The translations under genes and the position numbers were made by a program. Positions 1 through 64,000 of a DNA stretch of 64,000 nucleotides are shown in pieces. Source of the stretch: Podarcis filfolensis (taxonomy: Eukaryota); assembly GCA_964270895.1 (NCBI GenBank), contig OZ185438.1. One strand, written 5' to 3'. How positions within the stretch are numbered: the first letter of the stretch is position 1; each line of letters starts with the position of its first letter. The notes below the pieces were generated by a model. The model searched no databases. It saw nothing but the letters and a program-made list of their open reading frames with translations, and was not told the DNA's origin.

Positions 1-1396
1 CATATAGATTTATGTTTCCTACTGAATCCTTCAATCACAGGGCTGTCATACATAATTGCTCTAGTCTGTGTTCATCACAAAAAGGCAGATTGGTCCACAG
101 GATCTGATATCAAATCCCGTTTGAGCTGTGGACTAATTGGCAACAGACAAATCACAATCTGTCTCAGTTTCGAATCAGAAGGAGGAATAATGACCACCTT
201 GTTGCTTTTTTTAAAGGCATGTGCAGCATTGTAAATCAAACATAACAGTAGCTAATTCTTTTTTTTTCCAAGCAGTAGCTAATTCTAAGCTCAGGCAGCT
301 GGTCTGTTTCATCAAGAGCGTTCTGTACTACTGTATATACACCTCACCTGGCTCGTGCATAATATGTGGTTAAGGCATCAATATTTTTGTGTTTCTGGCT
401 GTTCCTTTTAATATTCAAAGTACAATTTCACCTCACTTTAAAAAAGCTTTCTTTGAAAGCAACCCCCTCCCCAAGCTTCTGAAAAGTGCATGATCAAGCA
501 TTCATTTCCCAATACTGAAAACATTTTGGCAGAGTATTGGGCACAAGAGATATCATTTGAAATTGCATCGTGTAGCAAGAGGGTGGACCCTTCTGCTAGA
601 GAAAGCGAAATTAAGTTGAAGGAACTCATCTGCTGTAAACACAGAGGAGAGGGGAGTGCATGAGTCAAGATTTGCTACGGCTCATGAAACGATGATCAGA
701 ATTTGTGCTGGGTATCTGTTGTAATGTGGGTGTCAAATAAAGTAACAAGATGTGCTTAATTCATTGTGGAAAATGAGGATGGTAAAATGGACCTGCAACA
801 TGCCTACTTCTATTGGGCATCTGTAAAAGAACTACATTGCTTAGTATCACCGTTGACACAATTTGTGTTGAGTCTCTCATATTTTAATCATTGGCAATTT
901 TGAGGCTTTGCTGTGGTTTGCAGCACTGCTTTATTTTGCTTAAAATGTTGAAAATATTTTGTTCCATAAGTAAAACTAACTAAAACTTCCTCTAAAATCA
1001 GTTACGACAACTAGACAGATTTTTGTCAACATCTCCCCCCTTCACCATTTTTGAAATATTCAATTAACTCTTATTATTTTAGTCAGGGTTGAAATAGACT
1101 CGGATATCATCTCAAATATTTAATTTTGTTTGATTTTCTTGTAAACTGGGTTCTGATTTTTTTTTAAAAAAATGAAAAGCAGTGTATAAGTACTTGAAAT
1201 AAATTGAAAAAAATTAAAAAATTAGATTAGAATATTGTCTGATGCTATGTTAATCCAGGTATAGGAGATGAACTAATTATTTAGGTAGAAAACAATCTTA
1301 TCCAACAATAGATAACTTTTGTCAGTTGCCTAGCAATAAATAAAATCTAGAATCCATCAACACTTCTTATAATGAATAAATCCCTGACAGAGTTTA

Positions 1397-1701
1397 CCAT
1401 ATTTTTCGCTCTATAATACGCACCCGACCATAAGACGCACCTAGTTTTTAGAGGAGGAAAACAAGAAAGCAATGCAAAGCCTCTTGAGCAAAGAGGGAGG
1501 AGTGCTCCGGCTGCGCTCAAGAGGCTTTGCGTGGCTATCGCTGAAGCCAGAAGAGCAAGAGGGATTGGTGCGCACCGATCCCTCTTGCTCTTCTGGCTTC
1601 AGCGATAGCCGCGCAGCCTGCATTCACTCCGTAAGACGCACACACATTTCCCCTTACTTTTTAGGAGGGGAAAAGTGCGTCTTATAGAGCGAAAAATACG
1701 G
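1397..1701. mobile_element. Tc1/mariner-superfamily MITE with internal palindrome
   Basis: TIRs CCATATTTTTCGCTCTATAA ... TTATAGAGCGAAAAATACGG, flanked by TA at 1395-96 and 1702-03. Confidence 0.85.
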
Positions 1702-2834
1702 TATATTCCTTGATTTGGCACCTGTTAACATTTTTCTATTGTCTTTCATGCAGCAATGGTGTGCAGAAAAATCTGAATCCTGGATTCCTGGTTTACAGCA
1801 TCTTTCAAGCCACTTGTCTACATGCTTGTTTCACTTAATACTGCATAGATAACAGACTATGTAAAGTTCCTGAGTGGCGCCCTGTGACTTGGCAAAGGGC
1901 AAACCCATTTGGCTCTGTACTCTTGGTACTTTTTGGTGGTTAAATGGACAGTACCTAGGGAATGAAGTCAGCCAAGGGTTTAGGTTAGGTTTTAGGTTTC
2001 AGCCTGCAGCCCATATTAGATTGTTACCCCATGGTACTGTAGAACCTTACACTTCTTTCGTACAGAGGTGCTTATTTCTGTTCTTGCATAGTATGTGTGC
2101 TACAATTTTAATTTGAGATCTTTTTTTGGCATGGCACTCAAGGGACAAGGAATACTTAAATGTTCCCAGCTTCTGAGCTACACCTTTCCATATTCAGGTC
2201 AGTGGTAGTCAAACAGGCTCATAAGTAATCTCATTCCATCTTGATTAGATATTGATGATGAGCATAATGGATGCTGTAAAACTAGCACTGAAGTATTGCG
2301 TTTAAATGTCAAGTATATGCTTATTCTCTCTATGAAAACTTGGGCAAAATATGCGTACTGCAGTGGCAACTACTAAAGACAATTTTTTATTTATTTTTTA
2401 AGGAAAACTGGGTTAAGAAAACTAGAGGCATGTTCAGGTATTTGTCTGACCATGTGAACATTTAAAGTGTGAATGCACATGAAGATGTCATCCCAATGTC
2501 CTGGTGTACCTCATGCTTCCCCGGACCCTGACCTTCACTGTGTTAAACAGGGGTCTTGTATTTGAGTTCAGTTAAATGTTATTAGGCATACACACACATA
2601 CCATAGTAGGGGTGGAGATGAGGGTCTCCGTTAAAACAGGGCTGCTGATCATGCTAGGCATTTTACTTGAGTTACTTGAGTGATAGCGTGTAAAGCCCCC
2701 GGCAGAGTCCTTTCTGACCCTTGCTCTTTCCATGATAGTTTTGTAAAGTTATGAACAACTTCATGCCACATGTGCTAGGATATTTTCCGCAGTGTTGGTT
2801 TTACTTATAATAGCTTTCTGCCTGCCTTGGGCCT

Positions 2835-3170
2835 AACTAAACGGCCTCGGTCCTGTATACCTGAAGGAGCGTCTCCACCCCCATCGTTCAGCACTGAGAT
2901 CCAGCGTCGAGGGCCTTCTGGCGGTTCCCTCATTGCGAGAAGTGAGGCTACAGGGAACCAGACAGAGGGCCTTCTCGGTAGTGGCGCCCACCCTGTGGAA
3001 CACCCTTCAGATGTGAAGGAAATAAGACATCTGAAGGCAGCCCTCTTTAGGAAAGTTTTTAATATTTAATGCTGTATTATTTTTAACACTCGATTGGGAG
3101 CCGCCCAGAGTGGCTGGGGAAACTTAGCCAGATGGGCGGGGTATAAATAAATAAAATAATAATAATTACA
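2835..3170 (+). mobile_element. L2-clade LINE 3' fragment
   Basis: Resembles squamate L2 3' ends (AGGGCCTTCTCGGTAGTGGCGCCC...GAGCCGCCCAGAGTGG) and ends in an AATA-rich tail. Boundaries approximate. Confidence 0.7.
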
Positions 3171-3449
3171 ACTAAATACTACTTTCTTGTTCAATAGTTG
3201 TTAGCTGTACAATGAGCAGTCCTAAAGAGTTAATGTCATGGCAAATTTTTGTTGCACCTTGGTTTAAACAAGCAGTTAAGATTTGAGGGCTTCTTATTCT
3301 ATGGATAATTTATATGGGTCAGTTAAGGCATTTGCTATCTTGGGTGTATGGATGCATGTTCTTTAAGACTAAAGTCTACAGATTTTTGGCTTTGACAGGT
3401 TACTGGTGGCTTTGGGTCTTCTATAATGGTGTTCTTGTTGGACCCGTGA

Positions 3450-4520
3450 CACTGTCAATACAATTATTGAAGCCCTTAGACTCAAACAAAAACAGGATTT
3501 TCCCTGCCTTAAAAATCAACGCATTGTATGCCAACATGTGTCAGTTATACTCCATATGGATGGAACTACTTTCTGACAATTACGCTTTTCATGAAAGCAA
3601 AGCAATTTCATATTCATAATGCTCTGTCATTAATTCTTTGACTTACTGTGAAATCCTTGTTGCAAATTAGATATTTCAGACTTTGTACTTTGCATGCTTG
3701 GTTAGGGTATCTGGTGGGCTATAGGTTTCCCATTCTTGACTTGGATATATTTCAGATGCTGCTGCAAAGCAAAACAGTTACTTTATGCTTGAAATGACGG
3801 TCTGATTTACTACTTCTTGACGGAGTTTTTACCTGTTGAGTACTGCTCCTGCTGGATAGTATTTTGATGCAATTCTGAAGTATGCTCAGCTAAATAAAAT
3901 TATTGGGTTCTGTTGCAAAATGATGCCAAGAAGGATGCAAGGAAGGTAGCTCTCTGGGCAGAATGTGGTATTTTAACATTGGAAGCCAAATGATGAAAGA
4001 CTTGCCAATAGTATTCAGAGCAGAAGCAGCATACTGCTTGTAAAACACCTTCTTAGATTATGTTTCTGTTATAGTATGTTGGTTAATTGTAATTGGCTCC
4101 TTGAAATATGGCCACACCAAATGGCATTGTTCCAGAAACCTGCTGAATCTTGGTATGCAGTGTCGATACCATCAAGGAGGTTGTACATTGTCCTTTCTCG
4201 TATGCCCATTAATCTTACCATGAAAGTATCTGTCAATGATTATTTAGGATATCTTGTTTTAAGGCTGGTTGTTTAACCTGTTGCACACTTCAGTGCTGCT
4301 GTGCAAAGCAATGGGTTAATAATGATCTTTAGGAACAGCGATAAGTTATTGTATTAATATTGGAGGACTCCTGAGGCCCTGACGTTAAAGATTTGTGCAA
4401 CAATACTTGATTCGCATAGGATTTTCAAGTCCTCCTTCTTTGTCAGGCAAGCCAGGGATAGACAAAATATCGATCTTGATCTGCTGATTGACTGTTGGGT
4501 TATTTGTGGTATATCAACAA
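3450..4520 (-). mobile_element. Old, degenerate L1/Tx1-like LINE ORF2 remnant
   Basis: Minus-strand translation gives IKIDILSIPGLPDKEGGLENPMRIKYCC and KVFYKQY, resembling post-RT L1 motifs, with many stops and frameshifts. Confidence 0.35.
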
Positions 4521-5359
4521 GGATTTATGCCTCCCAGTTGTTCAACAAGAGTAACAACAACAAAATGACTCTTTCCTGGCCTAAATTTTATAGCTGAAAT
4601 GATGGAAACTGGGATAAGCAGGAGGTTGTTTGTTTGTTTGTGGGGGGGGGTAATAAGTTCCATTTTAATGTGGTGATCAAAACAAATTCCTGGACACAGA
4701 ATTTAATTATTTAAGTGCTTTTTTGCCCCAGGCTTTGGTTGATGGACCTCAAGGTTTTAGAACAAAACAATCCTGATCCTGCAAGCCTGAAGTCTGCTCA
4801 CCTCTGAGGCAAGCCACCTCAAACTTGGGTCAGTAGCTGCCTCTGGAATGATGAGTTAATAAAAAGTGGGGTAAGAGAAGCTGTACCTTTTAATGTTTGC
4901 CTAAAGGGCCTCTTAAATGGCAGCTTTATTCTGTTTGCCTTTCCCAGTTTTATTTATTGAGAGCTGATGCATAGTGCAGCATGTGGTAACTTTATCTCTG
5001 CAACAAGTTTTAATCATAGCATATAGTACAGCACAAAGTATTGGCTGTCTACCAGCTGATCCCTTATTTAAACCCAGAAAATGATAAATCTCCCTAGCAC
5101 AATTTATAGCTTGAGATAAAAAGAATACAGCAAAGAGTATTGTGAAAGTCAGAAAAGATAAAAGCAGTTGGACGTTTTTTGATGTTAATGTTGAAAAAGA
5201 CAATAAAATGGCTCATCAATGTTAAAAAACAGAAATGTTTTTGAAAGGTAGACCAATGTGTGTGGTGCTTCAAAATACTGAGGAGAGACTTTGTGTTGTG
5301 ACAGTGGACTACTAGACAGTGCAGAAGAGCCTAATAATAATAATAATAATATATTAGCT

Positions 5360-5500
5360 GAAAAAGGCCCATCTAGTGCAGCTTCCTCTTCCTGCAGTGG
5401 CTAACTATGGGAAGTCCATAAGCAGGACCAAGAGCAACAGCACTCCCTCATTCATTTTCTGATAGTGGAGGTTATAAATAGCCATCATAAGTGGGAAACA
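5360..5500 (-). mobile_element. CR1-like LINE 3' end fragment
   Basis: GGCCCATCTAGT...GGAAGTCCATAAGCAGGAC is the reverse complement of a typical squamate CR1 3'UTR. Confidence 0.5.
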
Positions 5501-7213
5501 TTGAGAACCGTTTTTCTCGTTCCCTGCTTTATGTAACATGGTATCTGATAAATTGTCCAACTATGGATTTTGGATTTACCTAACTCAAGATACTCCTTTG
5601 GCCTGCATTTGTACTCAGACGTTTGAACAAGGGAACAAAGCTGGGTTTACTGAGGGATGCCCCATTTTGAATAAAAGTAAGTTATCTGGTTTTTCATTCC
5701 ATTTTTTTGACAGTCTCTTATGGAAGTCAAATCGTGTACTGGAAAAACTGATTATGGTAACAGCATATCATACCAGCAGCAAAATTACAATAGACCACAA
5801 ACACATTTTGACTAATCTTACATTTGACAAATAAGTCAGCTTCTGTCAATAATTAAAAACCTTTTGGGAAGATCTTTAGTATTTGGAAGACCCCCTCATT
5901 AATTAACTGTTGATGTTCATGTGCCTTGATTTTGTGTTCATAGAATCATAGAACTGTAGAGTCGGAATGGTCTTGGAGGATCATCTAGTCCATAGTTAAT
6001 CACAGTTGTGGTGGCCAAGCAGCTTTATTTGTGAAGCTGGTGGTTAGGGTCCATGCAGTTCAGTCCATTTCATGTTTACTCAGAGGCACATATATTTCCA
6101 ATATTCATTGTTGGTATATTTGCATAGTTGACATTAATGATGGACTTTGCTTTGATTCTCAGTGCTGCTTTCTTAGATAATTGGGTATATTTTTTACTGT
6201 TCACATACCTCCTGTATTATCATACTAAGTTGTTTCAGCAGATATGTCTGGGAATATATGTAACATTTGAACTCTGGCATGGTTTTTCATCAACAAGAGG
6301 CCATACACCCCAAACTGCTTAGCTGTGTTAAGCAGTTCTTCAGTGAGAGCCTAGCTAACATGCTTTCACCATTGACCCTTGGCTCTGCAGGATATATGAA
6401 AACTTGAATGGAATTTGTTCTCTTTAGAAAAAGGCATGAGTCTGAAGAACAGCAGTAGTTAACTTTGGATCAGTAACCTACATGGCATATTTTAAGTCTT
6501 GTCACAGTTTAACTTTCTCAGCAGCCACATCAGTTTCCTGAGGCCTTAGCGCTTCATCATTTTGAAGTCTGTATGTTGTTGGGAAACATTACTGTAGCCT
6601 GTACAGTGCTGCAGTTCAAGTGCTATTCATTCCTTTTATGACATCAGAGGCTCTTCAAAGAAAGGAAGTGGTTCTCATGATATTTTTGGACACCTTATTT
6701 CCAGACCTTTTGGGTTTCAATAAACTTGATCAAATGCAATGATCTCCTGGTTAAGTGGACATTAATCCACAAGCGCTTATGCCCCAATACACTTGTTGGT
6801 CTTTAATGTGCCATAGGACCTCTAGTTTTAGCTACCACAGAGTTAAGATGGCTATTCCTTTGCAAAGTAATACATTGGATGTTTTAAATCTAACTAAATA
6901 ACTCACTGTTGGTGGAGTAGGGTTGAAGAGGGAATTCCTGGCCATATTGTGATACAGATTTGGAGGACAAGTAACCTATATCATCTTGAAGCCTATATTG
7001 CTGGGAAATGCTCTTATTTGAAAACCTGGAGAGCTGTTGTCCATAAGTATAGACAGTTTGAAGCTGTCTTGCCAATCATTGCAAGAACTAGATTTTTTAA
7101 AAAATAAATCCATATAAATGTAAATTGGCCCACATCTGTGTGCCTCAGTTCTGTAGAGCTGCAAAACTGAGGAATAGCCACTGAGGTGTCCTTTGTGTGA
7201 TCATACTGTAGAG

Positions 7214-7477
7214 CAGGGGTGCCCAAACTTTTTCCAAAGAGGGCCAGATTTGATGAAGTGAACATGCATGAGGGCCAACCAAAGTTGTTGAACTCTTTTT
7301 AGGATTGGAAGTTGTTGAGCTTTTTATACAATTTTACCCCAGAGTTGAGCTTTTTTTACACAAAGTTGTTGGAGCTTTTTGGGAGATTTTACCCCAGGAA
7401 ATAAACTGCCACAGGGGCCGGATTAAACCGACAGGCGAGCCAGATTAGGCCCCCGAAACAGACTTTGGACATGCCTG
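7214..7477. mobile_element. hAT (Charlie-like) MITE
   Basis: Termini CAGGGGTG...CATGCCTG with a perfect 8-bp TSD CTGTAGAG (7206-7213 and 7478-7485). Confidence 0.9.
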
Positions 7478-7919
7478 CTGTAGAGCTTGCAGTGGGAAGG
7501 GGGGGAGGGGAGAATCCTCAGCAAGGCCATCTGGCTTCTTGTAATGTACCTGCAATGGCATTTAATTGAAGTCTGGAGAATTAAGTACCGTACTGAAATT
7601 TCTCGCATTACCATCCAACCTGTGTTATTGGCAGTACTCAGTTTATGGAACACTCTTCCAAGTGACAGTCATTTGGCTCTCGTGGTAGGTACATTTAAAC
7701 AGACATTTTTATTTGTCCAAGCTTTTTGATCTTAATTGAAATTTGCTTTTATTGGGATATGCTATAGTCACCCACTGTATCTGATTTGTGATTCTGTGGT
7801 TTTAATGGCTCTCATTATAATGTGTCTTGTTTCCTCTAGTTGATCTTTTTTGCCAGCTCTGGATTGGAGGAAGGGTGGGATATAAAAATAAATCATAATC
7901 TTTAACCTGGTTCTCCCTG

Positions 7920-8065
7920 TTCTATTCCTAAGTGGCCCTGTGAGAGAATTCAGGGAGAAGGAGAAACTGACTGGCCCAAGGTCACTCAGCAAATTTCATG
8001 GCTGAGTGGGCGTTTGAACCAGGGTTTCCCTGCTTCCTGTCAAACACTCTAACCATTGTGTCATG
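7920..8065 (-). mobile_element. tRNA-derived MIR/Squam-like SINE
   Basis: GGCCCAAGGTCACTCAGC and TTTGAACC (reverse B-box) as in CORE-type SINEs. Confidence 0.55.
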
Positions 8066-8563
8066 GTTTTTTCAAATTTTGTGAAAGTTATGTAAACCCA
8101 CCCCCAATTGTTTGCATGCTTTGAAACAAACTTGCTGCTAAAGCAGCTTTCCCCAGCTGGTGCCCTCCAGATGTTTTGGACTTCAGCTCCAGTCAGCCCC
8201 AGCCAGCTAAACAGCATGTTTTAAAGAGCAGTGTGGCAAGGAGGGCAACTTTAGGCAAACCTTGAATGTTGTTATTTGTACACTGAACAATTCTAAGTGC
8301 AGCTACCTGCTAGTATGGTGAAGGATGCTAGATGATGACTACCAAAAGGCTTATAATTAACACTAAGACCTACATTCCTTTTGTTTTAATAACAGGAAGA
8401 GAAGTGAACTTTGATTAGGTGCATAGTTGTCTAAAACTTCCTGGTATTTGGATTTAAGACTTTTGATGTCAAAGTCTGTCTTGCCTCTGCTTCTTCAGTC
8501 CCTAGGAATGTCTTTTGTCTTCCTCCTACAAAGCCCTTTCTGTCCCTGGGGCAGGAGAGGGGG

Positions 8564-9310
8564 TTGCGGTCTAGCCCCTCCCCCCCTTCGGCGCGGGGGC
8601 TGTCGTAGCCCCCGCGAGAGGTGAGGGAATCCCTGGGCGTGCTCGCAACCCTGGCCTCCTATCGGAGGGCCGGGGGGAGGCGGGGCTTAAGCTAATTTAA
8701 GCCGGGCACGCCCAGGGTCCACCCTCTTCTCCCCTGAGCAGCCGAGAGGTTTTCCCATCCCGCCCACCCTTTGAGGCGTAGGCAGTCGTAGGTAGGCATG
8801 ACCTTGCTATGGACTCCGGTTGGTCGCCGCAAGGGGCCTGGTAGGAATTTTTCCAAGTTGGCAATCTTCGGCCAGTTGGTTTTTTCGCCTACCTCATAGC
8901 AAACGTCACAACTTTCCTTGTATTGGCGGTTAGGCATTGGCTGGGGTTCTATGGTTAGTCGAATGGTTGGGGGGGAAGGAACGCCATCACCTTCCCCAGG
9001 TAATGGGGTAGTCCGGTACAGGACTCCGAGGGGCGTTGTCTTGTCCGAAACCTGTCTAGGTAAGGGCCCCCGGCACGCCCAAGCGGTGACACCCGCGGGG
9101 GCCCTAGTTGGCGTACTCCAGCAGGGGCTTCCCCACGGTTTTGTGTTAACCCTTCCCGGACTACATGCCGGGTAGCAGATAGGAGCCAATGCCTAAGGCC
9201 AATACCTTCAATTCTTTAATCAATAAAGTTGTGGCCATTTCAAGCCCAATTAAATCTTAAACGCTGTGTCCTGTGTCTTTCTTTCTGGGGGGAGGGGTTT
9301 TGACACGCAA
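8564..9310 (+). mobile_element. CpG-rich LTR-like insertion (solo LTR or tyrosine-recombinase retroelement repeat; class uncertain)
   Basis: Abrupt GC/CpG-rich block, inverted termini TTGCG...CGCAA, AATAAA at 9222-9227 followed by a GT-rich tract. No TSD found. Confidence 0.55.
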
Positions 9311-9889
9311 AAGATATTTACCCAAGTGATAAGCCTCTTAGCTAATGTTGCACTCATACCCTTTCAGGATTGTCTTGTCATTAAACTGTATGGATTCCTG
9401 CATTTCCTGTAAAAGTATTTTTTGATTGGTTTGAGATACCTGCAAAGATCTGACGGGTTTTAAGATGAATAATTGTGTGTATAATTGTTTATGACTCAAT
9501 ATGTTAACCTGAATTGACCTTTACTTTAAAACCAAAATTGAAAGCAGCCAAATTCTAGTGCTGCATCTCTCTCCCCCCACCCTGCCCTCTGTCTAGTCTA
9601 AGGCCAGTCAATTTGAGTAGTTGATTCTTGATTAGTTGCTTTTGAGCTGCAAGGTACAACCGGAAGGCACATAATTGCAGCTATTTTTTGCTTTGGAATC
9701 GGCTGCTCTCCTTTGGTGAGTTGTGATTGCCCCAAGAGTAGAAATGTGCAAGTATCCCTACTGGCTCATGAAGCTCCTGGCAGCTGCCATAGTACTGTGT
9801 TATCTTTCCCCAGCTAGCAAAATATTTATGGATGTCCTGGGAGCTGCTCCCTTCCATTTATTCTCTACCTCAAACAGTGAAAAGATCCA

Positions 9890-10790
9890 TGAAATCTGGT
9901 TCTGTACACAGTTATTTTCAATATATATTCAATAAACGTTTTCCAATCTTCTTTAAACGTATGTTCTTCTTGTTCTCTATATGTTAAGTCTGCAAGTTGT
10001 GCATATTCTGTCAACTTAAGTTGCCAATCTTCTTTGGTTGGGACCTCGCTCATTTTCCATTTTTGGGCTAACGAAACACAGGCGGCAGTTGTTGCATACA
10101 TAGATAGCCTTTCCTGACACCTGGGGATTTCAGTCTGAATTGTCCCCAACAGAAAGGACTCTGGGGTTTTTTTTTGGGGGGGGGTAATTTTAAAACTTTT
10201 TTTCAATTCATTATAAATCATTTCCAAAATACTCTTTTACCCTTTTACATGTCCACCACATATGAAAGAACATTCCCTCCACCTATATACACTTCAGACA
10301 CTTATCTGATTCTGTCTTGTAAATCTTAGCAAGCCTACTTAGAGTTAAATACCATCTGTGAATCATTTTCAGGTAGTTCACCTTCAAAGAATAACATGCT
10401 ATAAATTTAAAGTCGCTTTTCCAAAGTTTCTCCCAGAGGTTAAAATCTATATTGTGTCCTATATCTGTCAGAAATGTGACAAATTCCTGCCCTCTCACTG
10501 GCTAATACACAAGGATACTACTTTATTTAAAGAAAAACAGTCTGGTGTTGGATAATTGTATGATAATTCCTTGACCTAGACTCTGTCTTGTACCAAAGAA
10601 AATTAAACACATAAGCTCTAGGCAGAGCACATCTTTTACGACAAACCAATCTGAATTCTTTGTTAGATTGGCAGTATGCACCCGCTCTTGTAAGAACAAG
10701 TTTTTGTTCCAAGAAGTACATGTTATAACAACTGTCTGGTTCTAGTTAGGATCTTGGGCATTTCCATTTATTTTTAAAATGGGATGGCAG
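9890..10790 (-). mobile_element. L1-clade LINE ORF2 C-terminal fragment
   Basis: ORF pieces MIHRWYLTLSRLAKIYKTESDKCLKC and PESFLLG...MYATTAA...LAQKWK...EDWQLKL are typical of the squamate L1 ORF2 C-terminal and Cys-rich region. Frameshifted. Confidence 0.8.
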
Positions 10791-11411
10791 AAAAGGTTAA
10801 AGAACTATAAATAGCACCTAAATTCACCACTTTTGTAGCTCTTATGGTTTCTGTAGCTGTAAGGTAGACTAGGGTATATCTTGTGTTCCCTGTCAGAAGG
10901 AGGTAGACAAGGTTTATTTTGATTTTAAACTAACACATGTGAAATTTGCAATGTAAGGTTCAAGCCAGCTTGCTCCCACCTCATTCTGAAGGGTGTCTAG
11001 CTCATTTGCTTGAGTAAGATATAGTGAAAGCTCAGATTAGAACTCCTTTGGTATATCCCAGATGCACCCAGGATATAGGAAAAGCTAAAGGTATGTAGAC
11101 ATATTTATAATAAACTGGAAGAGAACAATATTTTTCTCTTGGTGCTTATCTGTAAAAACGTGAAGTCCTGCTGTATCGACAAAGTCCATCTAGCTTGACG
11201 TTCTGCTTCCAGCAGTGACTAATACAATGCCTCCAGGAAGCTCAAGCGGGGCATGTAGTCAAAAGCTGTCCCTCACTGCTGTCTCTCCTTCTTCTGAATG
11301 TGGAAGGTTCCATTTAACCATCATGGCAATAATGGAGGATATTTAGTATACTGTTCCATAAAGCCACCTTCAATAATGCCAGCATTATAGATACATAATG
11401 CTTGATGTTTC

Positions 11412-11453
<42 letters not shown>

Positions 11454-11520
11454 TTATACCCCGCCCTCCCCAGCCAAGGCCGGGCTCAGAGCGGCTTACA
11501 AGCAATAATAAAAACAAGTT
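11412..11520 (-). mobile_element. (AAT)14 tail plus L2-like 3' end
   Basis: AAT repeat 11412-11453, then TATACCCCGCCC...CTCAGAGCGGCTTAC (reverse of an L2 terminus). Confidence 0.6.
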
Positions 11521-13352
11521 GAATGATTACAACTTTAAAACAAAATTAAAATACAACAGTAAAATATTGAAACATTAAAATATTAAAATGTAGCCTCATC
11601 GTAGGAGGAGAAGGAAAAGAAAAAAGAAAGAGAGGGAGGGAATCAAATTGGCTCCAAGCCAATTTACATGGCATGCTGGGCTGATCAAGTCCTGGGTTGT
11701 GTTTAGAGTGTTGTAGCCCAGCTATCCATGTGTCATTAAAGCATTAACTGCATCTGGCTTAGGGAACCAGATCCTTATCCACCCCACACACCCATGGGCC
11801 AACTTTGGCAGGTGATGAGGCCACCCTCATGTTCTATCACCTGACATCATGATAACATCAAGTGGCTGATAGATGGGAAGTCCTACCCACCTGTCAAAGT
11901 TGATCTGCGGAGGAGTGGAGTTTGCTTCACCAGCACATTCCCCAGGCGGAAAGCCTCATGAAGCAGCACCCATCAGGATTGAACTCTCCGCTCAATGGCA
12001 GATGAATGAAGAGTTCAGACCTACTGGCTACAAGGATCTACTTTCCCAGTGTCTTCCCTGCAAAGATTGAATTAGCAAAGCACACACTGGCAAGATTGTA
12101 TTTTGTTCACAAACTGGTGACAGAGGGATCAGTCCTGTTGGTTGCAGGTCTGTGTCACCGGTGCCTTTCCCACAAGGAATGCATTGGTGAAGCAACACCC
12201 AGCAGAATTGAATCCTGGCATCAGCTAATGTCTCCCACTGGTTGTGGTTTTGGGAAAGTGGCCTCCCACACCTACATTAAAATATTATAGCAAACTGTCA
12301 GTGGCATACGAAATAAATAAATAAAAATATATGAAAGCTTAAACCCAGAACAAACTTGGTTGGTCTCTAAGGTGCTACTGTGAGGAAACTTTGAAATAAA
12401 CAGAAAGGGGGGCTTTCATCACTCCCAGGCAATTCCCTGGATGATCCTTGCTTGTCTCCTTTTAGAAAAAGTACATGGAGAAGGCAACTCCAGTCTTCTC
12501 AAAATAGTCAAGTAAGTTTTTGTTTCACAAAATTTTAGTGAAAAGGCTTTGAAGGAAGGCTGTTCTATACTGTTCTATACTTTGCTTGGCGAGGAGGCAG
12601 AAACGTGTTTTTTGTTTCTACCAGTCTTGTGTAGGTGTTGCCCTTTGGACAGTTGCATCTCTTAAATTACTTACGTGGCTAATTATCCCCCACAGAGATG
12701 AAATAATGGCCTGATAAAGATCAAGGTGAAACCAATTTGATAAGGCTATAAAGTTCAAAGGGCCACATAAAAAGGTAGACAGGTATGGACTATGTCTTAC
12801 TGTTCCGCACCCTTTTTATGGTATTAATGTGCCTTTACCTCACAGTATGTAAAGTTATGCATAGGGCTTATTCCCTCCTGATAATTTCAGGTCAGTTGTC
12901 AAAGGAAGTAAAATGTGAAGTTAAACATCAAATTCTCTTATTCTTGTCGGGTCCCTCTCCTTAATTTGTGTGTGATGTTTCTGTTTGCACCTTTAGGGAC
13001 TAGAAACATGATTTTTAATTGAAGTTGTGAGACTCGGAAATCTGAATTCAGCAGAAGAGAGTCAGGAAGTTGGCTTTGTAAAGGAGAGTTTGGGGATGCT
13101 GGACTAGATAGGGCTCTGGTCTGATCTAGCACAGGTCTTACATTCTTAGAGCCCCAGAAGTGGTTTTTTTTATGGTGGGGAAGGTGAGTCAGTGAGTGAG
13201 GAACTTAACAAGCTGGAGGAAAGTGGAGCTCAGTTGCTGCCCTTTGGGTCAGTCCCTGGAGCTGTTGTGCAGATCTTGCTATCCATTTTTGAGATGCACT
13301 AAATGCATGTGACATGCTGCAGTTTCTATTAAAACAGGACATCTTGGTTTTA

Positions 13353-13645
13353 CAGTGGTACCTTAGGTTAAGAACTTAATTCGTTCCGGAGGTCCGTTCT
13401 TAACTGAAACTGTTCTTAACCTGAGGTACCACTGTAAAACCAAGATGCCCTGTTTTAATAGACACTGCAGCATGTCACATGCATTTAGTTTAGCTAATGG
13501 GGCCTCCTGCTGCCGCTGCGCTGTGGCGGCACGATTTCTGTTCTCATCCTGAAGCAAAGTTCTTAACCTGAGGTACTATTTCTGGTACTACTATTAGCGG
13601 AGTCTAACCTGTGACCTGAAGTGTCTGTAACCCGAGGTACCACTG
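13353..13645 (+). mobile_element. Tigger/pogo-like MITE, rearranged copy
   Basis: TIRs CAGTGGTACC...GGTACCACTG with TA TSDs. Same family as 26985-27225 and 63090-63307. Contains an inverted copy of its own left flank. Confidence 0.9.
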
Positions 13646-16068
13646 TACTTGGTTTAAGGCTGCTTGTACCACAATAATTTATCTGCGAAATATTACAGGT
13701 CTTTGTATCACCTTAACTATAAAAATAGGTTATAATTAAAATTTGAATATTTTTTGTATGTCCTGTGAAAATACCTCCAAGCAGCAAATTGTCATGGGCC
13801 ATTTGTTCAAAGGGACCCAAATTTCTCCTCTCCTCTTTTGTACTTAAATATCTTGGTCTTTTAAAAGTATTCTTTTGCCAGTGCTAGCTTAAAGGGTTTT
13901 GACAGGAAATGAAGCTACTCCTTATCTTAGTGTTTTGCTCTTTGAATAGCTTATTACTTAAGCATGATACATTTTTTGTTATATGTTAAATGTGGTTGAA
14001 CTGAAGCTTGAACTTCATATTATGTTTGATTCTACCTCCAAAAGCTGCATCCCTGTATCAAATTTCTCCTGTGGAACGTTGCATAACTTATCTGTATCAG
14101 GATATTGTGCATCTGTATCAGGATATTGTGTTTTGCATTTTCCTGCCCAGTATATCATTGGCTGAGGTAAACCTTTGAGATATCACAACACTGCTGGGTG
14201 TGCTGAATCAATACAGGGTAGAAGCGCAAAAAGAACTTCTTATGGCTATATCATTTTAGGCAGCGGCCCTATACTGAACTTATCTTGAAAACTGCTTTTA
14301 GTCTTTGTACTAGCCCTACAGCATTGTAGAGTTTCTTCATGTTCAGAAGTCACTGAATCCTTTCTGAACAGGTGTGGAAGACCAAATGCTATGTGTGCTC
14401 TTTTTAGTTAAATTTCCACAATGCCCGTCAAACCTTATGAGCTCTTGACATGTCCAGATGTGGTGTGGGGAGGGGGGCTTCTTTCCCAGAGAATGGTAGA
14501 TTGGAGACTTAAAAATGCTTCCAGATTATTGGATATGAATGAGAACATTGTATGAAGTGAAACTTGGAGGCGGCAATGAAAACACAGAAAATATGCAGAC
14601 ACTGGGCACAAAACTAATAGTTTTGGCATGTGTTTGGTCTGCAGCTTGCTTTTGTAGGTGTGAATGATGTAAGCCCCAACCAAAAGTTGAATCCAGAGAG
14701 CTTTGTGTTTCCTTTCCTATTTTACAAACCCTCGTCTTGAACCAGCACATAAGTAACACTCTCCATATGGCCAAAACTTTAAAGGTCTTTGGAAGCTAGG
14801 TGTTTATAGCCCCTTGAGTCTTGAACAAAACCTATAGAGTAGTGCAACTTTATATAAAGCTGAACAGTGGTTGGATTTGTTACAAGTTGCTTCAGTTGAC
14901 AGCAACTGGAAGCTAACATTTTAGTCATGAAAGTTGGAGGCAGGAAACTATTTGGGCTGGTAAGGAAACAGTGAATACTACATCAATGAGTATTTTAAAG
15001 TCTTTATTTCTAAGACTCCATTTACAGAAGCTTCAGGCAAGAAGAAAACCAAGGGTTGGCTTCTGTGTGTTTTTTCCTGTAGACTGTTTTGCTGTCTTCT
15101 GCCCTTGCCTCCTCCGTTCCCTTCTTCCTGGGCTCTCTAACATTAAAACCATTAAACTAAATCTTGGCAGCCCGGCTAGGTTAGATGACTATAATGCTGC
15201 TTTAACATTTTTAATCTGCTAAATCGCTTAAGTATTTCTATGGCTGCCAAAGATAAGTCTCTAACTTTGAAGAAAGTATTGGTGTTGAGCTTTATTCTTG
15301 CTAATGGTCAAAGCCTTTGGCTGTCTTTTGTTTTCCTTGTTTCTGTTTTATTTTGAAGGGAGAAAAGTTGGGTTCTCACATGATTCCAGCACCCATGAGT
15401 AAATTTAAGCCACTTCTCACATTAGGCATGTATTAGTATTTGGAACATAGTATTGCATTCAGTGCTTGCATATGGAAGAGTTTAGTTTGAAGTGGCCCTA
15501 GCGGTATACAGATAGGGTTCCAAACATGACTCATTTTATGCAGCACTTCAGTGGGGAACTAGAATTGCATTTTTTTAAAGGAAAGTTGCTGCTTGTGAAA
15601 CTGTTGGAAAAGCTACTTTGTTGCCATTCAGATGTTACTCCCCCCCCCCCCCCGATGGTACTTAAGGTGAAATTTGCAATGGCTTCGAGTCCACAAAGAA
15701 TGCAAAATTGGATAAGGTTTTTGCCATTTTCTGCTGTGGGGAAGGAAGCATGATCATCAAAGGCAACTCCCCAATCTTTCTGTTGGTACAATCTGTCTGA
15801 AAATAAACAAATGACCTGCTTGCTATGTCTCTAGCCTGTTGAGTCTGCTTTGTCTTCTTATTCCTCCTTCAAGTCCTTTAACATGGCTAAATTTCTCTTG
15901 AGTTGCATACTTGTGGCTTGGAGCAATTGGCCTTGCTATCACTCCGTCTCCAGAAATCAAGTCTCTGGGAAGAACTGAGCATTGTGCCTCCTAAGAGGAT
16001 GATTTTTATAACTCATTTGGAAAAACAACTAGTAAAGGTTTGGCAGGGCAGCTGATGCTTTTTTCAGA

Positions 16069-16072
<4 letters not shown>

Positions 16073-16112
<40 letters not shown>

Positions 16113-16134
16113 CACACACACACACACACACACA
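16073..16134. repeat. Compound microsatellite (TG)17(CG)3(CA)11
   Basis: Read directly. Confidence 0.95.
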
Positions 16135-17855
16135 TTGATATAGTCAACCAGCCTACTTTGGCTGTATTAGCAGAACTATTGGAGTAGCATATTGTAGGAC
16201 AGGGAGGACTAGTACAAACTGGCTTTCACAAAATAACCATTTTGATTTTCAAACTGCTGTGGCTTCATGCATGGAAGACAATCTTACTTGGCTACGAGTG
16301 ATCGCCAAAGAAGAATGTAAAATTTTCCATGTACAGCTGTCTTTTGGACCTGGTAGTTCAGTAACATGTGTTGACTACTACTGTGTATACTACAGGCTTT
16401 GCTCAAAATGTGTTTAGGAACTGTAGCTGGTGCCAAATGTTGCTGCCCTGTTTTATTAACATGGTCAGATTGTAAAGTTAAGTACACTGGTTTTGGTTTA
16501 GATATCTGATTACTACATGTAAAGCTCTAGAATAGATGGTCTAAGTACAGTAAACTTGAGTCTTCTCTCATACGAAACCCCATGATTAAAGTCTTAAGAA
16601 CCTTTACTTGGGGTTCTGTATAACCATGAAAACAGATCTGCGGGCGCACGGAACAGCCCCTGTTTATGGCGTGCACTTGATAAACTTCTTCAGGCTACAT
16701 CACTTTGCAGTTAAGACATCAGTAAGAACTTTTCTTGTTGGCTATATTGGGGACATGTCTGGGTGGATTCTTGTGTGAGAAGAACGAACTGCCACCTCTA
16801 GAGGTGTCAGTGTGGGTCTTCTGCATTTTATACTCTTTTTTCATGAATGTCATGTGCTATTTCTGTTGGCATAAGTTTAAAAGACTGTTTCAATAGAGAT
16901 GTTAATGAATTTCATATGTTAATTTTGCACTGTATGAAGAGTGATTGCTTTTTGCTGTATCTACCACCCATCAGTTTCACTGAATTTTGGTGTGGTGAGG
17001 ATGAATAGAAACTGTTCTGCATGCTGTTCATAAGTTTTGTTAAACTTTTGTCTCCACCCCCTCTTCTTCTGAACAAAAAGCTTCCAGTGCATACCTCATT
17101 CTAAAGTCTTAGTTACCTGCTTCATTTTCTCTCCCCCCCCCAAACTGTTGCTATCCTTCAGGGAATCTGAGGAACCTTGTGCATTTGCCATGGGATCATT
17201 GCATTGTGCAGAGGATACTGGGGCATATGCTCCAGAGTGTACTGTTACTCTTGGGTCTCAGTCTCCCTGCATCATCTGAAGGTGCCCTGGAAATCCCACA
17301 CCAAATGAGCAGCTGTGTTCACATGTCATAGAAAGCCATAAACTGTGACTTACTACGACATAGCAGCTTGCTAGTGCACACTGCTGAATCACTCCTGTTG
17401 CTTTCTTCCCTTTGAGCTGGGAACAAGAAACTGCACACCCTGGAACCCAGTCCTTTTTGTCTTTCTCACCAAACAAACCAGGTTAAACCAAAATTTGTTA
17501 CTGACTTAGCAGTTCTGGTTTTTTGCGAGAACAAACATGGTTTGGTTGTATGCTATTTTTGTAAGTTGCTTTGAGTTTTCGTAAAAAGACTAATCAGTTT
17601 AATAAATAATAATATAATAATAATGAGCCTTGGTTGACACATCACTCTAAGCCAGGGCTCATGGTTTATGGCTCCCAGCTTGATGAAGGGAGTAATTCAG
17701 CAGTGTATAGTAGTGGGCTTCTGCTCCATAGCAAATCAGTTTATGACTTAACGTGATGTGCAAATGCAGCCAGTAGTCCATAGAATTCTCTCCTCACTCA
17801 TTGAATGGAACCTGTTGCTGTTTTAAATATCAATGAGAAATTCTTTGTGTTGCAG

Positions 17856-17998
17856 ATTTAATACAGTGCACAAATGAGATGAACGTAAATATCCCACAGT
17901 TGGCGGACAGCTTGTTCGAAAGGACAATGAACAGTAGCTGGGTGGTGGTATTCAAGTCACTCATCACAACACACCATCTAATGGTGTACGGAAATGAG
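17856..17998 (+). CDS. PICALM: PICALM exon 2 (143 bp), ANTH domain: LIQCTNEMNVNIPQLADSLFERTMNSSWVVVFKSLITTHHLMVYGNE
   Basis: tgcag acceptor, gtaact donor; translation matches CALM. Confidence 0.98.
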
Positions 17999-20482
17999 GT
18001 AACTTATTACTGCAGATCACTCATACATTAGAGAATTGGCTTATTCAGTGCAACCTGGCTTTTTGCCCTGCATTGGGGATAATGAATGGTATTTAAAAAC
18101 AGCCTGAGGCTTAACTAATGCATGTTCCCTGGCAAAAATTGTGAAAGCGTATTTGGATGATCTTGATCACTTACATGCCATAAATAAGTTTGTAAGTGTC
18201 TCTGAAACAGGGATTGGTAACCTGTATTCCTCAGGACTTCAGCTCAGATTAACTGCATCTAGCATGGCCAGTGGTTAGGGATCTGGTCGAAAGACATTGA
18301 GGATATAGATCAAGTGTGAACAACTTGATCTATAGTATTTGTGAAAATTGTTAGTGTTAATTTTGTCTACAGCTATAGAATTGAACTATAGAAAATTCAA
18401 AAAGGGGGGGAACAAGTAATAGGGGCAGTTTAGAAATAATCAGCTTGCAATAATTTCTGAGGAGTAATGTTACTTTTTGCATTCCACAGTCTTCCTTAGG
18501 TTCCACATCTCAAAACAGGTTTTTTTGTTTTGTTTTGGTTAAATATATATCACCCCTTCAGTAAAACTACTAACACATTTGTTCATTTGTTCAGTTGTGC
18601 ATTTCCATAATGCATGTGGTCAGTAATAACTTGGGAGAATGCTGAGGATAGTGTTTGAACATGAATGATTATTTTTTAATTTTTCTGGCTACATATTGCC
18701 TGAATTCATTTATATCACAGAACCATAATCCTTCCTGTTGAAGGGGGAGGGGAGAAGAAGTAGGGCATTTTGCAGAACAATGGTGCCACATCACCATGTG
18801 AAATACATTCACGATCTCATTCTTAAAACACTTCCTTACCTCATACTATGCTATTACAAAAGTTTTATTTATACTGCTCAGTTCATGTATTTGGCATTGA
18901 TGAGGGTGTAACCAGAGAAGGAAACGGCACTTGTGGGCTGGCTGACGAATGAATGGGACTAATATGAGTCATTTGAAGTCTGCATCATTTACCACATGGT
19001 TAAATTGTTTACTGGCTAAATGTCACCAATGCATGTAAGTTCATTCACTGTTCAGAGTAGGTCATAGTTGTAGTGATCCAGTCTTCTTGTCCAAATGGGA
19101 TTCAATGTGTGCTAGAATATATATTTATCTTAATATAGTCTTTTGCTGCTTTTTACACCAGTGCTTCCAAGTGACTTATAGGACGACAAAAAAAAAATAC
19201 AACAAGAAGAAAAATATAAAAACAGCAGTAAAACAAGACCTAAAATGCTCACCCAGTATATACTGGGGGCTGTGCTCCAGCTTGCATTGCTCACCAAACT
19301 CCGCACTCCCCTTTAAATCTTACCAATCCCCAGGCTGAATGAAGGGTTGCAGCCGTGAGAAAGATGGATGGGCTTCCTTTGTCCACCTTGGGTGTTTCTT
19401 CGTGTCTGTGTAGTCAGTCATTATAGGGCTCAGGCAAAGGAACAAGGGGGCAGGGTGTGTGCATTAAGGGCAGCCTTGGAACGCTGGGGATGTTGCTTTT
19501 GGCCCAGTTGCTTCTCCCGAGGGGTGCTCCTTTATCCTGCATGCTGCTGACTTATCTGCAATGCCTGGTATGTGGTGTAGGGGATAGCAGTGGATCCACA
19601 TGCTGGCTGGCTGCCACTTCTGGCCACTTTCCTCATTGCCACGGTGCTGCTTTTGCATCCTGGTCAGCTGCCTGGGATGTGGAAGCAGCAGATGATCTCC
19701 AGGCTGGCTGGGGATGAAGAAGATGGCCAGTAGCAGTGACAGCCAGCCTTGGACTGTGGATCCTTTGGGTAGACATCCCAGGGCTGGCAGACAGTGGAGC
19801 CAGCAGAGCAGGGTGGCTGCTGCATCCTGTTCCAGCTGTTTGTCTGAAGCTCAACTGGGCTGCCCACTCACTGCCTCTATACTTCATATTGCCACTTGCT
19901 GTGACCAAGCAAACTGCAGCATGATGACACTGTTACAAGTTAAATATAAGAAAATGAAAGAGAACACACTATGCCCACCCCAGTTAAAAGGAAAATATTT
20001 GTATTCAGAACCAGCCTTACATTTCTTGAGACTGCATGCACTGTGGTTCGACTTACAAGGTGAATACCTATTTTTTACTTCCAGGATGGTATTCCTGTCT
20101 AAATAGCTCTAGCTCATCAACTTGGATAGTTCGCTTTAAAAAGCAGGCATTTGAAGTGCCTTTGGATCCGTGCGTGAGAGGCCAGCATGGGAACTGCTCT
20201 GGTTTGCTTATTTGGATTGGACAATTTGAGAAGATTTCTCTTCTGTACTCACCACATCACAGCTGAATCAATTCAGACATTACACCAAACTGTAGTTTGA
20301 GACCCAAACTGTGCTTGCTGGGCTAATGAAAGCTGTAATTCCAAAACCTGGAGAGTATCAGATTGGGGAAGCCTGGCTTATAGGCATTCTGACCTAGGTC
20401 ACTCTATGTTAATGATAAGATACACAGAAAGAGCTACGTACAATTCCAGTCAAATAATCCAAAGTCTTTTTATCCCTTCTAG

Positions 20483-20558
20483 CGTTTTATCCAGTATCTG
20501 GCTTCCAGGAACACATTGTTTAACTTGAGCAATTTCTTGGACAAAAGTGGATTGCAAG
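20483..20558 (+). CDS. PICALM: PICALM exon 3 (76 bp): RFIQYLASRNTLFNLSNFLDKSGLQG
   Basis: AG/GT boundaries, in frame. Confidence 0.98.
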
Positions 20559-21144
20559 GTAAATCATTTGGTTTGTTTCAAGTGAGTCATGACATCCTTG
20601 AAGGTGTCTTTATAGCAGCATCATTGCTTCGGGACTCAGTTATCATTCTGAAAAGTGTAACCCTTCTGGTGGAGACCTCTCCCAAGTGCTTAAAAGATAT
20701 TTGAACTTCTCTATATTCTACAACAGTCTGCAGTTGAATAGTAAAATGTCCACATTCCCCCCCCCCCCGAATTAACATTCATAAGGAAATTCATTAACAT
20801 TCATAAGGAAATAACAGATAACACAGACATCATCTTTAGTATGCAGCTAATGAAGCTGGCCCATAAAATGATTTCTACAGTTAGAGAGTGAGATGTACAA
20901 GTTCTAATTTAGTCAAAGGAGAAATGTGGGAGAAGAGGAAGCTCAGGGCATGTCTTTGTCTAAAATCACTTGTATATGGAAATCTGTGCTTTTAATTTAT
21001 TTGATTCTCACAGTAAGTTAGATATATTTGTCCATAGGGTCCAAATGATGATCCTGTGAATTTAAATTGTTACGTTCTTAATGTTTAGTCATAAGTGTTC
21101 ATGCAAAACAGGGAGCTAATTTGTTTTGTCTTTCTCTTCTTTAG

Positions 21145-21247
21145 GGTATGATATGTCCACATTTATCAGAAGATATAGCAGGTATTTGAATGAAAAAGCA
21201 GTTTCCTACAGACAAGTAGCTTTTGATTTCACAAAAGTAAAAAGAGG
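21145..21247 (+). CDS. PICALM: PICALM exon 4 (103 bp): [34 protein letters not shown]
   Basis: AG/GT boundaries, in frame. Confidence 0.98.
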
Positions 21248-22654
21248 GTAAGGATTACATTGTCTGGAATAAATTTATTTTAAGGTGTAGCTTACCGTTT
21301 ATAGCTTCTGTTCTAATTACTCATAAGTTTACTTAAATGTAAAAATGCAATTTCAAACGAATAATTGACCTCTAGAAGGTTAAGTCTTGCTACCAATGGA
21401 ACCAAGATCTGTTTTTACACCACTGTGCTTTGTGTTCCAGCTAGGCAATGATTTGGTTCCCAGGTGTTTTTTATTCGTATGTTTTTTTAATTAGAAGGCT
21501 GTGTGCATGTGTGTGTGCTTTTGGGAAAGGAAGAACTTTGCAGATCAGAGGGTTGATGTAGTGCTGATCTAAATAACTGCAGTGAGTTTTGCAGCTTCCA
21601 CAAAACACATTTTGTCAAAACAGTCATATTAAATTTGACAATTAAAAGTGCCAAGTGACAAGCAAGTTTAACTAAGAAGTAATTCTGGACTTGAAGTTGG
21701 AAGCTCAATATTTTTTATTTTATTTTTAAGCTGGCAGCAAGGGCTTTTAAGTTGATGAAGGCTGAGAAAGGAAGGCAGTCTTCGAAAAGATTTTTGGATA
21801 TAAAATTCTTAAAACTCAAAAGTATATACTAGAGGGAGTCAACATTATGGAGCGTATTTGAATGAGCTTTTAAATGCTGGTGTTTTGTCAAGTAGTCTGG
21901 GAGAAGAAACATTCCAAAAGCTCTTCACCAGTAGCATCTGCATTTCCATAGAAGTCCAGCCCTTTGCTCCCATCCCTGTGCCTTGTGCTATCAGGCTTTT
22001 ATCCTGTCTCTGCCAGCCCTGCGTCTGTAATCACTTGCGATTGCAGTCAACTATGTGACTAGTTCTACACGCGCAAGGAAGCTTTAGATTTGTGTTACTT
22101 TAACAGCAATGATCTGTGCTGTGTGTCAAATTTCTTTTGAAACTTTGGAAAGTTTAAAGGCAGTATGTGATATGAACGTAAGAGCCTTGCTGTGTCAGAG
22201 CAGATGTCAATCTAGTCCATCATACTGCTTTAACAGTTACTATTCATTGCTTTATAGGAAGTTCATAAGCATTATTACCTAAGAGCAGAGTAGATTTGAG
22301 GGGTTGAAGGGGACAGGAGGAGAAGTTCCTTTGCACAAGCAGAACAACTCACACAGTGATTTCATTGGACACCAGCTGATAGAAATTGTACTGAAAGTAG
22401 TTCAAAGGTCTTGTGACTTCTGTGTTCTTGAAAATTTGAAATGACTGACGTTAAGAGTATAAAAAATAGAAAGATCAGTAGAATTCTGCTTTGCCATTTT
22501 TGTTCCTTTAATTGAGTCTAAAATGTTTAATAGTCATGACACACCTTTAAAAACTTGACTGAGACACTTAGGAACTTGGATAGATCTTGAGTTACTCTCA
22601 ACTTAGTAATGTTTCTCTTGCTGTTGATCTTCTTGCTTGCTTTCACAGCAAGTA

Positions 22655-22800
22655 GAATCATAAAATCATAGAATCAGAGCTGGAAGGGACGCCAAGGGTC
22701 ATTTAGTCCAAACCCCCCCCCCATGCAATACTTTTGAGTTTTAAGAATCTCAGTTAAAACATCCGTGACAGATGGTCATCCAACCCCTGCTTAAAAACCT
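22655..22800 (-). mobile_element. CR1 LINE 3' end
   Basis: TAGAATCATA-type repeats (reverse of the ATTCTATG CR1 tail), then GAGCTGGAAGGGAC...TAGTCCAA. Confidence 0.65.
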
Positions 22801-23308
22801 AGAGTAGGAGTGAGTTAAGTAGTTTAGCTCACAAATACAATCCATACGACTACACAATGATTTAAAATATTTTAAAATGCCTTGCATATCTAAACATGAA
22901 GTTACCAATATCCAATAACTTGACATCCAAATGAAACTGCAAAGCTTGCCAGCGTTAGCACCAAGCCCCTCTTCCCCCAAAACATTTACACCTAGAGTCA
23001 AAAGGCCAGAAATCCCATGGGAGTTCTCCTTGCAGGCCCACTTCCCCAACTCCTGGGGCTGGAAGTTGGGGCAAGACATCCAGTTTTCCCTGTTGTATTC
23101 AGACAAATTCCATGGTCTGGGCAGAGAGCAAGAGGCCTCCTATTATCCTTACCGGTCTGGCCTATTGCTTTTATGCATGCACGTAGGTTGCAGGGGCAGG
23201 GCAAAGGGGAGGGAAAAGAGTGGAACACCCTGTGTCAGCCATCTCTGTGTGCATCATGCCAGATATGTTTTGCTTACTGAAGTGTTTCTCACTTCCCCTT
23301 TCTCTTAG

Positions 23309-23402
23309 TGCTGACGGAGTCATGAGGACTATGAATACTGAGAAACTCCTAAAAACAGTACCAATAATACAAAACCAGATGGATGCACTTCTTGATTTCA
23401 AT
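23309..23402 (+). CDS. PICALM: PICALM exon 5 (94 bp): [31 protein letters not shown]
   Basis: AG/GT boundaries, in frame. Confidence 0.98.
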
Positions 23403-23973
23403 GTAAGTGTTTTAGTTACGGCATCGATAAAGGCTAGACTACCTACTCCTGGTTTCATAAAACACTACCTCTTAATGCCTTATAAATGCCCTGTTTATAT
23501 TTCTGCCCTTTCTGGCTAAAGGTAGTGGAAAAAATGTTCAAATTTAGTCTCCTATGAGGAAGAAAATGTTTGGTTCTAATATGTGTTGGTGATGCAAGCG
23601 GTAATTTTTCTGAGTTGGCAAATGCTAAATATCTTAAACTATATGTTCTCTTGGGAGCGATAGACAGATGTTCTGATAGGAACTGAGAGCACCAACTATA
23701 GTAGCAATTTTCCCTAGCACCTGCATGGTAGTTGGGGGTCACCGGCACACCCCTTTGTCGCTTGGAAAGCTGCTTGCCTCTTTTTAAGACTTGTGCAACT
23801 GCTGCAGAGTTCCCAAAGCCAACGAGAGCCTTTATTTCACCAGGTTGTCATGTCACAAATTTATAGTGCACAATGTCAAAAGGCAAGACCGATCTTTTCC
23901 CTGCATACTGAAGACAGGAGATAGCCGTGGATGTTTTTTCAAATTGAACTAACTTCTTTCTTCTCACCGGCAG

Positions 23974-24085
23974 GTCAACAGCAATGAACTTACAAATGGT
24001 GTAATTAATGCTGCCTTCATGCTTCTCTTCAAAGATGCCATTAGACTCTTTGCAGCGTATAATGAAGGGATTATTAACCTGTTGG
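23974..24085 (+). CDS. PICALM: PICALM exon 6 (112 bp): [37 protein letters not shown]
   Basis: AG/GT boundaries, in frame. Includes the equivalent of human L219 (R-SNARE-binding groove). Confidence 0.98.
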
Positions 24086-24844
24086 GTAAATACTACTTTT
24101 TTTACATCTCTTCATTGTACTTAGTAGGCAAGACAGTGATCTTTGTTTTGACTTCCTGCAAGACAATTTTAAACTGCCTTAAAGAGCTGCTTCTCTTTAC
24201 ATGTAAACAGAAATATGTAGGTGCCTAAACGCAAGCTAGTCTGGAGTATTTTTGGCATGAAAAATGACTTGCTTGAACTATAATTTTCTTGTCCAGCTAC
24301 CACACAACCAATCTGCAAAGCTGACAATTTTCTCTTTGGATCTTAGGGAAGGTGACAATTTTGTTAACTAATTTAGCTTTTGGCATGCTCTCCTTAGGGC
24401 GGCTTTCATAAGTGGAATTTGTGGGTTGGAATACTTTACACTTCCTCATGGAGAGCTGCCATACCTCCAGAGGAGAGTGGAGTCGGCTAGGCATTCCTTT
24501 GTGCTTCTGAATAGGGTTTGTCGCACATACAATGTGAAGAGGAAATGCTGGAGTTGATACGGGAAAGTTAGTGTGTGGCAGTCATATATGCATTTGTACA
24601 AATAAACAATGAATCCTGTTAGGCATGGGTAGGCAACTCTTTTTGTATGCTCCTGCTTCTCTTTAATGGCGTCCCAAGCAGCAGAAATATAGCAGCTGAA
24701 GCACTTAATCTTTGAAGGTAAAAATGTTTCACCTGAAGTATTTCCAGCTTTCAGGCTGCAGTTGAAAGGGACTGGGGCAGTCAACAAGAGCAACAATGGG
24801 AAAGAGCTATTTTCTTCGTGTTATAATTTGTGGGCTTCTCAGAG

Positions 24845-24930
24845 ACAGTTGTTTAGCTACTGTTGGAAATAGGATGCTAGGCTAGATGGACCTTTGGTTT
24901 GATTCGGCAGGGCTGTTCTTAGATTCTTCA
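24845..24930 (+). mobile_element. CR1-like 3' end fragment
   Basis: AGGATGCTAGGCTAGATGGACC...GGCTGTTCTTAGATTCTT. Confidence 0.55.
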
Positions 24931-26526
24931 TGCAATGTATCTGCAATAAGATTAGTACATGGTACGGTATGGCCCAGTTGTGCCATTATTATTATATTCA
25001 CTTTGGTATACAGTATGTACCTACCTGCTAAATCTTTATGCATTGGGTTGTCCATACAGGAATGAAAGTTGAGCCAGTAAAAAAGTTGAAGCTACTGACT
25101 AGTACTTGGTAGGCCACTGTGGTTCTCATGGATTGCTTATAACATGAATGGTTGCTGTAAAGTAAAATGAGGATTGTGGTGCAGCATGCAGCAGAACATG
25201 CTCATTCACAACATTAGAATAACTTTGGGATTTTGTTTTGGGTTATATTTTGTTGAGGAAAATTTTCCTAGTTTGCCTGTCCCTTCTACACCATGTTGAA
25301 TATTTAATTTCTATCTGAAATCATAATCATTGTGAGAGGGGGTGGTTATTGTTTTAGTTTTATGTACTCTCTGGGTTTTTCCCACATTTTTATGCTGTGA
25401 ATCACCCTGAGATATTTGGATAAAGCTTGGTATACTACTACTATACAACAAATGCTGACAAACTCCTGCCAAATAGGTGAAAGTAAAAGTAAATAAATCC
25501 CAAAGTGTGTGGATGTAAATAAATAAACTTGATTGAGTTTAGTCTGTGAACACTGAAAATTTCATTCAGTAACTCCACAATTTTGACACTCACTAGATTT
25601 GCACAAGATTAATACCATTCCCTTCTGGCTGTTGACACCCTCTATTTTGTGCATTCACTGTAAAATAGATTTCTGGACTGAAGGAGTCACATTGCAATCA
25701 CTTTTTGGTGTCTGGTTTTCTGCCTGCTCCAGGGAAATGGTCACCGTTAACAAAATCAGGCTTGAGTAAGAGGAGTTGTTCTTTAGTGCAAATTCTTAAC
25801 ATTTCGCCGTTCTTCAGTAATATGTCTAGAGTGACTTAAATACAGCCTTTGCAAATGCAGGGTTTTACTTACTAACTATAACCATAGACTTATGATTCTA
25901 ACTTTTACTTCAGTCTGAGAACTTGAGGCTTCCTTCTATGTCTTACTTTGAAACTGCTGTTCCTGCACCTTATCTCCAGCTCTTGAGCCTAAACATAAAC
26001 ACATGACAGAGTGAAGAAGAGTTTGGTGAAGGGTGAAGGTTATCCATTTGCTTGGCAAACACCTCTGATCTTTGTGACTGGTTTACTCATTTGGCTGGTT
26101 TGGATATTAGGGTGAGCCATAGCTGAGGTTGGCAAAAATGAACTTAGCCCAGGCTTGCACACTCACCCCCCTCCAAAAAAAGAAAAAACGAGCTTGGCTG
26201 CACTGAGAACTTTAGAAGCTTTTGCTTCAATTTCAGATTAACTGCAGTTTGTCATGCTGTCCAAGCTGGGGTTTTTTCCACTAACCATAGTTAAGATTAA
26301 CAACAGTTGAGGGTTTTGGGTGACACACCGAACTGCAATTAATAAAAAAAGTAAGCAAGCTTCAAATCTTGTGGCTGCACCAGAGGAGGGGGTAATGTGC
26401 AAACCAAGGAGGTGGCTAGGGTAATTCTTGTAATGGTTTAGCATTTTGTTTAAATGACATCAGCACTATTAAACTGTAAACAAACACATTGATGACTCTT
26501 ATTTTTTAAATTCTCTTATTTTGTAG

Positions 26527-26633
26527 AAAAATACTTTGACATGAAAAAGAATCAATGCAAAGAAGGCCTTGACATATATAAGAAGTTTCTGACTAGAATG
26601 ACAAGGATTTCTGAGTTTCTCAAAGTTGCAGAG
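26527..26633 (+). CDS. PICALM: PICALM exon 7 (107 bp): [36 protein letters not shown]
   Basis: AG/GT boundaries, in frame. Includes the equivalent of human M244. Confidence 0.98.
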
Positions 26634-26984
26634 GTAAAACTTACTGGTCCATCCAGTTCTGTCATCATTCAAAATAACTAGATGCTATTAATGAGAGTTT
26701 TATGGAGATCAAATGGTGACCAATATTTTTGAGCTAGAATGCTTAAAGTGAGCTGAAGACCCATCCACACTAAGTTAGGGTGCAGGGAGAATATTGGTTC
26801 ATTCAGAGCTGCCTAGGAGATCGATCATATGACACCAAGTAATGTGTGTGAATGAATCAGCCTTGTGGTGGTGTACACCCAAGTATTTTGAGCTGTTACA
26901 TATTGAATGGAAGGATGGCAATCCTGCACAAGTTTCATCCCTGCATGCCTTTCTTAGATAATTCCTCACATGGACAGAAGTATA

Positions 26985-27225
26985 CAGTGGTACCTTGGGT
27001 TACATATGTTTCAGGTTACATACACTTCAGGTTACAGGTTACAGACTCCACTAACACAGAAATAGTACCTCGGGTTAAGAACTTTGCTTCAGGATGAGAA
27101 CAGAAATTGTGCTCCGGTGGCAGCAGGAGGCCCCATTAGCTAAAGTTGTGCTTCAGGTTAAGAACAGTTTCAGGTTAAGAACGGACCTCCGGAACGAATT
27201 AAGTATTTAACCCGAGGTACCACTG
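26985..27225 (-). mobile_element. Tigger/pogo-like MITE, unrearranged copy
   Basis: TA-CAGTGGTACC...GGTACCACTG-TA; reverse orientation relative to the 13353 copy. Confidence 0.9.
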
Positions 27226-28651
27226 TACTCATGTTTTGGGGTGGAGAATTGTTTCATCTTGCATTAACTTAATATGTGTAATGCTATTTCTAAGCTTCAG
27301 TGACAATGAATGGGTTTTGAAGGGGCAAATGGGATAGTTAGGGGAGAAGAGGGTCTATATCAGGGGTTGTAAGCCCATAGTCCACTTCATGCCCACAAAG
27401 CTGCTTGAAATGCTAGCCCACAGCATATTTGGTGGTAACTTTTCTCCTCCTGTTTCACCACTGTTAGAATGTCAAAGCACTCTAGAAGCAGGAGGGAATG
27501 CTCCTTCCTGTTTCTGCAGTGCTTTGACCTACTAGCAGTGGTGACATGCAAAAGGATGAAACTTTAACCATTCCCACTTTTTGTTTTGGCTGTGCCCACT
27601 GCTGGCATGCAGCCCTTTGGAGGGTTGCCAACAATGAATGCTGCCCTCAGACCAAAGAAGGCTAGTCATTCCTGGACTATATCTATTGTGATATCCAGCT
27701 CTCTGCACCCCCTAAAAAAAACCTCAAAAGCATTTGCTGGCAAGGGTTGTGTATGCGTCCTCACACCACCTGGGACAAGAAGTTGAGCTTGGAGCTCTCT
27801 CCCCTTCCCCGTAATAACATTGCAGATGGGGATAAAAGACCTTTTTTCCTGGGCCCCTCTGCCTCCCATTAACCACAGCTGTAGAAGAAGCCTCAGTCTA
27901 TTTCTGCAACTAAGGTGCAGTGCGTGGTGAGTTGGGTCACAGAGAATGTTTGTTCTGAGCTCAGTCTCACATGCACCCTCCGACACACACGTTCAGCTCA
28001 TTGCATTGGGGAAAGAATGAGTGGCAAAGGTTCTCATAAGTTCTCTGCTCTGCTCCCTGTTTCCTGCTGCAGTTTTTTGTAGGTTGCTCTTAATGTAAAG
28101 GTGCAGTCTTGATGGCAGCAGCAAAGGGGTGTGCACAAGCTTGCAATTTGACTAGGATTGTAGTTCCAAGGATACAAACAGCCATCAGGAGTCCAACAGG
28201 AAACCTGTTTTATTAGCATTAACTTTGCTTATTCCATTGCTGAAATAAACTATACTGTAAACAAAAGGCCATTCCTAGTAACTCTGGTCAGGATAGATTT
28301 TGATCACTTATTCTTCAGGAAAGAGGCTCTTCATCCCCTTCTATAGCATATGACACAAAAAGTGAAGGACCGCAGAGCTGGTAAAATCTCTATGCACATG
28401 TTTTTGGCAACATCATTAAAAATGACCTTGGCTGTTTTGGGCATTATTGATATATACCGTTGACACACTAAAGTAAGCAAGTTTATATTTTTCTTTACAG
28501 GTTTTTTTTTCCCTTGAGTGATACGATCCTTCATAGTGTGTAGAACAGCCTTTTTTTCCCTTTCATGTTACCTTCATTGTGCTTTCTTCATCCTGTCTTT
28601 AGCCAAACATGGTTAAGGCCTATATCTTATTAAATCTATTTGTTGTTACAG

Positions 28652-28693
28652 CAAGTGGGGATAGACAGAGGAGACATACCAGATCTTTCTCAG
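28652..28693 (+). CDS. PICALM: PICALM exon 8 (42 bp): QVGIDRGDIPDLSQ
   Basis: AG/GT boundaries, in frame. Confidence 0.97.
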
Positions 28694-29350
28694 GTAGATG
28701 ATTTTATGCATTTGTCATGCATGTCCGTTTGGCCTTTCATAATCTGAAGACCTTGGTGTAATCACTAATGCTTTAATTGGTTGTTACCATGTTCTTAAAT
28801 TGGAGGGTTTTTTAAAAAATGGGGTTTGAATCTGTTGTTGGTTCCATCGTCAGACTTCAGAACGTTTCTCAGTTGCTCTGTTTCAAAGCTAATGATCCTT
28901 GCTAAACTACTATACTTTGAAGCAGTAGGTTGCTAAATTTTAAATCAGTTTAAATTCTGTAATAGAGGTGCAGCTGTCTGTATAAGCATTTGCACCCAAA
29001 ATACTAATTCAGGTTGGCAAAGATTAATAGTGCATTAACATGTTTATGTGGCTTAGTAGCTGCTTTCAAGTTTTACCCTTGGAACATAGAGAGACTACTC
29101 ATTCATGAATGTGCCATTTTTTCCTTGTGCTGTCCTTTTGTATTTCTCTTCAATGCATGGATGGTTGTTGTTTTTTAAATGAGCAATCTAGGGCCACATG
29201 TACCATGCAGCATTTTAAATAAAATTTTGGTGATGGTGCTATTAAGAGCTGCTGCCTGTATTTACCTGCTTATTGTTTAATTCTTTGCGACTGGAGGACC
29301 TGACATTTTTTGCCTTTAATTTCTCAAAGGCTACTGATTTTCTTTTGTAG

Positions 29351-29436
29351 GCACCAAGCAGCCTTCTTGATGCATTGGAACAGCACTTAGCCTCCTTAGA
29401 AGGAAAGAAAATCAAAGACTCTACTGCTGCAAGCAG
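29351..29436 (+). CDS. PICALM: PICALM exon 9 (86 bp): APSSLLDALEQHLASLEGKKIKDSTAASR; GC donor
   Basis: The frame with exon 10 is kept only by the donor CAG|GCATGT. Confidence 0.95.
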
Positions 29437-29704
29437 GCATGTTTTAAATTCTCCTTGTAGTTGGCACCATATGTTGGGCAATGCTTGAAGATTCCTCAAA
29501 TATGCTTCACATGTGTCCTTATTTGTAAAAATCGAAAGAATGTTACTTGTTCAGGTGTTCTTATCTGGGTGCAGTCATGGTAACACAACACCCTCTGTTA
29601 TTTCCAAATTTGAACATTTCCTACGTGGCCATTTACGTTTTCCCAAACATCAAATATAAATGTAATAGGTGATGTAATTAGCACCAGTTGATTTCAGCAA
29701 ATCT

Positions 29705-29895
29705 AAAGTGTAATGGTTTGAGTTTCAAGCTGGGACCTGGGAGACCAAGATTCAGCCAGGGTTCAAATCCCTGGGTGACCTTGACCAGTCAGTCTTTCAG
29801 CCTAACCTGCCTCACTGGGTTGCTAGCATAAGAAGAGGGAGGGAGAACCATGCATGCCACCTTGAGCTCATTGGAAGGCAAGGCAGGATATGCTG
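29705..29895 (+). mobile_element. tRNA-derived MIR/Squam-like SINE
   Basis: GTGTAATGGTT head, B-box GGTTCAAATCC, GGGTGACCTTG core. Confidence 0.65.
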
Positions 29896-30469
29896 CATGA
29901 CTTGGCTGGATGCAGCCTGCAACTGCTAGAAGAACTCAACCTGCTTATCTCTGCAAACCAACCACAACAGCAGTGCAGAAGGTTGTGGCAGCAGCTTTCT
30001 CTTGCCTTTGTCACCAATATAGCATTGGTCACACACTTTGAAATGAACTGATATAGCTTCTAGACTTCAGGACCAGTAAGGAAAATGCATGTGATCTAGG
30101 CTAGACCGAAGTGGTGTCTAACTGCGCTATGTCATTTTATCTCTCGGAAGTCCTAGAGATTGTGTGCTGCTTTGACTTTGTTTGTACAATCAGGCCAAGT
30201 GGGGCACATTCCATTGTGAATAAACTGAATCCTGAAATAGACGGAGCATGGCTGACTTCAAGTGTTTCCATCAAATTGCCCTTCCATCAAATATGTACAA
30301 TCTGTACAGAAACACAGGCAAAATCTGCTTCCCAGGGTTAAGTCTACAAAAGAAAAAAGAGTCTTGTATGTTTATAGGTTGGAAAAAACAAAGCGGAGCT
30401 CTGTTGAGCATCTTTCTCTGTTGTGTCGTCTGTATAACTGCCAGGTTTCCTTCTGTCAACTTTTCCTAG

Positions 30470-30593
30470 GGCTACCACTCTTTCCAATGCAGTCTCCTCC
30501 CTCGCAAGCACCGGCCTGTCGCTCACCAAAGTAGATGAAAGGGAAAAACAAGCCGCACTAGAGGAAGAGCAGGCACGTTTAAAAGCTTTAAAG
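30470..30593 (+). CDS. PICALM: PICALM exon 10 (124 bp): ATTLSNAVSSLASTGLSLTKVDEREKQAALEEEQARLKALK
   Basis: AG/GT boundaries, in frame. Confidence 0.98.
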
Positions 30594-31001
30594 GTGGGCA
30601 TGATTTTTCCTTTGTACTGAGTGTGGTATATAGGCTGCCTAATGGTTGCACAGCAAGTATGAGGGACCTCAAAGCTCTCTGTCTAGCTCTGAACTCTGCC
30701 ATCCCCTCCAGGTCACACCCTTCGCTTGCCTTGCTCTGCATCCTCCCCTATTGCTTGTGCTTTTGAATTATGATAATACCTCTTGCTTGCCTGGATAGAG
30801 GGAGCTGTATGTCTGACCACACTCACCACTGTATGGAAAAAGATTCCCCACCCTTAGTATATACAGTGTTCAAAGACGAAAAAGCAGGCTGTGTATATAA
30901 GACAGTGGATTACAGTTGACAAGGATGGCTTGTTCACATTCATTTAAAAGCTGCCTATGAATACTTGGGTGGTTGGAACAAGCTTTCTGTCTCTTAAAGT
31001 T

Positions 31002-31004
<3 letters not shown>

Positions 31005-31070
<66 letters not shown>
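31005..31070. repeat. Compound microsatellite (AT)21(AG)12
   Basis: Read directly. Confidence 0.95.
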
Positions 31071-31077
<7 letters not shown>

Positions 31078-31338
31078 TTAGAAGTAGAATATAGAATTAT
31101 TATTTTCAAAGCCTTTAGCCTGAATTTTTTGTGGTAGTGGACTACTGGGTCATACAGAGAACCATTTATAAGAAAATGTAAAACCACAACAATGTACACT
31201 GTTGCTCATTTGTAGTTTGCCTGCCCCCTTTTAGAGGTCTTAATAGAGCTATTTGAGGGCTTTGTTCTGCTTAACTTTATCAACTGCCTAAGCAAAAAAA
31301 ACCCTTTGTTTTTAAAAATTGTCTTTATTTCCCATCAG

Positions 31339-31475
31339 GAACAACGTCTAAAAGAACTTGCAAAGAAACCTCATAACTCCTTAACAACAGCCTCCTCTCC
31401 TGTGTCTAATGCAGCAGGAAGCATAATGACTACACCAGCCATTGACATTTTTTCCACACCTAGTTCTTCAAACAG
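31339..31475 (+). CDS. PICALM: PICALM exon 11 (137 bp): EQRLKELAKKPHNSLTTASSPVSNAAGSIMTTPAIDIFSTPSSSNS (DIF motif)
   Basis: AG/GT boundaries, in frame. Confidence 0.98.
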
Positions 31476-32007
31476 GTATGCCCTTGATGTATGTCAGAAC
31501 TGCTCATAATTGGGGGGAAATGTTTCTAGCCAGAGTACATCCTTAAAATGAGACTGTTCTGTAGATTTTATTTATTGTGTAGCTCTTTGGCTTTGACATA
31601 AGCTAACCATAAGGTTCGTTTATCTAGTGCCAAGGGAGAATAAGCCAAACATCCTGGTTAAATGTATAAGAAAGGCAGTGATGCTTGAATTCTTAAGTAT
31701 GCAACTGCTCAGGACACTCTTGCCTTATCAGGAAAAAGTAGAACTATGCTGTAATTTGTAGGGGGGTTTTCAGTGGTCCAGAGCTACATCTTTTAACAGT
31801 GTCACAGCCTGCATGCAATACCTGGGCCTGTCAGTATAAACTGTCCTATGCAATTAAAGATCCTTAGGATTTTGGATTTTTTGTTTTTGTATTAAACAGG
31901 TTATGGGCAGGGGTTAACAATATTCAGTGCACACTGCTGATCCAGCATTGATGATCTGCAAAAGTATGAGATGCTCCGTTGTGCAAACACACACGTATTC
32001 TTTAGAT

Positions 32008-32182
32008 CAGTGCTTCTCAAGCTATCTGATGTGGTGGACCACCTCCAATTCGCCAGGGACTGGTACCATATTTGGTCCCTTTAGCTTCCCATCTAACCTG
32101 GGCTGTGGTGGTCACTGGGGATTGGCAGCTGATGGGTCATGGACTGGCACCAGTCCGTGGACCACCACTTTGAGTAACACTG
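32008..32182. mobile_element. hAT MITE, older
   Basis: Termini CAGTGCTTCTCAA...TTGAGTAACACTG; degenerate 8-bp TSD CTTTAGAT/CTCTAAAC. Confidence 0.7.
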
Positions 32183-33007
32183 CTCTAAACTCTATAAAGC
32201 CTCTCAAAAAGCTGTAAAACTGGAGTTTTAGTATGAAATTGATTGCAGTGAAAAGCATTGTGTGTTCTGGTGCCACATGGATACCATCACCAGCAATTGT
32301 GGACTTGACCTATGAGCACTGCTTTGTTATAGAAGTGCTGGAGAAGAACAGTACAACAGTCAGTGTACTGTTGATGCAGTCTGATACCCAGAATGGTTTG
32401 CGTGGTGGGACCTCACGAAATGACTGTGTGCACTGTTGCTTTGACTGTAAGCAGCAAAAATAAACATGAGTTTAGCCCAACCAAATGAATGCTTCATTAC
32501 ATCTGCATTTCTGCAAACTGCAAAACTTGCAGCATAGCCTTTAAAAACAGAAGAATTATTGGCAAATGAAACCTCCTAAGTATCTGTGTGAATCTCCCAC
32601 TTGTGCTATATATTCAATGCAACTAGTAGGAGCAATAAACCTGTGCTAGCATGTGAAGAACCACACAACTAATTTGATGAGCCCAGGGAGTCATTGTGCT
32701 TTTGTCACTCCAATGGTATGCCTCCCTCCTTCCAAATAATACCTTACAGCAGGCTGCCTTTGATACTGGAAAGAGATGGGGGTGGCTGCGGTTCCAAAAG
32801 GAAAAAGTCAATCCCTCTGGGCATGTTGAAGCCTCCTTTTGATCCTGGCCTTGGATATCCAGTGAGCTAAATTCTGCCACATTTCATGCATGCACACACA
32901 TTCCATTTAGGAAAACACTATGATAGTTTGAATAGCTTTGCTAAGTTTTATGAAAGAAAGGCAATGTTGCTCAAGTCTTTGATAGTTGCCCTCATCTGTT
33001 TCCATAG

Positions 33008-33108
33008 TACATCAAAGCTGCCAAATGACCTCCTTGATTTGCAGCCAACCTTTCATCCGTCTGTGCATCCTATATCCTCTGCGCCACAAGTAGGAGGGAC
33101 CTGGGGAG
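33008..33108 (+). CDS. PICALM: PICALM exon 12 (101 bp): TSKLPNDLLDLQPTFHPSVHPISSAPQVGGTWG (DLL motif)
   Basis: AG/GT boundaries, in frame. Confidence 0.97.
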
Positions 33109-34348
33109 GTAAGAAACTCACAGTTAAATCCCAGTTTTGGTTACTTCATAGTCACTCATAACCATCAGTAATATTTCATAGACTCTTAAGCTTTCCTGCC
33201 TTGTTAAATTAGGTAAAAAGATTATTTTTTTTAATGTCTGGGACAGATAATTCTTCACACCGTATTTTGAAGGATTGGAAACAAAACATGGTGTATCATA
33301 GCACATAGCTTAACTTCGTTTCCTGTTTAGCCCCAATCATAGTTGTATCTTTGTAGTCATTGTGAGTTATTGTGAGGCTTGATTTCAGGTAAGTCTGGAC
33401 TACGGAGCAAAGTCCAGAGTATCAGAATGATTCGCCTTTGCTCTGCAAACACTAATTTGAAATGCTTGCAGGGCCATCTGATTTCCTGTAAAATCTTATG
33501 TGAACATCCCAGAGTTGGTGCATTGCACAGGCCTTGCCTCCAAAGGCAGACAGCTTAGAAGCTCCTTACATGCTGGGCAACCCCTGACACAAAAGAGCTC
33601 TCCACCTTCCTTGGATTTAACTTGCGCAGTTTCAACAAGCCTGCCTTCATGTGTGTTACGGCTAAAATCACACAAGTCAAATGTGCATAAGATGTGACCT
33701 ACCGTGTTGCACTTTTCAGTTGCTTAAGCCATTCAGATTAAATTTAGCCATTTAATACGTTGGGTGATACCTCAACACCTCCCCCCCCCCCAGTGTAATA
33801 TCAATCAATCATTTTATTTGTATGCTGCCTTTCCAAAATTAAAACCATGGTCAAGGCATCTGTGTACTAGGCAAAGTTGCTCATGTTGGGGCTTCATTCC
33901 CTCAAACGAGCCTTCTTGTAGCAATGCACCTTCTATCATGTCCTCTGCCCCACCCCCCGGAAGTATATGCAGTAATTTGGCCAAGTTGCCTTTAATACTT
34001 GTCCTTTCTTGTTCATAGCTTTGACAGCTTTGCACTCTTTTTCTCTGGCCGCAAAATATTTTGTGGGATAGTGGAGGGCCAGGCAAGATGGTAGACAAGT
34101 TTTTCTGGTAGCTTCGTTCATGCTTGTGGTTGCTGAAGTAGAATAAGCATATTCTGTTTTTGTGGACAAATCCTTGCTGAAAATGTTAACTAGAATTATT
34201 TAGAAATGGGTAGAATTTTCTGTATGAAGGATGTAAACCTGCTTTTCAGGGTTTTTCTTTCAGAAGATGGTAGACCATGTTCAGGCTTCTCCCCCCCTTT
34301 TTTTTCTTCACTTGATAAATAAGTTCTACTTAAATGTAATCCGTACAG

Positions 34349-34684
34349 CAGGAGTGGGAAATCTTTTGAGCCCAAGGGCCATATTGTGTCATGGACAACC
34401 TTTGCGGGGCCAGAAGCAGCAGTGGGTGGGCCGGCAAATGTGGCTCTTGCCATTGTGCAGTCAGCTGCAATAGCCACAAAGAGGTTTCTTTGTGTATGCA
34501 TACATCTCTTCATCTCAGCAAACATCATCACAGTTCATGACCACTTTTCAACCAGGCAAAAGTATTTGAGGAGGGTGCAGCAGAGGCGTGGTGGGATGGC
34601 ACAGCATGGACAGAGTCCTGAGGATTAAGGAGAGACACCCAGAGCGCTACATTTGTCCTCCAGGCCTGAGGTTTCGCACCCCTG
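34349..34684. mobile_element. hAT MITE
   Basis: Termini CAGGAGTGGGAAA...TTTCGCACCCCTG; degenerate TSD CCGTACAG/TCCTATAG. Confidence 0.7.
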
Positions 34685-35504
34685 TCCTATAGCTGTGATT
34701 GGCAATTTGTTTTTCATTACCATTGTGCAGGAAGTAAACTTCTCAGCTGTTTTACATCTTGTTTTGGGGGTATCAGAAAATGGTTTTGAGAGGTGGTTCT
34801 GACCTGGAAGTTAAAGTACAGCCCAGGAAACAGAAATGTGAGGGAGAAAAGAAACGTAACTAATTATGGGAAAAAGAAATTTAAACAAAACTCTACTGCC
34901 CTTATGATTGGCCAAGAGTTTGAAGGAGAGTGGAAGCGAGTTTGAGTGGGTTTTGGTTGGTTAGAGTTGGAGCACGCTTGGCAAATTTAAGGCTTCAGTC
35001 AGAAATAAGACAAAATGGAGAGGGCTGCGGTAAGACTCCAGAAACTGAACAGAGCGGGCTGGAAACAGCTTTACTGATACACACTGAACAGGGAAATAGT
35101 TTAGACAAGGTTTAGCTGGATGTATTTGCTTATATGTTTATTTGGTCTTCTGGTTGACTGATTAGAAAAAAACTCTAAATTAGTACCTTACAGAAAACCT
35201 TTAGTACAAACTACATTTTTTTTTTGTCTGATGTCTTGTTTTGTCTGCAGTCTTGTTCACCCCACACCTAATTTCCTCACCATCCTATCTAGTAAAGAGA
35301 GCTGGTTGGGCCACTAAATGCTGTTCCAGAGGCAATCAGGGATAAAAAAACATCCGCTTAGTAATAGCAGTGAAGACCAAAGGAGAGGTTGGGTTAGCCG
35401 AGTTACTCTCCTCCTTCTCATAGTGTAGGCTGCAGCCTGTGCCATCACATTGTGTTTTGAACTGAGTGAGGGCTGCATGACTTTAGCCTAAATATTAATT
35501 CTCT

Positions 35505-35849
35505 AGCAGCTTTATCACACCATGTTAAACCATAGTTAATAGTTTACCATGAATGGGCAGGTGGCTTCTGCTTTGCTCCTCCCCCAGTGCATGCAGGAGC
35601 AGCAAACCATGACCCCTTAGTGTTGCTTCCATACCAGAGATGGTGGCTTGCTTTGCTACAAACCGCAATGTTAAATCATGGTTTGTTCTTGACTTACCAG
35701 TTGTGTTTTGTTTAAGTGAAACAAGCCACAATCCCCAGTTGGTTCAGCCAGGGATCATGGTTTGTTGCTTCTGCGAGGGAGGGGGTGAAGTTGGAGTGAT
35801 CTGTGCATAACTGTTAACTATGGTTTACCATGGTGTGTGAACTGAGCCC
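35505..35849. mobile_element. MITE-like element with subterminal inverted repeats (possibly PIF/Harbinger)
   Basis: CACACCATGTTAAACCATAGTTAA (35516-35539) is the reverse complement of 35814-35837 with one mismatch. Confidence 0.5.
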
Positions 35850-36308
35850 AGAAGTCAAAACAGGAAGGTTTTTTTTAGAACTTGAGAGATAAAAAGGCAT
35901 TTAAGAAAGGAAATTGTATGGGCATAGCGAGGGCTCATGGCAAGTCTTGGGAAAAGCCCAGGGGCTGGGGGTGGATGATCCAAGTTAGAGGCACTGCACT
36001 GAAGGGATTCTTCTATATCAAAGGTGTTGTGCAGTATGTTGTAGGTGGATTCTGCTTCCAGAGACCAGAGTATTACGACAGTGTCCTTTTCAGAAAATAC
36101 CTGAATCAGGATAACTTAGAGAATGCCTGTTACCTCTTGCCAATAAGCCATTTATGTAGGTGTTGGGGGGGAAATGCAAACTGATACTCTTAAAGCAAAA
36201 CTGACTTACAGAACTGCTTATGCTGTTCCTGATTACTAATGCACAGCTAACCTGGTCCCCCACCCCTATTCCTCTTCTTCTCCTCCTTGCTCTGCTTGGA
36301 CTGCACAG

Positions 36309-36455
36309 ATCCTTTCACTTCTACCGCTGACGCTGTTGATGATGCCGTTCCAAGCCTAAATCCTTTCCTCACAAAATCTAGCGATCACCTCTCTGTCTCT
36401 TCTGACGTACTACCCACTTTCACTTCTAGGACACCAACTCATGAGATGTTCGTTG
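36309..36455 (+). CDS. PICALM: PICALM exon 13 (147 bp): DPFTSTADAVDDAVPSLNPFLTKSSDHLSVSSDVLPTFTSRTPTHEMFV (DPF and NPF; skipped in short CALM)
   Basis: AG/GT boundaries, phase 1-1. Confidence 0.96.
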
Positions 36456-37040
36456 GTAATGTACCATCTGACTGGCTTTTCCCTTTCTCTTAACTATCAG
36501 ACTATTCTGGGCAAATTTAGGATTTTCAAAAGAGAGAAAAGAAAGATAAAATGAATGAGCTATTACCTAATGACAGTTTGAGTTCCCTTCCCAGTTGTAA
36601 ATACATGACCTACAGAATGTAGTGCCGTGGTAGCTGTGTAAATTCAGATGGGCAACTACTTAGGGATTGAGGGCGGAGAGAGGAGACTTTATATTCCTTC
36701 CCAGCCTTATTGTTTTATCTGATATTTGTAAAACAACAACAAAAACAACACCCAGAGGTTACTGAATTGGGGACAGTTCCCCCCTAAAAGCAGGCAAGCC
36801 TTTGCTACAGGCATATCAACTACAGTGTTGCTCATCTAAATGAGCCGCATATAGACTTGCACCACCTACTGTGTGCAGTATGCAGTCCATGGGGTAATCT
36901 TTATGTCCAGCTATGTGCCCTTGGCCGCATGGAGTTTCCATTCCAAGCTAGATGTGGCACAATTTGACCTCCAGAAGCGTAAATTCTAAGATTACCATGT
37001 CATCGTATGGCTTTCGATTTAACTCTTTCTGGTTCTCTAG

Positions 37041-37124
37041 ATCGCTTCAATCCATTTACTGAATCAAACCCCTTTGTGGAAACCAAATATGCATCCACTT
37101 TTCAGCTCTGTCACTTTACTTCAG
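37041..37124 (+). CDS. PICALM: Putative PICALM cassette exon 13a (84 bp): DRFNPFTESNPFVETKYASTFQLCHFTS
   Basis: ctctttctggttctctag acceptor, CAG|gtataa donor, open frame, phase 1-1, two NPF motifs. Confidence 0.75.
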
Positions 37125-37399
37125 GTATAATACAAATGCCTTGAGGGTTTTACACTTGCTTGTTTTCAGAGGTGTAAAACATGGCATTTGATGATGTTTC
37201 CCCCCCTGTCTTTAGATAGTGTAAAATCTTCCCTTTTTTTTAGAAGTTGTTGCTAGATTGCTTGTGTGTGTGCTTTAGGTCACGTAGTTGTTGTCTTAAC
37301 TTAGTGTCCAAATAATTGGTTAAGCAGATAAGAGTGTCCTGTTCCTTTCTCTCTGTAACTGTTCCTTCTTTGCTCTTCTGCTTCCTATGCCTTTATCAG

Positions 37400-37483
37400 A
37401 TTCTTTTTGTGGTCCTCAAGCTTATCCTCCTAACGCTTCCCATTTCCGCAGTGAGCCCTCAACTGTAGCTGGCCTATTTGGAG
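37400..37483 (+). CDS. PICALM: Putative PICALM cassette exon 13b (84 bp): DSFCGPQAYPPNASHFRSEPSTVAGLFG
   Basis: Polypyrimidine tract of about 60 nt plus tcag, GAG|gtaggt donor, open frame, phase 1-1. Confidence 0.75.
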
Positions 37484-37945
37484 GTAGGTAAAAGGCTTTT
37501 GAAGCCCAGGAACTTGGTTTAATTATGTAAACTTGGGTAAAATTATGCAGACATGCCCATTTCAGTTTGTAAGCAAGCTGGAGAGTTGTATGCTTTTCAT
37601 CAGCTGATCAACACTTAAAAATAATTCCAAAACTGATGCATCAAAATGGGTCCAGCTTGTTTTTAAAAATAACTTAGCCTGTCCTTGCTGAAAAGGTTGC
37701 AAATCTAAAGACTGCTTTAATAAGTTTTTTCACTGTATCACTTTTTGTTCATAGAAAATCACAGATTGAAACGAGTGGCAATTGACAGCGATTTGGCGGG
37801 TGCACTTCTAAAGCACCCAGCATGACATTATAACTGAAAGCCACTGTCTTTATTTTCTTTTATCCTGGAAATGTTTTAGCTTTAATTATAAGAACTTTGC
37901 AAACATTGATCCCATGAAACAGGCACATTGGTCTTCTCATTAAGT

Positions 37946-37946
<1 letters not shown>

Positions 37947-37982
<36 letters not shown>
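37947..37982. repeat. (GT)18 microsatellite
   Basis: Read directly. Confidence 0.9.
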
Positions 37983-37984
<2 letters not shown>

Positions 37985-39649
37985 ATGTCCTTGTCCTTGC
38001 AAGCATGCACTGCTCTCTCTGAAATGGGCCAACTGTACTTAGTGCAACAAGTTCCCTTGTGGAGCAGTGCCTAGTGCTGTTTTTGATTTAGCCATCACAG
38101 TGCTAGCGTAATACATGTTCCAGTCTTGAGAACTTAAGGACCATTTGGATCAGATCAAAGGTCCATCAAGTCCATCTTGGGATGCTCACAAGCAAGAGCA
38201 TAGTAGTGATGACCACCCCTTGTTCCTCATCGAAGTTTGATCCATTTCTGTCTTGATTATCGATAGCCAGTAATGAGAACTGATGCATCTTGTTATAACA
38301 AATTCTGTTGCGTTTTGCCTTTTATCCTGAATCTACTGAAATTTCACTGGCGCCTCTCATGCTATAGTCAGTGCCTAAGTTCCAGTGTTCTGCTGGTCAA
38401 TACTGTTCATCACTATTAAATTCTATTGTGCCCGTGTTGTTTCTTCTAAACTGTCTTCAGTTTTCCTTTGTAGGGAAAAATGCTGCGTCCTGTAATGACT
38501 TTAGTGTCTCTCTTCCGTGCTATCTACAGCTTTATAAACTAGGCTGGGGGAGCAACCAGAGTTGCTTACAGTATACAAGATGTTAAAAGGACCATATGTT
38601 TATATAATAAATTTGTATTTCAATCCCTTGCCACCTTAGTCCACCTTTATGTTTCCCATTTCTTCTCTTGCATGGTACTGATCTGATTAGGGGAGCCTTC
38701 TGGAGCAGACAGTCTGTATAGGATTTTAGCAGTATAGTGTGTCGTAATAAAATGAGGAAGCCTGGTGCTATATGCAGCTTTAGCATTCTGCCTAAAGAAA
38801 CTGGTAGCTGCTACATGTTAAACTACTGAGTTGCTTTCAGTGCTGAAGTAGCCATAAGCATTCATGTAATACTGCAACTACGTGAGGGTTTTTAAAAAAA
38901 TAATCTATCCATTTTAGCAAGAAGTTCTCAAGTCTCTAAAAAGCAAAATAGGTCAAATTGGTGCCAGGTGGAAATGAATTTTAAAACACGTGCCTGACCG
39001 TGCTTATGGGCATTTTATTCAGAATCCTCAGGATTAAAGTAGGTGATATGTAGGTCCTAAGTCCCATTGATATGTTTGGGATGTAGCAATTTATGTGCCT
39101 GGGGAAATGTCTGAAAATGGGGAGTGGGGGATAGGGTGGGAAGAGTTGGGAGCACCAGTGAGTACAACTCAATCCCAGAGGTGGCTATTTTGCAAGTAGT
39201 GAACTGAAATAGGAAACTAGGAGTCTATTATCGCTTCAAAATAAATCTGCTCTCAGATAGTATAGCAGTGACAAAATTGAATAACTGCACCAGGCCATCT
39301 TGTTTTGAAAAATTCTGCCTTTTCTGCCTTAAAGGGCTGAAACTAAAAAGGCTTACTAGTACTGCAGAACTCTTGCTGTGAAGCCTACTCCAGTGTCTTT
39401 TTTGGGGAGTGTAGTTGCTGCTTGCCTATATGCAACATGCAAACTTGAGTCCATTAGTTCTTGCCTCATGGGTTTTCCCTCTAAAGTTGCAGTAACATGG
39501 AGTTCTGCAAGGAAAGCTTTCTTTGCAGGCTCCTTTTCAATGTCTGAATGCCCATAATCCTTTTATGGCTATAGAGCTGCTACTTACATGCAAGTTGAGA
39601 GTTCACATACTGCATATAAATAAGCTCTTTTTAAATGTCTTGTTTGTAG

Positions 39650-39757
39650 GGTTCACCCAGTCTCCTGTTGCTCCATCGCAGCCCTCAGCAGGCCTTAATG
39701 TTGACTTTGAGTCTGTGTTTGGCAACAAAACTTCAAATGTACCTGTGGATTCTGGTG
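39650..39757 (+). CDS. PICALM: PICALM exon 14 (108 bp): FTQSPVAPSQPSAGLNVDFESVFGNKTSNVPVDSG (FESVF motif)
   Basis: AG/GT boundaries, phase 1-1. Confidence 0.97.
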
Positions 39758-39996
39758 GTAGGTCTTCCTTTCTATCTTTTTAAAGTACCCTTTTTTAAAC
39801 ACTGCTCAAAGATGCGCAAAAATCGCACTGGGTGATGGAATATTTGGTGCCAGCCTTTAAAAAGCTGTTTGGATCTTTTGGCTTGTTAAAAAGGGTTAAC
39901 GCATTTGTTTTGGATTAAGCTTTCATGGACAACTTCCTATGATGCCTCAACCTTTTCAGAAATCTGATAAAGTAGTTTCTCATCCACAAAAGCTTA

Positions 39997-40354
39997 AAGG
40001 TAAAGGTAAAGGTACCCCTGCCCGTACAGGCCAGTTGTGTCCGACTCTGGGGTTGAGCGCCCATCTCGCTTAAGAGGCCGGGGGCCAGCGCTGTCCACAG
40101 ACACTTCCGGGTCACGTGGCCAGCGTGACAAGCTGCATCTGGCGAGCCAGCGCAGCACACGGAAACGCTGTTTACCTTCCCGCTAGTAAGCGGTCCCTAT
40201 TTATCTACTTGCACCCAGGGGTGCTTTCGAACTGCTAGGTTGGCAGGCGCTGGGACCGAACGCCGGGAGCGCACCCCGCCGCGGGGATTCGAACCACCGA
40301 CCTGACGATCGGCAAGTCCTAGGCGCTGAGGTTTTACCCACAGCGCCACCCGCG
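39997..40354 (-). mobile_element. Full-length young Sauria SINE
   Basis: tRNA-derived head with A-box (40338-48) and perfect B-box GGTTCGAATCC (40285-95), (ACCTTT)n tail, direct repeat TCCACAAAAGCTTA at 39983-96 and 40355-68, CpGs intact. Confidence 0.92.
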
Positions 40355-40733
40355 TCCACAAAAGCTTACGCTACAATATATCTGTATTGTTGCTTGAGAC
40401 ATTTTACTGAAACAGCAAGGAAGACTAGGCCAGGGCCCTGAAAGGGCCACCAACTTTGCCTTGACTTCTGTGGCAGAAAGACAGTATATAAATGCAATCA
40501 ATCAATCAGTCAGTCAATCAATGTTTTCCTGCTGCTGCCAGTGCTCTTACAATTTCTGTTTGGATCTTGGGTGCTGAATATATGGATTTTCCATTTCTTC
40601 ACTGCAAAATAACAGTAACAACAATAAGTGCAGCTTTATACCATTTAGACTTTAAAAATACTGCTTTTAAGATGTCTCATGCTACATTGACATGGATTCC
40701 ATTGCCTTTAATACTACTTGGCTTTTCTTAAAG

Positions 40734-40865
40734 GGTTTGATGAATTAGGTGGACTCCTAAAACCGACAGTGGCCTCTCAAAACCAGAGTCTTCCAACTTC
40801 AAAAGGTCCACCTAACAAGTTAGTGTTGGATGATCTGGATTCATCTTTAGCCAATCTTGTGGGCA
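40734..40865 (+). CDS. PICALM: PICALM exon 15 (132 bp): FDELGGLLKPTVASQNQSLPTSKGPPNKLVLDDLDSSLANLVG (start of the NES region)
   Basis: AG/GT boundaries, phase 1-1. Confidence 0.97.
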
Positions 40866-40964
40866 GTAAGTAGAGTTTATGTAAAGTTTACAGTACCAAC
40901 TCTTTGGATAATTGAAATAAATGAATGGGCAGCTTCCAATTGTTTATTTATTGTTTTGTAACAG

Positions 40965-40995
40965 ATCTGGGCATTGGAAATGGAACAACTAAAAA
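40965..40995 (+). CDS. PICALM: PICALM exon 16 (31 bp): NLGIGNGTTK
   Basis: AG/GT boundaries after a 99-bp intron. Confidence 0.96.
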
Positions 40996-41626
40996 GTGAG
41001 TATTTCTCATTGCAGCAATATGCAAGTGTTTTAACCCATTAAGCACATCTTTGCAGCAATTTTGTACAGCAAATGCAGACTAAGGTTCTTGAGATGAACC
41101 TGGCAGGGAGGGTGTAACACTGCCCCTTTCCCCTCCCAGGTTTTCCATTTCTGAGTAGGATAGCGAATGTCTTTGAGGGGGTGGGAGCAGGAGAACTCTG
41201 AATTAGGGAAGCTGTATATGAACAGTTAATCTTGCAATAAATCAGTTCACCTCAAGATTACAGACTTCTAGGTACCCAAGTCTTATTATCCAGGGACTGT
41301 ACACTCTCTTTGCCTGCTTTCTTGCTTCTTTCTGCATGTTTGCCTTACATTTGGTCCCTTTGGCCTATTTATGTAAGGCTTGAGCCAATTGTGTGCTGGT
41401 GTCTCTAGAGTGGTGTGCATTAATGGATAGTATTTCCCTTCATTTTTATCTATTTTTGGAGGCTTGAACTGGGAGATGTTGAGGTACATAGTTTCAGGAT
41501 AAGAAATATTGCTCTAACCTTGCCTTGTTTAAACTTAGTTTATTTTTAAACATGTCTGCAAGAAAGGCAGCTAGATTCCCCTCCATCCCCTGGATTTAAG
41601 ATCTTTTTTCCCTTTTCTTTTCTAAG

Positions 41627-41726
41627 TGATGTGAACTGGACACAGCCAGGAGAAAAGAAACTAACTGGAGGCTCCAACTGGCAACCCAAAGTTGCACCAA
41701 CAACAGCATGGAACACTCCAACAATG
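41627..41726 (+). CDS. PICALM: PICALM exon 17 (100 bp): DVNWTQPGEKKLTGGSNWQPKVAPTTAWNTPTM
   Basis: AG/GT boundaries, in frame. Confidence 0.97.
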
Positions 41727-42176
41727 GTAAGCAGTTGCTGTAGGCATATTGAAAGAATTCCAGCAGCTCAAAATATGCTGTGAAAGTGTAGGAGGGCTAT
41801 AGGAATTTTGTCAGGAGAGGCAGAGAATCTTAGAACTTATCATGGGAGCCTAAAACAACCTGACACGTTTCATTTAGGTGATGTTTAATTGGATATTTAT
41901 TAGCTAGAGTCATCCCAGTGGAGTCAGGCTTGTGTTTTAAGGTTAGCAACCTGGGTACTCAAACATACTGTGCTGATATAGTACCCTTGAGTGATGTAGA
42001 GGTCTCGTGGCATTGACAGCCTCATGACGATTGCACAGAAAAATGTGTATCTAACCTGGACTGCCATACTTGAAACAGGTTGAAGTTTTAATCCATTTGT
42101 CTCACAATTTCACTATGATACTTCAATATAAGCATACACAAAAGGGGTTGAGATGAATTTTAAGCATTGATTATAT

Positions 42177-42480
42177 CGGGGATGGGACGGAGGCAACATT
42201 CCCTGATGGGCAACTTTCAAGGGCCTGCATGTCAGTGGTAGGTGGAGCCAGATGCAAAAGTAGGCGGAGCAACACATATTACTATTCCGTTAGTATCATA
42301 ACTGGAATCTAGCCTGTGTAAACGCCAGAGGTTTCTACACATGCACGCAGGCAAGAATCATTATCCTAGTTGAAGCATACATTGCAGCAATGTGGAATCA
42401 CCTGAAGAAGGTGCAGAGCAGGACCACATTTGAGGGACATGGCCACATTTGGCCTCTGGGCCTGAGCATCCCCACCCCTG
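42177..42480. mobile_element. Degenerate hAT MITE
   Basis: CGGGGATGGG...CCCCACCCCTG with near-matching 8-bp flanks GATTATAT/GTTCATAT. Confidence 0.5.
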
Positions 42481-42684
42481 GTTCATATGAAGCCAGGAAA
42501 TAGCTCAGGTGAAATGGGGAAGTCTGGCTTAGTACAAGCAAGGAATGAAGCTTTGGAGCCATCACAAGGGGACAAGTGAAGAAGGAATGCTCAGCCTCGG
42601 CACTTGTTCACAGCTTTATGAAACATGTATTAGGAAGCCAGGAAAGATGATTTAAATCAAGCCATAGCCTTATACCATTTTATT

Positions 42685-42810
42685 CACAAAGTTTGTGAGA
42701 GGTTGCACTGGTTTTGTGCGAAGTCAGCCAGTGATTCTGGTTGATACTGGATTTGAACCCAGGTTTCCTTGTGCCAAGTCAATGCCCAATCCACTGCACC
42801 ATGCTGGCTT
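42685..42810 (-). mobile_element. tRNA-derived SINE fragment
   Basis: GGATTTGAACCCAGG (reverse B-box) and CCACTGCACCATGCTGGCT (reverse head). Confidence 0.55.
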
Positions 42811-44350
42811 TTAATAAAGGTATATTCTAATGAGGGAAGCAAAGTGTTATTTAATCATAAGCCCTGTGAAAGGAGACCTATGTTGGACATTAAACCTTCA
42901 CCAGAAGCTGTGTATTTTGAGGAGCATTGTTCCTTGAAGCCTGAGCAATCTCTTAAAAGAGCAACAATTGTAGTCTCAGTAGGTCATAAAGGGCTTGCAG
43001 GGGCAGGAGCCCTCCACATCCCAAAAGTGCTCTAAAAGGTTCCAAGCTGTGACTTCTGCAGATCCATGTGATGGCACAATAGCCACAAAGGAGGATTTGA
43101 ATGGTACTAATAAGATATGGTGTGACTGAAAGCAAGGCAGGGAGCAAAAACTTCATGTCTGATGCTGCCTGTATTGTCATATAACTTGTTAAGAGAAATT
43201 GGAAAGAGATGCCTCATGTGTTCGATCAGTTGCCTTCTTGCTGTTGACTTGCCTGCAGGAAAATAATAATAGGTGACGGTTGCTAGCCTGGTGTATTTTT
43301 TTAACATGCTTGGAAGTGGTGGCTCATAATCATTTACCAGTAGATATATGTGGCTTTTCAAGTAATAAATACTGCAACTCTGGGCAGGCATGTGTGACAG
43401 GAGAGGATAACTGTGGAAGGAGGGCTAGTGTTAAAAGCTACAGAGAACAGCTTTTTGCCTCTAATACAATCAGGATCAAATGCGTAAGGCCATCTACACT
43501 GCTATGAATTAAGCATGTGCTAACTGCTAGACATTCTGGCCTGCCTGTGGTACTATTTTTGTGCTTTAAAATGGGAACTTAGTGACTGAACTGGGCACCA
43601 TTCCAGCCATGTGTATTTTGAGATAATGGTCATTTGACAATGACCTTCAAATGCCACTTTCCCACCCAATGTTAGCTGTAACCTTTATAAACTACTTGGG
43701 AGAAAGACACTTGTAAAAGGAGGGGCGGCTTGAGTACCCTGTCCTTCCCTCCAGACCTCTCCAGCAAATGTTCCAGCCCATGCACTAGCCCTGTAAGGGA
43801 AATCTGATTCAGTCCCACATAGCATCTCGTTCTGCCTTAACTTTTCATTCCTGGAGATGGTTGCTTCTAAATGTTTAATAATTTCCTTTTAGGAGCTGTG
43901 CTGAACTGCCTTGTGACACAGCTCCTGTCTGATAAGTCTCACCTGAAGCTATGAGATTCCTAAATGGTTTTCATGAGCTGTTAGAATAGGAAGGTCTAAC
44001 TCACTTCCATTCATCCTCTGCCTTAACTCTGTTTGTCCTGTTCTGGTTCCCTTGTGAGTGCTTTCCCTTTAATTGGTACCAGTAGATTCCAGTATTTATG
44101 GAAAACTTGCCAACTCAAAGCATGTGAAAAACATGTACAAATGCAGAGGTCGTGTTGCGGCTTCGTCAACCTTGTCTGTGTCCTTTTTACCAGATGCTTA
44201 AGTGGCTTTGGATTACAAAAATTATATTTCGGGGAGGGGTTTGAACTCACTTTTTGACTAAAATGCTCTGTGTGTATATTCTGTTGTGTAAGTACTCATT
44301 TCTAATCCAGTGTTATTGCATTATGTAATTGTTCTTCCGGGGGAAAACAG

Positions 44351-44374
44351 AATGGCATGCATTTTCCACAATAC
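44351..44374 (+). CDS. PICALM: PICALM exon 18, 24-nt microexon: NGMHFPQY
   Basis: aacag|AATGGCATGCATTTTCCACAATAC|gtaagt; matches the known 8-aa CALM insert. Confidence 0.93.
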
Positions 44375-46328
44375 GTAAGTGAACAAAACCTGCAGCCTTT
44401 TTTTTTTCTTTTTGCAATCAAAACTGGCATGCTGATATTAACCACTACAGCAGAATCTCATAATCCTGCTATTCCACACTTTTTTTTCTCTTGAGTTAAG
44501 ATCTTTGGGCATGACGACAACCTTGAGCAGCTTCTATCTAGCTTATCCAGATCTCAAGGTGTTCTGTGGGCCTCTTTTCTCCAATGATGGCATGGAAAAA
44601 TACTAAGATGATTTTTCTTGCTTTAAACTCTGCCATTTGCTGCGAGATAGCTGGTGCGTGTGTCTGTATTGCCTTTTTTAAAAATGCATTTGGTGGATAA
44701 ATCAAACCAAAAAAGGCATTTGTGCGTGTGAAATAACTGCATGAAACTTCACAGGCTTCTGTTCGACTTCACAATTCACTATCTGCAGACTTGATTTCAA
44801 ATAGGGAGAGACCAATACGTCCCCAAATACTAAACCAAGTGAAAATGCTCACCCATTTGGTTGTGTATCTGAAAGACTTAAAACTTTTGAATTATCCTTC
44901 AAAGATGGGTGGCATCTCCCTTCAGCACTAAAAGGACAAGTAACAGTGGTTAAAATGACAAGTCAACCTAATTTCTCTTGTGTCAATAAGAGCTAAAGAA
45001 TGAAGTAACTAATGGGTTTGTTTTCCAAATGTTTTAAGGTAAGTTTATTCATTGACTGTGGGGTGTTCCCTCACTCCCGCTTTTCTACAGCTACCGTGTG
45101 TGTGGTTCACCCCATCTGCTTTACACGTGGATATTGCAACTGTATTGTTTTACATCCAAAATCTTAAGCGACTTTAATTCTTTAGCTCTTAACTATAGTG
45201 ATCCCAGTTTAACCCAATTGGTTTCTCCTTCCATGTTATTGTTGGTCTTTCCCTGTATTCTCTTCATTGTGGGGAAATCCTAAGCCAGCCTTCAGCTCCT
45301 AAAAGCCTAGCAAATGTATGGCCATATGTATGCAAATGCATAATATTTTGCTTAATGGCTGTATGAATATTAATCATGGTCATTTCATTAACCATGTTAG
45401 CCAATAGCAAGTTGGATTCCATTGTCCAGTGGCTATTACAGTTCAAAGGAGTAAACATTTTTGAAACACTGTATGGTTCTTTTCTTCCCATCCCTACCCC
45501 AGAGAGTAGGGATATTGTTTCTGGAGAGTTAAATCTCCTACGGAAACAGTTCTTACAGATTAAGGGCATGATACAAAACAATGCTGTTCTATTTGTCCCT
45601 AAGCTCAGAGGGTTTGTATAGGAAAAGTTCCAGGATTGCTTGTGCGCGTCTATATTTTTCTGCTTTGCCATATTTTTTAGAGATTCCTCCACTTTCTAGG
45701 ACTTCTGCTGTATGATGCAAGAGTGTCAAAGCCAGAGGGCTTGAGCAGAGTTTCAAAGTACTTACTCCAAGCAAAAAGCCCAGTTCCTGTAATAGTTGTC
45801 TTGCATATGGAACTGCAGATTTTTTTTGGAAAAAAAGTATCACTGGTTTGGAGGAGGTGGTAAGCTTCATAAGTTACCCTCCTACTGTCAAACATCACAA
45901 TATCTGGCAGAAAGAACACCCCAGTCTGTCCCTTTCAGATGCTGGGAGGTCTTTTTGGCTGTGATATCTTTGTTAAAATGGGATTTCAACTTGTGCATTG
46001 ATGTAAAATATCTTCTTGAACTATTTATACTTCCATGTAAGTCTCCGGGGCAGCTGACAAGATATGCCAAAACAAACAAACATCGAGTCCTACATAAAAA
46101 AGAAACATGCCAAATTTAAAAACTCCCTATAAATGCTGTAAGCAGAAACAAACTTTTTACCTGGCCCTTTTTAGAAAACTCAGAACAGCTCCTGTTCAGA
46201 CAGGCAGCTGTCTGCTTTATGCTTATAGCCTGGGGTGTTCCTTGACTATTCAGCTACTGGTTGCATGAAGCCCATCAAGTGAGGCTTTGTTTGACAGCAC
46301 TCGACTTCTTGTTTTGGGGAAGCATCTA

Positions 46329-46366
<38 letters not shown>
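46329..46366. repeat. (ATT)n microsatellite
   Basis: Read directly. Confidence 0.9.
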
Positions 46367-46671
46367 CCAGGATGCTAGGTTCACATTGTCTGTAAAGCAA
46401 TCCTGGGCCTGAAGTGATGCCCTCCCAACTTATTGGGCACCAGCTATATAGTGTGTTACCTTGTACATTTGTAGCCATGTTCAGCTAAAGAAACTCTAAT
46501 GGCTTACCTGCAAGCATGTTACCATGATGCTCACTGGCCAGTTTCTGGCTCTGTCAGATATCAATTGATCAGCTGTCAGAGATGCTCATATTTACAGTCA
46601 AAAGCATTTCATTGCTGTTTGTGAAGCCTTTTCCATTTGCATGCCGTTTAAGGTTGTCTCTTTCTCATTAG

Positions 46672-46731
46672 GCACCGCCCGTCATGGCCTATCCTGCTAC
46701 AACGCCAACAGGAATGATGGGGTATGGAATG
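46672..46731 (+). CDS. PICALM: PICALM exon 19 (60 bp): APPVMAYPATTPTGMMGYGM
   Basis: AG/GT boundaries, phase 0-0. Confidence 0.97.
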
Positions 46732-47908
46732 GTCAGTAAATGTTTATATTCATTTGAAGTATTTTTAGGAGCGCTTTTATTGTAGCTTGTAGTATAACTG
46801 CTCTTTCCATTTCCTTTGGGTTTCTGTGTGTGCTTGCAACACATATGTTGAACAAGATGCCACATACCTGGCAGATTAATTTTAGCCCCACTTGTTTGTT
46901 TGTTTTTTGACCTTTTTCATTTCGCCAGACAAAAAACCCCCTAATACTTAATGTTCTTTACTTCCACCTATTTTCTGTTACAGTGACTACTTTAAAAATA
47001 AATTCCAGGAAGCCTTAGCATTTCTCACTGAGACTATAGGCGTGAAATGAGCTTCCTTGAAAAACAGCTCCCCCCACCCCACAAATGTGCAGCCATACAG
47101 TGTGTGTTCTAATGGCATTCTGTTCGTACAGAGCAATGGTGAAGCCTAGTAGGTTTGGCCAACACCACATGGGAACAGTATCCATCCTAGAACATATGTA
47201 GAATCCTCTGGCAGATATAAAGAGGCTCCTACCAGGCAAGATACGGAGTTTGTTTGAAACTTAGGAAGTTTGAAAGCACTCCTTTTTAAGGTGACACCCT
47301 TGTAGATTAGCCTCAGATGTTGGGCATGCCTTGTGCTAAATGCAACAGGAAGCTAAACTGCAGATTAGTTCTAACGTGTTCAGGGCTAAGTGGAAAATCA
47401 ATGCCTCCTTAACAACCCAGCATTTGAAATCTAAATGAATTTCTATTCGGCCCCCTCTGCAGTCTTCTGATCCTTGGTTAAGACACTTTATCTGAGCAAA
47501 TTTTAAATTTGCCTGTTGGTGTTTTAATGGCTGGTCTTAAGATATTTGTTGTTTTTAATAGCTGCTGTCTTATTTCCTCTTTAGCTTTTTAAAAAATGAA
47601 AACATCTTAGCCTGGTACAGGAATGAATAAAGTGAAAGAGCTTGGTATATCACACTAGATGTTGTTCAAAGTTTTTAGCTCAATGTAGAAACGTGAAGCA
47701 GTAGCCTATCTAAAAGCGTGGAAAGGTGCATAGGAACACAGACCAAAAGTTCCCAATGCTTGGTTGCTGGAAGCTTTTTTAAATGTTCCATTAATTATTT
47801 CCTTTACAGTGCCACTAACTAAACTGTACAGTTGGAGGCAATTTCTGGTGGTGGTCTCTTTTAAAGAGCTGTGCATGAAATTAATTCTTTGCTGTTCTGG
47901 ATTTTTAG

Positions 47909-48013
47909 CCATCCCAAATGGGAGGAGTACCAGTAATGACGCAACCAACCTTAATATACAGCCAACCTGTCATGAGACCTCCAAATCCTTTTGGTCCTGT
48001 ATCGGGAGCCCAG
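47909..48013 (+). CDS. PICALM: PICALM exon 20 (105 bp): PSQMGGVPVMTQPTLIYSQPVMRPPNPFGPVSGAQ (NPF)
   Basis: AG/GT boundaries, phase 0-0. Confidence 0.97.
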
Positions 48014-49042
48014 GTGGGTGTGGAACTGGCCTACAAAGCCGTATGCTTCTGGCAGCTCACAAGCTAGTCAACAAGAGCATTGTGTGTATATTTGGTCATG
48101 TTGTCAGTTGGTGCATTACTTTGGCTTCAACCGTTAAGCCTGCTCAGCCTGGGAAACTTGCAGCCCCAAGGAAGGAATGGTGAAGATGGGATGGAGGAAA
48201 GCTAACAGTGCCAAAAGGCCCTTAGCAAGCAAGGTGAGGATAGTCCAGGAGGAGATGGCGCTGAAGGAAAGTTTGAGAAGGCACCTTGTCATTAGAAGAG
48301 AGTGCTTTCAGGTATTAAGAGACAGAGGATGGTAAGGAAGAGGGAGCAGCAGTTCTTCATAGTTAGCAGTGGCAAACATTGCGGTGTCGTGTCCCCCCGC
48401 CATGTTTCTGGACTACAACTCCCATGGTTCCTAACACTGGCCATGTTCACCAGGACTGAGAGGAGCCAGAGTTCAGCATCAGAAGAGTAGGCAGCAAATA
48501 GTACTGTTCAGTTTTCTGTTGAAAAGCTAAGCTAAGGTGTCAGAGTGGCACTGCTTTTAGCAGGGGTGTTCTAGATCTTTATTAAAGAGAGAAGAGGTGA
48601 TAGGAAGAAAGTCTGATTAAGGCTGCAGATAAAACTTAGCTTTTCTAGGTGCCACTTCAGGAGTGGCAATTTCCTCCATTAATGGTACTACTTCGTACAA
48701 AACCACAGGCTAGCCAAGTGTAGTAGGCACTGATTGGTGGCATGCATGCGGTTGTTTATCTGCTTGTACACATTCTGGGAAGGAGTGGCCAGTTGTGGGT
48801 TCACATTGCGTTTGTACACAGCAGAAGAGATGTGTGTGCAATTGTCATGTTTGTTCATTTGTTGCAGGAAACTTTTCGCCTTTGAAATCAGCCCTAAATT
48901 TGCCCTCAAAAGGACCCAAGCTTGTTCCAGTAGGATGTGGCACATACAGTTCTCCTTTTTCTATTCTAGTATGGAAATCAAGAGGTTTAATCATAGAGTC
49001 TTGCCTGCTGTAACTTTTAAACTACTACTTGGTTTTTTTCTG

Positions 49043-49044
<2 letters not shown>

Positions 49045-49084
<40 letters not shown>
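49045..49084. repeat. (AC)20 microsatellite
   Basis: Read directly. Confidence 0.9.
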
Positions 49085-49085
<1 letters not shown>

Positions 49086-52000
49086 ATTTTCATCCCTTAT
49101 ATTTGCACTGTACTCTGTGGCTCCTCTTTTACTGCTTGTGTAACATATTCAGAATTTGAGACAATCTAGAGTGGTGGGTACAAGCTATTCTTTAGCTGTG
49201 CATACTTGGGAGTTGAGCTTAGGACATTAATGTAGGTCTTTCAGATCTGCCAGCCATTGGACTGGCAAATATTTGACACAACTCGCCCTCCCTAGCAGGT
49301 GCACTTCAAGTGCCACTAAACTTTGCTTCATTGATGTTTGTCCATGGAACATTCCCTGATGTAACCCTGCATAAAATGAAGCAAGGCTGTTTGGTGGATT
49401 GCACCCATTGGTGATTTATTGATGATATGTTGAACAGCAATCTAAAGCTTATTGGTTCAGTAAAAATGAACAAAGATTGTGTTTTACTAAAGGGATGTGC
49501 TTGGCCGAGAACTCCAAAGGTAGTGGCACATATATTGAGATGGAAGAAAGGAAGATTGATATCCTGAGGCCCAAACTGTTCCCTGATTTGGATGTTTATA
49601 GTTCTTTTCCCTTTTGAAAGAAGCAGGTATATTTGTTCATGTTGACCTAGGTATTACGTGAATGCATCCAGTTCTTAGTAAATATTAGGTTATAGGGCAT
49701 GGTTTCTGTACTTCCCTGGTGAGAAAATGTGAGGTTTGACTCTTGGGAGTTATTCTTGAGATTGAGATGGGATGTCACAAGCTGAATCCTACAGTGTCCT
49801 TGAGTCTGTTGAATAGTTTCCTAAAGCAATGGAAGGTGCAGTGGCTTTCACTTGTAAGTCTAAAATAGCTTTGGGGAAGGAGCTCTATGTTCCTTAGTAA
49901 GCAGGGAATGAGAATTTGGCTGTTCAGCTGGAAGCATAAATTAGAAAGCCTTCCTGAAGATGGGACTTTACCACTTCAGAATGCAAGTAGGTACTAGCAT
50001 TGTTGGGGAACATTTGATATGTAAAGGACCCACTCATAAAAATCCTAGTATATCAGGGAGAAGACCTGGGTCAAATCCTGCTTGGTAGTTTTGTTCCGGA
50101 CAGTGGAAGCATTATGTCGTCTGCTGTTCTTCCCTGGCACATATTCAGAAGTGATGACATGTCTTACAGCAGTTTCCACTATGCATCTCTTGTGAATGTC
50201 TAGATTTATCTTAACTATGTACATAATGGGTGAGGAAATAGGTTTCCTCTGGAAACCCCAGATGTTGGGAAATGTACCCTTTAATTGAGGCACTTGCTGA
50301 GATTGCTGCTGGATGGAGCTGTTTGTCATTCCTCCTTACACTCTGCTTTACTGTGCTGATGTCAGATTTATTAGCGTTTCTTGGGAAAGGGAACAAAGGC
50401 CCGTTGTGGGAGCCTGTTTGCTGCTCTGAACCCTGGCAGTATTTGGCTTCTTGCTCTGCCCCCTGTTCCTCCACACTAGACGCATTGTGTACCCAGCGCC
50501 TGCTTCAGGGTTCTGAAAGAGCGTCTCCCCTTTGGTCACCTGTTGGTCTTGGCAGCTCTTTTGTTAGCAAAACTGCACGAGCGGGAGTGCCTTCCACATA
50601 ACACGAACTGAGCATGTTGCAAAACTAACTTGCGTGGATGAGTCTTGACTTCCATCAGTGCCATGAAGCTGAAAGAGACCATTCATGGAACCTCCCTCCT
50701 CTTCATTCATCTACATAATTTTCGCTTTCCTCTTCCATATCCACTTAATCATCTCCAGACACCGCCTACTAGGAAAAAACAACAACATTTAGTTTCTGCC
50801 TTGGTTAGCCAATGGTCCCTTAAACTCAGAAACGGCAAGCCCTAGTTCATGTAGGCGTCCATTGATTTGGCTTCCGTGTGGTAGGAGGCTTGTAGCAGCC
50901 AGCAGAGATGGGGAGCATGTGGCTCTCCAGATGTTGGACTCCAGGAATTATGGGAGCTGTAGTACACCAACATCTGGAGCACCAGTTTCCCCATCCTCAA
51001 GCTACCGGCTGCCAACTGCAGCAGCTCTCCATAGATAGCTTGTTGCTCCATAACTGTTGCAGCAACAGAGGGAAAAGGAGGTCAACTCTCCTGTTTGGTG
51101 TGCTCTTGGAGGTGAGCAGGGGGCACAAAGGTTGGAAGGAGCTTCTTCACAGGTGGCTGTAGCAACTGTTAAAATATTTCAGCTACTATAGCCACCAGGA
51201 GGCTTCTCGCCACTTGGAACATTGAGAGTGCTGGGTGAACCAGGACTGCGTCAGAAGCTGCATCTTGCCTTTTTCATGTGTGGAAAATTGCACCTGATTG
51301 TTCCCATGATTATTCTTTCCCTGTACAAAAGGGGAGGCGACTTCTTGCATTCAGAGAAGAAAATTTATCACTGTTCAAGGATTTTGATTATAATAACTTC
51401 CTTGGGAGTGACTGAAACGATTTGATTCTTTCAAAGAGAAGCCAGAAAATGTTCCCTAGTCTCAAAGAAGGCTAGTAGATGTGTTTGATTGATTTTATAT
51501 ATAAAAAACACAAATCAATCAGGGTGTGTGTGTGTGTGTGTGTTTCTATTTGAAATAATCAAATTGGATTGCCATCACCAAGGACTGGAAATGCACTGGA
51601 AAATCTTCTCCACAGCTCTGAAGTTGCCTTTTCTGTCATTAAGACCTTTCCAATGTGTCATCTTTGGTCACAGCTGGGAGACCAGCCATGAACATTTAGG
51701 AAGGGGCCAGTTGGATGGTGAGGCTTGGTAATAGGTCTGAGCAATGGCCATGAAGTGGCCGTATCTTAAAATAACTGTACGTGACAAATAAACTACATCT
51801 TGCATAAAACAAGTATGCTGCCAGTGAACGGCTATGGGATGTATAGGTTAAGCAATTGCACATATTGATGCTGTGCAGATCATTCGGGCGATAAATGTGA
51901 CCGGGGGGGGGGGGGAGGCAGTCCCTTGCACTTTGTGCAGGAATGTGCACTAACAAAACAGAAAGACCGTACCCATCTGTCAGCTGCATTTGACTCTCCC

Positions 52001-52094
52001 TCTGGTGGATGTTCGCCGTTCTGTGTTGATCCAAGCAAATTGAGGAAACTGAATTGTTTGGCGTGGGGAGAGAACATTCCGGAAGAACAAAACA

Positions 52095-52435
52095 AAAATA
52101 CACAGAGCATAGTAGAGCTATGGAATTTGCTCCCACAGGAAGTAGAGACGGCCACCAACTCTGGATGGCTTCAGAGGGGGATTAGGCAAAATTATGCAGG
52201 ATCAAGTTGTCAGTGGCTACAAGCCATGATGATTGTGTTCTGCCTCCGCTGTTGGAGGTAATGCGTCTCTGAGAACCTGTTGCTAGGAATTGCCAGTTGG
52301 AGTGCTTTTGTACTCGGGTCCTGTATGTGGGCTTCCCATGGGCATTGGTTGGCTACTGTGAGCCCAGGATGCTGGACTAGATGGGTCTTTGGCCCGCTCC
52401 AGCAGGGTCTTCTTATGGTCTAATGTTATGCTCTT
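52095..52435 (+). mobile_element. CR1 LINE 3' end (ORF2 C-terminus plus 3'UTR)
   Basis: Encodes TQSIVELWNLLPQEV, followed by CR1 3'UTR GGATGCTGGACTAGATGGG...CTTCTTATG. Confidence 0.75.
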
Positions 52436-53320
52436 AATAGAGAGAGTCCTGGGCTTGGATACAAAGGGCTGCTTCATGCATGCGTCAGGCTGCCCAGTGG
52501 ATTTTCACTTTCTAACAGTAGGCTTCTCCTCCCCGCTCAATTACGCCATGTAACTATTACTGGAAATCAGGTTTTCTTTTCTTAAAAAGTGTGCCCGTGC
52601 AGAATGCATTGCTGCTGTTCAAGGAATGGAGTAGTTGGCTGTGAAAGTCTAGTTTGGCCCATGTTTGTCAACCTCATCCCTTGCAAGCCACTTCTGTCCT
52701 TCAGGCCCTACTTTCCCCCTGTACTAGAGAAAGTGTAAGACCACAGCAGTTAACAGTGAACAAGTGTTTGTATGGTATTTTAATGGTTAATGTTAATACA
52801 GATACGTATGTTTCTCAAGAGAACATAAGGATATACAGCCAGACACATGCGGCCCTCTTTCTGCTGCTTATGCAGCTTTTGGCACCTAATGCTGCACATT
52901 GGCCATCCATGGAATGTAAATAAATGTTAAGTGAGGCCTGGTTGTCATAGGTTGTTTTGAAAGCTAACTTCAGGTCTAGCTTCTGCTGTTTTCAGAAACA
53001 CACTCTGTTGTGCCTAGTTGGGACTGGTAACTATTGGAGACCATTGCCATACCCTCTGGATAAAGTGCTGGTGATTTCTGCCAGTCACATGCCAGAAATT
53101 CACCTTTGCCTATAGGTAACCTTCTAATGTCTGCATCTGTCATACCATTGGGGCAGATTTCAACTTAGCATGCAATCAGACCTTTTCTTTTTAACCAGCC
53201 CACTTCAGTCCTAACTACCTGTCTTAAGCCCCTCCTCTCCATCACTACATTTTCTGCCTTCATATTTCTGTCATTGAGGCCTTCTTTTTCTCTTTCCTTC
53301 TCTGACATCTTCTTTCCCAG

Positions 53321-53413
53321 CTGTCTGCAGCATCCAGCCCATCCACTCAGAGTCCACACAGAGCTTCAGGGAAGGATCCTTTTGCAGAGCTCTCCCTCCA
53401 GGATTTCTTATAG
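53321..53413 (+). CDS. PICALM: PICALM alternative C-terminal exon 20a: LSAASSPSTQSPHRASGKDPFAELSLQDFL* (exon to donor at 53423)
   Basis: Pyrimidine tract of about 40 nt plus cccag, phase 0 matching exon 20, 30 sense codons then TAG, DPF motif, donor TAG|gtattg 10 nt later. Confidence 0.88.
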   Translation: MSAASSPSTQSPHRASGKDPFAELSLQDFL

Positions 53414-53604
53414 GACAATTTAGGTATTGCATGTTAACTCTGGGGGCACTGCAAGCTCGGATAATGCCTCGTTTGCTAACGTCCCTAGCAATATTCATCC
53501 TCACATTAAAATGACACAGTCTGGGGCTTTGTAAATTTGCATGTTGTTATTCTGTGACCTGCTATAAACCACGGCTGCTAATGTGGGATGCAAGAGAAGA
53601 AGAA

Positions 53605-53659
<55 letters not shown>

Positions 53660-54225
53660 CCACCCTTCATCCAAAGATCCCAGGGCGGTTCACAACAGAG
53701 AAATACAAAATGAGAATGCATAATAAAAACAAAAACTCATCGCCCCCCTCCCACAATCACCTTTAAAAAGGCCGGGTTGACAAGAAACATTTTCACCTGG
53801 TGCTTAAAGATACATAATGAAGATGTCAGGTGAGCCTCCCTGGGGAGAGCATTTCAGAAACAGGGAGCCACTGCAGAAAAGGCCAGTTCTCATGTTGCCA
53901 CCCTCCAGACCTCTCGTGGATAAGGCACATGAAGAAGGGCCTCAGATGATGGTCGCAGGGTCCAGGTTGGTTCATATGGGGAGAGGCAGTCCTTGAGGTA
54001 TTGTGGTCCTGAGCTGTTTAGGGCTTTATTTGTCAAAACCAGCACTTTGAATTGGGCCCGGAAACTCATTGACAGCTAGTGCAGTTGGACCAGGATTGGT
54101 GTAAATAATGCTCAAACCGCCTTGCCTGGTGAGTAAGCTGGCCACCAGATTGTGCACCGGCTAAAGGTTCCAAACCGTCTTCAGAGGCAGCCCTACATAT
54201 AATGTGTTGCAGCCTAGAGGTGGTC
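53605..54225 (-). mobile_element. L2 LINE 3' fragment with (TAT)18 tail
   Basis: Minus-strand CNTLYVGLPLKTVWNL (L2 ORF2 C-terminus), terminus GTGAACCGCCCTGGG and tail 53605-53658. Confidence 0.75.
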
Positions 54226-54986
54226 CACCAGCATCTGGAGGGGGTACAGGTTCTCTGCCCTTAATGCTAGACTTCTCATGCACCCCAACCCTCTTTCCCC
54301 ATGTGAAATAACTGAACCTCACATTCTCCAGAACAGAATCTTCACTAGCCCTGCAACTGAGCACATTGTGGGAAGAAGGCAAGTGGATTGACAGGCTGTC
54401 ATTGCATAATTTGTTCCCATTTATTGGAATGTTCATGCTCCAGAAAATGTACATTCTCTCCCCCCCCCCCACCTCTTGTCAATACCTTTGTTTTGTTTTG
54501 TTTTTTGCATAGCCTCCTAGGTCTAAAGCCCTCGTCTCTTTCAAGAGAGATGTGCTTTGACGTACTATATAGAAATCCATAATCCCTCCTGTAACTGCCA
54601 TAATGCTGTTTTCTGTTCATTTTATTGTCACCTGAAGAAATGACCTGAGATTCCTTCGCCAGTTTTATGACCGCAGTTTCCCATCCTCTCGGCTGCAGCT
54701 CAAGGGTTGCAGCCCACAGTTTAATTGCTTATCGCCCCAGAGGGCGATACAAGTGCAGTCGTTGCCAATGTGCCCTCTGGCTCTCTGGAAATGGGAATAG
54801 ACCTGCACATTCTACATGCAATAGGGAAATGCTGATCTTCGTTATACTGAAGCGCTATATATCTCTGTATTCCTGGTCTGCCACCTTGGAACCTACTTAG
54901 CCTATGGCCAGTGAATGGACGTTTGGAGGGGGAGGGCAGGTTAGTTGTGCAAACCCGTAAAACGGATGCCTTTCTTGTCTCCTCAG

Positions 54987-55001
54987 ATACAATTCATGTA
55001 A
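54987..55001 (+). CDS. PICALM: PICALM terminal exon 21, coding part: IQFM*
   Basis: cctcag|ATA CAA TTC ATG TAA. Confidence 0.96.
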   Translation: MQFM

Positions 55002-56575
55002 CCGCACCAGAAGGGGTGGGGCAGGAACAGTTCCAGAAAGACCCGTGCTCAACAACAGACCCTTCTTTCCAGCCAAATCAGAACTGATGCCTCAGCTCTC
55101 CTCTTCACTAGAACGGCCTGGTAAAACCACACAAGGCCCCACGACAGCAGTAGGAGCACCAACAACATAGGGCAGCCTTGAACCCCCGCAGCACTCTCGG
55201 TATAAAACCAAGAATTGCCACAATTTTGGTGTGGGATCTCTTTTTTCTTTTTCTTTCTCCCCCTTCCTGGTGACTTCTAATCATGTCAGTAACTCGCCAC
55301 CTGTTTTAACACTCTCCGTCAATAACACACACACACACAGAAGGAAGCCTCTTATTTTGCCACGAAGGGTACAACAAGCACCTGGAACTGCCGCTTGGAA
55401 CGAAGAGCTGGGCATCCTCTTACCGTTAACTCCAACGACTTTCTCTAGGGGATCAAATCCGAAAACACCCTTTTAATTCTGCCATTTCCTCTCTGCAGTC
55501 ATCGCAAATGTTAGACTCAATAATGGAAAGTTTTAACTTTTTAAAAAAAGAATTATATATTCCGTTTGCATAGACATTCCTTTATGTATTATTGTTTGTA
55601 TTTATTTATGATTATCAGTTTAAGTAACAATGTATCACAAAGCCTCCTTTGCGGGGAAATGAGCGTGGATGTATACAGTACGTCTCCCTTTTGGAGTTTC
55701 TTTTTCCCCCCTTCCCTCCCTCCCTCTCTTCCCATTTTTATTCACGAGAACTATTCTGATTCAGAGTGCATCTTCACTCCAGTAACGCACCCAAACTACA
55801 CAGAGCACTGAGTACGTTCAATGGTCTGAAAACACCAATTGTCCAAACTCCATGGGAATTAGTTCTGTTAAGGATTTTGGCAAGGGGTGGGGGGGGAGAA
55901 AAACAGCTGACTGGTTGGGAGGAGCACAGAATTTCTCGACCAGATGTTGGTGCTTCTGGGATGAACTTTTTTCCTTGCTTTGTGCTTGGCATGTCATTTA
56001 TCTTACACTTGACGTACGGCCTTTCCAAAATGAATGTGAGGAATTGCTTTCATTTTTAAAGACTTTCCTTCTTCTCTGTACAAAAACCAAGCAAACCCCG
56101 ATACAAACTTCTGAGGTATTACGTGAAAAAAAGCCTTCGATCTTTTCTTCTTCTTTATTTGCTAGTGCCAGCTCCATGATCATGTATCGTGAAATAGAAT
56201 AAAAACTCAGAAGAGAAGTTGTGTCTTTACTAAAGGGCACAACCCCAACCACCAAGTTCCCCAGCAGAAGCTCCATTCAGTCCGGTCTGGTGAGGGGCTT
56301 GTGCAGGAGAACTTCCTGGTGGGGTTGGCCTTTCAATGTTGTAGGAACCCTTTTAGTTTTTCTGCAGAATTTGAAGCAGCACTGTTGATCGGTGCTTTGT
56401 GTAAATACAATCATACCAGTTTGGGTGGCATCTGGGGCCTTAAGAAGGATAGTCAAAAGGCATGAAAGCAATTCTGTACATGAATTAAGCATACTTGCTG
56501 CATTGTCTCCGCAGATTCTATTTTTGTTTAAAATGTTTAAAAGTACGTTAGCAAAAAAAAAAAGGTGGATTTTCA

Positions 56576-56581
56576 AATAAA
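56576..56581 (+). terminator. PICALM: Likely main PICALM polyadenylation signal
   Basis: AATAAA followed by G/U-rich downstream sequence (56628-56665). Other AATAAA hexamers at 56198-56203 and 56990-56995. Confidence 0.6.
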
Positions 56582-57559
56582 ATGCAGCTTCCACAGAATT
56601 TCTGTTTATAGTACGAAGGTCTACAATGGTGGGTTGGGATGTGGGGGGGTCTGTTTGGTTTTTTGTTGCCATTTTGCAAGGTAAAATGTGCTTTGATACA
56701 CTGTGAGTGGAGATTGACATTTTGGCTGCTTTTGCAACTTGGTCCATTGCATTAGTGGAGATGTATGTGGACAACTTTTAAACACAGCTGAACATGGTTT
56801 GCATTTAGGGCTCAGCTAGCCTTCTAAATCCAATTTCATCAAGTCCTGTGCTCAGGTTAAAAACCCTTTGGGGGTGGGTGAATTTGCCATTAAAGGGGGA
56901 ATGCCTGAATTGTGCCAACTTCACACTTGTGCCATTTTTTATTTTTATTTTTGGTTCAGCTATGCCCAATGACCTGTCAAGATTGAGGTAATAAAATTTG
57001 ACTGGCCGGTACAGTTGAGACTGTGTATTAGGGAGAAGACCAGACTGGAATTCTCCAAACAGTGCTTTTCTATGTTATAGGGAGCATTCCTCCCTCCACT
57101 TCTATAGGGATGCCTGAACTATTGAAAGTAGGTTGCGTGTCCTATCCTTGATGGTAACTTCCACAAAGAAGCAGTATTTGTGCTTAAGACTGTGCTTACA
57201 AGTTTGGGACCTAAGCCCTGCCAGCTCACAAAATCAGGTGGTCAACCCTAGACTGTTTCTCTACATACTCAACCATGCCCAAAGTTGTTTGTGGATGTTG
57301 AGAGGTCCTCTCTCTCCCCTTGTATTCATATGGAACAGAACCTATCTCTCATGAGGTACCTAACTACAGCAAAGAGCAGCCAAGCTTAGCCGAGCAGCCT
57401 TGTAGAAGGTGCTTTGTTTAAGCCACAAATCCCATTGTCCAGCAGAAAGGAAAAGCCCGCTCACAGGTTGTGTGCTAGCTAGCAGTTTTTCTTTTAACCA
57501 GAATGGTGGAAGCTAAGCAACTTAGAAGCCCAGATGAGCAGAAACCAATCTGAAGCTGG

Positions 57560-57700
57560 CTACTAGTGGAGTCAGGGCCAACAAAAGGAACATTTTCACA
57601 CAGCACATAGTTAAGCTGTCAAATTCATTCCCACAAGAGGTAGTGAGAGTTACAAACATGGATGTCTTTAAAAGAAGATTGAGCAAACTGAGGGATAAGG
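57560..57700 (+). mobile_element. CR1 ORF2 C-terminal fragment
   Basis: TTCACACAGCACATAGTTAAGCTG...TTTAAAAGAAGATT resembles the CR1 FTQRIVKLWNSLPQEV...FKR region. Confidence 0.6.
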
Positions 57701-58370
57701 CTGTGTTCTCCCTCCACTCTTGGGGGCACTGTTTCATTTAATCTTCACGCCCCAAGGTGATGTACAAAATGCTGAAGATGTTGCAAAGCAACATAAAGAA
57801 CTTGAGTTTTAAAATACAGTAATGCAAATTGGGTACATATGACAGAGACGCACACATCCCACTGGAAAAATTTGTCAGAACAAAAAAAATAAATGTACGT
57901 TTGATGTGATCTCGCCCCTTTCTACAAACTCCCAAGGCGGTTTTAAACAAGCCACTATCCTGCAGGTTGGTTGTAAGAACTGAGAACACGTGTGAAGGTC
58001 TTCGATGGCCCTGATAACACTGGTAAATGTAAGTTGGTGCCATATCTTGTGAGACTCATGGGTCCAGGAGCACTGAGGATTTTTCTCCAGTCAAACGGTA
58101 TAAAGATTTCATGAAATGACTACATTAAACCTTCACAGACGGCAAAAATCAAACCAGAGCCACTTGCAATAGTAATTCAGATCCTGTATTTGGTGCATAG
58201 GAGGAATGGGAATACAATATACGCAATCTACATACCCTTGTAAATATACCCAATATTAACATCTTTGCTATGCAAGTCAACATTTAAGTGTCATACGAAG
58301 GGTGGGGGAGTTCCAACAACCGGAAGCCTATTTTTGAAAAGAAAAGCAGTAGCCTCTACCTTCCTCGCTC

Positions 58371-58547
58371 TCAATGAAATATGGATTTGATCATCTGGTA
58401 GGTGATGCGCTGCTGAGGCCGGCTGGCGTCATATTTTTCTTCAAGCTTTGTTCTGCTTGGCATTTCCCGGGCATCCTCATGAACTGGCATAGTCTGGCCC
58501 ACCGTAGTCATCAATTTCACTGCCAGGGGCCCCAGATCCTTGTACTC
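58371..58547 (-). CDS. CCDC83: CCDC83 last coding exon: EYKDLGPLAVKLMTTVGQTMPVHEDAREMPSRTKLEEKYDASRPQQRITYQMIKSIFH*
   Basis: ctccag acceptor, 59 codons including TGA. Resembles the recalled human C-terminus (LGPLGVKLM...ITYKMMKSF). Synteny with PICALM. Confidence 0.88.
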   Translation of the reverse strand, partial: EYKDLGPLAVKLMTTVGQTMPVHEDAREMPSRTKLEEKYDASRPQQRITYQMIKSIFH

Positions 58548-58684
58548 CTGGAGTTCAGATGGACACAGATTAGCATGTTACCCAGTAGAAAACATTCCTC
58601 TCCTGCATCTTAAAATGACCATGGCATAACCGAATAAGTAAATCTCTGATAGAAATGACAACAATCCACAATCGCCACGCTGTT

Positions 58685-58845
58685 GCTGGAGGAGTACTAA
58701 ACGGCTGCTGTTCAAATCCTTGCTCACTTGGGTAAGCTTGGGCCACTTGACCCAACCCCTCAGGGTGGCTTGTGAATAAAATGATCGGGAGAGCTATATA
58801 TGCTGTCTTGGGCTTCTTGGAGGCAAGGCAAAGTTATAGATACGA
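58685..58845 (+). mobile_element. MIR/Squam-like SINE fragment
   Basis: GTTCAAATCC B-box, CTTGGG core, TATGCTGTCTTGGGCTTCTTGGAGG 3' part. Confidence 0.5.
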
Positions 58846-59119
58846 TAATTAAATGCTGGGAAATCTAGGTTGCTGCTGCATGAGCAGCAGCTAACGAGCA
58901 CCCAGGCACAAAGGGCCATCTAGCCAATTTCCTGGGGTGCCAAAATTTCAAGAGTGGCTGCCTCAACCCTGCAAAATGTCTTAAGTGAGAGTGCAGGGTG
59001 AGATCTCTGCGTTCCGGGTAGACTTTGTTGATCATGCACAAGGGGAGGAAATAATATCCTGGTCAACTCCTGACCGTTTTTAGGAGCTATGTTGCTGAGG
59101 GCATGATCAGGCTCAAACG

Positions 59120-59156
<37 letters not shown>

Positions 59157-59267
59157 CAAACAAACCAGTTTTAATTGCCCAGGTCAGCACAAACCTTTTG
59201 GGCACATTATTACCTCACCCTTTCTACCTAAAATCCTAACGCAGAGAAGAGGAAAGTAGATACTTGC

Positions 59268-59446
59268 CTTGAAATCATTTGAGTCTTCGTACAGGATAGG
59301 GGGGAGAATTTGACCAAGAGAATCTGTTTGCATTTGAATCACTTCAAAACTGTCATCTAGCAGATTTTCTGCTGCCTCCTGTCTGTCTTTGTGATCCACG
59401 TTGAGAACCATTTCCGATATTAATGATGTACTTTCAGCTTCCACTT
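59268..59446 (-). CDS. CCDC83: CCDC83 penultimate exon (179 bp): VEAESTSLISEMVLNVDHKDRQEAAENLLDDSFEVIQMQTDSLGQILPPILYEDSNDFK; GC donor
   Basis: ttttccctcccctcgcctctgcag acceptor in phase 1; LYEDSNDFK resembles human LYEDEKDFK; donor AAG|GCAAGT. Confidence 0.82.
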
Positions 59447-60514
59447 CTGCAGAGGCGAGGGGAGGGAAAACACTTTCTGCAATACTCCTGTTAATAAAAC
59501 TTTGCTGCAACAATGGTGGTGGCGGAGGGGAGGGAATTCTATCTATTACTGCTTGCTGGGCTTTGAAATTTATTCTGCTATGCAATGGTGGGTGGGGAAG
59601 CTCAGTCCGAGGGCCACATTGTTTCCTGGGGAAACTTCTGAGGGCCATATGCCAGGGCTGGCAGGGCCAGATACAAAGCTGGACACCTTTGTACAGTAGT
59701 CTAATTTCTCCCCCTGTGTCCTCCATCCGGACCGACGAGGCATTTTTTAAAAAACCCAGATATTGCCAATCCACAACTAGCAACACTGTTCATGGCCTGG
59801 TATTTATTAGGATGGAATAATAGGACTGTCGTGTTGGAAGGACCCCGAGGAACATATAGGCCAACCCCCTGTAGTACAGGATCTGTCCCACACAGGGACT
59901 GAACCTTGGCATTATCAGCAACATGCTCTAACCTACTGAGCTGATGTATTTACCTGTGTTCTTTCTGACAGCCAAATGAGAATAGTACAGCCTGCCTGGC
60001 CCAGTCTACTGCGCTTGGCCTAACCGTGCAGCGATCAGCTGTTTTATCAGGGATGGGGGTGAAAACTGAACATAACACCCGTGAGAAGCTTGCTGGCGAG
60101 ATTATTGCATTTTTAGGACAGCTTCAGTCCTACAGCAAGTGGAATGAAGAAAGGCAATGCACACACACACACACACAGGACATATTTTGTGTGTGTGTGT
60201 TTTCCTTATCCAGGTAGGGATTTGCACACTATTAAGTTTTCTTCCATGCTTGTTTGACCCTTGCTTGCTAGGGGCAAAAGCACTTGACCATACAGTAATG
60301 ATTGAGTTCACCTTCACAAGTGAGGCAGAGCATAACAGAGTTGGTTCTTAAGTCCCAACTTTCCAGCTTTCCAGTTACACCAGCTTCCAGGATGTCCACA
60401 GTGGGATATTTCTCACCGATAAACTATCACGGGGCTGTGAGGGCCATTTCTTAGGGAGGCAAGGCTGTAACGTCTGCATCACTATTACAATCAACTCAAT
60501 AGAAAGGGGATTAC

Positions 60515-60582
60515 CAGAAAGGCCAACGTATTCCTGGTCTCCAAGCATCTGCAGGCCAGCTCCCTGGGTAAGAAATAACTTT
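60515..60582 (-). CDS. CCDC83: CCDC83 exon (68 bp): KLFLTQGAGLQMLGDQEYVGLS
   Basis: ttttccag and gtaatc boundaries, phase 2 to 1; resembles human RLYLTQAAGL. Confidence 0.85.
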
Positions 60583-61863
60583 CTGGAAAATTAAAAGGAG
60601 AAGAAGCAACATCAAAAGGTTTGAAATTCTGTCTTCTCTTGTAACATAGAACAGTGGCACATCTTTAAAGTGCCACTGGAATTATTCTCTTGTATGCCCT
60701 GAGCTCTTGTTAACGTTCATATTTTTCTTTAAATACTTATAAACTGAGCTTTCATAGAAATACACGAAGGCAGTGTACAAAACTACAATAAGGCCACACC
60801 CAGGGTTGAACATGGGACCTTTTGCACGAAAGCATATGTTCTGCTACCGAACAACAGCCTTTCACCTTCGAAGACAAGGATCGGGTGCCTTTTTGGCTCC
60901 CCGGCTCAAATCTTCATCAGGATTGGCCATGTGGACCAAATTTGGCAGGTGGGTGGAGTCACCCACCTGATGTCACGATGACAATACACGATTTGGCCAC
61001 TTTGAAGTCCCTAAGTCGGGACTTCAAAGCACCTTGCTGAAGCAGAAGGGTGGGAAACCTGAGTTTTAGCAGCGAGGTTCAGTGCAAAACCCTTTGCGAT
61101 TGTTAAGGGGCTTGCACAAATGAAGTGTTTTCTCCTGCGTTTTAGGATGAGCTTCACTACAAAACTCTTCCTGATTGATCAGCTGATGGTTGGGAAGGTT
61201 AAAAGGCCTGCTCAGTGTGGCCCATGCACCAGGTAAATCATGTCGCATTGGCTGAGCATGCCAGTTCCCTAGAAAGAAGTGACTTGCGTAGCCAAACTAA
61301 GGATTGGGTGGGTGAGTCGGAATCCTGGCCCCTTGCCTTCATTAATTTACCATTTAAAATGCCTTTTGTTTCACAATTGGGATGGTTAGCCAGCAATGAA
61401 AGCGGGCAGGGCTTTTATTTCCTTGCCAAGAGCAATTTGCAGCGACTCCAGTCAGTGTGGCAATGATAGCTACTCGTCCAAATTACTGATTAGGGGAGAT
61501 TTATTCAATTTATTCAAAATTAATGTGAAAGAGAAGAGCTGCAGCTTGTTAATTCTGTCCTTTCCATGCCAATGCTGCTCCTCTGAAGGATATTTTCCTT
61601 CGTAATTATCAAGTGGCTTAAAGCTTTATATTTAGCTGTTTGCTTGCACGTTTGTTTATTTATTCGATTTGTCAATTGCTTCCTATTAAATGTCTCAATG
61701 CGATTTTGCAGCAAAAGAGCAATAATAACGCCAATTGAAAAACAATTTCAAATCCAGTACAGGTATGTATAGACTAGGAAATTGGCTTGAATGTCTCCAA
61801 CAGGTGCCGAAAAGACAATAGAGACAGGGCCTGTCAGAGAAGCACTGGAAGCTTACATTGGTA

Positions 61864-62513
61864 AGTGGTACCTTGGTTCTCAAATGCCTTGGTTCTCAAA
61901 CACTGAAATCCTGGAAGTGAGTGTTCCAGTTTTCGAACGTTTTTCAGAAGCCAATTGTCCAATGCGGCTGTCGGCTATTGTTTCCAGGGCACCTGCACCA
62001 ACTAGAAGCTGTGCCTTGGTTTTCAAACATTTCAGAAATCAAACGGACTCCTGGAATATATTAAGTTTGGCGCTTTTGTTTTTGCTATTTATTTTGCGTT
62101 TTTGAAGCTTTTTCAGTTAATTTGTTTTTGTGAGTGTGTGGAACCCAGTTCAGCTACTGATTGATTGATTGATTGATTGTGTGACTGCGGAAATGGATAA
62201 AAGCCCCCCATCCCAACAATGACCATCTTCAGTGCAGGTAAGGAAAATAATTAATTTTTATTTTTATCATCTACAATACTGTCTTATTTATTTTACAGTA
62301 CATTGATTATTGCTTTCATTTTATGGATCAATGGTCTCATTAGATAGTAAAATTCATGTTAAATTGCTGTTTTAGGGGTTGTTTTTAAAAGTCTGGAACG
62401 GATTCATCCATTTTGCATTACTTTCTATGGGAAAGCGCATCTTGGTTTTGGGACGCTTTGGTTTTCGAACAGACTTCCAGAATGGATTAAGTCTGAGAAA
62501 CAAGGTACCACTG
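61864..62513. mobile_element. Tigger/pogo-like non-autonomous transposon (about 650 bp)
   Basis: Termini AGTGGTACCTTG...CAAGGTACCACTG with TA flanks; shares terminal sequence with the 240-bp MITEs. Confidence 0.75.
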
Positions 62514-62683
62514 TATGTGTTTTAGTAAATAATAAAACATCAGGATTTTTATTTATTTAATTTTTTTTTATTTTTTTTTACTGTTTGGCATACTATAGTT
62601 TGCTCAAGGGCCAAAGAGTCAAGTCAACTCTTTAGCTCCTGTGCTTCGTCAGTGTTTGTGCAATGCTAGGAGAACACCTTTAC

Positions 62684-62805
62684 CTGGGAACTTTAAGGAA
62701 CTGCATCCTACGCTCAAAGAGTTTGTTGATGAGGTAGATGTTCTCCTTCTCCAGTTCGTGGACCGAGGCTTCCAAATCGCTCACTTCCTTTTTGTACCCT
62801 GCCAC
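62684..62805 (-). CDS. CCDC83: CCDC83 coiled-coil exon (122 bp): VAGYKKEVSDLEASVHELEKENIYLINKLFERRMQFLKVPR
   Basis: ggcag and gtaaag boundaries, phase 0 to 2; heptad pattern; resembles human [21 protein letters not shown]...LKIPR. Confidence 0.9.
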
Positions 62806-62871
62806 CTGCCATGAGATATGAAACCCTGAGCTGAAGTCCTTTGCCTTCTGCCAAACCACCGAGACAGCCCT

Positions 62872-63756
62872 ATGCTAGGCATTCAAACTGGAAGCAGCTC
62901 ATTTCTGCAGGTGGCCCAGCTGTGTCCCTACCTGGACAGGGACAGCCTAACTTCTGTTGTCTATGCTCTGGTAACCTCTAGATTGGATTACTACAATGCG
63001 TTATATGTGGGGCTGCCTCTGGAGACGGTTCAGAAGCTTCAGGTGGTGCAGAATTTGGTGGTCAGGGGCAAAAGAGTTTGAGCATATTACAATGGTACTG
63101 TGGGTTAAGAACTTAATTTGTTCTGGAGGTCCGCTCTTAACCTGAAACTGTTCTTAACCTGAAGCACCACTTTAGCTAAAGGGGCCTCCCGCTGCCGCCG
63201 GAGCACAATTTCTGTTCTCATCTTGAAGCAAAGTTCTTAACCAGAGGTACTATTTCTGGGATAGCAGAGTCTGTAACCTGAAACGTCTGTAACCCGATGT
63301 ACCACTGTACACCGATCCTGGCCCGACTGCATTGGCTGCCAATGAGTTTCCGGGTCCAATTCAAAGTGCTGGCTTTGACCTATAAAGCCCTAAAACAGCT
63401 CTGCATTCATCATCTGAGGCCCTTCTTCGTGTGCCTCCTTCACATGAGGTCCAGAGGGTGGCAACATAAGAACAGGGCCTTTTCTGCAGTGGCTCCCCAT
63501 TTGTAGAATTCTCTCCCCAGGGAAGTTTGGCTGGTGCCTTCATTGTAGACCTTTGGGCACTAGGCAAAAATGTTCCTCTTCAACCCGGCCTTTGGCTAAC
63601 TGACATCCGATGCCCTTTTAAATGTGACGTGTGGGCATTATGGTTTTTTTGTTACTCTCTTTTTTCACTATGTATTTTGTGGTTTTAATATTATAATTCT
63701 ATGCTGTGAACTGCCCTGAGCTCTATGGATGAATGTCGGTATACAAATTTAATTTA

Positions 63757-63804
<48 letters not shown>
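62872..63804 (+). mobile_element. L2 LINE 3' fragment interrupted by a MITE, with (TAT)n tail
   Basis: VTSRLDYYNALYVGLPLETVQKLQVVQN...HITPILARLHWLPMSFRVQFKVLALTYKAL; terminus TGTGAACTGCCCTGAG. Confidence 0.85.
63090..63307 (+). mobile_element. Tigger/pogo-like MITE nested in L2
   Basis: Same family as the 13353 and 26985 copies; TA TSD at 63088-89 and 63308-09. Confidence 0.88.
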
Positions 63805-64000
63805 CCACCCAATATCCTTTGAACTGTGGATGTCGGGGAGTCAAACTGTGTTCCACCTCTGACCACCCACCACCCTTCCCTGTCTAGGAAGCAGTGGGAG
63901 ACAATCGGTCCATCTAGTTCAATACTGTCCACACTGATTGGCAGTGCCTCTCCTTGGAAATCCAGATTAGCCTTCCAGATATGTTTACCTCTTCCTTTAG

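Follow-up and report, generated by a model that had tools for sequence, protein, structure and literature searches.

A 103-nt segment of the last intron of PICALM, found at positions 53321-53423 of the 64,000-nt stretch of Podarcis filfolensis DNA analysed here (the window), is very probably a conserved alternative cassette exon that corresponds, in PICALM, to the last coding exon of SNAP91/AP180. Skipping of this exon would join the upstream exon ending in GAQ to the last exon and give a protein ending in IQFM, whereas inclusion would give a protein ending in GAQ-LSAASSPSTQSPHRASGKDPFAELSLQDFL and turn the usual last exon into 3'UTR. PICALM is a core clathrin adaptor and among the strongest Alzheimer's disease risk loci (PMC9776874). 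The exon indicates that PICALM can also make a C-terminus of the AP180 type, one kept under strong purifying selection. As a sequence, the exon is not new, being already contained in public automatic gene models, some of them from lizards of this family. The gap is functional, in that this near-invariant alternative ending of an important adaptor protein has apparently gone unstudied.

Position of the exon in the PICALM gene

Motif searches and tblastn placed PICALM on the plus strand, with most of the gene lying inside the window (exons from 17858 to 54998). The closest protein was Podarcis muralis PICALM isoform X2 (P0282; XP_028581833.1; 732 aa), for which tblastn revealed a single true in-exon mismatch and a match that takes in 53315-53410; indeed, the final 30 residues of this protein correspond to the candidate exon. 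In-exon differences from the window came to one residue each in P. muralis, P. raffonei and Lacerta agilis. The features that define the 3' end of the gene are as follows.

47909-48013, plus strand: penultimate PICALM exon, constitutive and coding, encoding PSQMGGVPVMTQPTLIYSQPVMRPPNPFGPVSGAQ
53222-53320, plus strand: upstream intron flank, a block that aligns between lizard, snake and birds and includes TTCTGTCATT at 53266-75
53321-53423, plus strand: very probable alternative cassette exon, 103 nt, in the last PICALM intron, phase 0
53424-53433, plus strand: 5' splice site GTATTG overlapped by TGCATG, weak, with no G at +5
53505-53510, plus strand: ATTAAA hexamer, candidate poly(A) signal, 92 nt after the stop
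53538-53543, plus strand: second TGCATG, about 115 nt into the intron
54987-55001, plus strand: start of the last PICALM exon, ag followed by ATACAATTCATGTAA

The penultimate exon ends GGA GCC CAG at 48013 and is followed by gtgggt, a strong donor in phase 0, with the encoded protein reading ...GAQ. In the intron that follows, a long polypyrimidine tract runs into the acceptor AG at 53319-20, after which 53321-53410 comprise the 30 codons of the tail, whose C-terminal stretch after the K reads DPFAELSLQDFL. The stop codon TAG occupies 53411-13, and a 10-nt spacer, GACAATTTAG (53414-23), separates this stop from the GT donor (53424-25). The last exon opens ATA CAA TTC ATG TAA at 54987, corresponding to IQFM and a stop. 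Both candidate junctions are in frame, with skipping yielding GAQ-IQFM and inclusion yielding GAQ-LSAASS...DFL, each followed by a stop codon.

An earlier, sequence-only reading of this DNA had proposed that an exon here exchanges IQFM for an AP180-like tail. All of the coordinates it gave, namely those of the acceptor, the 30-codon ORF, the TAG, the donor, the two TGCATG copies and ATTAAA, are correct, and the exon is a genuine coding exon, conserved and annotated in PICALM isoforms. Calling the exon hidden was, however, wrong, as RefSeq isoforms from the same family (Podarcis, Lacerta) already end in the tail.

Elsewhere in the intron, a perfect (ATT)17 microsatellite is found at 53606-53656, some 180 nt past the tail-exon donor, and is followed by sequence resembling a repeat element.

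The window also contains other alternative PICALM exons. That at 37041-37124 encodes DRFNPFTESNPFVETKYASTFQLCHFTS, with two NPF motifs, and is present in P. muralis X2, P. raffonei X1 and L. agilis X1, with a related exon being found in chicken and zebra finch. A second, at 37396-37485, encodes (S)DSFCGPQAYPPNASHFRSEPSTVAGLFG and appears in long lacertid, snake and bird isoforms. A 24-nt micro-exon at 44351-44374, reading AATGGCATGCATTTTCCACAATAC between ag and gtaagt, encodes NGMHFPQY, contains GCATGCA and belongs to the lacertid X1 isoforms of 740 aa. A 24-nt PICALM exon, the same size as this lizard micro-exon, has been reported to switch in human erythropoiesis (PMC3973340).

Conservation of the exon and its splice sites

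Orthologous DNA was compared from the rattlesnake Crotalus horridus (L003), two ratites (L001 and L002), a heron (Cochlearius; L007), a honeyguide (Indicator; L008) and tuna (L004). The acceptor AG, the open frame, the position of the TAG, the 10-nt spacer and the GT donor are kept in the rattlesnake and in the four birds. Across these species and the lizard, the spacer reads GACAATTTAG, GACCATTTAG or AACAACTTAG and the donor reads GTATTG or GTATCG, with the GT being kept in tuna as well. The donor is weak, with G at +5 missing in every species compared. The start of the last exon, ag followed by AT.CA.TT.ATGTA. (encoding I/MQFM and a stop), is common to the rattlesnake, the four birds and tuna.

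Within the coding part of the tail exon, lizard and birds share 82-83 of 90 nt and 29 of 30 residues. As such, 7-8 of the 90 nt but only one residue differ, meaning that change has been almost all synonymous. When third codon positions were considered, lizard and birds were identical at 22-23 of 29 sites in the tail exon, as compared to 16-19 of 30 in the neighbouring constitutive exon. High third-position conservation is the typical pattern of regulated alternative exons. Alignable intron extends for about 100 nt upstream of the exon and about 25 nt downstream. Such agreement at the nucleotide and amino acid levels, together with the hundreds of annotated isoforms that carry the tail, marks the exon, as judged from sequence comparison, as conserved far beyond chance.

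In Crotalus horridus (L003 65030-65053), 12 nt present in other snakes are deleted in frame, which removes VSLQ, such that the tail ends ...KDPFAEDFL rather than ...KDPFAEVSLQDFL, with the DP, the DFL and stop, the spacer and the donor all being retained. Either variation in this lineage or the assembly itself could account for the deletion. A tail that is without VSLQ suggests, therefore, that the middle of the tail motif tolerates change.

Distribution of the tail among annotated proteins

The survey of annotated proteins began with a phmmer search using the ANTH-domain exon to reach full-length proteins, and was followed by region searches, one with a fish protein and one with a turtle protein, and by a search with a profile built from a snake backbone and tail rows. 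The phmmer search returned fish PICALM ending ...AQPSAASSPSSQSPLRAPGQDPFAHLSLKDFL and Tachysurus AP180 ending ...PKKPPTKDPLADLNIKDFL. The fish-protein search revealed the fish-type tail in all 119 of the newly returned teleost picalmb isoforms, while the profile search found the tail at the end of 54 of 119 sauropsid PICALM proteins, these coming from lizards, snakes, one turtle and many birds. Many further tail-bearing turtle isoforms were added by the turtle-protein search. A tail identical to that of the window was seen in isoforms from Varanus, Podarcis, Rhineura, Hemicordylus, Sceloporus and Tiliqua, and the RefSeq X1 isoforms of P. raffonei and L. agilis also carry the tail. In mammals, isoforms X18, X19 and X21 of the capuchin Sapajus apella end ...KDPFAELSLEDFL, with 29 of 30 residues being identical to those of the turtle/bird tail. 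The fetched proteins that end in DFL number 321 in total, and the DP and the terminal DFL are the only residues invariant among them.

Two annotation peculiarities were noted in the course of this survey. In Naja naja, a 30-aa 'hypothetical protein' (KAG8137035.1; P0559), MSAASSPSTQSPHRPSGKDPFAEVSLQDFL, is an annotation artefact in which the tail exon was taken for an ORF of its own. Many bird models annotated as 'PICAL protein, partial' read through the penultimate donor instead (...GAQVCIF).

Structure of a tail-bearing transcript

At the RNA level, a Logan contig of 3638 nt (L005; run SRR33509424) encodes the full 732-aa tuna picalmb isoform. When this contig was mapped on the tuna genome (L004), the tail exon was seen to be spliced straight to the exon encoding MQFM and a stop, after which comes the 3'UTR. 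Across the junction, the tuna mRNA reads ...GATTTCTTGTAG AGCATCTCTTTAG on the upstream side and ATGCAGTTCATGTAA... on the downstream side. Accordingly, at least in tuna picalmb, the tail exon is a cassette with the normal 3'UTR being kept. From the conserved donor and spacer and from this one fish picalmb transcript, we infer that the exon is also used as a cassette in the lizard.

The distance from the tail stop to the final junction is 13 nt in the tuna mRNA and, by sequence, 10 nt in the lizard, snake and birds. Stop codons lying up to about 50-55 nt upstream of the last exon-exon junction are exempt from nonsense-mediated decay (NMD). With its stop only 10-13 nt before the final junction, the tail mRNA should therefore escape NMD by the 50-55 nt rule, in line with what had been predicted from the DNA alone; in the lizard, where the stop precedes the exon's own donor by 10 nt, the tail-bearing mRNA should likewise not be an NMD target.

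In the same tuna genome, two consecutive picalmb exons are each found, at 100% identity, at two places about 2.1 kb apart (Thunnus L004 20247-20905 and 22347-22977); either the pair was recently duplicated in tandem or the assembly repeats it.

Probable kinship with SNAP91/AP180

BLASTP comparison of KDPFAELSLQDFL with KDPLADLNIKDFL revealed 8 of 13 positions to be identical and 12 of 13 to be positive (E = 8e-6 in this single comparison), bearing out the similarity to the AP180 C-terminus that the sequence-only reading had proposed. In a MAFFT alignment, the PICALM and AP180 tails occupy matching columns as far as the DFL with which both end. At the DNA level, the SNAP91 locus of the catfish Tachysurus (L006) contains an exon ending ...GCA CCA and followed by gtaagt, and then a tail exon that begins, after ag, with CTG TCT (LS) in phase 0. 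This tail exon ends GAC TTC TTA TAA, after which come TCTGTAAG and gtatga, with 8 nt separating the stop from the GT (L006 21855-21868). At this one catfish locus, comparison of intron positions with PICALM hence finds the phase-0 boundary, the 'LS' start and the DFL-stop end all to be common. The GTATGA after the stop suggests that the SNAP91 tail exon may also be penultimate, with the 3'UTR being in a further exon. In a second SNAP91-like locus (L009), no tail exon was found across the last 13 kb, a region that contains many N.

Because teleost picalmb and amniote PICALM both have the exon, and because its boundary and ends are common to SNAP91, the tail exon very likely predates the CALM/AP180 (PICALM/SNAP91) split. 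The sequence-only reading had proposed such an ancestral exon, a view now backed by the SNAP91 exon match and by the distribution of the exon in fish and amniotes. Invertebrate LAP/AP180 proteins end comparably, with ...LDPFGSL in the nemertean Lineus and ...NDPFGAL in the sea slug Plakobranchus. The DPF-[GA]-x-L of these two proteins lines up with DPFAEL of PICALM and DPLADL of AP180; however, the Lineus and Plakobranchus tails are without the last six residues (SLQDFL), and the likeness spans only some six residues. As such, these invertebrate endings hint at a still older motif, as a lead rather than as demonstrated homology.

Alternative readings and regulation of inclusion

Were the ATTAAA hexamer to direct polyadenylation, the tail exon would instead serve as an alternative terminal exon, giving the same tail with a short and different 3'UTR, a route that had also been offered for this DNA. 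The hexamer lies 92 nt beyond the stop in the lizard, and the aligned bird region, itself A/T-rich and of low complexity, is A-rich with AATAAA-like strings. Yet ATTAAA is absent at the aligned rattlesnake position, being seen in the lizard alone, whereas the donor and the 10-nt spacer are kept in every sauropsid examined, and the sole transcript, from tuna, splices onward to the last exon. Use as a terminal exon is thus improbable and, on the grounds of conservation and the tuna transcript, was rejected as the main mode; as a minor route, it could still operate alongside the cassette. It is, moreover, barely credible that the exon is a decaying relic, or an annotation artefact propagated by homology, with no present function. 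The database entries bearing the tail are mostly automatic predictions, the tail exon goes unmentioned in the literature found and one published study takes IQFM as the CALM C-terminus, but the ORF, both splice sites and the position of the stop are intact from fish to primate, 29 of 30 residues agree in the lizard-bird comparison and likewise in that of capuchin with turtle/bird, lizard-bird nucleotide change is nearly all synonymous and an assembled full-length tuna mRNA contains the exon.

As for the control of the conserved cassette exon, inclusion is probably regulated, given the weak donor, the conserved flanking intron and the highly conserved synonymous sites. A more specific model, in which inclusion is a neural or muscle switch driven by RBFOX through downstream UGCAUG, we consider to be rather unlikely. 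The lizard offers two TGCATG copies within 120 nt downstream (53428-33 and 53538-43), GCATG occupies exactly intron positions +6 to +10 in the lizard (TGCATG), rattlesnake (CGCATG) and tuna picalmb (AGCATG), the weak tail-exon donor probably needs an enhancer and AP180, the paralogue with a constitutive tail, is neuronal (PMC4203807, PMC11246429). Nonetheless, in the four birds, where the exon, spacer and donor are kept, there is no GCATG within about 300 nt downstream, and GTCTG, GTCCG or GTCCA is found at +6 to +10; the second TGCATG was found only in the lizard among the aligned loci. TGCATG is, furthermore, frequent, with 73 copies in the window on both strands as compared to 57 +/- 8 expected, and with a density of about one copy per 1.6 kb on the plus strand, the lizard pair is only mildly unusual. 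In the literature on PICALM with RBFOX, no paper tying RBFOX to the tail exon was found. In squamates and fish, RBFOX may contribute to inclusion.

The tail motif and its possible function

The tail, in which an acidic-hydrophobic motif comes after a Ser/Pro-rich linker, is presumably disordered, acting as a short linear-motif region rather than as a folded domain. The sequence-only reading had described a DPF plus an acidic-hydrophobic tail. Most PICALM tails do contain DPF, but the F is not invariant, as only the DP and the C-terminal DFL are; in this position, AP180, Sphaerodactylus and Erythrolamprus present DPL, while Paroedura presents DPY. A strict DPF was thus rejected as a conserved feature, given that the residue varies between F, L and Y. 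That DPF serves as an AP2 motif in this lizard is plausible. The reading of LQDFL as a clathrin box was also rejected, with the L-Phi-x-Phi-[DE] register missing.

In AP180, the peptide PAKDPLADLNIKDFL ('Site 2') binds clathrin weakly, via both hydrophobic and Asp residues, and its mutation led to less clathrin sequestration in cells, with assembly in vitro not being slowed; mutation of IQFM in CALM had no effect in a cell assay (PMC5004861). The same study treats IQFM as the CALM C-terminus and describes the CALM and AP180 C-termini as not conserved (PMC5004861), a statement that holds only when the tail exon is ignored. By analogy with Site 2 of AP180, the tail would add a low-affinity contact with clathrin and possibly a contact with the AP2 appendage. 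Such an extra weak contact with clathrin, and perhaps AP2, would most likely render the included isoform more AP180-like.

It may be, and we advance this only tentatively, that the textbook IQFM is a derived ending, produced when the ancestral terminal coding exon is skipped, and that the tail isoform is functionally distinct, with altered clathrin/AP2 engagement in particular tissues. Skipping would then run translation four codons into what had been a 3'UTR exon; the ancestral exon would still be constitutive in AP180 and would be foreshadowed by the DPF-G-x-L ends of invertebrate LAP. If this is true, then an 'AP180-like CALM', whose tail barely differs among turtles, birds and a primate, would be a distinct and unstudied isoform of a leading Alzheimer's-risk gene.

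Searches of the literature on PICALM/AP180 splicing, the strings SLQDFL and SLKDFL, picalma/picalmb and two CALM/AP180 reviews revealed no study of the tail exon. The PICALM splicing papers found treat other exons, namely, exon 13, exon 17, the 24-nt exon and D18-19, and, when the lizard exons are counted, the human 21-exon numbering has no place for the tail exon. The earlier expectation, that isoform predictions might already contain the exon while its function had gone unstudied, is in agreement with both the annotation and this literature.

Comparison with known systems

The closest known forms are the annotated PICALM isoforms ending ...KDPFAELSLQDFL, including P. muralis XP_028581833.1, P. 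raffonei X1, L. agilis X1, turtle and bird X-isoforms and those of Sapajus, whose tails are identical to that of the window or one to two residues off. These isoforms use the same ...GAQ junction and the remaining protein matches the window exons, such that there is no material difference from the window.

The teleost picalmb tail exon, ending ...AQPSAASSPSSQSPLRAPGQDPFAHLSLKDFL and a stop, sits likewise between the ...AQ exon and the MQFM exon, and has GCATG at intron +6 to +10, as in the lizard. It differs from the lizard exon in having a spacer of 13 rather than 10 nt, in being identical at 23 of 30 residues and in starting with PS where the lizard starts with LS.

In the last coding exon of SNAP91/AP180 (...PKKPP, A or T, then KDPLADLNIKDFL and a stop), a phase-0 intron precedes the LS and the first codons are CTG TCT, as in PICALM. 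Common to the AP180 and PICALM tails are a Ser/Pro-rich start, KDP-[FL]-A-[ED]-L-x-[LI]-x-DFL and a stop, and a GT 8-13 nt after that stop. The two differ in that the AP180 tail contains DPL and a basic KKPP linker, whereas PICALM contains DPF and HRASG, and in that the tail is the C-terminus of AP180 in the forms seen, whereas in PICALM it is an alternative to IQFM.
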